From an uncultured Bacteroidia bacterium (GTDB lineage: Bacteria; Bacteroidota; Bacteroidia; JACCXN01), in assembly GCA_937995645.1 (NCBI GenBank), contig CALKJP010000019.1, forward strand, positions 1-40,944: DNA of 40,944 nt, read 5' to 3'. The notes beneath the pieces were generated by a model. The model saw only the letters and a program-made list of their open reading frames with translations, had not been told where the DNA came from and did no database searches. Made by a program: the position numbers and the translations under genes. Below are positions 1-40,944 of the stretch, piece by piece. Each line of letters begins with the position of its first letter. Position 1 is the stretch's first letter.

Positions 1-695
1 GGTTTTAATCCTAACTCAATGGCCGAAACTTCATTTTTATATAATAATAAATCGCGTGCAAAAGTTATTGGTACTAATATATACTTAGTATCAAATTCAT
101 ATTGTACAGAAAAAATTCCGGAAGGATAAACAGGCATAACATTAAATGCTTCTTCGGGTCTTGAATGAATATTAGCGGTTCTTTTAGGTACATAAAGATA
201 TAATGGAGTAGCCATATTAAGTAGATTAATATCGAGATTGGCTGCAATGCCATACCCCACTACAGCATAATTTTCTTGTGTATTATTAAACCAAAATGAA
301 CCTTCTGTAAGCATGGTATCTAATCTACTCATGGGAACAAAATTTTCATCTACGCCCTTTATAGTACCTATAAATTGTTTGTCTTTATATTTTATCAAGG
401 CATTTTCTTCTAATACTTCTGTAAAATATGCAACAGCAGGATGTTCTTTTATACTATAAATTTCTTGAGGATTAAAAACTTTTCCTTGAGCAGCTGTAAT
501 TTTTATTTGAGGGTCAAAGGCATTATACATAGAAATTACCAAACCTTCTATACCGTTAAAAACTGAAAGCACTGTAATAAGCGCCATACTACCCACGGCA
601 ACACCAATAATAGCAATACGAGTAATAATGTTTATTACATTATTATTTTTTTTAGCAAAAAGGTAACGTTTGGCGATATATAGTGGAAAGTTCAT
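1..695 (-). CDS. ABC transporter permease, LolC/E (FtsX-like) family; runs off the window at the 3' end
   Basis: Not in the ORF track. Manual translation from ATG at 695 gives MNFPLYIAKRYLFAKKNNNVINIITRIAIIGVAVGSMALITVLSVFNGIEG, the typical LolC/E N-terminus. Confidence 0.85.
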   Translation of the reverse strand, partial: MNFPLYIAKRYLFAKKNNNVINIITRIAIIGVAVGSMALITVLSVFNGIEGLVISMYNAFDPQIKITAAQGKVFNPQEIYSIKEHPAVAYFTEVLEENALIKYKDKQFIGTIKGVDENFVPMSRLDTMLTEGSFWFNNTQENYAVVGYGIAANLDINLLNMATPLYLYVPKRTANIHSRPEEAFNVMPVYPSGIFSVQYEFDTKYILVPITFARDLLLYKNEVSAIELGLK

Positions 696-722
696 GTTTG
701 TTTAATGCACTAAAATAGTACA

Positions 723-1517
723 TTATTTCCATGCTTTTACAATCAGGCCATCTCCTGAGCGGTGTAAACGCATTACATCAAAATAATTTAACACCATACA
801 TACAGGAAATACAAACAGATAGTAAATTGGGATTAATAAGAACAGCCATTTATAAGCATTAAAAATTATCAATGGAATTTTGATGCTTAAATACCATGAA
901 AGTTTACCGGATGGACCATAAGCGTATAATACATTTACGCGCGAGAATCCAACTCGTTTCAGCTTATCTTCAATCTCTTTAGGGGTATAACCGTTTCTAA
1001 CCATGGCATCATCTGAATTTTTCAGTTTATCTTTCCCCAACTTTTCTTTTGGAGTAGATAACAAAAGCATGGATCCCTGTTTTAAAGATCTATAAAAGTT
1101 TGTAAAAACCTGTTCATCTTCTACAATATGCTCCATTACATCAACCGAGAGAATTAAATCGAAGGTGTTTTCTTTTACAAAACTTCTTAAATCGGCTGTT
1201 TTAAAAATTCCGTTTGTCTTTTTAAGTTTTAGAAAAAAGTTGTTGCAATCACTTACTAATTCTTCATTTATATCAACACCTAATACATTCCAGAATTTAT
1301 TACGCGATGTAAGATAATAAGCATACTGACCAAAACCAGAACCCGCATCAAGAATTAATGTTTTGCATTCGCATTTATTTTCCCATCGAATTATTTCTCG
1401 CTTAATATGCCACGAGCGCAATATTAACAAATCAAGAACCTTATAAAACAGGATTCTAAAATAAGGATGTTTATTTATGATATTTTTTAAGCTGTTTTTT
1501 AATTCAGCATACTGCAT
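723..1517 (-). CDS. Class I SAM-dependent methyltransferase with a hydrophobic C-terminal segment
   Basis: Motif I ILDAGSGFG, acidic GVD, FDLILSVDVMEHI; hydrophobic tail WLFLLIPIYYLFVFPVCMVL. Confidence 0.85.
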   Translation of the reverse strand: MQYAELKNSLKNIINKHPYFRILFYKVLDLLILRSWHIKREIIRWENKCECKTLILDAGSGFGQYAYYLTSRNKFWNVLGVDINEELVSDCNNFFLKLKKTNGIFKTADLRSFVKENTFDLILSVDVMEHIVEDEQVFTNFYRSLKQGSMLLLSTPKEKLGKDKLKNSDDAMVRNGYTPKEIEDKLKRVGFSRVNVLYAYGPSGKLSWYLSIKIPLIIFNAYKWLFLLIPIYYLFVFPVCMVLNYFDVMRLHRSGDGLIVKAWK

Positions 1518-1524
1518 AGCAACA

Positions 1525-1866
1525 CTATTTTTTTAACAGCTCATCTATTTTTGCAGCGTAATCTAAAGAATCATCGAGGTAAAATGCCAGCTCGGGTATT
1601 ATTCGTAATTGTTTGCCAACACGCTCGCCTAATTTATGGCGTGTGTGCAAATAATTTTCGTTGATTGTATCAAATACTTCTAAACGATTCCCTTTGGGAT
1701 GGAAAATACTAATATATACTTTTGCAAACGACAAATCCGGGCTGATTCTAACCACTGTTACAGAAATCATTGCACCCTGATAATTGATAGTGCTCTCTAA
1801 ACGAAAAATTTCGCTTAATTCTTTCTGTAATAATCTTTCAACCTTTAACTGCCTTTTAGAACTCAT
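1525..1866 (-). CDS. rbfA: 30S ribosome-binding factor A
   Basis: RQLKVERLLQKELSEI, VRISPDLSFAKVYISIF, QLRIIPELAFYLDDSLDYA. Confidence 0.97.
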   Translation of the reverse strand: MSSKRQLKVERLLQKELSEIFRLESTINYQGAMISVTVVRISPDLSFAKVYISIFHPKGNRLEVFDTINENYLHTRHKLGERVGKQLRIIPELAFYLDDSLDYAAKIDELLKK

Positions 1867-1883
1867 GATACATAAAATATGTG

Positions 1884-1891
1884 CAAAGGTA
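1884..1891 (-). promoter_or_regulatory. Bacteroidota sigma-A -7 element (TACCTTTG) for rbfA
   Basis: caaaggta on the + strand reads TACCTTTG, 17 nt upstream of the rbfA ATG, matching TAnnTTTG. Confidence 0.65.
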
Positions 1892-1944
1892 GCAATATTG
1901 TAAGATTAAGTAAAACAATTAGTGCTAATTATATGTATGATAGT

Positions 1945-2703
1945 TTATTCGTAGTAATAAACACGAATTATGGCGGCATCCTGAAGAAAATCAATTTTAG
2001 TAATGGAGATGCGGTGTATTTTTAATCCTGTTCTGTTTTTTAAATCGGCTATTAATATATCTCTTTTTTCGGGCTGAATAAGTTCAATATTTTCGTAAGT
2101 AATAAGTTTACTGTACTCACGTTTCATTAAAATATTACCATCTAATGCATACACGCTTAATATAATTACTCCGTATATAGCAGCTTGTTCGTAGTATTCT
2201 AACTTAATGGCTCCTATCAATCCAATTGCAATTACTACAAAAAGATAAGTCATATCTTTTGTAGAAATATCTTCGGTGCGATAACGTAGCATAGAGAAAA
2301 TAGCAAATAAGCCAAAAGCTGCACCCATTGATATTTTTATATGATTGAGCAAATAGGTAAGCAGAAAAACAACCATATTAAAAAGGAAGAAAGTAAACAT
2401 AAAATCTTTGTTACCATAATTGGGCAGATAAATTAATCGAAGAATTACTAATAAAGCCAGAATATTTAATGCCATACTGATGAAAAAATTTTTATCAACT
2501 CGAATATCTTCTTTCATTTCATCTCTCTTCTTCTTTTTCTTCTTATCTTTTTCTGCATCTTTAAATTCTGTATTTTCTTCAAAATAGCTTTCTATAGATG
2601 TATTATCATTTTGTGCTAATAGAAATGAATTTGTGTCTGCTTTAACAGGGCTAAAGAATAAGCCGAGAAGCACTATTAAAATTGAGATTATAAACTTATA
2701 CAT
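1945..2703 (-). CDS. DUF4956 family membrane protein with N-terminal signal-like and charged extension
   Basis: GAAFGLFAIFSMLRYRTEDISTKDMTYLF and C-terminal ITYENIELIQPEKRDILIADLKNRTGL motifs; several TM segments; adjacent to a VTC gene. Confidence 0.85.
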   Translation of the reverse strand: MYKFIISILIVLLGLFFSPVKADTNSFLLAQNDNTSIESYFEENTEFKDAEKDKKKKKKRDEMKEDIRVDKNFFISMALNILALLVILRLIYLPNYGNKDFMFTFFLFNMVVFLLTYLLNHIKISMGAAFGLFAIFSMLRYRTEDISTKDMTYLFVVIAIGLIGAIKLEYYEQAAIYGVIILSVYALDGNILMKREYSKLITYENIELIQPEKRDILIADLKNRTGLKIHRISITKIDFLQDAAIIRVYYYE

Positions 2704-3439
2704 AGAAATTAGTTTTAACGATTTTTCTTATTTTGGGTTTAAATAAATTTTGTTTTACAGGTTTTAAAAGAGCCATTCCCAGACAATATTTACTGATAAA
2801 TCCTTCTTTAATACGCATACTTTTTAAAACACTTTCGGCTTTGGTTACCACCGGCAAATTATCTTGTTTTATTTCAACAATAGCAATATTTTCTAACGTT
2901 CTGGAAACTGTGTTATCAACAAATGTCAAATTTAAGTCAACTGTTACGCGCTCCGGTGCTTCTTTGTTTACTAAAGTTATGCGATAATATTCGATATTTA
3001 ATGAATTAATAAGCGGTTTGGAAGATTTGTAAAATTGACTGATAAAATTTTCTTCATTGGGTGTAATGATGCCCGGTGTTGCAACATCAATTCTTTTTTT
3101 AATGGTACGGCCTTTATTGGTTTTTAATTTTATTTCCAGAAAATGAATTCCGCTTTCGAGATAACTTCTAAAACGAATTTTAAAACGATTAAGTTTTTTA
3201 TTATGATGGGCTTTGTACAAGTCAAAATCTGGTGTATCAAAATAATAGGATTTGTATGCGTTTATTCTAACAGCATTTATCTCAAGCACTCTGTAATAGG
3301 ATTTAATTTCTACTAACCAAGTTTCTAATTGCTTAAGAGTAAGCATAAATTTTTTATCTGTGCGACTGAGCAATTTTACATTGTCCATTTCGCTCAGAGA
3401 GATAGGCTCAAACTGCTGGATGATACGTTGAACTGTCAA
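2696..3439 (-). CDS. VTC domain (polyphosphate polymerase-like, CYTH/TTM fold) protein
   Basis: RTDKKF, SYYFDTPDF, RFKIRFRSY, FLEIKLK, ERVTVD, IVEIK, SKYCLG. TTG start overlaps the upstream TGA. Confidence 0.88.
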   Translation of the reverse strand: MTVQRIIQQFEPISLSEMDNVKLLSRTDKKFMLTLKQLETWLVEIKSYYRVLEINAVRINAYKSYYFDTPDFDLYKAHHNKKLNRFKIRFRSYLESGIHFLEIKLKTNKGRTIKKRIDVATPGIITPNEENFISQFYKSSKPLINSLNIEYYRITLVNKEAPERVTVDLNLTFVDNTVSRTLENIAIVEIKQDNLPVVTKAESVLKSMRIKEGFISKYCLGMALLKPVKQNLFKPKIRKIVKTNFYV

Positions 3440-4002
3440 GGATAAAATTCGTATTCGTACTTTTTGGTTGAAATTAATTTATTGTCGGCATCGTAGGTTT
3501 TCTTTAATGTTCGTAAGCCTTTTGAATCATAATCGTAAGTTGATTTTTCAATCAGCTTTCCCGATCCATCAAAAACCTGCTCTCCTTTTTTTTCACCCGA
3601 ACCGGTATAAGTATATTTTATTTTTTTAAGTAAATTATTTTTGTTATCATAAATAAGCTCTTCGATTATAAGTTTAGCGGCTCCATATTTATATTTATGA
3701 ATTGTTTTAACTTCTCCGTTTTCGTTGTAAATAGTTTCTGATACAATTTCTCCGGTTTTATTGTACTCAAAATCTTTTTTTCGTTTAATTTTTCCATCGT
3801 TATTTCTAACTTCTTCCGAAAGTATATTTCCGTCTTTATTAAACTCTCGTAATTCTAAAACCGTTGATTTTTCGGTAGAATTATCTACAATAATTTCCTT
3901 ATACGTTTTTATATGATATTTTTTTACATCCTTTTTCTTTTGTGCAAAAATTATTATCGGAATTAAAAGCAAAACAGATACTATGTAAAATATGAGCTTC
4001 AT
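3436..4002 (-). CDS. Exported Lys-rich protein with five 26-aa YD/RHS-like beta-hairpin repeats
   Basis: Signal peptide (..PIIIFA|Q); repeats such as EYNKTGEIVSETIYNENGEVKTIHKY and DYDSKGLRTLKKTYDADNKLISTKKY. Confidence 0.75.
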   Translation of the reverse strand: MKLIFYIVSVLLLIPIIIFAQKKKDVKKYHIKTYKEIIVDNSTEKSTVLELREFNKDGNILSEEVRNNDGKIKRKKDFEYNKTGEIVSETIYNENGEVKTIHKYKYGAAKLIIEELIYDNKNNLLKKIKYTYTGSGEKKGEQVFDGSGKLIEKSTYDYDSKGLRTLKKTYDADNKLISTKKYEYEFYP

Positions 4003-4730
4003 TAATCGGCTATTATTAAATCAGGAATTTCGTACACTTTATTATTTTCTGTAATATTTACTTCGATGATAACAGGTACTTTGCCGGATGTTTGCATGGT
4101 GGTATCATCTGATAATGCATACACTTTATATTTCCCTTTTCGTAAATTATTTAACTGAAATTCTCCATTTAATCCGGTTCTTATTCGTTTGCTTTCGCCA
4201 ATATCTCTGCCATATACAAAAAAAATATCTTCATCGGGTTTATAGTATTGATCTACAACTACTGTGTAAGATGCAGCATATTTTTTATAAAACAATTTTC
4301 CTTTAATTGATGATGATCCGTTATTATCTGCTTCTTCATAAATGTAAAAATCATCAATTGTTATTTCTTGATTGTTTTTAGCGATTTCAACTTCTTTAAC
4401 AATGGCAATACTATTATCATCCGAAAGTGTTTTAGGGTCTAAACTATAGGCGTAAATTTTATACTTTCCTTTACGTAAATATCTGAATTCAAATTCTCCC
4501 TTAGGTCCTGTACGTATATCATTGTCCGGCATATTTTTATCACCATACACTATGTAAATGCGCTTATCAGCCCCTACATCATCAAAAGCATAAGGAACCT
4601 CTGGCGAATGAAAATTTTTAACATATAAAGTACCTTTAATGGTAGCTCCGCCCCCCTCACCCGGCGCTTTTTTGCAGGAAAAAATTAAAATTGAAATTAG
4701 AAAAAAGAAAATTATTATTAATTTATTCAT
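4002..4730 (-). CDS. Lipoprotein with two tandem beta-sandwich (carboxypeptidase-regulatory/prealbumin-like) domains
   Basis: Lipobox IFSC; duplicated IRTGxxGEFxxxxLRKGKYKxYAxS motif; TAATG overlap with the next gene. Confidence 0.75.
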   Translation of the reverse strand: MNKLIIIFFFLISILIFSCKKAPGEGGGATIKGTLYVKNFHSPEVPYAFDDVGADKRIYIVYGDKNMPDNDIRTGPKGEFEFRYLRKGKYKIYAYSLDPKTLSDDNSIAIVKEVEIAKNNQEITIDDFYIYEEADNNGSSSIKGKLFYKKYAASYTVVVDQYYKPDEDIFFVYGRDIGESKRIRTGLNGEFQLNNLRKGKYKVYALSDDTTMQTSGKVPVIIEVNITENNKVYEIPDLIIAD

Positions 4731-4749
4731 TAATTTATTGTTAATTTAA

Positions 4750-4757
4750 CAAAGATA
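4750..4757 (-). promoter_or_regulatory. -7 promoter element (TATCTTTG) for the lipoprotein-VTC-DUF4956 operon
   Basis: caaagata on the + strand, 19 nt upstream of the ATG at 4730. Confidence 0.6.
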
Positions 4758-4881
4758 AAAAATTAATAAGGCATTAGCTAAACGCTCGACTATTTTGCTA
4801 AAATGTTGTTTTTTAGGAGCTTTTGTATTAACTTTATCGTAACATACTCTTATATAAAGAATTTGTTTTATATAATACTTT

Positions 4882-7422
4882 ATGAAAAAAAAACTACTTC
4901 TGCTAATTCTTACAATTAGTCTTTCTTTCTATTATTTAAGTGCTCAGGTTGTTATTAATGAATATTCTTGTTCAAATATAAATACTATTGCCGATAGTTT
5001 TGGAGAGTATGAAGATTGGATTGAATTATACAATTCCGGTTCATCAGCCGTAAATCTGCAGGGATATTACTTGAGTGATAATCAAAACAAGCCAGACAAA
5101 TGGACTTTTCCGAATATAAGTATAAATGCCGGTGGCCGATTAATGGTTTTTTGTTCCGGTCGAAATACGGTTACCGGCTCTGCGGTACATACCAACTTTA
5201 AATTAACGCAAACTAAACCCGAACGCATTATATTCTCAAGCCCTACATTACAGGAATTAGAAAATATTTTGTTAGTTCCAACTCAAAAAAATCATTCACG
5301 CGGGAGAACAAATGATGGCGCAGCAACATGGAGTTTATTTACAACACCTACTCCCAATGCTGCCAATGCTAACCCAAAGCAAGAATACGCTACTAAACCG
5401 GTTTTAAGTGTTCAAGCAGGGTTTTATTCCAGCGCACAAACAGTAAGTATTACAAGTCCTGATGCCAATGTAACCATACGATATACTTTAGACGGAACAG
5501 AACCTACGGCTGCTTCTACTGCATATACTGCGCCTTTAAATATAACGCAAACAACCGTTGTAAAAGCAAAAGCATTTAGTGCTAATCCTGATATACCACC
5601 CAGTTTTACCGAAACTAATACCTATTTTATAAATGTTACGCATTCGTTTGCTGTTGTATCCGTTAGCGGAACAAATTTAAACTTACTCTTTGGCGGCAAT
5701 CAAACAGAAAGGGAAGGCTGGTTTGAATATTTCAATGACAGTTTAATTTTTAAATCGGAAGCATCCGGCATGTTTAACAAACATGGAAATGACTCATGGG
5801 CATATCAGCAAAGAGGAGTTGATTTTGTAGCACGCGATCAGTTTGGTGATAATTATGGCATTTTACATAAACTATTTAAAACCAAAAACAGAAAAGAATT
5901 TCAACGATTAATATTAAAAGCTGCTGCAAACGATAACTATCCTTTTGAAACCGGCGGAGCACATATACGAGATTCGTACGTACATCATTTATCACAAACA
6001 GGAAAATTAAATTTAGATGAACGCAGCTGGGCGCCTGTTATACTATACATGAATGGTCAATACTGGGGGGTTTATGATATTCGCGAAAAAGTAGATGATC
6101 ATGATTTTACAGATCACTACTATAATCAAGGGGAATTTGACTTGCAATTTTTAAAAACATGGGGCGCCACATGGTCGGAATATGGAGGAATCCAAGCTCA
6201 AACAGATTGGAATACATTAAGAAACTTTATTACCTCTAACAACATGGCCATACAAGCAAATTTTGACCATGTGGACAGTTTATACAACTGGAAAAGTTTG
6301 GTAGATTATTTTTGCCTAAATTCTTACGTAGTATGTATGGATTGGCTCAACTGGAATACCGCATGGTGGAGAGGCCTAAATCCTAATGGCGACAAAAAGA
6401 AATGGAGATACGTTTTGTGGGATATGGATGCCACATTTGGTCATTATATAAACTATACAGGAATACCCGACCAATCAGCCAATGCCGACCCTTGTAATGT
6501 TGAAAATTTGCCTAATCCCGGAGGGCAAGGTCATACCCAAATTTTAAACGCATTAATGGCCAATCCAACATTTAAGCAATATTACATTAGCCGATACATC
6601 GATTTAGGGAATACCGTATTTTCCTGCACCAATATGCTAAATTTATTGGATAGCATGATAGCTGTAATTGCTCCGGAAATGCCGGGGCAAATAGCAAAAT
6701 GGGGTGGCAGTATGGCGGGATGGCAAAACAATGTACAACAGTTACGAAATTTTATTCAGCAACGTTGTGTTGCTATTTCGCAAGGGATGAACGATTGTTA
6801 CCAAACCACCGGACCTTATGTAGTAAAATTCAATGTTTCACCACCAAATTCAGGAACTATAAAAATCAACTCCATAACACCAACCAATTATGTATTTACA
6901 GGCAATTATTATGGCAACATTCAAACGCTATTGAGAGCTAATCCTTCTCCGGGGTATATTTTTGACAAATGGTTTATTGCAAACAATTCCATTTTACCCT
7001 CCATTTATGATAGCAGTGCTTATGTTACATTTTCACAAGCAGATAGTGTAGTTGCTATTTTTAAATTAATTCAAACTCCGCAAGACAGCATCCCAACACC
7101 TGACCCTGACACAACAGACACAACGGTAGTAACACCCGGAGGGCCGGGTGCAGGAATTTTTGTACCAAATGCATTTTCTCCCAATGGCGATGGAAATAAT
7201 GATATATTAAAGCTTTATGGTGCAAAAATTCAAAGCATAGAATTTTATGTTTATAACCGATGGGGGCAACGCGTATTTGAATCGAAAGAATTAAGTAAAA
7301 CATGGGATGGAACATTTAACGGAGAATTGTTGAATGCCGGGGTTTATCCTTACCTGCTCAGAGTTGTTTTTGAAAATGGCGATAATCTGGAGAAGCGAGG
7401 TAATATAACATTAGTAAGATAA
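4882..7422 (+). CDS. Secreted CotH kinase family protein: lamin-tail domain, Fn3-associated domain, CotH kinase, T9SS type B C-terminal sorting domain
   Basis: Signal peptide; VVINE...DWIELYN (LTD); IRYTLDGTEPT (Fn3-associated/CHB_HEX_C); LYMNGQYWGVYDIREK, DWLNWN, KWRYVLWDMDATFG (CotH); FVPNAFSPNGDGNND...YNRWG...WDG...GNITLVR (type B CTD). Confidence 0.9.
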   Translation: MKKKLLLLILTISLSFYYLSAQVVINEYSCSNINTIADSFGEYEDWIELYNSGSSAVNLQGYYLSDNQNKPDKWTFPNISINAGGRLMVFCSGRNTVTGSAVHTNFKLTQTKPERIIFSSPTLQELENILLVPTQKNHSRGRTNDGAATWSLFTTPTPNAANANPKQEYATKPVLSVQAGFYSSAQTVSITSPDANVTIRYTLDGTEPTAASTAYTAPLNITQTTVVKAKAFSANPDIPPSFTETNTYFINVTHSFAVVSVSGTNLNLLFGGNQTEREGWFEYFNDSLIFKSEASGMFNKHGNDSWAYQQRGVDFVARDQFGDNYGILHKLFKTKNRKEFQRLILKAAANDNYPFETGGAHIRDSYVHHLSQTGKLNLDERSWAPVILYMNGQYWGVYDIREKVDDHDFTDHYYNQGEFDLQFLKTWGATWSEYGGIQAQTDWNTLRNFITSNNMAIQANFDHVDSLYNWKSLVDYFCLNSYVVCMDWLNWNTAWWRGLNPNGDKKKWRYVLWDMDATFGHYINYTGIPDQSANADPCNVENLPNPGGQGHTQILNALMANPTFKQYYISRYIDLGNTVFSCTNMLNLLDSMIAVIAPEMPGQIAKWGGSMAGWQNNVQQLRNFIQQRCVAISQGMNDCYQTTGPYVVKFNVSPPNSGTIKINSITPTNYVFTGNYYGNIQTLLRANPSPGYIFDKWFIANNSILPSIYDSSAYVTFSQADSVVAIFKLIQTPQDSIPTPDPDTTDTTVVTPGGPGAGIFVPNAFSPNGDGNNDILKLYGAKIQSIEFYVYNRWGQRVFESKELSKTWDGTFNGELLNAGVYPYLLRVVFENGDNLEKRGNITLVR

Positions 7423-7431
7423 GGAGGAAGA

Positions 7432-8451
7432 ATGAAAAAAATTATCCCACTTATTTTACTTTTCGCACCTGCATTTTCCATTGCGCAGGACATACATTTT
7501 TCGCAATATTACGAAACCCCATTAATAATTAATCCTGCATCTGCCGGATTTTATGACGGCAGACAAAGAGCTGTTTTAAATTATAAAAATCAATGGCAGG
7601 GAATTCCTAATCCATTTGTTACCATGGCAGCATCGTTTGATATGCCATTGTTTGAAAGCAGCAAACGAAATGCGCATTTAGGAATGGGAATTAACGCTTA
7701 CCGCGATCAGGCAGGCGATGCAAAATTGGGAACTACTCAGATAAACCTATCCATTTCAGGAATTGTAAAATTAAATCCGCAAAATAAAATTTCTGTTGGT
7801 ATGCAAGGAGGCGGAGCGCAGCGCTCCGCCAATTTCAGCAATTTGGAATGGGGGAATCAGTTTAATGGAAGCGGGTTTAATACCGGCATTGCTTCAAATG
7901 AAATGAATACACTCAGTTCATTTTTATATGGTGATTTATCAGCCGGTATCTTTTACGAATTTAGTAATACCGAAAATTCATTTGCAGGTAAAGATGTTTT
8001 TAAGTTTAATTTTGGAATATCTGGTTTTCATTTAAATAAACCTGATTTGAATTTTTATAATGGTGCAAGCGACAAATTACATTCTCGATATGTAGTTCAC
8101 TCTTCTTTACGATACGACATTCCTGAAACGCGATTATCTATTGTACCAATGGCCATGTACGCCATGCAAGGGCCATCGAGTGAATTGCTGGCAAGCATGA
8201 TTTTTAGAATCAGCCTTTCAGAGTCTGGGAAAATAACCACCATATTTAAAGAATCTTCTTTATCATTTGGTTGTGGCATAAGAAGCGGAGATGCCATTAT
8301 TCCGCAAGTAATGCTTGAATTTCATGATTATAGTTTTGGCGTTTCTTACGATGTTAAAGCAGGTTCAAAAGCCTATGGTGTTAATGGAGGGCTTGAAGTA
8401 TTTTTACGCTATACCAACTGGAAAGGACCTCTTTATAAAGGAAAAAAATAA
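7432..8451 (+). CDS. PorP/SprF family type IX secretion system membrane protein
   Basis: QDIHFSQYYETPLIINPASAG, NYKNQW, GVSYDV, GGLEVFLRY; directly follows a type-B-CTD gene. Confidence 0.92.
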   Translation: MKKIIPLILLFAPAFSIAQDIHFSQYYETPLIINPASAGFYDGRQRAVLNYKNQWQGIPNPFVTMAASFDMPLFESSKRNAHLGMGINAYRDQAGDAKLGTTQINLSISGIVKLNPQNKISVGMQGGGAQRSANFSNLEWGNQFNGSGFNTGIASNEMNTLSSFLYGDLSAGIFYEFSNTENSFAGKDVFKFNFGISGFHLNKPDLNFYNGASDKLHSRYVVHSSLRYDIPETRLSIVPMAMYAMQGPSSELLASMIFRISLSESGKITTIFKESSLSFGCGIRSGDAIIPQVMLEFHDYSFGVSYDVKAGSKAYGVNGGLEVFLRYTNWKGPLYKGKK

Positions 8452-8533
8452 TCCGTTTAAACAACTTAGATCAATAGAGCGTTATAAATAATGAGCTAAA
8501 ACTCATTCATTCTTCAAATCAAAAAATCATCAA

Positions 8534-9841
8534 TTATTTGATTCCATATTTTTCTTTGTATTTTTCGTAAAGCTGTTTTTGATGATTATCCAAATCCAGT
8601 TTTTTACCGCGAATAAAAGCATACTCCAGATTATTTGATTTCATATCTAAGGCATCACCCGTAGAAACAAAAAGTGTAGCATGTTTGCCCACTTCAATAC
8701 TTCCAACCATAGTGTCAATCCCCAAAATTTTAGCTGCATTTAATGTAATGGAAGCCAAGGCTTCTTCTTTGCTTAAACCATAAGTTACGGCAGTTCCTGC
8801 ATTAAACGGCAGATTGCGTGTACCCATTACTTCCATATCTCCATCGTGATTTAAACAAAATAGCACGCCTGCTTTTTGCAACAAATATGGTAATTGAAAA
8901 GGTAAATCTATCGGGTCATCAGTTCTTTCTGGCAAACTGTGTACGCGATTTAAAATAACAGCTATTTTATTTTCCTTAAGTGCATCGGTAACCAGCCAAG
9001 CATCGGTTCCGCCAACAATTACAACATGCGCAATATCAAATTCTTTTTTAAAATGAATTACTTCTAAAATTTCTTTTGCTGTATTGGCTGAAACGTACAA
9101 TTGCTTGGTTCCGTCAAAAAGACCTTTCATTGCATCGAACTTCAGATTTTTTTCTTTTACCGTTTTAAGTTCTGAATAGGCTTTTGCTTCTTTAAAAAAA
9201 CTTTTGATTTCCTGAACCGCTTTTTCCTGTTCATTATTTTTTTCAGAATGTCCTGGTTCTGCCCACCAGCCGGTATTTCTATACATACGAGGCCAGTTCA
9301 TGTGTATCCCGTCATCTGCTTTTAAGGTAGCGTCTTCCCAATTCCAGCCTTCTAATTCCATTACACTTGAAGTTCCGGAAATAACACCTCCTCTTGGTGT
9401 AATTTGCGCTAAGAGCACTCCGTTAAAACGCAGTGTTGGTGATATTTTAGAATCGGTATTATACGCAATTTGAGTACGAACATTTGGATTATAATTTCCA
9501 ACTTCGGCATAATCTAAGGTAGCTCTTACCGCATCTATTTCGCGTAATCCTAAAGTGGTGTTGGGTGCAATAAACCCTGGATAAATATGTTTTCCTTCTA
9601 AATTGATTACTTCATCAAAACCTGCCGGAGCACTACCTTCTCCAACCGATGTTATAACACCATTTTTAAAACCAACATAAGCATTACTTAACACTTTTCC
9701 ATTACCTACATGAATTGTGGCGTTGGTAAGCAACACTGACTTTTCCTGAATAGATGCAGGCTTTTGAGCAAAAACGTTGATTAAACAAAGTATAAAATAT
9801 AATGTACAAAGGGTAATTATTTTAAAGCTTTTCATATTCAT
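8534..9841 (-). CDS. Exported amidohydrolase-family protein, probably lacking the canonical metal ligands
   Basis: NATIHVGNG, GKHIYPGFI, ITLNAAKILG, GSIEVGKHA. APNTT sits at the usual DxHxH position. Likely start is 9841 or 9835 rather than 9877. Confidence 0.85.
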   Translation of the reverse strand: MNMKSFKIITLCTLYFILCLINVFAQKPASIQEKSVLLTNATIHVGNGKVLSNAYVGFKNGVITSVGEGSAPAGFDEVINLEGKHIYPGFIAPNTTLGLREIDAVRATLDYAEVGNYNPNVRTQIAYNTDSKISPTLRFNGVLLAQITPRGGVISGTSSVMELEGWNWEDATLKADDGIHMNWPRMYRNTGWWAEPGHSEKNNEQEKAVQEIKSFFKEAKAYSELKTVKEKNLKFDAMKGLFDGTKQLYVSANTAKEILEVIHFKKEFDIAHVVIVGGTDAWLVTDALKENKIAVILNRVHSLPERTDDPIDLPFQLPYLLQKAGVLFCLNHDGDMEVMGTRNLPFNAGTAVTYGLSKEEALASITLNAAKILGIDTMVGSIEVGKHATLFVSTGDALDMKSNNLEYAFIRGKKLDLDNHQKQLYEKYKEKYGIK

Positions 9842-9887
9842 TATTATAAAACTTGATTCTAAAAAAACATATTTCAATTATTATTTT

Positions 9888-9915
9888 AAACATTAAGAAA
9901 TTAAGATACATTAAG
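9888..9915 (+). repeat. Short TTAAG-triplet intergenic repeat, copy 1
   Basis: AAACATTAAGAAATTAAGATACATTAAG; a similar copy is at 15122-15148. Confidence 0.5.
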
Positions 9916-9992
9916 GTGAAATTTACCAACTACAAACTATTTTCTTTCTTCAAACTAATGGCTTGTGGCTAATCACCAAATCACTAATTGCA

Positions 9993-12900
9993 TTAATGCA
10001 TGTTTTCTTCTTCACTTCCTTCTTCTCCAATAGTATCGCAATGGAAAAATCTGCGTTTTCGCAATTCAGGCTTAATGGTTTTTTCTCCGGCCTTTTTTGC
10101 TTGTATCATTTTTTGAATAATACGGCTTCTCTCCTGCTCTACTAAAATTCTTTGAAGTGCATCTTTTTCTCTGTCGAAATAGCAAACACCATCAACAAAA
10201 GTTTTTTCCACTTTAGCGTAAATTGAAAGTGGATGATCGCTCCATAAAACCACATCAGCATCTTTTCCAACTTTTATACTACCGGTAAATTTGTCTAAGT
10301 GTAATAGTTTTGCTGGATTTAATGTTACCATTCTTAAAGCGTCTTCTTCGCTCATGCCACCATATTTTAAAGATTTTGCAGCTTCTTGATTCAATCTTCT
10401 TCCCATTTCGGCATCATCTGAATTTATTGCTGTTACAATTCCCATTGCATTCATTAGTGAGGCATTGAACGGAATGGCATCGTTTACTTCGAACTTATAC
10501 GCCCACCAATCTGAAAAAGTAGAACCACCTGCACCATGCTTTTTCATTTTATCGGCAACTTTGTATCCTTCTAAAATATGAGTAAAAGTATTTACGGTAA
10601 AGCCCATACTATCACCAACATGCATCAGCATATTTATTTCTGATTGTACGTAAGAATGGCAAGAAATAAAACGCTTTTTTTCTAATATTTCTACTATTGC
10701 CTCCAGCTCTAAATCTCTGCGAGGCGAGGGTTTAGTAGCTTTAATTTTGGCGGGGAGTTTTGCATATTCTTCCATTTCATTTTTGTATTCTTTTGCACGT
10801 GTAAATGCATCATAATACACTTGTTCAACACCCATTCTGGTTTGAGGGAAACGAATGGTTTCTCTGTCGCCCCAATTAGATTGTTTTACATTTTCGCCTA
10901 ATGCAAATTTTATAAAGCCATCTGTATTTTGAATTTTCATTTGCTCGGGTGCTAAGCCCCAACGTAGTTTTATTAATGCTGATTGTCCGCCAATAGCATT
11001 GGCAGAACCATGCAACAATTGTGCAGCAGTTACACCTCCTGATAGCTGGCGATAAATATTTATGTCTTCACTGTTTATTACATCGCTTATTCTCACTTCT
11101 GCACTATTAGATTGAGTTCCTTCGTTTACTCCTCTGCTTATAGCGATATGCGAATGTTCATCAATTATTCCCGGTGTTAAATGTTTTCCAGTAGCATCAA
11201 TTACTTTTGCGCCAATTGTATCTTTTGCATTAAACGTTCCGATAGCCGCTATTTTTCCATTATTGATTAAAACATCGCTTTTAATTATTCCCTGTTCTTC
11301 AAGTGTCCAAACCGTTGCATTTTTAATTAATATTTTTTCAGCTTTTGGTATTTCGGTATTTCCATAAGCCATAAATGGATACAAGATCTGGCCGATTAGT
11401 GTATCTTTTTTGCTCAGCGAATCTTTTTTTGAATCTGTTTTATAATTTGATTTTTTAATTGCCGACCAATTAATCCATGTTCCATTTGAAAGTTGTCCTT
11501 TACCATCCCATATACTGCTTGTATAGGAAATATTTCCACTTAAACGTACAATACCAGAATCATTCATTTCTTTAACAGGAAAAGCAATGGAGATTAAATT
11601 TTCTTTTCTGGAAATAGTTGCATCTTTTTTAAATGTAGTATCGTTGAGTAATTGAACACTCGCTTTTAAAGCATTTTCTTCTCCACTCACTTTTAATACA
11701 TATACATTACCTGTTCCAATATTTACATCATAATCGCCTCTGATATCAAATGTAACAGCAGGCTGAACGATATATTGTTTCCCCTGAATCCAGTTTTCGT
11801 GAATGGTAAATTTATCGGCAAACAATGAATCATTAGAAATAAAAAAGTTTGCAATCATGCCTGGTTTTAATGCACCAATTTTATTTTCCTGTTTTATTAA
11901 TTGAGCAGGTGTGTATGTTAAAGCCTTTAAAATTTCAGCAGAAGAGATGCCTCTTTCATACGCTTTTTTTAAATTATTCAAAAAGGCATTTTTATCATTT
12001 AATCCATAAGCAGTAATTGCAAATGGCACCTGATTTTTTGCAAGGAAATATAAATTAGATGGCGCCATTTCCCAGTGTTTCATTTGCGATAAATCAACCA
12101 TTTGCGCATCAAACGGGTCTTCCACATCATATACATCCGGATATGTTATTGGAACAATTAATGGAGCTCCTGTAGCTTTTATCTCTGCAATTCGTTGATA
12201 TTCATCTCCACCGCCTTTAATGATATATTGCACTTTAAATTCTTCGGCTATTTTATCGGCTCGTAAAATATTCAATTTATCATTGGCTTCAAAAATTTGA
12301 GGAAATTTCTGAATACGATTCCATTCGTCTAATGACAAATTATATTCTTTAATTTTTCCTTTATTCGTCTTATACCAATCTGCATCAATATACGTTTGAC
12401 GTAACAAGGCAATGCTCCCCATCAATGAAGAAGGGAAACTTTGAGTAGAAGAACCCTTATTAAAGGAATAAAATGCCGCAGCTTCTCCTTCTAAAACCAA
12501 TTCATTTTCTAAGCCTTTGCCTAAAGTAACAAATGCCCCTGTTCCTCTTGCAATTCCATCATGCTGATGTGTAAGTACAGTACCAAATCCTATTTTTCTT
12601 AACTCGTCTGCTTTTTGATCGTTTGGCAAAAATAAACCTGATGCTTTAACATCTGCTTTTATCGCCTGATTCCAGCTTACTGCTCCTGTTGATTTTCTTT
12701 CATATTGTGGATTGGGCGACCACTGTGCAGCTTTAACTTCCGGCATACCATAATCGGAATATAAATCAATAAATGAAGGATAAATATATTTTCCTTTTAA
12801 ATCATATACTACTGCACCTTTAGGTATTTGCACTTTAGCGCCTGCTTGTTCTACTTTACCATCACGAATAATTAAAGTAGCATTTTTAACCAATGTTTGA

Positions 12901-13046
12901 TAATCAATAAATATATTGGCATTGGTAAAAGCATAATAAATTTCTTTACGGCTATCTTTTACACCATTTACAGGAAAGGTTTCCTGAGCAAAAACCTTAA
13001 CACCAATTATTAATATTAGGGTTGCTGTTATAAGACATTTATTCAT
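9993..13046 (-). CDS. Exported double-domain amidohydrolase-family protein
   Basis: Two amidohydrolase modules: N-terminal PSFIDLYSD (degenerate) and C-terminal PGIIDEHSHI, CHSY, FTHILEGY, NSDD, GSIKVGKDADVVLW; signal peptide. Confidence 0.9.
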   Translation of the reverse strand: MNKCLITATLILIIGVKVFAQETFPVNGVKDSRKEIYYAFTNANIFIDYQTLVKNATLIIRDGKVEQAGAKVQIPKGAVVYDLKGKYIYPSFIDLYSDYGMPEVKAAQWSPNPQYERKSTGAVSWNQAIKADVKASGLFLPNDQKADELRKIGFGTVLTHQHDGIARGTGAFVTLGKGLENELVLEGEAAAFYSFNKGSSTQSFPSSLMGSIALLRQTYIDADWYKTNKGKIKEYNLSLDEWNRIQKFPQIFEANDKLNILRADKIAEEFKVQYIIKGGGDEYQRIAEIKATGAPLIVPITYPDVYDVEDPFDAQMVDLSQMKHWEMAPSNLYFLAKNQVPFAITAYGLNDKNAFLNNLKKAYERGISSAEILKALTYTPAQLIKQENKIGALKPGMIANFFISNDSLFADKFTIHENWIQGKQYIVQPAVTFDIRGDYDVNIGTGNVYVLKVSGEENALKASVQLLNDTTFKKDATISRKENLISIAFPVKEMNDSGIVRLSGNISYTSSIWDGKGQLSNGTWINWSAIKKSNYKTDSKKDSLSKKDTLIGQILYPFMAYGNTEIPKAEKILIKNATVWTLEEQGIIKSDVLINNGKIAAIGTFNAKDTIGAKVIDATGKHLTPGIIDEHSHIAISRGVNEGTQSNSAEVRISDVINSEDINIYRQLSGGVTAAQLLHGSANAIGGQSALIKLRWGLAPEQMKIQNTDGFIKFALGENVKQSNWGDRETIRFPQTRMGVEQVYYDAFTRAKEYKNEMEEYAKLPAKIKATKPSPRRDLELEAIVEILEKKRFISCHSYVQSEINMLMHVGDSMGFTVNTFTHILEGYKVADKMKKHGAGGSTFSDWWAYKFEVNDAIPFNASLMNAMGIVTAINSDDAEMGRRLNQEAAKSLKYGGMSEEDALRMVTLNPAKLLHLDKFTGSIKVGKDADVVLWSDHPLSIYAKVEKTFVDGVCYFDREKDALQRILVEQERSRIIQKMIQAKKAGEKTIKPELRKRRFFHCDTIGEEGSEEENMH

Positions 13047-13065
13047 AAGCTTACAATACGAAACA

Positions 13066-13126
13066 CAAATGTAATTTTTTTGTTAATAGTTTGAATGATA
13101 ATCTGACATATAAATCTGTATCTTTG
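13066..13126. promoter_or_regulatory. Divergent -7 promoter elements: TACATTTG (minus, 13066-13073) and TATCTTTG (plus, 13119-13126)
   Basis: Both match TAnnTTTG and lie 16-19 nt upstream of the divergent starts at 13046 and 13143. Confidence 0.6.
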
Positions 13127-13142
13127 TCGAAAAACAAAGTAT

Positions 13143-13601
13143 ATGTACACAGGACTCTTACACTTACATTCATTCCTTAGATGGCTTGCATTAATACTGA
13201 TTATTGCAGCATTTATTCGTTCCTTAACAGGATGGTTAAATAAATCAGAATATTCGCCTCTGGATAATAAATTGAGTTTATTTTCGCTAATTAGCGCACA
13301 TGTACAGTTAATCATTGGGTTTATTTTATATTTTGTTAGTCCAATTGTTAGAGCCGGTTTAGCCGATATTGGAGGTGCAATGAAAGAACCGGTATTGCGT
13401 TTTTGGACAATTGAACACATTTCAGTAATGATTTTTGCTATAGTATTAATTACACTTGGTCGTTCCTTATCAAAGCGCGCAGCTAATGATGCAAATAAAC
13501 ATAAAAAAATTGTACTATATTTTGGCTTAGGATTATTGTTAATTTTAATACGCATTCCATGGCCATTTATGCAAATTGGAGAAGGAAGAGGATGGTTTTA
13601 A
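13143..13601 (+). CDS. Four-TM membrane protein with His residues (cytochrome b-like family of Bacteroidota)
   Basis: HLHSFLRW, SAHVQLIIG, RFWTIEH, RIPWPF. Confidence 0.7.
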   Translation: MYTGLLHLHSFLRWLALILIIAAFIRSLTGWLNKSEYSPLDNKLSLFSLISAHVQLIIGFILYFVSPIVRAGLADIGGAMKEPVLRFWTIEHISVMIFAIVLITLGRSLSKRAANDANKHKKIVLYFGLGLLLILIRIPWPFMQIGEGRGWF

Positions 13602-13915
13602 GATTTATTTTACCCCTGTTTTTTTCGGGCATTATTCTTTTATTGGCATGCAGCAATAACCCTACTGCATCTGAAAACATTGCATTATCAGGCACTGATT
13701 TATATTTAAAAAACTGTGCTGTATGTCATGGCAATGATGGTAAAAAAGGATTAAGTGGAGCCAGTGATTTAAGTGCAAGCACTTTAAATTATAGTTCCAT
13801 AGTAGATGTGATTACAAACGGAAGAAAAATAATGCCTCCTTTTAAAGCTTCACTTAAAGCACACGAAATTGAAGCTATAGCCAAACATGTTGAATCGTTG
13901 AAGCAAAGTGAATAA
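13592..13915 (+). CDS. Monoheme cytochrome c lipoprotein
   Basis: CAVCH heme motif, distal Met in RKIMPPF, lipobox LLAC. ATG at 13592 gives a clean signal peptide. Confidence 0.88.
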   Translation: MVLRFILPLFFSGIILLLACSNNPTASENIALSGTDLYLKNCAVCHGNDGKKGLSGASDLSASTLNYSSIVDVITNGRKIMPPFKASLKAHEIEAIAKHVESLKQSE

Positions 13916-15114
13916 TGGCTACAACCTCGTTTATCGAATCACAAAAAATTGGAAACACAGCAGTTCTTGCCGGATTAATAAATTTTAAGCAAGACGAAGA
14001 AAAGCTGAAAGAATATCTGGACGAGCTGGAGTTTTTAGCTACTACTGCTAATATTACAACCTTAAAGCGTTTTACTCAAAAACTTGAAAAACCGGATGCA
14101 AAAACCTTTTTAGGAAAAGGGAAGCTGGAAGAAATTGCTGCTTACATTAAAGAAAACAATGTTTCAACATTAATATTTGACGATGAACTTTCACCATCGC
14201 AACAAAAAAACATTGAGAAAATAGCAAAGTGTAAAGTTCTTGACCGCACTGCATTAATTCTTGAAATATTTGCAGCACGTGCACAAACAGCTCATGCGAA
14301 AACGCAGGTACAATTAGCCCAATATCAATACTTATTACCACGCCTTACCGGATTATGGACGCACTTAGAGCGGCAGCGTGGTGCAACCGGAACACGTGGT
14401 GGTTCGGGAGAGTTGCAAATTGAAAGCGACCGAAGAATTATTCGCGATAAAATTGCACAGCTAAAAGAAAAGCTGAAAGAAATTGATAAGCAGATGGCAA
14501 CACAACGTAAAAATCGCGGTGAATTGATTCGTGTTTCTTTGGTAGGATATACCAACGTGGGGAAATCTACTATAATGAACATGCTGAGCAAATCGGAAGT
14601 TTTTGCAGAAAATAAATTATTTGCAACGCTTGATACTACTGTAAGAAAAGTGGTAATACAAAATTTGCCTTTCTTACTTTCCGATACGGTTGGTTTTATT
14701 CGCAAGCTGCCAACACAATTAGTAGAATCATTTAAATCAACTTTAGACGAAGTACGTGAAGCCGATATATTAATACATGTTGTTGATATTTCTCATCCTA
14801 ATTTTGAAGAACATATACAAGTGGTGCATGATACCCTTAAAGAAATAAATGCGCTGAATAAACCAATGATATTGGTATTTAATAAAATTGATGCATTTAA
14901 ACACGTGCCAAAAGATGAAGATGATTTAACTCCAAAACATCGTGAAAATTACACCTTAGAGGAACTAAAAAAAAGCTGGATGTCTCGTTTAAATTCTCCG
15001 GTTATTTTTATCTCTGCCCTTCATAAAGAAAACATTGAGGAGATGCGACAAATTTTATACGATTTTATTAAAAATGCACACATACAACGCTATCCTCATC
15101 AGTTGCTTTATTGA
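13915..15114 (+). CDS. hflX: Ribosome-splitting GTPase HflX
   Basis: GYTNVGKST, LFATLD, DTVGF, NKID; N-terminal ELSPSQ, DRTALILEIFAARA. Confidence 0.97.
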   Translation: MATTSFIESQKIGNTAVLAGLINFKQDEEKLKEYLDELEFLATTANITTLKRFTQKLEKPDAKTFLGKGKLEEIAAYIKENNVSTLIFDDELSPSQQKNIEKIAKCKVLDRTALILEIFAARAQTAHAKTQVQLAQYQYLLPRLTGLWTHLERQRGATGTRGGSGELQIESDRRIIRDKIAQLKEKLKEIDKQMATQRKNRGELIRVSLVGYTNVGKSTIMNMLSKSEVFAENKLFATLDTTVRKVVIQNLPFLLSDTVGFIRKLPTQLVESFKSTLDEVREADILIHVVDISHPNFEEHIQVVHDTLKEINALNKPMILVFNKIDAFKHVPKDEDDLTPKHRENYTLEELKKSWMSRLNSPVIFISALHKENIEEMRQILYDFIKNAHIQRYPHQLLY

Positions 15115-15121
15115 GTTTTTT

Positions 15122-15148
15122 AACCATTAGGAATTAAGAGAAATTAAG
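15122..15148 (+). repeat. Short TTAAG-triplet intergenic repeat, copy 2
   Basis: AACCATTAGGAATTAAGAGAAATTAAG aligns with 9888-9915. Confidence 0.5.
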
Positions 15149-15219
15149 AACATCATTTTCACATTTTATTTATTACATAAAGCTAAGGGCAAACTGTCTT
15201 ATGTAAACAAAATTTAAGA

Positions 15220-15978
15220 TTACTTACTAAACGACTCTTTATATCTGCGCATGAAGTTGGATGCAAAAATAAAATCGTTTAATTCTTTATTATCGGTATA
15301 AACAATTTCATTTTTATTCCCTTTCCACCATGCCTTTCCTTGAAATAAGAATAAAATATTTTCTCCAATTTCCATTACAGAATTCATATCGTGTGTAACC
15401 ACAACGGTTGTCATGTTATATTCCTGAGTAATTTCTTTAATAAGAGCATCAATTACAATAGCGGTTTGAGGATCTAAACCGGAGTTTGGCTCATCTACAA
15501 ATAAATATCTTGGATTTAATGCAATAGCTCGAGCTAATCCAACACGTTTTTTCATACCACCACTTATCTCTGCAGGATAACGGTTATTTACGTTTACAAG
15601 ATTAACTCTTTTAAGACAAAAATTTACCCGCTCCAATTTTTCTTCTTCACTCATTTGTGTATATACATCAAGCGGAAATTTTACATTTTCCTCAACTGTC
15701 ATCGAATCAAAAAGCGCATTTCCCTGAAAAAGCATACCAATTTCTTTTCTTACTGATTTTCGCTCATTAAAACTCATGGCAGAAAAATTTCTGCCATCAA
15801 ACATTACTTGCCCTTCATCTACTTCTTCCAAACCCACAATGCATTTTAGTAAAACCGATTTTCCGCAACCGCTTTGACCAATAATTAAATTAGTTTTACC
15901 CTGCTCAAACAAAGCAGAAATATCGGTTAGCACTTGCTTTTCACCAAATGCTTTTGAAATATTTTTAACTTCTATCAT
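15220..15978 (-). CDS. mlaF: ABC transporter ATP-binding protein, MlaF/Mkl family
   Basis: GQSGCGKS, LFQGNALFDSMTV, ISGGMKKRVGLARA, DEPNSGLDP, VTHD; paired with an MlaE gene. Confidence 0.85.
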   Translation of the reverse strand: MIEVKNISKAFGEKQVLTDISALFEQGKTNLIIGQSGCGKSVLLKCIVGLEEVDEGQVMFDGRNFSAMSFNERKSVRKEIGMLFQGNALFDSMTVEENVKFPLDVYTQMSEEEKLERVNFCLKRVNLVNVNNRYPAEISGGMKKRVGLARAIALNPRYLFVDEPNSGLDPQTAIVIDALIKEITQEYNMTTVVVTHDMNSVMEIGENILFLFQGKAWWKGNKNEIVYTDNKELNDFIFASNFMRRYKESFSK

Positions 15979-16727
15979 ATCAAAAGCAACTGAGTGATAA
16001 TGTAATTAAACAATAGGATAAAAATACTGCTTGAAACTACCGCACGCGTACTTGCTTTACCAATTTCTAAAGCTCCACCTCTAACATAATATCCATGAAA
16101 TGCAGAAATAGAGGTAATTAAAAAGGCGAATACCAGAGTTTTAATAAGAGCATACGTTACATCAAAGGGTCTAAACCCGTATTGAATACCATATATAAAT
16201 TGACTGGGTATTACAACTCCTGACAATGATCCAAACAACCATCCCCCAAATAAACCCTGAAACATGCTTATTATTACTAAAAAAGGATTAATAAAAACCG
16301 CTGCACATATTTTTGGTAAAATTAAAAATTGTGCGGAGTTAATTCCCATAATTTCCAATGCATCTATTTGTTCTGAAATACGCATGGTTCCTAATTCAGA
16401 GGCAATATTTGAACCTATTTTTCCAGCAAAAATTAATGCAAGAATTGTGGGAGCAAATTCTAAAATTACCGTTTGACGCGATGCATATCCTACACTATAC
16501 GAAGGAATTAAAGGACTATCTATATTAGCAGCTGTTTGAATGGTAACCACAGCCCCCATAAATACCGAAATAATTGTAACAATACCTAATGAACCAATTC
16601 CAATATTTTCAACCTCTCGAAAAAACAATTGCCTAAACATTTTCCAGCTTTCCGGCCTGCTGAATGTACGATACATCAACAGATAATATTGTCCCATTAT
16701 TTGTATTTGTCTGGTAATTATGCTCAT
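15975..16727 (-). CDS. mlaE: MlaE family ABC permease
   Basis: GSNIASELGTMRISEQIDALEIMG, GGALEIGKASTRAVV. Confidence 0.92.
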   Translation of the reverse strand: MSIITRQIQIMGQYYLLMYRTFSRPESWKMFRQLFFREVENIGIGSLGIVTIISVFMGAVVTIQTAANIDSPLIPSYSVGYASRQTVILEFAPTILALIFAGKIGSNIASELGTMRISEQIDALEIMGINSAQFLILPKICAAVFINPFLVIISMFQGLFGGWLFGSLSGVVIPSQFIYGIQYGFRPFDVTYALIKTLVFAFLITSISAFHGYYVRGGALEIGKASTRAVVSSSIFILLFNYIITQLLLI

Positions 16728-16819
16728 GTATAAATTTTTGGATAAAATTACGCATTATTGATAAATTTATTGCTTTATATTTCAACTTCGTAAAATCAAA
16801 TTTTTAATTCTTAAATAGA

Positions 16820-16987
16820 ATGACACCATTCAGTAAACCACTACGTATTCTAATTGTTTTAAGTGTTTGTATAACAATAAGCTCATGCTCATTATTTCGC
16901 AAAAAAAATCGTTGTAATGATTGCCCTAAATGGAGTAAAATAGAATACCATGAAAATGGTATTGTTCAATATAAAGTACGTATTTAA
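16820..16987 (+). CDS. Putative 55-aa small lipoprotein with a CxxCP motif (not in the ORF track)
   Basis: MTPFSKPLRILIVLSVCITISSCSLFRKKNRCNDCPKWSKIEYHENGIVQYKVRI*; basic N-region, hydrophobic core, ISSC lipobox. Confidence 0.6.
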   Translation: MTPFSKPLRILIVLSVCITISSCSLFRKKNRCNDCPKWSKIEYHENGIVQYKVRI

Positions 16988-16992
16988 TTTTG
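16962..16992 (+). promoter_or_regulatory. Sigma-A promoter for feoAB (TTG-N20-TAATTTTG)
   Basis: -33 TTG at 16962-16964 and -7 TAATTTTG at 16985-16992, ending 7 nt before the feoA ATG. Confidence 0.55.
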
Positions 16993-16999
16993 CGCGTGT

Positions 17000-17227
17000 A
17001 TGCCTAAATTAAATACGCTTAGAAATGGACAAAAATCCGTTATTACGGATATTTCAGAAAATGATTTATCGCTAAAACTTCTTGATATGGGTTGTATGCC
17101 GGGAGAAGAAATTATAATGATAGGCCAAGCACCTTTGGGCGACCCAATTATGTTTCAATTAGGCGGCTATTTATTAAGTTTACGAAAAGAAGAAGCAGAA
17201 AACATTCAAGTAGAAATAGTTAATTAA
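17000..17227 (+). CDS. feoA: Ferrous iron transport protein A
   Basis: KLLDMGCMPGEEI, APLGDP, LSLRKEEA; upstream of feoB. Confidence 0.95.
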   Translation: MPKLNTLRNGQKSVITDISENDLSLKLLDMGCMPGEEIIMIGQAPLGDPIMFQLGGYLLSLRKEEAENIQVEIVN

Positions 17228-17238
17228 AGCCCAACTCC

Positions 17239-19344
17239 TTGAACGCTGCATCCTCAAAATCGAAAAAGCAATTAAGAAAAATTGCACTGGTTGGAAATCC
17301 CAACAGCGGCAAATCTACCCTTTTTAATTTACTTACAGGATTAAACCAAAAAGTAGGAAATTTTCCGGGTGTTACAGTAGAGAAAAAAACAGGCAAATGC
17401 CAATTAGATAATGAAGAAATAGAAATTATTGATCTACCTGGAACTTACAGCCTGCATCCTAAATCAATAGATGAAGAAGTTACTCTATCGGTAGTTTGCG
17501 ATCCTGCAAATAAATACTATCCGGATATTACAATTATTGTAGCTGATGCATCTAACTTAAAACGTAATTTATTATTATGTACACAAGTTATAGATTTAAA
17601 GCGACCATGTATTTTGGCGCTAAATATGATGGACCTGGTACGTGAAAATAAAATTGAAATAAATACAGCTTTACTTTCTCAAGAATTAGGCATACCGATT
17701 ATTGCCATGAATGCCCGAAATAACGAAGGAATTAAAGAGTTAAAAAATCTATTGAAAGAAAATATTGCTGCTCCTAATAAATGTTTTTTTGATGTTGCAA
17801 CACTAAATATTAATTTTTTACAAGAATTAAAAGGTTTAATTAAGGTTGAAAACAATTATCTGGCACATTTAATTTTTCTACATCACCATGCAATTCCTTC
17901 TATTGAACACAACAACGAAATAACAGAAAGAATTAAACTTGTTAGCAAAAACGAAAAAATAGATAAAGGACGTTTACAAGCACAGGAAACCATTATACGC
18001 TATAAAAACATCAATAGCATAATACAAACATGTGTAGTTGATGAGCGCAAAATAAAAGCTGATAAATTAACTCAAAAACTAGATGCCATTCTTACCCATA
18101 AAGTTTGGGGATTTGCATCATTTTTAGCATTGCTATTTTTAATCTTTCAGTTTATCTTCAGTTTTTCTGCCTATCCAATGGAATGGATTGAACAAGGATT
18201 TGCTTTACTATCCGATGCTGTAAAAAATCATTTTCCAAAAGGAGCAGTTAACGATTTAGTTACCGAAGGCATCATTTCAGGATTAGGCGGCATTTTTGTA
18301 TTCATCCCTCAAATAGCATTTTTATTTGCATTTATTGCTATACTGGAAGATACAGGCTATATGGCACGTGTAAGTTTTATACTCGATCGCATTATGCGCA
18401 AATTCGGATTAAACGGCCGTTCAGTAATTCCACTCATCAGCGGTGCTGCCTGTGCCGTACCAGCGGTAATGTCAACACGCACTATTTCTAACTGGAAAGA
18501 ACGCATTATTACCATTTTAGTAATTCCGCTTATAAGTTGCTCTGCACGTTTGCCGGTTTATACACTCATAATTGCATTGGTAATTCCACAAAAAAAACTG
18601 TGGGGATTAATCAATTATCAGGGATTGGTTTTATTTAGCTTATATTTAATCGGATTTAGCGCAGCAATTTTTTCAGCATACATTTTTAAGATGATTTTAA
18701 AAAGTAAGGAGCGCAGCTACTTTATTATGGAAATGCCGGTTTACAGAGCACCACGCTGGGGAACCGTTGTTTTAACAATGATTGAAAAAATAAAAGTATT
18801 TTTGTTTGATGTCGGTAAAGTTATTATTTCCATTTCCATAGTTCTTTGGGTATTATCCTCCTATGCCCCTGGTAATAGATTTGAAAAAATTGAAAAAAAA
18901 TATGAAAATTCAGATAATGCTGAAAATATAATTGCATCCGAAAAACTCGAAGCATCTTATGCAGGAATATTTGGGAAGGCTATTGAACCCGTTATTAAAC
19001 CTCTCGGTTTCGACTGGAAAATAGGCATTGCATTAATTACCTCTTTTGCAGCAAGAGAAGTTTTTGTGGGTACCATGGCAACTATTTACAGCGTTGGTAC
19101 AGATGATGAAAGTAGCCTAAGACAAAAAATGCAGCAGGATAAAAATCAAAATGGCGAGAAAATTTACACACTTGCCACGGGAGTTTCGCTCTTATTGTTC
19201 TATGTATTTGCCATGCAGTGCATGAGTACTATTGCTGTTGTTTATCGCGAAAGCGGGCATTGGAAATGGCCACTCATACAATTTTTATACATGGGCGCTT
19301 TGGCCTATTTTAGCAGTTTAATAGCCTATCAGTTGTTAGCCTGA
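17239..19344 (+). CDS. feoB: Ferrous iron transport protein B
   Basis: GNPNSGKST, VGNFPGVTVE, DLPGTYSL, LNMMD, EDTGYMAR, SCSARLPVY, AREVFV. Confidence 0.97.
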   Translation: MNAASSKSKKQLRKIALVGNPNSGKSTLFNLLTGLNQKVGNFPGVTVEKKTGKCQLDNEEIEIIDLPGTYSLHPKSIDEEVTLSVVCDPANKYYPDITIIVADASNLKRNLLLCTQVIDLKRPCILALNMMDLVRENKIEINTALLSQELGIPIIAMNARNNEGIKELKNLLKENIAAPNKCFFDVATLNINFLQELKGLIKVENNYLAHLIFLHHHAIPSIEHNNEITERIKLVSKNEKIDKGRLQAQETIIRYKNINSIIQTCVVDERKIKADKLTQKLDAILTHKVWGFASFLALLFLIFQFIFSFSAYPMEWIEQGFALLSDAVKNHFPKGAVNDLVTEGIISGLGGIFVFIPQIAFLFAFIAILEDTGYMARVSFILDRIMRKFGLNGRSVIPLISGAACAVPAVMSTRTISNWKERIITILVIPLISCSARLPVYTLIIALVIPQKKLWGLINYQGLVLFSLYLIGFSAAIFSAYIFKMILKSKERSYFIMEMPVYRAPRWGTVVLTMIEKIKVFLFDVGKVIISISIVLWVLSSYAPGNRFEKIEKKYENSDNAENIIASEKLEASYAGIFGKAIEPVIKPLGFDWKIGIALITSFAAREVFVGTMATIYSVGTDDESSLRQKMQQDKNQNGEKIYTLATGVSLLLFYVFAMQCMSTIAVVYRESGHWKWPLIQFLYMGALAYFSSLIAYQLLA

Positions 19345-20009
19345 TGCAAAGCCGTTTACTTTTTGAAGAAGATACTATTGCCGAAAATCCTTATTTGGAA
19401 ATTTTAAAAAATCATATTCCGCATAAGGCCTTAAGCTATACCTGCGAATTTTTGCTTTATCATAAAGTTGAATTAAAAATTACCAAAAAACGCAGCTCCA
19501 AATTTGGCGATTACCGAATACCCTTTAAAGGTAAATCGCATATAATTACCATAAATGGCGATTTAAATCCTTTTGCATTTTTAATTACGTTGCTTCATGA
19601 AATGGCACATTTAAGCTGCTTTGTAAAGCATGGTTTTAAGCGTAGTGTTAAGCCGCACGGAAAAGAATGGAAAAACGAATTTAAACATCACATGACACCA
19701 TTTATACAATTAAAACTTTTTCCGCAAGATGTGTTAAAAGCAGTTTTTGATTACATTCAAAACCCTTCGGCATCAAGCTGCTCAGACGAACAGCTAATGC
19801 GTTCGCTAAAAAAATACGACCCCAAAAGCGAATTGGTATTTTTAGAGGAGTTGCCCGAAAATACACTCTTTCGCATTGGCAAAGACCGCATTTTTAAAAA
19901 AGGCCCAAAACAACGCAAACACTACAAATGCCTTTGCCTCAATAATAAAAGAACGTATTTGGTTAGCCCTTTGGCTGAAGTAAAAAAAGTAGAAAATTTT
20001 CCTATTTAA
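19344..20009 (+). CDS. SprT-like zinc metalloprotease domain protein
   Basis: GDYR, ITLLHEMAH (HExxH), PHGKEWK. Confidence 0.88.
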   Translation: MQSRLLFEEDTIAENPYLEILKNHIPHKALSYTCEFLLYHKVELKITKKRSSKFGDYRIPFKGKSHIITINGDLNPFAFLITLLHEMAHLSCFVKHGFKRSVKPHGKEWKNEFKHHMTPFIQLKLFPQDVLKAVFDYIQNPSASSCSDEQLMRSLKKYDPKSELVFLEELPENTLFRIGKDRIFKKGPKQRKHYKCLCLNNKRTYLVSPLAEVKKVENFPI

Positions 20010-20080
20010 AAACAATCGAAGCATAGATTTTAGTAACATTACGCTGTTTATCTTATTTTTGTGCTTTAAAATTTAAGCAC

Positions 20081-21334
20081 ATGTCAAGAAAGGGAAAGAT
20101 AGAATTAATGTCGCCTGCCGGCAACTGGGAATCGCTGAGAGCAGCCATTGATGCCGGAGCCGATAGTGTTTATTTTGGAGTAGAGCAGTTAAACATGCGC
20201 GCTCGTGCATCCATCAATTTCACCTTAGAAGATTTAAAAGAAATTGGCGAATTCTGTAATTCAAAAAATATAAGAACCTATCTCACTTTAAATACTATAA
20301 TTTACGACCACGATTTATCCGTTGTAAAAACATTGGTAAATGCTGCTAAAGAAAACGGCATTACTGCTATTATTGCTTCCGATCAAGCTGTAATTGCCTA
20401 TGCACGCTCGCAAAATATGGAAATACATATTTCTACCCAATTAAACGTAACCAATATTGAAACCGTTAAATTTTATTCCCTGTTTGCCGATGTCATTGTA
20501 CTGAGTCGTGAACTAAGTTTAAGTCAAGTAAAAAAAATTACCGAAGCCATAGAAAAAGAACAAATAAAAGGCCCCTCCGGAAATTTAATTGAGATTGAAC
20601 TATTCGGACATGGGGCTTTGTGCATGGCAGTTTCAGGAAAATGTTATCTTTCATTACACTCCAATAATTCATCGGCAAACAGAGGGGCGTGTGTGCAAAA
20701 TTGCCGCAGAACTTACACGGTAATTGATAACGAAACCGGCAATGAATTACTAATTGATAATGAGTACATCATGTCGCCAAAAGATTTGTGTACCATAAAC
20801 TTTTTAGACCAAGTAGCAGATGCCGGAATAAAAGTACTAAAAATTGAAGGACGCGGCAGAGCTCCTGAATATGTAAAAACTGTTACCCAATGCTATCGCG
20901 AAGCGATTGATGCAATTCATGAAGGAACTTACACTCCCGAAAAAGTAAACGAATGGATGGCACGCTTAGAAACCGTATATAATCGCGGATTCTGGAGCGG
21001 ATATTATTTAGGACAAAAACTTGGAGAATGGCATAATGCCAGCGGATCAAAAGCTACACAAAAAAAAGTATATATTGCCAAAGGTGTACATTATTATCCT
21101 AAAACACAAATTGCGGAGTTTGAGGTAGAAGCACAAAAAATAAAAAAGGGAGATAAAATATTAATATCAGGACCAACAACCGGATTAATAGAAAAAGAAC
21201 TAAAAGAATTATTTATAAATGGCGTACCGGGAGAAGAAGCCATAAAAGGCGACCGCATAACCTTTAAAATAGAAGAGCGTATCCGCACATCTGACAAGCT
21301 ATACAAAATAATTCCCAATCCAGATTTGCAATGA
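20081..21334 (+). CDS. Peptidase U32 family Fe-S protein (TrhP/RlhA-like hydroxylation factor)
   Basis: ELMSPAG, GADSVYFG, HISTQ, HGALCMAVSGKC, ANRGACVQNCR, SPKDLC, LKIEGR. Confidence 0.93.
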   Translation: MSRKGKIELMSPAGNWESLRAAIDAGADSVYFGVEQLNMRARASINFTLEDLKEIGEFCNSKNIRTYLTLNTIIYDHDLSVVKTLVNAAKENGITAIIASDQAVIAYARSQNMEIHISTQLNVTNIETVKFYSLFADVIVLSRELSLSQVKKITEAIEKEQIKGPSGNLIEIELFGHGALCMAVSGKCYLSLHSNNSSANRGACVQNCRRTYTVIDNETGNELLIDNEYIMSPKDLCTINFLDQVADAGIKVLKIEGRGRAPEYVKTVTQCYREAIDAIHEGTYTPEKVNEWMARLETVYNRGFWSGYYLGQKLGEWHNASGSKATQKKVYIAKGVHYYPKTQIAEFEVEAQKIKKGDKILISGPTTGLIEKELKELFINGVPGEEAIKGDRITFKIEERIRTSDKLYKIIPNPDLQ

Positions 21335-21567
21335 TATCGGTAAGCCTGCAACGCAAAAAATGTATTGGATGTAATTACTGTGCAGAAATTGCACCCGATA
21401 TGTTTCGCATGTCGAAAAAAGACGGCAAAAGCGTATTATTGAACGCAAACGAAAAAGGAGAGTTTTTAAACATTCGACTACCCGATACACAAAGAGATGC
21501 TGCTTTAAAATGCCAGGAAGTTTGCCCTGTTAGCATTATTAAAGTGCATGATTGTAAAAACCCCTAA
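21331..21567 (+). CDS. Single-cluster ferredoxin
   Basis: CIGCNYC...CPVSII; ATGA overlap with the U32 gene. Confidence 0.9.
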   Translation: MISVSLQRKKCIGCNYCAEIAPDMFRMSKKDGKSVLLNANEKGEFLNIRLPDTQRDAALKCQEVCPVSIIKVHDCKNP

Positions 21568-21633
21568 ATTAAAAGCCAAAAACAAACAAGTAATTTCAAT
21601 CTCCAAAAATCATCTTGGCTATCCAATCAAACA

Positions 21634-21710
21634 GGTTATTTGGTTATTGGTTATTTGGTTATTGGTTAATGGTTATTGGTTAATGGTTATTGGCTAATGG
21701 TTATTGGTTA
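21634..21710 (+). repeat. Tandem heptamer array (GGTTAWT), about 10-11 units
   Basis: ggttatt-t-ggttatt-ggttatt-t-ggttatt-ggttaat-ggttatt-ggttaat-ggttatt-ggctaat-ggttatt-ggtta. Confidence 0.9.
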
Positions 21711-21949
21711 GATGAGACTAATAGAATTTGATGGAAATTAAATTGAACAGATAACTTATAACATGAATAAATTGGCCAATTTGCACATTGGCACATCAAT
21801 TCATTTGCCTTCTGCTAACAACCAACTACCCACATACTCCTTACAACTTAAAACTTACGACTTCTACCTTAGTCCTAAAATAATATATCTTAACTTAAAT
21901 CGGCATTAAATCGGGAGTAAAAATTCCTTTTAAAACAGCGCTTTTTTTA

Positions 21950-21957
21950 TACCTTTG
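21950..21957 (+). promoter_or_regulatory. -7 promoter element TACCTTTG for the aminotransferase gene
   Basis: Exact TAnnTTTG, 32 nt upstream of the ATG at 21990. Confidence 0.6.
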
Positions 21958-21989
21958 AACGTTTAAAAAATCTACAAATACGAATAAAA

Positions 21990-23273
21990 ATGAGCGAAAC
22001 TGCAACTAAAGTACATCTGCCCGTTTCTCACATGGCAGAAAATCTGATTGGTTCTGAAATTATTAAACTTGCCGGAGAAGTAAACGCAAAAATTAAAGCA
22101 GGAGAAAAAATTTACAATTTTACCATTGGCGATTTTAATCCTAAAATATTCCCTATTCCAGCCGAATTAAAACAGGCAATTATTGATGCGTATTTAAATG
22201 ATGAAACCAACTACCCTGCTGCCGATGGTATGCAGGATTTGCGCGATGCAGTTGCGGCATTTTTAAAACGTACGCAACATTTAGATTATACATCAAACGA
22301 AATTTTAATTGCCGGCGGAGCACGACCTGTTATTTATGCTATTTACAAAGCCATAATTGACCCGGGCGATGGAGTTTTATTCCCTGTTCCATCATGGAAT
22401 AATAACCACTACTGCCATTTATCAGGCGCTAATCCAATTTGTGTAGAAACCAAGCCTGAAAACAATTTTATGCCAACAGCTGATGAAATAAAACCACACC
22501 TTTCCAATACGGTTTTATTAGCATTGTGCTCTCCGTTAAACCCAACAGGTACAACCTTTACAGAAAAAGCCTTACGCGCAATTTGCGAACTGGTAATTGC
22601 TGAAAACAAACGCAGAGGCGAAAACGAGAAACCTGTATATATTTTATACGACCAAATTTATTCTGCACTTACCTATGGCGATATAAAACATTTAGACCCT
22701 GTAAGCCTTTACCCTGAACTAAGAAACTACACCATTTTTGTGGATGGTATTTCCAAATCATTTGCCGCTACCGGTTTACGTGTAGGCTGGACATTTGGCC
22801 CTCAGCGCATCATTGATAAAATGAAAGCTATTTTAAGTCACGTTGGCGCATGGGCGCCAAAAGCAGAACAAATGGCTACTGCCAAATTTTTAAATCAAGA
22901 AGATGTTAGCAATAAATGTCTGGTAGATTTTAAAAAAGAAATCAGTGCGCGTTTAGATGGATTTTACAAAGGCTTTCAAACTTTAAAAAACGAAGGCTTT
23001 AAGGTAGATGCCATTGCTCCGCAAGCAGCTATTTACTTAACCATTCAATTTGATTTAAAAGGTAAAAAAACTACAGAAGAGAAAACATTAGAAACAACTG
23101 CAGATATTACCAAATATATTTTAGATGAGGCAAAAATAGCGGTTGTGCCATTTTATGCATTTGGTGCTTCACACGATTCTACCTGGTTTAGATTATCAGT
23201 AGGAACTGCTAAAATAGAAGATATTGAAGGTGCCATAAACAGCCTGCGAGCAGCATTGAAAAAACTTAGTTAG
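21990..23273 (+). CDS. PLP-dependent aminotransferase class I/II (aspartate aminotransferase-like)
   Basis: SPLNPTG, YDQIY, DGISKSFAATGLRVGW (PLP lysine), WFRLS. Confidence 0.93.
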   Translation: MSETATKVHLPVSHMAENLIGSEIIKLAGEVNAKIKAGEKIYNFTIGDFNPKIFPIPAELKQAIIDAYLNDETNYPAADGMQDLRDAVAAFLKRTQHLDYTSNEILIAGGARPVIYAIYKAIIDPGDGVLFPVPSWNNNHYCHLSGANPICVETKPENNFMPTADEIKPHLSNTVLLALCSPLNPTGTTFTEKALRAICELVIAENKRRGENEKPVYILYDQIYSALTYGDIKHLDPVSLYPELRNYTIFVDGISKSFAATGLRVGWTFGPQRIIDKMKAILSHVGAWAPKAEQMATAKFLNQEDVSNKCLVDFKKEISARLDGFYKGFQTLKNEGFKVDAIAPQAAIYLTIQFDLKGKKTTEEKTLETTADITKYILDEAKIAVVPFYAFGASHDSTWFRLSVGTAKIEDIEGAINSLRAALKKLS

Positions 23274-23450
23274 ACGTAAGAATTGAGATGTGAGATGTAA
23301 ATGAATTTCTTACATTTATTATATATCGCATTTCAATACTAAATACCAAACAGCATGAAATGAAACATAAAAATTAACACTATACCCACCGAACATGAAT
23401 AAATTTTATGCGAAATTCCATATGGTCTTTAAAAAATCATTTAAATACAT

Positions 23451-24542
23451 ATGAAAAACACCTATGCAGTAATAATGGCAGGGGGCATTGGAAGCCGCTT
23501 TTGGCCAATGAGTCGCACTGCACACCCAAAGCAGTTTTTAGATATACTCGGAACGGGAAGAACATTACTACAACAAACCTACGATAGATTTAACGAAAAA
23601 ATTTGCCCTGCCGAAAACATATTTATCGTTACGCATATTGATTATGTAAAGCTGGTTAAAGAGCAATTACCTTCTTTAAAAGACCACCAGATTTTAGCAG
23701 AACCCATGCGTAAAAATACTGCCCCCTGCGCAGCTTATGCCAGTTATAAAATCGGCAAAATAAATCCAAAGGCTACCATTGTGGTGGCACCATCTGACCA
23801 TCTGATTTTAAAAGAAGATACTTTTGTAAAAGCAATAAAAGCTACAGTAAAAAAAGCGCGCGAAGAAAACTGCTTACTTACATTAGGTATAAAACCAACA
23901 CGCCCCGATACCGGTTATGGCTATATACAGTTTAAAGAAGGCGAAGTATGCAGTTACGATAAACGTATAAAAAAAGTAAAGTCGTTTTTAGAAAAACCGA
24001 ATCATGAAATGGCAAAATTCTTTTTAGAAAGTGGCGATTTTTTATGGAACTCCGGAATTTTTATATGGGATTATTCTTCCATAAAATCAGCATTTGAAAA
24101 ATATTCGCCCGAAATAGCAAACATTTTTGGTGAAGGACAAAACAAACTAAACACACCCGAAGAAGCAGCTTTTGTAGCAAAAGCATACACCCAATGTCCC
24201 AATATATCTATTGACTATGCAATTATGGAAAAAGCGGAAAATGTTTTTGTACGTGCATCTATTCTTGGCTGGTCAGATTTAGGTACTTGGGGATCGTTAT
24301 ATACACACATTCCTAAAGACAATCATGAAAATGCTATTGTTGGCAAAAATGTAATGATGTACGATTCTAAAAATTGTATTGTAAATGTTCCAAAAGATAA
24401 ATTAGTGGTTTTACAGGGATTAGATAATTACATAGTTGTAGAATCAGATGGTATTTTACTGGTATGTAAAAAAGAAGACGAACAACAGATACGCAACTTT
24501 GTAAATGATGTAAAACTTAATAAAGGCGACAAGTTTATATAA
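23451..24542 (+). CDS. manC: Mannose-1-phosphate guanylyltransferase
   Basis: MAGGIGSRFWPMSR, PKQF, EPMRKNTAP, PSDH, TGYGYI, FLEKP, WNSGIF, SIDYAIMEKA, WSDLGTW. Confidence 0.93.
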   Translation: MKNTYAVIMAGGIGSRFWPMSRTAHPKQFLDILGTGRTLLQQTYDRFNEKICPAENIFIVTHIDYVKLVKEQLPSLKDHQILAEPMRKNTAPCAAYASYKIGKINPKATIVVAPSDHLILKEDTFVKAIKATVKKAREENCLLTLGIKPTRPDTGYGYIQFKEGEVCSYDKRIKKVKSFLEKPNHEMAKFFLESGDFLWNSGIFIWDYSSIKSAFEKYSPEIANIFGEGQNKLNTPEEAAFVAKAYTQCPNISIDYAIMEKAENVFVRASILGWSDLGTWGSLYTHIPKDNHENAIVGKNVMMYDSKNCIVNVPKDKLVVLQGLDNYIVVESDGILLVCKKEDEQQIRNFVNDVKLNKGDKFI

Positions 24543-24814
24543 TGCAAAAAGCATTTCAAATACAGGTTTTCGGGAAAGTGCAAGGCGTTTATTATCGTCA
24601 GTCAACGCGCGATAAAGCACTTGAGTTAGGATTAAAAGGTACCGTGCAGAATTTAACAGACGGATCTGTAATAATTCATGCCGAAGGCAATGAGGAAAAG
24701 CTAAATGAACTTATTTCGTGGTGTTATAAAGGACCTATAAAGGCCAAAGTAAACGAAGTAAAAGTAACCGAAGCTGAAATAAAAAATTTCAGCTCGTTTG
24801 AAATTATTCGTTAA
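24542..24814 (+). CDS. acyP: Acylphosphatase
   Basis: [26 protein letters not shown]. Confidence 0.93.
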
Positions 24815-26834
24815 TCCTCATTTGTTTTAAAACTTCTTCTACATTTTCTACCGGCATTTGGCAGGCATTATTTACACAGTAATACATTATGGTTTTCCCT
24901 TCCTTAATTCGTTCTTTAAACAAAGGCAAATCCGATTCTTTTTCTGTAAATACAACTAACGTATCAGGCAAATAATATTGTTGTAATTGATGATAATATT
25001 CTTTGGCTTTATTGCCGCATATAACAAGCTCTTTTTTAAGATTTAAAATTTGTTGTTGCAACATCATCCAATTAGAATAAGCAGAACCATAACCTTGAAT
25101 AAACTCTTGCATGGCTTTGAGCATTTTTATTGTTTTCTCGTAATAAAAAGTATTATCCATTAATCGGTATAAGCGATATAAAACAGATGCCATTACCGAA
25201 TTTGATGCAGGTGTAACATTATCGGTTAGTTCCATTTTACGGGCTATTAATTGCTCGGCATTATCTGCCGTATAGAAAAACATGCCGCTTTTATCATCAT
25301 AAAAATGCTGAATAGTGTATTTGCTTAATTCAACAGCTTTATCCAAATATTTTTTATCAGCAGTAACTTCAAATAATGAAATTAAGGCATCTGCTAAAAA
25401 AGCATAATCTTCTAAAAAACCATTTGCTCCCAATTTGCCATTTTTGAATGAATGATATAATACACCTTCATTAATCAAATTATCACAAATAAATGTATTT
25501 GCTTTTTTAGCAGCATCTAAAAATCTTTTTTCGTTAAAAATCTTATAGGTGTCAACCAAACCTTTAATCATTAATGCATTCCATGATGCCAGAATTTTAT
25601 CATCCAATAGCGGATAAACTCTTTTTTGGCGTTCTGCCAACAGTTTTTCTTTAATTTTTTCAACTTTAATTTTTAATGTTTTAACATCAATATGGTATTG
25701 CTTGGCAAATTCATCATCTGTAATTTTTCTCAGAGGTATGTAATTTCCGTGTTCCCAATAACCATGTTCATTAAAATTGAAATAGTTTTTTGCCAACTCA
25801 AAATCATCGCCTAAAACTTCTTTTACTTCATTTATTTTCCAGATGTAATATTTACCCTCTTCTCCTTCACTATCTGCATCAATAGCTGAATAAAAAGCCC
25901 CTTCGGGCGAAGTCATTTCACGTTCAATAAAAGTTGCAATAGAATAGGCCGTTTCTTTATATAATTCATTTTTGCTTTTTTGATATGCCAGAGCATATAA
26001 ACTTAAAAGCTGCCCGTTATCGTAGAGCATTTTTTCAAAATGCGGCACTTTCCAAAGCATATCGGTTGAATAGCGCGTAAATCCTCCACCTATCTGATCG
26101 AAAATACCTCCTAATGCCATTTTATCTAATGTAAGAAATACATGTCGAGAAATTTCGGAATCATTTGTCAAATGGGCATATTGCATCAAAAACAAATAAT
26201 TGTTGGGCAATGGAAACTTTGGAGCTTTTTTATGACCTCCCTCTTCATTATCAAAATACAATTTCCATTTTTGAACAGATTTTTCAAGGACTGTTGTATC
26301 GAGTTCTGCATTTGCATTACTCGGCACAACCGTTTCCATTGCTTTAACACCTTGCGTTAACTCATTTGCATACTGATTAACTTTAGCCGGATTTTGACGA
26401 TACAAATTAGAAAGCTGCATTAAAACGCCCGCCCAGTTTTTTGGGGGAAAATAAGTTCCGCCATAAATTGGTCGTCCATCGGGCAATATAAAACAGTTTA
26501 ATGGCCAGCCTCCGCTACCAGTCATAAGCTGAACGGCATCCATATAAATACGGTCAATGTCGGGGCGCTCTTCTCTGTCAACTTTTATGCAGACAAAATT
26601 TTCGTTCATAATAGCAGCTATATCTTCATTTTCGAAACACTCGCGCTCCATTACATGGCACCAGTGGCAGGAAGAATAACCCACACTAATTAATATTAAC
26701 TTGTTTTCTGATTTGGCTTTAAAAAATGCTTCTTCGCCCCATGGATACCATTCAACCGGGTTATGGGCATGCTGTAATAAATACGGACTTGTTTCGTGAA
26801 TTAAACGATTGGTATGTAAATGATGATTTTGCAT
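24804..26834 (-). CDS. YyaL/SSP411-like thioredoxin domain (DUF255) plus six-hairpin glycosidase-like protein
   Basis: [64 protein letters not shown]. Confidence 0.93.
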
Positions 26835-26858
26835 GGTAATATTAAAAGTAGGTTAAAT

Positions 26859-26894
26859 ATGACAAAAGTCATGTTTAAATTTGACTATCGTCAT
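26859..26894. promoter_or_regulatory. Twin palindromic operators, CRP/FNR-like (ATGACAAAAGTCAT and TTGACTATCGTCAT)
   Basis: Two TGAC-N4-GTCA boxes at 26859-26872 and 26881-26894, 22 bp apart, upstream of a TATTTTTG -7 element at 26917-26924. Confidence 0.65.
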
Positions 26895-26940
26895 AAGTAA
26901 ATTAACAGAGTGTAAATATTTTTGTTTAAATTTAAACATT

Positions 26941-27366
26941 ATGATGGAATTAGAAGGCACTCATGCGGCATATCTGATAGCTCGATTATTTTTAGGAATA
27001 TTGTTTTTTGTACAAGGATATGACAAAGTTTTTCGAGTAAAAGTACATACCGTTTATTCAACAATGCTACCCTCGTTTAACCGTTTAAACATAAATCCAT
27101 TGCTGGTTAAAATAATGGCTTATGTTACTTCGTATATAGAGTTTATTGGTGGCATAATGTTAATTATTGGATTTTTTACCAAAGCAGCTCTCTTACTTCT
27201 TGGTACAGATTTATTAATTGTAGCTATTGGATTAGGAATGCTTACGCCTATGTGGGACATGCAACATGCTTTTCCCAGATTAATACTGCTGCTGATATTA
27301 TTAATATTGCCTGATTACTGGAATGTATTTTCATTGGATGAATTATTTAAGTTGAATTCAAAATAA
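26941..27366 (+). CDS. DoxX family membrane protein
   Basis: RLFLGILFFVQGYDKV, EFIGGIMLIIGFFT, FSLD. ATG at 26941/26944 is preferred over the TTG at 26881, which lies inside the operator. Confidence 0.85.
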   Translation: MMELEGTHAAYLIARLFLGILFFVQGYDKVFRVKVHTVYSTMLPSFNRLNINPLLVKIMAYVTSYIEFIGGIMLIIGFFTKAALLLLGTDLLIVAIGLGMLTPMWDMQHAFPRLILLLILLILPDYWNVFSLDELFKLNSK

Positions 27367-27371
27367 AACAT

Positions 27372-28220
27372 ATGCAAAAAATATTAGTACCTGTTGATTA
27401 TTCTGATGATGCTGCAAATGCAGCTGTGTATGCTTTAGAAATTGCAGCAAAATCTAAATCAGAGATAATATTGCTGCACAGTTACCATGTGCCGGTTGTA
27501 ACTACCGAAGCTCCCGCTCAAACCTATGAAATATTAATTGAAAATATTCAGAAAGATGAAGAAGAAAAAATGAAAATATTTTATGAAAAACTTATTAAAA
27601 GCGGCAACGGACGATTTGAGGGCATAGATATTTCTACAAAAGTTCAACTTGGTTTTGTAATTGAAAGCATTTGCGAAGTGGCAGAAAATGAAAATGTAGG
27701 ATTGATAGTAATGGGAACTCGCGGAGCAAGCGGCATAAAAAAAGCATTAATAGGAAGCAATACCAGCGATGTAATTAAAAGAGGTAAAGTACCCGTATTG
27801 GCTGTTCCGGAAGGAGCAAGCTTTAAAGGTTTAGATAAAATTGTTTTTGCCTGCGACTATCACTTAACAGAAAATGAAAACAGACTATATGTACTTACTG
27901 AGTTAGCTTTACTGTTTAATTCAGAAGTATTAATTTTTAATGTGGTTGACGATCGTGAAAAATTACCTTCATTTGATCATGCATTGCAAGGTTTAAAAAT
28001 TGAAAATATTTTACGTGGAGCAGAACATTCTTATCATTTTGCTGATAAAGACAATCGTGATGTAAGCGAAATTATTGACGATTTTGTAGTAAGTCAAAAA
28101 GCGGACATGCTGGTTACCATTCCTAAACGTTTGGATTTTATAAGCAGTTTATTTCATAAAAGTTTAACCAAAGAAATGGCTTGCCATTCAAAAGTCCCCT
28201 TATTAGCACTACCAGAATAA
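27372..28220 (+). CDS. Universal stress protein (tandem USP domains) 1
   Basis: KILVPVDYS, LIVMGTRGASGIKKALIGSNT, VPVLAVP. Confidence 0.93.
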   Translation: MQKILVPVDYSDDAANAAVYALEIAAKSKSEIILLHSYHVPVVTTEAPAQTYEILIENIQKDEEEKMKIFYEKLIKSGNGRFEGIDISTKVQLGFVIESICEVAENENVGLIVMGTRGASGIKKALIGSNTSDVIKRGKVPVLAVPEGASFKGLDKIVFACDYHLTENENRLYVLTELALLFNSEVLIFNVVDDREKLPSFDHALQGLKIENILRGAEHSYHFADKDNRDVSEIIDDFVVSQKADMLVTIPKRLDFISSLFHKSLTKEMACHSKVPLLALPE

Positions 28221-28243
28221 TTATTTTATAAAAAATCAAAAAT

Positions 28244-29089
28244 ATGAGCAACTTAAGTTTTAACATTTTATTACCAACCGATTTTTCAGATTTATCGCTA
28301 AAAGCCTTAAAATACGGTTTAAAATTGAATAAAAAAATAAATGGCGATATAACCTTATTTCATGCTCTGCATTTGCCCGGACTTACCGATAATGTAAAAA
28401 AGAAATTGGAAGATTTACTAAAAAAAGAATCTTTGGAAGAACTCGAAATATTAGAAAAAAAACTACGAGTAGAGAAACTCTTAATTGGTGAAGTAAAAAA
28501 AGCCGTTGAGTTTGGAGTTCCATCTAAAGCTATTTCTGATTATGCAAAAAAGAATGATATTGACCTGATAGTAATGGGCACCAAAGGTGCAGGAAAAATT
28601 TCAAAAACATTATTTGGAAGTAATACCGCACATTTATTAGAAAAAGCCAACACCAGCGTTTGCGTAGTTCCGGAAAAATATCAAATAAAAGATCGTTTTG
28701 TTATAAAACACATGGTTTATGCCAGCGATTTAGTAGATATTGTAAATGAAACAACTCTGATTGCTGCATTTGCACGTATGTTTGATGCAACTATACATGT
28801 AGTACATGTAATGCCGGAAACAGGAAAAATAATTCCTATAAAACCGGAAAAAATTGTTCCAGATTTGCAGAAAAAGTCCAAATACGATAAGATAACTTTT
28901 TATGCAGCAACCAACAATAATTTTCACGAAGAAATTAAAAACTATGCCCAAAAGCATAAAGTTGATTTAATTGCACTGTATATGCATAAACGCAGCTTTT
29001 GGCAAAGTTTATTTCAAACAAGCCATTCAAAAGAATTATCGTATTACACAGATATACCTTTAATGGTATTACCTAAAATGAAGAAATAA
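28244..29089 (+). CDS. Universal stress protein (tandem USP domains) 2
   Basis: NILLPTDFS, DLIVMGTKGAG..LFGSNT, IPLMVLP. Confidence 0.93.
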   Translation: MSNLSFNILLPTDFSDLSLKALKYGLKLNKKINGDITLFHALHLPGLTDNVKKKLEDLLKKESLEELEILEKKLRVEKLLIGEVKKAVEFGVPSKAISDYAKKNDIDLIVMGTKGAGKISKTLFGSNTAHLLEKANTSVCVVPEKYQIKDRFVIKHMVYASDLVDIVNETTLIAAFARMFDATIHVVHVMPETGKIIPIKPEKIVPDLQKKSKYDKITFYAATNNNFHEEIKNYAQKHKVDLIALYMHKRSFWQSLFQTSHSKELSYYTDIPLMVLPKMKK

Positions 29090-29103
29090 TCAACTGAAAA
29101 AGT

Positions 29104-29970
29104 ATGGAAATTAAAAACATTATAGTTCCTTTAGATTTTTCGGAAAATGCCGAAAAAGCATGTATGTATGCTTATACTATGGCGGCAAAGCTAAATGCAA
29201 ACATAATATTGTTAAATGCAATTTTTATCCCTCCTGCAAGCCCCGATTCCCCTTCGTATATATTGCAGGAAGAAACAGAAGTGTTGCGCAATGCAAATTC
29301 AGAAAAACTAAAAGCACAGGCAGAAAGATACAAAACAATATTTCCAACGGTAAAATCATATACGCAAATAAGCATTACAACAGTAGCGCATGCATGCAAA
29401 GAAGTAGCAGAAAAATACAGTAACAGTATGATTGTTATGGGAACCCAAGGCGCAAGCGGAATAAAAAAAGCGCTGCTGGGAAGCAACACGGCTGATGTTG
29501 CAGAAAATTCAAATGTACCTGTATTAGCAATTCCAGGATCTGCCAATGCAACATTGCCCTTGCGTATTATGATTGCCAGTGATTATTTTGATCAGGACAT
29601 AACGGTTACTGAAAAAGTAATTGATTTGGCAAAAAAATTTGATGCCATTGTTTATTTTGTTCACATTGCGGAAGGGGAAGATTTTGAAAAAGAAATTTTA
29701 GAAATGTTTGAAAAGAAAATTCGCGAAAAAATTAATTATCAAGGATTGCATTTCGATCTGGCTTTTGGAAAAAATGTTTTAGATGGAATCGAATCGTATG
29801 TAAATAACAATAACATAGATCTTGTAGTTTCAATTAAAAGAAAAAGAAATCTGTTTCAACGATTTTTCAGCAAAAGCATAACCAAAGAAATGTTGTTTCA
29901 TACAAAAATTCCGGTATTATCTATTCCAATGCCAGATAAAAAACCGGCAAATGAAAGTGATTTATTTTAA
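29104..29970 (+). CDS. Universal stress protein (tandem USP domains) 3
   Basis: NIIVPLDFS, IVMGTQGASGIKKALLGSNT, VPVLAIP. Confidence 0.93.
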   Translation: MEIKNIIVPLDFSENAEKACMYAYTMAAKLNANIILLNAIFIPPASPDSPSYILQEETEVLRNANSEKLKAQAERYKTIFPTVKSYTQISITTVAHACKEVAEKYSNSMIVMGTQGASGIKKALLGSNTADVAENSNVPVLAIPGSANATLPLRIMIASDYFDQDITVTEKVIDLAKKFDAIVYFVHIAEGEDFEKEILEMFEKKIREKINYQGLHFDLAFGKNVLDGIESYVNNNNIDLVVSIKRKRNLFQRFFSKSITKEMLFHTKIPVLSIPMPDKKPANESDLF

Positions 29971-29993
29971 TTAACTTTATAAATTAATATGCT

Positions 29994-30422
29994 ATGGAAC
30001 GTTTATTAGGAATTTGGATTGATTACAGCCAAGCTATCATCGGTGAAATTAAGAAAAACGAAGTTGAACTATCTGTTATTTTATCAGAAATTGATCATCA
30101 ATTACGAATTGAAGGCGAAGGTGCAGACAAAACTCGTTTTACTACACAACATCGTTCAAACAACGAACACCGCATTGAAAATCGCTATCAAGAGCAGGTA
30201 AAAAAATTTATAAAAGCTGTTTATGAAGAAATAAAAGGTGCGGATGCTCTATATATAATTGGTCCTGCAGGGGCTAAAAAAGAACTTGTTAAATTTTATA
30301 CCGAAAACAATAAAAGCGATAACAATATTGTAGGTGTTGAAGCTTGCGATAAGCTTACCGAAAATCAGCTTAAAGCAAAGTTTAAGGAGTTTTTTAGCGA
30401 ATTACTTAAAACAAAAAAATAA
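29994..30422 (+). CDS. Stand-alone eRF1 middle-domain-like protein (bacterial aeRF1/host-attachment-like), no GGQ
   Basis: GIWIDYSQA start, IKGADALYIIGPAGAKKEL, CDKLTENQL, a pattern I recognise from small eRF1_2-like proteins. Confidence 0.6.
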   Translation: MERLLGIWIDYSQAIIGEIKKNEVELSVILSEIDHQLRIEGEGADKTRFTTQHRSNNEHRIENRYQEQVKKFIKAVYEEIKGADALYIIGPAGAKKELVKFYTENNKSDNNIVGVEACDKLTENQLKAKFKEFFSELLKTKK

Positions 30423-30427
30423 AATCG

Positions 30428-30512
30428 CGTCATTACGAGCGAATATAATGAGCGAAGTAATCTCATTAACAAAACAGATTGCTTCGTTCGCAAGAGCTCA
30501 CTCGCAATGACG
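30428..30512. repeat. REP/RPE-like palindromic element of the GTCATTGCGAG...GAGATTGCTTCG...CTCGCAATGAC type
   Basis: Outer arms CGTCATTACGAG / CTCGCAATGACG; inner arms CGAAGTAATCT (30453-30463) / AGATTGCTTCG (30476-30486). Confidence 0.8.
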
Positions 30513-30550
30513 AATTAAAACAACAACTTTTTGTCTAAATCACTATAACT

Positions 30551-30579
30551 AAAAAGGGCTGCTAGAGCAGCCCTTTTTT
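30551..30579. terminator. Bidirectional rho-independent terminator
   Basis: AAAAAGGGCTGC-TAGA-GCAGCCCTTTTTT between convergent genes. Confidence 0.9.
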
Positions 30580-30590
30580 CTAACTTCTTG

Positions 30591-31103
30591 TTAATGATGC
30601 GCTCCTCCTTCACCATGCACATGACCATGAGAAATTTCATCAGCAGTAGCTTCACGAATATTTAATACTGTTCCAACAAATCGCAAATCTTTGTCAGCTA
30701 AGGGGTGATTAAAATCCATGGCAACAAAATCATCATTTACATCAATAACCAAACCTTGCATGCGGTTACCATCTTGGTCAACCATTGGAAGCATATTCCC
30801 GACTTTTACCATTTCAGTATCCAAGTTTCCATCTTCATCTAAAAACGACTGGATAGGAATTCTAACTATATATTCCTGCTGGCTTGGTCCATAAGCCTGA
30901 TCAGTGGGAATACTGAAGTCAAAAGTATCGCCTACTTTTAATCCTTGTAAATTATTTTCAAATGATTCTAATAAACCTCCGCCACCAAAAAGGAATACAA
31001 AAGGTCTGTTTTCTTCGGTTTTTTCAACCAGTGTTTCAGTGCCATTTTCGTTTACGGTTAATTCGTAAGAAACAGACACCACTTTGTTTAATTCGATAAT
31101 CAT
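30591..31103 (-). CDS. slyD: FKBP-type peptidyl-prolyl isomerase SlyD
   Basis: VVSVSYEL, AYG, DFNHPLADKDLRF, REATADEISHGHVHGEGGAHH. Confidence 0.93.
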   Translation of the reverse strand: MIIELNKVVSVSYELTVNENGTETLVEKTEENRPFVFLFGGGGLLESFENNLQGLKVGDTFDFSIPTDQAYGPSQQEYIVRIPIQSFLDEDGNLDTEMVKVGNMLPMVDQDGNRMQGLVIDVNDDFVAMDFNHPLADKDLRFVGTVLNIREATADEISHGHVHGEGGAHH

Positions 31104-31130
31104 AAAAGTGTATTTTTAATTAAATAATTA

Positions 31131-31138
31131 CAAAGGTA
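31131..31138 (-). promoter_or_regulatory. -7 promoter element TACCTTTG for slyD
   Basis: caaaggta on the + strand, 27 nt upstream of the slyD ATG. Confidence 0.6.
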
Positions 31139-31160
31139 GCTTTATTATGTGAGTAAAATA

Positions 31161-31730
31161 TTAATTAAACAAAAAATCTGCCACAACTTTTTCTGCTTCT
31201 TTTAAGGCTTTTTCTAAATTATCATTTACTATTTGCACATCAAATTGGCTGGCAGTTTCCAATTCTTGAGCTGCTTTAGCCATTCTGCGGGCTATGCTTT
31301 CCGGGGTTTCGGTATTGCGTTGTTTTAAACGTTCTTCCAAATGTTGGATTGATGGAGGCATTACAAATATGGCCAGCGCTTTATCGCCAAATTTCTTTTT
31401 AAGATTTAATCCCCCAATAACGTCCACATCAAAAATTACATGATGCCCGTTATTCCATATACGTTCTATTTCCGATTTTAATGTTCCGTAAAAATTATCA
31501 GGATATACTTCTTCCCACTCTATAAAGGCGTCTTCCTGTATTTTCTTTTTAAACCCCTCTACTCCTATAAAGTAATAATCTTTTCCATGTGTTTCGCCTT
31601 TTCTGATAGGGCGACTACAGGCAGATACAGAAAACTCCAACTGCGGAAAAACTTTAAGCAAATGATGTACAATGGTGGTTTTACCTGCTCCTGATGGCGC
31701 TGAAAATATAACACATTTCCCTTGCGGCAT
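31161..31730 (-). CDS. gmk: Guanylate kinase
   Basis: SAPSGAGKTT, GKDYYF, EWEEVY, YGT, DVDVIG; follows yicC. Confidence 0.97.
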   Translation of the reverse strand: MPQGKCVIFSAPSGAGKTTIVHHLLKVFPQLEFSVSACSRPIRKGETHGKDYYFIGVEGFKKKIQEDAFIEWEEVYPDNFYGTLKSEIERIWNNGHHVIFDVDVIGGLNLKKKFGDKALAIFVMPPSIQHLEERLKQRNTETPESIARRMAKAAQELETASQFDVQIVNDNLEKALKEAEKVVADFLFN

Positions 31731-31732
31731 AA

Positions 31733-32605
31733 TTATAACACGTTTAAACTTTGTTCTTTAATTTTTTCCAGCTCATCTTTCATTTGCACAACAAATTTCT
31801 GAATGGCTGCATCGTTTGCTTTTGAGCCTATAGTATTTATTTCTCTACCTATTTCTTGTGAAATAAACCCTAATTTTCTTCCTTCTGCGTTCGAACTTTT
31901 TAATGTTTCTAAAAAATAATGGCAATGCGAACGTAATCTAACTTTCTCTTCTGTAATGTCTAATTTTTCGATATAGTAAATCAATTCTTGCTCAAAACGA
32001 TTTTTATCTACTGCATCGGTAGGTATTAACTCGTACACATTGTTTTTTATACGTTCACGTATCTGCTGTATGCGAGGTTGTTCCAGCAACTCAATTTCAT
32101 TCAATACAGATAGAATGGTGTTAATTCTATCTGTAAAATCTTTTAATAATACATTTCCTTCATCAGCTCTAAACTGATTAAATGCCATAATTGCTTCATC
32201 TATTTTTTTCATTATATAAGCCCATTCTTCTTCATCCAGTTCATCTCGCTCTTGTTTTAACACATCGGGCATCCGCATAGCTATTGATAATAAATCATTG
32301 GTAACTGAATTTGTTTTTTCTGCTATTTCTTTTAACTGTTGTATATATGCTTCTACAAGTGATTTATTAATAACAGTGGCATTTTCTTCCATTCCGTTTT
32401 CCACATAAATCGACAGGTCTATTCTTCCTCTTTCGGTCGTCTTAGTAATATAAGAGCGTAAATCTAGTTCTTTTGAACGGTAGAGCGATGGCATTTTTAT
32501 ATTCAAATCCATTTGCTTACTATTTAGCGAACGAATTTCAATTGTAATTTTTTTATTTTTCCATTCTCCTGTGGCTTTACCAAAGCCGGTCATTGATTTA
32601 ATCAT
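31733..32605 (-). CDS. yicC: YicC/YloC family endoribonuclease
   Basis: MIKSMTGFG, EIRSLNSK, KLDITEEKVRL, GRKLGFISQEIGREINTIGSK. Confidence 0.93.
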   Translation of the reverse strand: MIKSMTGFGKATGEWKNKKITIEIRSLNSKQMDLNIKMPSLYRSKELDLRSYITKTTERGRIDLSIYVENGMEENATVINKSLVEAYIQQLKEIAEKTNSVTNDLLSIAMRMPDVLKQERDELDEEEWAYIMKKIDEAIMAFNQFRADEGNVLLKDFTDRINTILSVLNEIELLEQPRIQQIRERIKNNVYELIPTDAVDKNRFEQELIYYIEKLDITEEKVRLRSHCHYFLETLKSSNAEGRKLGFISQEIGREINTIGSKANDAAIQKFVVQMKDELEKIKEQSLNVL

Positions 32606-33501
32606 ATAATTTCTTTTTTATTAGGAATATAGCTTACCAAATAAACCCCTGTAAATATAAGTATCGCAGAAATCACCTTGGCAAAATCTATGACATCTTT
32701 GCCCAAAATTACAGCAATAAAAGCAGCTAATAAAGGTTGAAGATAAATATAAATGCTAACAACCGATGGATTCATATAATGCAAACCATAGGTATTAAGC
32801 AAATAAGCAAAAAAAGTTGTAAATACGATTACATACACCATTTCATAATAAATAACAGTTGGAATATTTTTCCATGAAACAGTTAAAAATTCATTAAATC
32901 CAAATGGTAACACTATTATCAGCCCTAATAAAAAAACCCATTTCATAACTGTTACCGGATGATGTTTAAACATTAATGGCTTTACAATAACCAGATAAAT
33001 GGCATAGGATGCTGCATTTAAAAATATAAAGGTATCTCCTAAAAAGGTATTGTTACCAAAGCCACCCTTTCCTTTTGAAAGCAATAAAAACAAAGCTCCG
33101 CTTATACCTGTGGTAATACCTGCAATTTTTAAAAATGTAATTTTTTCGCGTAATACGATATTGGAAATTATTAATACTAATATAGGGGTTATTACCATTA
33201 AAATACCGGCATTAATAGGTGTTGTACGACTTAATCCTTCAAAAAAGAACAGCTGATTTACTGCTACACCAAATACTGCACAAAGAGTTAATCTTAACCA
33301 ATCTGACTTTTCGATAATTTCATTTTTATAAAAACTTCCTAAAGCCCAAAATAAAAGACAAGCACCAATTACTCGAAGCACAACAAAGCCTGATGGCTGC
33401 AAATGTTGAGGCATAACATCTTTAGCTACCGTATAATTGATACCGTAAATTAAATTAGCTCCCAATAGTGCCAGATGCGCTTTTAACGATTTGCTAATCA
33501 T
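32602..33501 (-). CDS. DMT/EamA family transporter
   Basis: About 10 TM segments with two EamA-like halves; YIYLQP. Confidence 0.9.
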   Translation of the reverse strand: MISKSLKAHLALLGANLIYGINYTVAKDVMPQHLQPSGFVVLRVIGACLLFWALGSFYKNEIIEKSDWLRLTLCAVFGVAVNQLFFFEGLSRTTPINAGILMVITPILVLIISNIVLREKITFLKIAGITTGISGALFLLLSKGKGGFGNNTFLGDTFIFLNAASYAIYLVIVKPLMFKHHPVTVMKWVFLLGLIIVLPFGFNEFLTVSWKNIPTVIYYEMVYVIVFTTFFAYLLNTYGLHYMNPSVVSIYIYLQPLLAAFIAVILGKDVIDFAKVISAILIFTGVYLVSYIPNKKEII

Positions 33502-33577
33502 TTAGTAAAATAAGGGGGGGTAAAGATACTTAGCTTTTATATATAAAAAATGTATTTTTAAGGCAAATAAAAATTGG

Positions 33578-34642
33578 ATGAACACCAAATCAAAAGATAT
33601 TCTCAAAATTTTTAATACACGCAGAATTATTCTGGCAATTGTATTAGGCTTAAGTGCTGCATCATACATGCTTTATAAGAACTTCGACAAAAACGCTTTT
33701 CTGAATATACATTGGGGATGGGAAGCCATGTTCTGGCTTTTTATGGCTATATTAATGATGGTGCTGCGCGATTTAGGCTACATTATTCGAATTAGAATTT
33801 TATCCGATAAATTTATAAGCTGGCGACACTCTTTTGATGTAGTCCTGCTTTGGGAATTTGCTTCCAGTATTACACCCTCAGTGGTTGGTGGTTCAGCGGT
33901 TGCCATGTTTATCATAAATAAAGAAGGTATAAATTTAGGTAAAAGCTCTGCTATTGTTTTAATAACTGCACTAATGGACGAATTGTTTTTTGTAATAATG
34001 GTCCCTTTATTATTTATCGTTGTTGGTTCTACCGATTTGTTTCCTCTTAGCTTAAGTATGAATTTAATGGGGATGGAACTGAACACTAAAGGGATGTTCT
34101 TTTTAAGCTACATTATAATATTAATTTACGTTGTGATTATATTTTACGCATTGGTATTTAAACCTCGTGGTTTTAAATGGATTTTACTATGGTTGTTCAA
34201 ACTGCCTTTTTTACGCAAATGGAGAATTAATGCCGCACAAACCGGTCAGGAACTGGTAGATGCATCAAAAGAAATACGTACTAAACCGTTTTCGCACTGG
34301 ATAAAAGCCTTTGTTGCCACATCACTTTCGTGGACAGCACGATACTGGGTGGTTAATTTTTTAATATTGGCTTTTGCTGCAGCTGGCAATGGTTTTTCAT
34401 GGGCTGATAATTTATTGATTTATGCACGCCAGTTAGTAATGTGGATTGTAATGTTAGTAAGCCCTACTCCCGGAGGTAGCGGCATTGCAGAAATTGCATT
34501 TTCCGGATTTTTAAAAGATTTCACTCCTCCAGGGTTAGATGCTGCTTTAGGACTTTTATGGCGATTAATATCTTATTATCCTTATTTATTTATTGGTGCA
34601 ATTATTTTGCCTCGCTGGGTAAAAAGAGTATTTAGCAATTAG
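33578..34642 (+). CDS. Lysylphosphatidylglycerol synthase TM-domain (flippase-like, UPF0104) protein
   Basis: SITPSVVGG, PTPGGSGIAE, WRLISYY. Confidence 0.88.
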   Translation: MNTKSKDILKIFNTRRIILAIVLGLSAASYMLYKNFDKNAFLNIHWGWEAMFWLFMAILMMVLRDLGYIIRIRILSDKFISWRHSFDVVLLWEFASSITPSVVGGSAVAMFIINKEGINLGKSSAIVLITALMDELFFVIMVPLLFIVVGSTDLFPLSLSMNLMGMELNTKGMFFLSYIIILIYVVIIFYALVFKPRGFKWILLWLFKLPFLRKWRINAAQTGQELVDASKEIRTKPFSHWIKAFVATSLSWTARYWVVNFLILAFAAAGNGFSWADNLLIYARQLVMWIVMLVSPTPGGSGIAEIAFSGFLKDFTPPGLDAALGLLWRLISYYPYLFIGAIILPRWVKRVFSN

Positions 34643-35645
34643 CGATTGCTTTTAAATAACAAGCCACTTCATTAGCCTCAATAGCTTTTATACAAGCACA
34701 ATTTTGCAATTTTCTGCAATCATTACAATCCTTGTTCAATACAAACACTTTTGTTTTTTTACCGATAGGGGCCCATCTGCCGGGATGTATCGGACGTATT
34801 GGCGCATAAATTCCCAATGCATGCTTGCCAAGCATAGCAGCTATGTGTAAAGGACCTGTACTTGCTGCCAATAAGCCATCGCAATGGTCTATAAAACTGA
34901 TAAATTCATTTAAATTTAGCTGACCGCTTATATCGTGGACATTACTTTTTTGTGTATTTATTTTACCGGAAAATTTCTTTTTATCATCAGTAGTTCCGCT
35001 AATGAAAATGTTAAACTTCTCTTCCGGTAAAATTTCAATTAACCGATTAAAATTATCGAACCCCCATTCGCGTGCACTTCCCTTTGAACAGGGATGTAGT
35101 ATTAAATTAAATTTATTGTTATCAATTAATTTAAAGGCTTCCGGATAGCTTAGTATTTCTTTTGATTTTATATGAATACAATTTATCAGTTCGTCTATTG
35201 TTGGTAAAAGCTCTATCCCCAAAGGTTTAAGCATTTTTATATTTAGCTGTGCTTCATGTAAATCAGAATTTTTACGAGTATAATTCAATAATTTATTACA
35301 ATAAATTAAATTGTACCATCTTCTGGCAGTAGCAATACGATATTTAATTTTTGCTTTTTTGGCAATAGCTGCAATTTCTTTATTAGGAAAAACATGAATA
35401 ATTACATCGGCATTTAGTTCTTTAAATAATGTTACAACATCATTTTTATTTTTTAATTCATCCCAGCACAAAACATCATCAATATCGGATGAACATCGAA
35501 TAACCGGTTCGGTATATTTTTGAGCTAAAAAAGTAATTTTTGTTTGGGGAAAATAATTTTTTAACACCGCTGCAACAGGTAATGTTAATACCACATCGCC
35601 AATACTATCGGTACGAGAAATAATTATGTGTTTAGGTACAATCAT
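34632..35645 (-). CDS. Glycosyltransferase family 9 (LPS heptosyltransferase-like)
   Basis: SRTDSIGDVVLTLP, STGPLHIAA, RWAP. Confidence 0.92.
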   Translation of the reverse strand: MIVPKHIIISRTDSIGDVVLTLPVAAVLKNYFPQTKITFLAQKYTEPVIRCSSDIDDVLCWDELKNKNDVVTLFKELNADVIIHVFPNKEIAAIAKKAKIKYRIATARRWYNLIYCNKLLNYTRKNSDLHEAQLNIKMLKPLGIELLPTIDELINCIHIKSKEILSYPEAFKLIDNNKFNLILHPCSKGSAREWGFDNFNRLIEILPEEKFNIFISGTTDDKKKFSGKINTQKSNVHDISGQLNLNEFISFIDHCDGLLAASTGPLHIAAMLGKHALGIYAPIRPIHPGRWAPIGKKTKVFVLNKDCNDCRKLQNCACIKAIEANEVACYLKAIANC

Positions 35646-36391
35646 TATGTGATTGCTTTCAGTTTTTTATACTTCAAATATACCGCTTTTGCTGATAAAA
35701 CAGATATGATAAAACCCGGATAACCATCCATTACGCCTAATTGAAAAAAATACGTTTTAATAAACTTAAATAGCGGACTAAAATACAATTTTATAAAATC
35801 CGCCTTTTTGCCATCTGCTTTCATTTTTTGCGCATGCAAATCAGAATATTTTTCAATACGCTTGCGGTGTTCATCTTCTGTGTAATACGAGTAATGATTA
35901 AGGTTTCCGCTTAACAACTTAACAGACAAACCTTTATCAATCTTTAATTCTTCATGCACAAAATCTCCTTCCCAATATGCTTTTCCTTTTGGAAATAATC
36001 GTACTTTGGTGTCAGGATACCAGCCACAGTGCTTTATCCAAAAACCGCAATAATTAGTTAAACGATTAAATGCGTATGCTCCTTTAAGATTTTCTTTTTC
36101 TTTTAAAATAGCATACGCCAGCTCGTCTGTTATTTCCTCATCTGCATCAAGCGATAATATATAATCATACAAGGCCTGTTTATTGGCGTAATTTTTACTT
36201 TTAGAATATCCTTCCCAAGCTCTTTCTATAAAACGCACTTTAGGATAACGATAACAAATATCAGCTGTTGCATCCTTTGAAAAAGAATCAAGCACAATTA
36301 TTTCATCTGCAACCTTTAATGCCGATTCTATGCAGCGGGCAATATTTTTTTCTTCGTTATACGTTATTATTACTGCCGATATTTTATCCAT
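35645..36391 (-). CDS. Glycosyltransferase family 2 (WaaE/KdtX-like)
   Basis: ISAVIITYNEE, LDSFSKD, LDADE, GWYPD, VHE. Confidence 0.92.
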   Translation of the reverse strand: MDKISAVIITYNEEKNIARCIESALKVADEIIVLDSFSKDATADICYRYPKVRFIERAWEGYSKSKNYANKQALYDYILSLDADEEITDELAYAILKEKENLKGAYAFNRLTNYCGFWIKHCGWYPDTKVRLFPKGKAYWEGDFVHEELKIDKGLSVKLLSGNLNHYSYYTEDEHRKRIEKYSDLHAQKMKADGKKADFIKLYFSPLFKFIKTYFFQLGVMDGYPGFIISVLSAKAVYLKYKKLKAIT

Positions 36392-36395
36392 AATG

Positions 36396-36455
36396 CAAAC
36401 TTACATAGAATTAATTTTTAATAAATATGCTGCTGTATTTTTATTTATACTTTTG
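36396..36455. promoter_or_regulatory. Divergent -7 elements: TAAGTTTG (minus, 36396-36403) and TACTTTTG (plus, 36448-36455)
   Basis: Both match TAnnTTTG upstream of the GT2 and MarC starts. Confidence 0.55.
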
Positions 36456-36472
36456 CAGCAAAATATAAGGAT

Positions 36473-37114
36473 ATGGACTTTAACTTACAGTTTGCATTAG
36501 TTTGTCTTACCACATTTATCACCATCATTAATCCATTAAGTGTTATGCCGGTTTTTATGACGATGACCTCAACATTAGATGCTCGTCAAAAAAAAAGAGT
36601 TGCTAAAAAAGCCGTTATTACAGCACTATTAACCATGTTGGTTTTTGCTTTTTCAGGGCAAATTATTTTTAAGTTTTTTGCCATAACGGTTGATAGCTTT
36701 AGGATTGTAGGTGGTATCATATTTTTTATGATGGGATGGGACATGCTACAGGCTCGATTAATCCGAACCAAAATGGATAACGAAAGTGTAAGCCAATATG
36801 TAAGTGATATTTCTATTACTCCGCTTGGAATTCCTATGATTTGTGGCCCTGGTGCTATTACTAATTCCATAATTTTAATGGAAGATGCAAAAAATATTTC
36901 TGAAAAAGCTACTCTAATTGCGATAATGATATTTATACTATGGGTAACTTATGTTGTACTTTTAGGTGCCGCTAAAATAACTAAAGTATTAGGAGAAACA
37001 GGTAATAAAGTAATGATGCGTATAATGGGGCTAATTGTTATGGTTATTGCTGTTGAATTTTTCTTTAGTGGCTTAAAACCGATTTTATCGAGCATTATTT
37101 TTAATGTAAACTAA
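36473..37114 (+). CDS. MarC family membrane protein
   Basis: IINPLS, FRIVGG, PLGIPMICGPGAIT, RIMGLIVMVIAVE. Confidence 0.93.
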   Translation: MDFNLQFALVCLTTFITIINPLSVMPVFMTMTSTLDARQKKRVAKKAVITALLTMLVFAFSGQIIFKFFAITVDSFRIVGGIIFFMMGWDMLQARLIRTKMDNESVSQYVSDISITPLGIPMICGPGAITNSIILMEDAKNISEKATLIAIMIFILWVTYVVLLGAAKITKVLGETGNKVMMRIMGLIVMVIAVEFFFSGLKPILSSIIFNVN

Positions 37115-37797
37115 ATGTGATTTTGAATTAAATTGATAATTGATTCAATTGAATGAGCATTATCAACCGAAAAATCACCAATTTTAGTTCTACGCAATGC
37201 TGTTAAATGCCCTCCTGTATTGAGTATTTTACCATAGTCGTATGCTATTGAACGTATGTAGGTCCCTTTACTGCAAATAATTCTAAAATCTATATCCGGC
37301 AAATTGATGTTTATTATATCAAAGGTTTTGATAGTTACTTTACGTGTGGGCATTTTAATATCATCGCCTCTGCGTGCTGCTTCGTAAGCACGTTCTCCTT
37401 CTATTTTTTTAGCTGAAAAGATGGGCGGTTGTTGTAAAATTTCTCCGGTTAAAATTTGTGTTGCTTTTAATAATAATTCCTCGTTCAAATGATTAATCGG
37501 AAATGTTTGATTAATTTCAGTTTCCAAATCATACGAAGGTGTAGTAGCTCCCAATCGAATTGTTCCTGTATATTCTTTTATCTGCGCCTGATAAGTATCT
37601 ATATGTTTAGTTTCTTTTCCTGTACAAATTATTAATAAGCCGGAGGCTAATGGGTCTAAAGTGCCGGCATGACCTACTTTAATTTTTTTAACTCCTAGTT
37701 TTTTGCGAATATGCCAGCGGATATGATCTACAACACGAAAAGATGTCCATCCAAGTGGCTTATCTATCAATAAAACTTCGCCTTTTACAAAATCCAT
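37111..37797 (-). CDS. truB: tRNA pseudouridine(55) synthase
   Basis: DKPLGWTS, KVGHAGTLDPLASGLL, PPIFSAKK, CSKGTYIRS, HLTALRRT. Confidence 0.97.
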   Translation of the reverse strand: MDFVKGEVLLIDKPLGWTSFRVVDHIRWHIRKKLGVKKIKVGHAGTLDPLASGLLIICTGKETKHIDTYQAQIKEYTGTIRLGATTPSYDLETEINQTFPINHLNEELLLKATQILTGEILQQPPIFSAKKIEGERAYEAARRGDDIKMPTRKVTIKTFDIININLPDIDFRIICSKGTYIRSIAYDYGKILNTGGHLTALRRTKIGDFSVDNAHSIESIINLIQNHI

Positions 37798-37844
37798 TTA
37801 TTTAATTCTTCGATTTGAAAATATGTAAATGTGTAAAATAAACA

Positions 37845-38630
37845 TTACATTTCTAAGCCAATGGAATAGGCTAAAATAAGAAATAAAACTCCCAAAATAA
37901 TACGATAATAACCAAAATGCTTAAATCCGTATTTGGTTAAAAAAGCAATAAATCCTTTTACTGCAATAATGGCTACAATAAATGCTACCAAAGCTCCTAT
38001 AAATAAAATTGCAATATCGTCTGAATGTATATTGTCTTTTTCCTTTAACAAATCATATCCTGATGCTGCAAACATAGTTGGTATGGCTAATAGAAAACTA
38101 AATTCTGCAGCTTGTTTTCTGTCAAAACCGGATAAAACCCCTCCAAAAATAGTTGCTGCTGCTCTGGAAACTCCCGGTATCATTGAAAGGCATTGAATCA
38201 AACCAATTTTAAATGCTCCGGTGTAAGATATATCTTCAATATCTTTGTATTCTGATTTTTTTTCTTCGCTCCATTTATCAAGCAATACAAGAATAACGCC
38301 TCCAATAATTAGTGAAACACTTACCGTAAAAGGATTAAACAAATAATGTTTAATTGTTTTATAAGCTAAAAAACCTATGATTCCTGTAGGTAAAAATGCA
38401 ACGAAAAGTTTGGTGTAAATATTTATCCCTACGAAAAAACGCTTGATGTAAAGCAGCAAAACCGCCATAATAGCACCAAGTTGAATAACTATTTCAAATG
38501 TTTTGGCAAATTCTTTATCCTGAATATCCATTAATGAATCGGCCAGAATCATGTGCCCGGTAGATGACACGGGTAAAAACTCAGTCAAACCCTCAATAAT
38601 GGCAATAATAACAGCCTGTAAAACGCTCAT
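37845..38630 (-). CDS. uppP: Undecaprenyl-diphosphate phosphatase
   Basis: EGLTEFLPVSSTGH, IQLGAI, PGVSR, AAEFSFLLAIP, FGYYRI. Confidence 0.96.
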   Translation of the reverse strand: MSVLQAVIIAIIEGLTEFLPVSSTGHMILADSLMDIQDKEFAKTFEIVIQLGAIMAVLLLYIKRFFVGINIYTKLFVAFLPTGIIGFLAYKTIKHYLFNPFTVSVSLIIGGVILVLLDKWSEEKKSEYKDIEDISYTGAFKIGLIQCLSMIPGVSRAAATIFGGVLSGFDRKQAAEFSFLLAIPTMFAASGYDLLKEKDNIHSDDIAILFIGALVAFIVAIIAVKGFIAFLTKYGFKHFGYYRIILGVLFLILAYSIGLEM

Positions 38631-38658
38631 TTTTAAGAAAAAATAATCGGCAGAAAAA

Positions 38659-38898
38659 TTACTGCTTGTTTTTTGGAGTATATAAAATGGCTACTACTTC
38701 TATGGCAAAGCCTATAAGAATAACAATTGGCGCTAATGTTAATCTGCGAAAACTGAAAATTTCTTCAGAAAAAACGTTTGGGTCATCAGAGCCTCCGCCA
38801 ACCATTAATAAATAACCAAGGCCTATAACTGCAATACCCACCAACATTATTATAAAGTTGATGCGCTCAAAAGGAAATGATGTTGTAATTTTTGACAT
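38659..38898 (-). CDS. DUF3098 family small membrane protein
   Basis: LMVGGGSDDPNVFSEEIFSFRRLTLAP; lies between ftsX and uppP. Confidence 0.88.
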   Translation of the reverse strand: MSKITTSFPFERINFIIMLVGIAVIGLGYLLMVGGGSDDPNVFSEEIFSFRRLTLAPIVILIGFAIEVVAILYTPKNKQ

Positions 38899-38904
38899 AA
38901 TTAT

Positions 38905-39780
38905 TTAGTATAAGTCATCTGTTTTTAATCGTAAATATTTTCTCACTGCCAAGAAGGTAGATAACCACGAAATTAATACTCCCAGCAGTATTACAAAAGC
39001 AAATAGGATAGCGATTAATTGTTCGTCTTGCAAAAATAATAATTCAGGTATTTCACGCTGTGCAATATATAATAATCCAACCAATAAAGCTACTGATATA
39101 ATACCGGCATAAATGCCATGTAAAAGGCCCTTTATAACAAAAGGCCTGCGAATAAAACCTTTGGTAGCTCCTACCAATTGCATACTTTTTATCAAAAAAC
39201 GTTTTGAATATATGGATAGTCGAATGGTATTATTAATTAAAGCAATAGAAATTATCAGCAATAAGGTACTAAAAGCTAACATTACCAAACTGATTTTTTT
39301 TATATTTTCATTTACCATGCTTATAAGTGATTTTTGATAAATCACTTCTTTCACTTTGCTGTTTGATAACAATTCGCGCTCAATCCATGCGATGCTGTCA
39401 TTATTTGCGAAATCTGCTTTTAAACGAACTTCAATAGATGCCAGTAATGGATTATATCCCAAAAATGAAATAAAATCTTCGCCTAAATCATTTTTTAACG
39501 ATTCAGCTGCCTTTTCTTTGGTGATGTATTCGGTAGATTTTACATAGTTAGCAGCATCCAGCGTTTTTTGCAACTGCACAATATCAACCTCTTTTACATT
39601 TTCTTTCAGGATTACTGAAAAACCAATGTTTTCTTTTACATAATCAGATAACTTTTTAGCATGTAAAACAATAAGTCCCAAAGTACCCAGCATAAATAAA
39701 ACCAAACTGATACTGATTACAGTAGAAAAGTAAGATGATTGCGCTCTTCTACGAGTATATTTTTCTGTTCCGCTTGCCAT
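38905..39780 (-). CDS. ftsX: Cell division permease FtsX
   Basis: ISISLVLF, LGYNPL, LINNTIRLSIYSKRFLIKSMQLVGAT..FIRRPF. Confidence 0.94.
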   Translation of the reverse strand: MASGTEKYTRRRAQSSYFSTVISISLVLFMLGTLGLIVLHAKKLSDYVKENIGFSVILKENVKEVDIVQLQKTLDAANYVKSTEYITKEKAAESLKNDLGEDFISFLGYNPLLASIEVRLKADFANNDSIAWIERELLSNSKVKEVIYQKSLISMVNENIKKISLVMLAFSTLLLIISIALINNTIRLSIYSKRFLIKSMQLVGATKGFIRRPFVIKGLLHGIYAGIISVALLVGLLYIAQREIPELLFLQDEQLIAILFAFVILLGVLISWLSTFLAVRKYLRLKTDDLY

Positions 39781-39918
39781 TAATTAAATACTAATTTCAA
39801 GCTACTAAGTTAGTAAAAAAATTAGGGCTTAAAATTTTTGTTGATTTATGCTATGTTAAAAAGGTATAACGCGATATTTTGTAACTTCGGCAACTCAAAA
39901 AAAGAATAGCATCGCATT

Positions 39919-40944
39919 ATGGAATACAACTTTAGAGAAATAGAAAAAAAATGGCAACAATATTGGGCAGAAAACAAAACTTACAAAGCTTTAGATAATA
40001 GCAATAAAAATAAATATTATGTGTTGGATATGTTTCCCTACCCTTCGGGTGCGGGCTTGCATGTTGGGCATCCGCTTGGATATATCGCCTCTGATATTAT
40101 AGCGCGTTATAAACGTCATAAAGGTTTTAATGTGCTACACCCAATGGGTTACGATAGCTTTGGTTTACCTGCCGAGCAATACGCCATTCAAACCGGTCAG
40201 CATCCTGCTATTACTACCGAACAAAATATTAAGCGCTATCGCGAACAATTAGATAAAATAGGCTTTTCATTCGATTGGGACAGAGAAGTACGCACCAGCG
40301 ATCCCAACTATTATAAATGGACACAGTGGATTTTTATTCAGCTTTTTAATTCGTGGTATAACCCCGAAACTGACAAAGCAGAAGCCATTGAAACACTTAT
40401 TGAAAAAATAATTAAAAATCCGGCTCATTATAATCTTCAAAAAAACTGGAATGAACTTTCAGAAAAAGAACAATCAGATTTTTTAATGAATTACCGATTA
40501 GCTTATTTAAGCGAGGCTTACGTAAACTGGTGTCCGGCTTTGGGTACTGTATTAGCCAATGACGAAGTAAAAGATGGCGTGAGCGAACGCGGTGGCCATC
40601 CGGTAGAACGTAAATTAATGAAACAATGGAGCCTTCGCATTACGGCTTATGCCGAACGCTTACTAAAAGGCTTAGATACTATCGACTGGAGCGAAAGTAT
40701 AAAAGAAGCACAAAGAAACTGGATTGGGAAATCGGAAGGAACCAGCCTCAAATTTAAAATTAATGGGCATGATGCAGCGGTGGAAGTTTTTACAACAAGA
40801 CCTGACACTATCTTCGGAGTAAGTTATTTAACACTTGCTCCCGAGCATGAATTGGTTGAAAAAATTACCACTTCGGAGCAAAAAGCAAAAGTAGAAGCAT
40901 ACATAACTTATGCTAAAAATCGCAGCGAACGCGAAAGACAGGCC
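39919..40944 (+). CDS. leuS: Leucine--tRNA ligase, 5' part (runs off the window)
   Basis: Not in the ORF track. [13 protein letters not shown]...[19 protein letters not shown] (HIGH-like), [29 protein letters not shown]. Confidence 0.97.

Follow-up and report, generated by a model that had tools for sequence, protein, structure and literature searches.

Introduction

The yeast Vtc4/Vtc3/Vtc1 complex synthesizes polyphosphate (polyP) at the cytoplasmic face of a membrane and couples this synthesis to passage of the chain through a membrane oligomer (PMC9911596). Mutating nine residues of Vtc4 lowers polyP in yeast, and one of them, K458, is a lysine only in the active subunit, with isoleucine or leucine taking its place in the inactive Vtc2 and Vtc3 (10.1101/2023.01.27.525886). 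In bacteria, Whitfield et al. describe cotH, polyP-polymerase and DUF4956 genes co-located beside Gram-positive pel operons, in an account of these loci that assigns the three no function (10.1101/768473). SIR_1594-1592 of S. intermedius is such a trio next to pel; its authors describe the DUF4956-like protein as four transmembrane segments plus an ACT domain, and consider that the polyP may stay in the cytoplasm (10.1101/2024.04.20.589940). The same three families also occur in C. perfringens NELoc-2 (PMC11677781).

The Bacillus spore-coat kinase CotH acts on CotB and CotG in an ATP-dependent manner during coat assembly. The relevant Asp residues of the B. subtilis enzyme are D228 and D251 (PMC7821199). 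[quoted passage not shown] Here we analyze a locus from an uncultured Bacteroidia bacterium that holds VTC, DUF4956, CotH and PorP/SprF genes together. It lies in a stretch of 40,944 nucleotides, analyzed as a whole and called the window below. The features of the locus are as follows.

4730..4002, minus strand: LIPO gene, 242 aa, first gene of the operon
4002..3436, minus strand: REP188 gene, 188 aa
3439..2696, minus strand: VTC-domain gene, 247 aa, TTG start
2703..1945, minus strand: DUF4956 gene, 252 aa
4731..4881: AT-rich divergent intergenic region of 151 bp, separating the cotH-porP pair from the module operon
4882..7422, plus strand: CotH-family kinase gene, 846 aa
7432..8451, plus strand: PorP/SprF gene, 339 aa

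Results

The initial annotation had described these six genes with their junctions, spacer lengths and domains, all of which the open reading frame list, the sequence and Pfam/NCBIfam confirmed; each of its domain calls (VTC, DUF4956, CotH, LTD, CHU_C and PorP_SprF) proved correct by HMM search. As read from the sequence, LIPO and REP188 meet at a TAATG in which base 4002 is common to both. REP188 and VTC meet at a TTGA (3439-3436), their reading frames overlapping by 4 bases, and the DUF4956 ATG (2703-2701) precedes the VTC stop (2698-2696) in an overlap of 8 bases. The CotH and PorP/SprF genes are separated by 9 nt (7423-7431), and rbfA comes after DUF4956.

The gene order of the locus, divergent layout included, is found again in a genome of the same genus (G001, locus L014). 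Together with the recurrence of the module order in most of 100 further loci, this shows that the neighborhood did not arise by chance. On the minus strand, the four genes represent one version of a module conserved in Bacteroidota. It starts with the lipoprotein and continues with a small, basic, YD-like protein of the periplasm, VTC, DUF4956 and then usually an outer-membrane barrel of the DUF2490 family (PF10677). This barrel occurs in 61/76 module loci, usually directly after DUF4956. The LIPO family is present in 14/16 loci of this arrangement (type 1) among relatives and in 54/71 database loci, which derive from the 80 closest VTC relatives and, being kin to each other, are not independent. 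With REP188 found in 59/75 loci, both exported proteins are conserved in the operon and belong to it, as had been supposed.

The VTC protein matches PF09359 at 2.6e-25 (89.8 bits against a cut-off of 23), and a profile of 20 homologues matches the yeast Vtc4 catalytic domain (3g3q) along its entire length, with an E-value of 2.8e-11 over profile residues 25-229. In the profile alignment, K30, R89, R91 and K104 of the window protein correspond to Vtc4 K200, R264, R266 and K281, and Y151, R153, E189, S216 and K217 correspond to Y359, R361, E426, S457 and K458. Eight of these nine positions are invariant among the 20 homologues and Y151 is at least 90% conserved. The lysine that is absent from inactive Vtc2/Vtc3 is thus retained as K217. 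Within its 247 residues we found no SPX domain, no further significant Pfam domain and no hydrophobic segment. A match to NUP120_helical_2 stays below threshold (17.3 bits against 21.5). The protein is a soluble, cytoplasmic triphosphate tunnel metalloenzyme (TTM) of the Vtc4 type and a predicted polyP polymerase.

DUF4956 is closely tied to VTC. It adjoins VTC in 72/73 loci, the two reading frames overlap in 70/74 pairs, and it is present in 15/15 VTC-positive relatives. The protein matches PF16316 over the whole model (positions 1-169 of 169; 2.5e-50, 171 bits). Its AF2 model (pLDDT 80.5) starts with a signal-like helix, followed by a linker that is disordered and rich in Lys (22-60) and by five helices (71-188), and closes with a beta-alpha-beta-beta domain (196-251); the conserved Arg140 and Arg142 lie at the predicted cytoplasmic mouth. 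A Foldseek search gave nothing at E <= 0.001, VIA-align returned only generic helical bundles (Z <= 9.2), and a comparison with PDB sequences gave no match; in these searches likeness to the Vtc1-type channel was not detected. We predict that DUF4956 is the inner-membrane partner of VTC or its conduit. Fused proteins, each one or a few metagenomic gene calls in which frameshift artefacts are possible, include a single natural VTC-DUF4956 fusion (P0004), a single VTC-hydrophobic segment-CotH fusion (P0002) and two DUF4956-DUF2490 read-throughs (P0003, and P0005 with its 20 member sequences). The read-throughs keep an internal signal-peptide-like segment, which fits a cytoplasmic C-terminus for DUF4956.

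The remaining parts of the module are exported. LIPO has a lipoprotein-type N-terminus, with Cys19 in IFSC/KK, and two weak Pfam matches to prealbumin/CarboxypepD_reg-like beta-sandwiches at residues ~72-106 and ~173-231. Where the gene order changes, LIPO still keeps company with DUF2490, as its immediate predecessor in 11 gene pairs. We predict a periplasm-facing protein that pairs with the DUF2490 barrel. In the window's own locus DUF2490 is absent from beside the module, and the genome carries three DUF2490 genes on other contigs. The copy on contig C120 fits the module-type profile best, scoring 141.5 bits vs 41.5 and 32.8 for the others. DUF2490 appears among the putative porin families as TC 1.B.81 (PMC4827864), and it matches the acidic-sugar porin KdgM weakly (E 8.7e-4, below the cut-off).

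REP188 has a signal peptide and is Lys-rich, with a basic N-terminus conserved after the signal peptide (Q-S-K-K-x-V-K-K). A Pfam search placed it in no family; TIGR01643 (YD_repeat_2x) matches at 16.5 bits against a cut-off of 15.8 (E 0.0092). The AF2 model (pLDDT 92.7) consists of 12 strands in serial beta-hairpins that form a YD/Rhs-like single-layer sheet. Foldseek finds Rhs/teneurin shells and OspA sheets at E ~1e-6, but with TM scores of only 0.11-0.51, and neighbors in the Atlas are small RHS/YD clusters. All 49 of 49 homologues have a pI of 8.4-9.5, a basic composition that carries little weight in a proteome as AT-rich and Lys-rich as this one. Orthologues of at least 98 bits occur in 10/15 VTC-positive vs 0/16 VTC-negative relatives, and full-length matches are restricted to VTC-positive genomes. 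REP188 is predicted to be periplasmic. The predicted locations of all these proteins fit the earlier picture of one component for each compartment.

The CotH protein matches PF08757 (7.9e-36, 124.6 bits), and its kinase-domain profile matches B. cereus CotH (5jd9) with an E-value of 4.1e-38. It also has a signal peptide, LTD and CHB_HEX_C_1/Fn3_assoc domains, and a type B CTD recognized by CHU_C (1.9e-19, 70 bits) and TIGR04131 (5.5e-15, 55.3 bits, cut-off 35). The catalytic and metal-binding Asp residues are kept, as the N-F-D and W-D aspartates at alignment positions D168 (at least 90%) and D195 (invariant); allowing for a numbering offset of +4, they would map to B. subtilis D228 and D251. 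Its domains mark it as a secreted kinase of the CotH family delivered by the T9SS. Wherever checked, CotH is extracytoplasmic and carries a T9SS CTD, a membrane anchor at its N-terminus or a lipoprotein signal.

The neighboring PorP/SprF protein matches Pfam PorP_SprF (6.5e-39) and TIGR03519 (1.1e-50, 172.8 bits, cut-off 90.55). It had been counted as a component of the system. Yet PorP/SprF adjoins CotH only in the window and L014 (2/70 CotH/CTD-HMM hits), and the other module-adjacent CotH proteins that were checked have type A CTDs. PorP/SprF is the anchor or shuttle cognate to type B cargo and stands outside the conserved VTC module. As a T9SS type B pair with its cargo it is an ordinary member with nothing unusual, and the arrangement is genus-specific within VTC-linked CotH proteins.

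The initial annotation had named a co-occurrence of VTC, DUF4956 and CotH, and the counts uphold it. Beyond the near-constant DUF4956, CotH is present in 41/41 distinct VTC-positive genomes, against a background of 57/151 genomes in the phylum sample, and in 3/3 VTC-positive control genomes. The reverse does not hold: VTC is absent from 29/57 CotH-positive genomes of the phylum sample, and the B. subtilis control genome has CotH and lacks VTC and DUF4956. CotH thus has no general need of the module, and the dependence is one-way, VTC implying CotH. In 20/58 loci CotH lies directly upstream of the module on the same strand, ending within 2.5 kb of it, and the window's genome has exactly one VTC and one CotH gene, side by side. 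Type-2 clusters of relatives have the order DUF4956-VTC-CotH beside Wzy_C, GT4 glycosyltransferase and metallophosphoesterase genes, and in all 4 of them CotH comes directly after VTC.

Discussion

We propose, at a confidence a little short of evenly balanced, that the four-gene module is a conserved envelope polyP export line that serves a secreted CotH kinase. Working like yeast Vtc4 on the inner side of the cytoplasmic membrane, a soluble VTC would use ATP to build polyP and would feed the chain into an oligomer of DUF4956, a five-helix membrane protein with Arg140/Arg142 at its predicted cytoplasmic mouth and a C-terminal domain in the cytoplasm. In the periplasm, the basic YD-like sheet of REP188 would receive or guide the polyanion, and the periplasm-facing lipoprotein and the DUF2490 barrel, here encoded on another contig, would pass it across the outer membrane. 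CotH, secreted by the T9SS and held at the surface by its own PorP/SprF, would act with or on the exported polyP. Most likely polyP would supply CotH with phosphoryl groups in a setting poor in ATP; otherwise CotH would fix polyP to surface molecules. The full chain, in which a dedicated trans-envelope line feeds CotH with polyP as the donor replacing ATP or as a polymer covalently attached to proteins or glycans, is in our judgment unlikely as a whole.

The proposed logic is that of the yeast complex, synthesis coupled to membrane passage (PMC9911596); here we infer it from genes, as we do the enzyme activity, the direction of transport, all contacts among the proteins and the connection with what CotH catalyzes. 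The likeness consists of a homologous catalytic tunnel domain with its nine tested residues. Unlike its yeast counterpart, the window protein has neither the SPX sensor nor a fused three-helix membrane domain of the Vtc1 type, and its membrane partner is the separate DUF4956, without detectable Vtc1 likeness. The proposed target also differs, as it comprises the periplasm and the cell surface across two membranes and involves extra periplasmic and outer-membrane parts. At most, then, the window VTC works like Vtc4; the architecture is not that of the eukaryotic complex. Similarly, the window CotH shares the homologous kinase domain and its two aspartates with the ATP-dependent Bacillus enzyme but is a multidomain T9SS surface protein.

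An unlikely alternative is that polyP is moved only as far as the periplasm or envelope, to serve as a store, as a buffer for cations or as a polyanion of the matrix, the counterpart of an acidocalcisome or vacuole pool; CotH would then belong to the same surface or biofilm program without using polyP as its substrate. Such a program is suggested by the trio beside Gram-positive pel operons (10.1101/768473; 10.1101/2024.04.20.589940) and by the Wzy_C, GT4 and metallophosphoesterase genes of the type-2 clusters. The many CotH-positive genomes without VTC (29/57) agree with it, as do PPK1 and PPX, which are also encoded in the window's genome. The same two genes also speak for the export line, since they already cover ordinary cytoplasmic polyP and make VTC a second, separate route. 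However, the occurrence of CotH in every VTC-positive genome and in the same operon in 20/58 loci is tighter than a shared regulon requires, and one gene call joins VTC to CotH in a single protein.

Hydrolases and cyclases also belong to the TTM superfamily. The VTC protein could accordingly have another tunnel activity, as a tripolyphosphatase, nucleotide cyclase or polyP hydrolase, with DUF4956 and its ACT-like C-terminal domain as a regulated membrane partner in a module that senses or signals. The missing SPX domain and Vtc1-type channel would suit this idea, which also recalls the four transmembrane segments, ACT domain and possibly cytoplasmic polyP described for S. intermedius (10.1101/2024.04.20.589940). 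In addition, VTC is absent from 4/19 DUF4956-positive relatives, where DUF4956 stands alone among housekeeping genes, indicating that DUF4956 has some VTC-independent role. We nevertheless regard it as decidedly unlikely: none of the nine Vtc4 polymerase residues is missing, and the lysine that marks active Vtc4 is among them; the Pfam match is to VTC and not to other TTM families; and a cytoplasmic signaling enzyme would have no need of three exported or outer-membrane partners in its operon.

An inward route, with the DUF2490 porin, REP188 as a binder and DUF4956 taking up environmental polyP for processing by the VTC-like enzyme in the cytoplasm, seems highly unlikely. A barrel, a periplasmic protein, an inner-membrane protein and a cytoplasmic enzyme would also suit uptake, REP188 is uniformly basic, and other microbes grow on exogenous polyP (PMC13318637). 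Against this, Vtc4-type enzymes are synthases coupled to export (PMC9911596; 10.1101/2023.01.27.525886), the operon encodes nothing that would energize uptake (an ATPase or a TonB-dependent receptor, for example), and the strict tie to CotH would be left unexplained. That the cotH-porP pair and the VTC operon are mere neighbors is very improbable and already disfavored by the counts (CotH in 41/41 VTC-positive genomes vs 57/151, one gene of each side by side in this genome, and same-strand adjacency in 20/58 loci), despite divergent transcription, a CotH kinase domain within 10 kb of VTC in just 14/34 loci with full flanks, and a PorP adjacency confined to one genus.

The cotH/VTC/DUF4956 trio beside Gram-positive pel loci is already published, and the type-2 clusters of relatives resemble it; what is new is the diderm edition with its envelope parts. 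Compared with the trio as described, the type-1 module of the window has three additional parts (lipoprotein, YD-like periplasmic protein, DUF2490 barrel), sends its CotH through the T9SS and has no pel genes. The module suggests a candidate route by which the cell surface could be provided with phosphate chemistry. If the full chain, with CotH fed by exported polyP, is correct, it would contain the first bacterial polyP polymerase of the eukaryotic VTC type and be the first polyP exporter of a diderm cell, and it would allow these bacteria to phosphorylate their own surface or surroundings independently of ATP.

The operon and its divergent neighbors

The six reading frames described in the initial annotation are all present in the window, where a minus-strand operon diverges from a CotH kinase gene.

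Features of the locus, with profile E values in brackets
1945-2703, minus strand: DUF4956 protein (2.5e-50)
2696-3439, minus strand: VTC protein (2.6e-25)
3436-4002, minus strand: exported 188-aa protein, here REP188
4002-4730, minus strand: 242-aa lipoprotein, here LIPO
4882-7422, plus strand: CotH kinase with LTD, CHB_HEX_C_1/Fn3_assoc and a type B T9SS C-terminal sorting domain (CotH, 7.9e-36; CHU_C, 1.9e-19; TIGR04131, 5.5e-15)
7432-8451, plus strand: PorP/SprF (6.5e-39; TIGR03519, 1.1e-50)

Pfam and NCBIfam models bore out every named domain, and the tight spacing first described for the locus is exact. LIPO and REP188 have base 4002 in common within TAATG, REP188 and VTC meet in TTGA at 3439-3436, and VTC and DUF4956 overlap by eight bases (2696-2703). 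Transcription runs from the lipoprotein through the 188-aa exported protein and VTC to DUF4956, after which comes rbfA, which is unrelated. The divergent spacer measures 151 bp (4731-4881), and a 9-nt gap precedes the PorP gene. The bases of this gap (7423-7431), GGAGGAAGA, form a strong Shine-Dalgarno-like motif, of a kind generally uncommon in Bacteroidota. Beyond porP, two adjoining amidohydrolase-family genes (447 and 1017 aa; 8534-13046) lie on the opposite strand, syntenic with the same-genus genome G001 (L014:231-4759). The remaining genes of the window are housekeeping ones: an hflX-like GTPase, mlaE/ABC, feoB and peptidase U32. The host genome, G000 (2.35 Mb in 207 contigs, 86% complete), has a single gene each for VTC, CotH and DUF4956.

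The VTC protein retains the catalytic residues of Vtc4

A profile of 20 VTC homologues matches the catalytic domain of yeast Vtc4 (3g3q) over its whole length (E 2.8e-11). Direct sequence searches of the PDB returned no match for VTC, DUF4956 or CotH; VTC and CotH matched only through profiles. According to the accessible text of a cryo-EM study (10.1101/2023.01.27.525886), polyphosphate is lowered by mutating Vtc4 K200, R264, R266, K281, R361, K458, S457 or Y359, E426 is a metal ligand, and K458 is replaced by Ile or Leu in the inactive Vtc2 and Vtc3. In our alignment these positions correspond to window residues K30, R89, R91, K104, R153, K217, S216, Y151 and, for E426, E189, and all nine are invariant or near-invariant among VTC homologues. 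By sequence, the catalytic protein of the window belongs to the VTC domain family and has its critical residues in place.

Domain searches and the sequence itself revealed neither an SPX domain nor a membrane segment in this protein. Because the eukaryotic VTC complex has an SPX domain and a fused Vtc1-type domain, and the window VTC protein has neither, the window system falls outside that architecture. VTC4 is treated as eukaryotic in the accessible portions of PMC13318637, PMC10657179 and 10.1101/2024.08.28.610084.

DUF4956 and the envelope proteins

In the AF2 model of DUF4956 (pLDDT 80.5), a signal-like helix at the N-terminus is followed by a Lys-rich disordered linker, a five-helix region (71-188) and, at the C-terminus, a beta-alpha-beta-beta domain. 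Conservation is centered on helices 3-4, where G131 and R140 are invariant and R142 nearly so. Residues 1-70, with the extra helix and a linker containing a K6 run, are shared with G001; most homologues (about 206-230 aa) have neither. Fold searches were uninformative: the DUF4956 profile had no match in the PDB, Foldseek returned nothing at E <= 0.001, and a wide VIA-align search gave nothing beyond generic helical bundles, of which archaeal virus coat proteins scored best (Z 9.2). When VTC (alignment A2) and residues 66-252 of DUF4956 (alignment A3) were modeled as a two-chain complex, without controls, the score was 0.00 (mark, 0.32), which speaks neither for nor against binding.

The REP188 model (pLDDT 92.7) consists of serial hairpins with twelve strands in all. 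Similar folds are found in Rhs/YD and teneurin shells and in the single-layer sheets of OspA, at E of about 1e-6 but with low TM scores, and its Atlas neighbors are small RHS/YD-repeat clusters from Bacteroidota. Its profile gave only insignificant PDB matches (best E 0.16). The mature protein begins with a conserved Q-S-K-K-x-V-K-K motif and is basic in 49/49 homologues (pI 8.4-9.5). Orthologues scoring at least 98 bits occur in 10/15 VTC-positive relatives vs 0/16 VTC-negative ones. LIPO matches prealbumin-like families weakly, with two copies in the window protein and one in most relatives.

At related loci a fifth gene encodes a DUF2490 protein (3e-25 in L016). It belongs to a family entered as TC 1.B.81, a putative porin of function unknown (PMC4827864, accessible text), and described as an outer-membrane beta-barrel family in the portion seen of a 2026 preprint (10.64898/2026.07.29.741452). 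The barrel gene is absent from the VTC locus in the window and in G001. Three DUF2490 genes lie elsewhere in G000, and the copy on contig C120 is by far the best match to the module-type profile (141.5 bits vs 41.5 and 32.8). On that contig it lies about 11-13 kb from ppx and ppk1 (C120:4709-5275, 16328-17062, 18361-18909).

A conserved module in Bacteroidota

From 15 relatives we took 20 stretches of DNA centered on a VTC or DUF4956 gene, and from public data the 80 loci closest to the window VTC protein, almost all of which belong to Bacteroidota assemblies. Gene classes were assigned with profiles built during the analysis. The recurrent order is [CotH] - LIPO - REP188 - VTC - DUF4956 - DUF2490. 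Among public loci with sufficient flanking DNA, which as nearest relatives of one protein are not independent samples, DUF4956 is present in 72/73, DUF2490 in 61/76, REP188 in 59/75 and LIPO in 54/71. In 70 of 74 VTC-DUF4956 pairs the two frames overlap. Since LIPO stays directly ahead of DUF2490 in 11 pairs whose gene order differs, the two proteins are suggested to form a lipoprotein-barrel pair.

Several loci depart from this arrangement or extend it. In one sub-lineage (L064:6668-9494; also L068, L080, L089 and L109) the order is LIPO - DUF2490 - 550-aa T9SS cargo - REP188 - VTC - DUF4956. The cargo has a Por_Secre_tail and no CotH domain, so a different secreted protein holds the position that CotH has elsewhere. 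Convergent ispF-porV-porU follows directly after the module, downstream of DUF2490, in many loci (L023, L025, L027, L030, L038, L054, L056, L074, L077, L097, L098 and L113 among them). This stretch encodes PorV and PorU (a C25 peptidase), members of the T9SS attachment complex; its proximity may be plain synteny or may reflect a link to T9SS cargo handling. Three contigs labeled Candidatus Methanoperedens, Akkermansia and Hydrocarboniphaga (L062, L067, L055) carry a Bacteroidota-like VTC-DUF4956 module with VTC about 46% identical to that of the window, and are probably mis-binned or contaminant.

A second cluster type, found in four relatives (G004, G010, G022, G025), combines a DUF4956 gene in divergent orientation with VTC and a CotH that is anchored in the membrane (L017:9144-19495, L021, L024, L028). 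The genes after CotH encode an O-antigen ligase-like Wzy_C protein, a CotH-like 860-aa protein, a calcineurin-like metallophosphoesterase and a GT4 glycosyltransferase. This polysaccharide context is like that of the Gram-positive pel accessory genes in the accessible text of 10.1101/768473 and 10.1101/2024.04.20.589940.

VTC predicts CotH

The initial annotation had stated that bacterial VTC, DUF4956 and CotH genes often co-occur, and the genomes agree. Among 31 relatives, all 15 with VTC also have CotH and DUF4956. An even sample of the phylum (151 genomes) contains 28 with VTC, every one with CotH, which overall occurs in 57/151. As two VTC-positive genomes are common to both sets, CotH accompanies VTC in 41/41 distinct genomes. 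Three of 14 named control genomes have VTC, all with DUF4956 and CotH; B. thetaiotaomicron has these three and DUF2490, and B. subtilis has CotH with neither VTC nor DUF4956. The unpublished genome G003 enters the relatives' tallies and locus counts, the REP188 orthologue count, alignment A1 and the local profiles; when it is removed, the claims that draw on it stand (14/14, and 10/14 for REP188 orthologues).

The reverse rule fails: 29 of the 57 CotH-positive genomes in the phylum sample have no VTC. This one-way dependence suggests that the module acts for CotH, which can also work without it. Counted with a profile for the kinase domain only, VTC is preceded on its own strand by a true CotH ending no more than 2.5 kb away at 20/58 loci, and has one within 10 kb at 14 of the 34 loci with full flanks.

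DUF4956 has a life of its own in 4 of the 19 relatives that carry it. These orphan genes sit amid housekeeping genes (L118-L121, in G007, G016, G008 and G014) in genomes with no VTC match, which implies a role for the family that does not need VTC.

Among longer database proteins, one joins VTC to DUF4956 (P0004), another joins VTC to CotH through a hydrophobic segment (P0002), and two read through from DUF4956 into DUF2490, retaining between the two parts a segment like a signal peptide (P0003, P0005). The searches for fused forms found 2 and 3 proteins, and finding few is weak evidence; those found are metagenomic and may be gene-calling artefacts. Their topology is consistent with an inner location for VTC and the C-terminus of DUF4956 and an outer one for the barrel and CotH.

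CotH is a kinase homologue and PorP its likely partner

The CotH kinase-domain profile matches B. cereus CotH (E 4.1e-38), and conservation extends to the two Asp positions that line up with the N-F-D and W-D motifs of that protein. Judging from a constant +4 offset, their counterparts in B. subtilis CotH would be D228 and D251, as numbered in the accessible text of PMC7821199.

PorP/SprF does not belong to the module: it adjoins CotH only in the window and G001 (2/70 hits). Sorting domains were typed with Pfam and NCBIfam for the window CotH and with Pfam for eight neighboring CotH proteins. Five of the eight end in a type A Por_Secre_tail (L022, L027, L061, L069, L074) and L090 matches weakly (E 0.0097); Pfam found no sorting domain in L063, which has a lipoprotein-like N-terminus, or in the membrane-anchored type-2 CotH of L017. 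Anchoring of type B cargo at the surface is reported to involve its association with PorP-like proteins (PMC9143113). Given the restricted adjacency, the type A or lipoprotein nature of other CotH proteins and this reported association, PorP/SprF is best read as the partner of its own cargo. We also dropped PorP as the outer-membrane channel of the module; away from CotH, its homologues are found only 7-9 kb downstream, behind porU-porV.

A possible route for polyphosphate

In the mechanism we propose, VTC would make polyphosphate at the membrane, the chain would pass through DUF4956, REP188 would handle it in the periplasm, and it would exit via LIPO-DUF2490 for use by CotH at the surface. 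We regard synthesis and export by the module as a serious possibility, just short of an even chance. As G000 encodes PPK1 and PPX, VTC is less likely to have an additional cytoplasmic role; PPK2 was not found in this 86% complete genome. At the surface, polyphosphate may be donor or acceptor for CotH or merely co-located with it; the reading as donor, or as a polymer attached by CotH, is unlikely in our estimate.

The cotH/VTC/DUF4956 trio is already in print for Gram-positive bacteria, with no function assigned in the accessible text (10.1101/768473, with Figs S4/S5 by their legends, and 10.1101/2024.04.20.589940). In openly accessible titles, abstract openings and text passages we came upon no biochemical characterization of VTC or DUF4956 proteins from bacteria, nor any account of the Bacteroidota/diderm module with its lipoprotein, YD-like protein, DUF2490 and T9SS-delivered CotH.

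The module gives a genomic context to four function-unknown families: DUF4956, DUF2490, the small YD-like protein and the prealbumin-like lipoprotein. One system would make testable the role of bacterial VTC-domain proteins, the route of polyphosphate to the bacterial exterior and the phosphoryl source of kinases acting beyond the cytoplasm. In tractable relatives, the rule that VTC implies CotH provides a concrete genetic handle.
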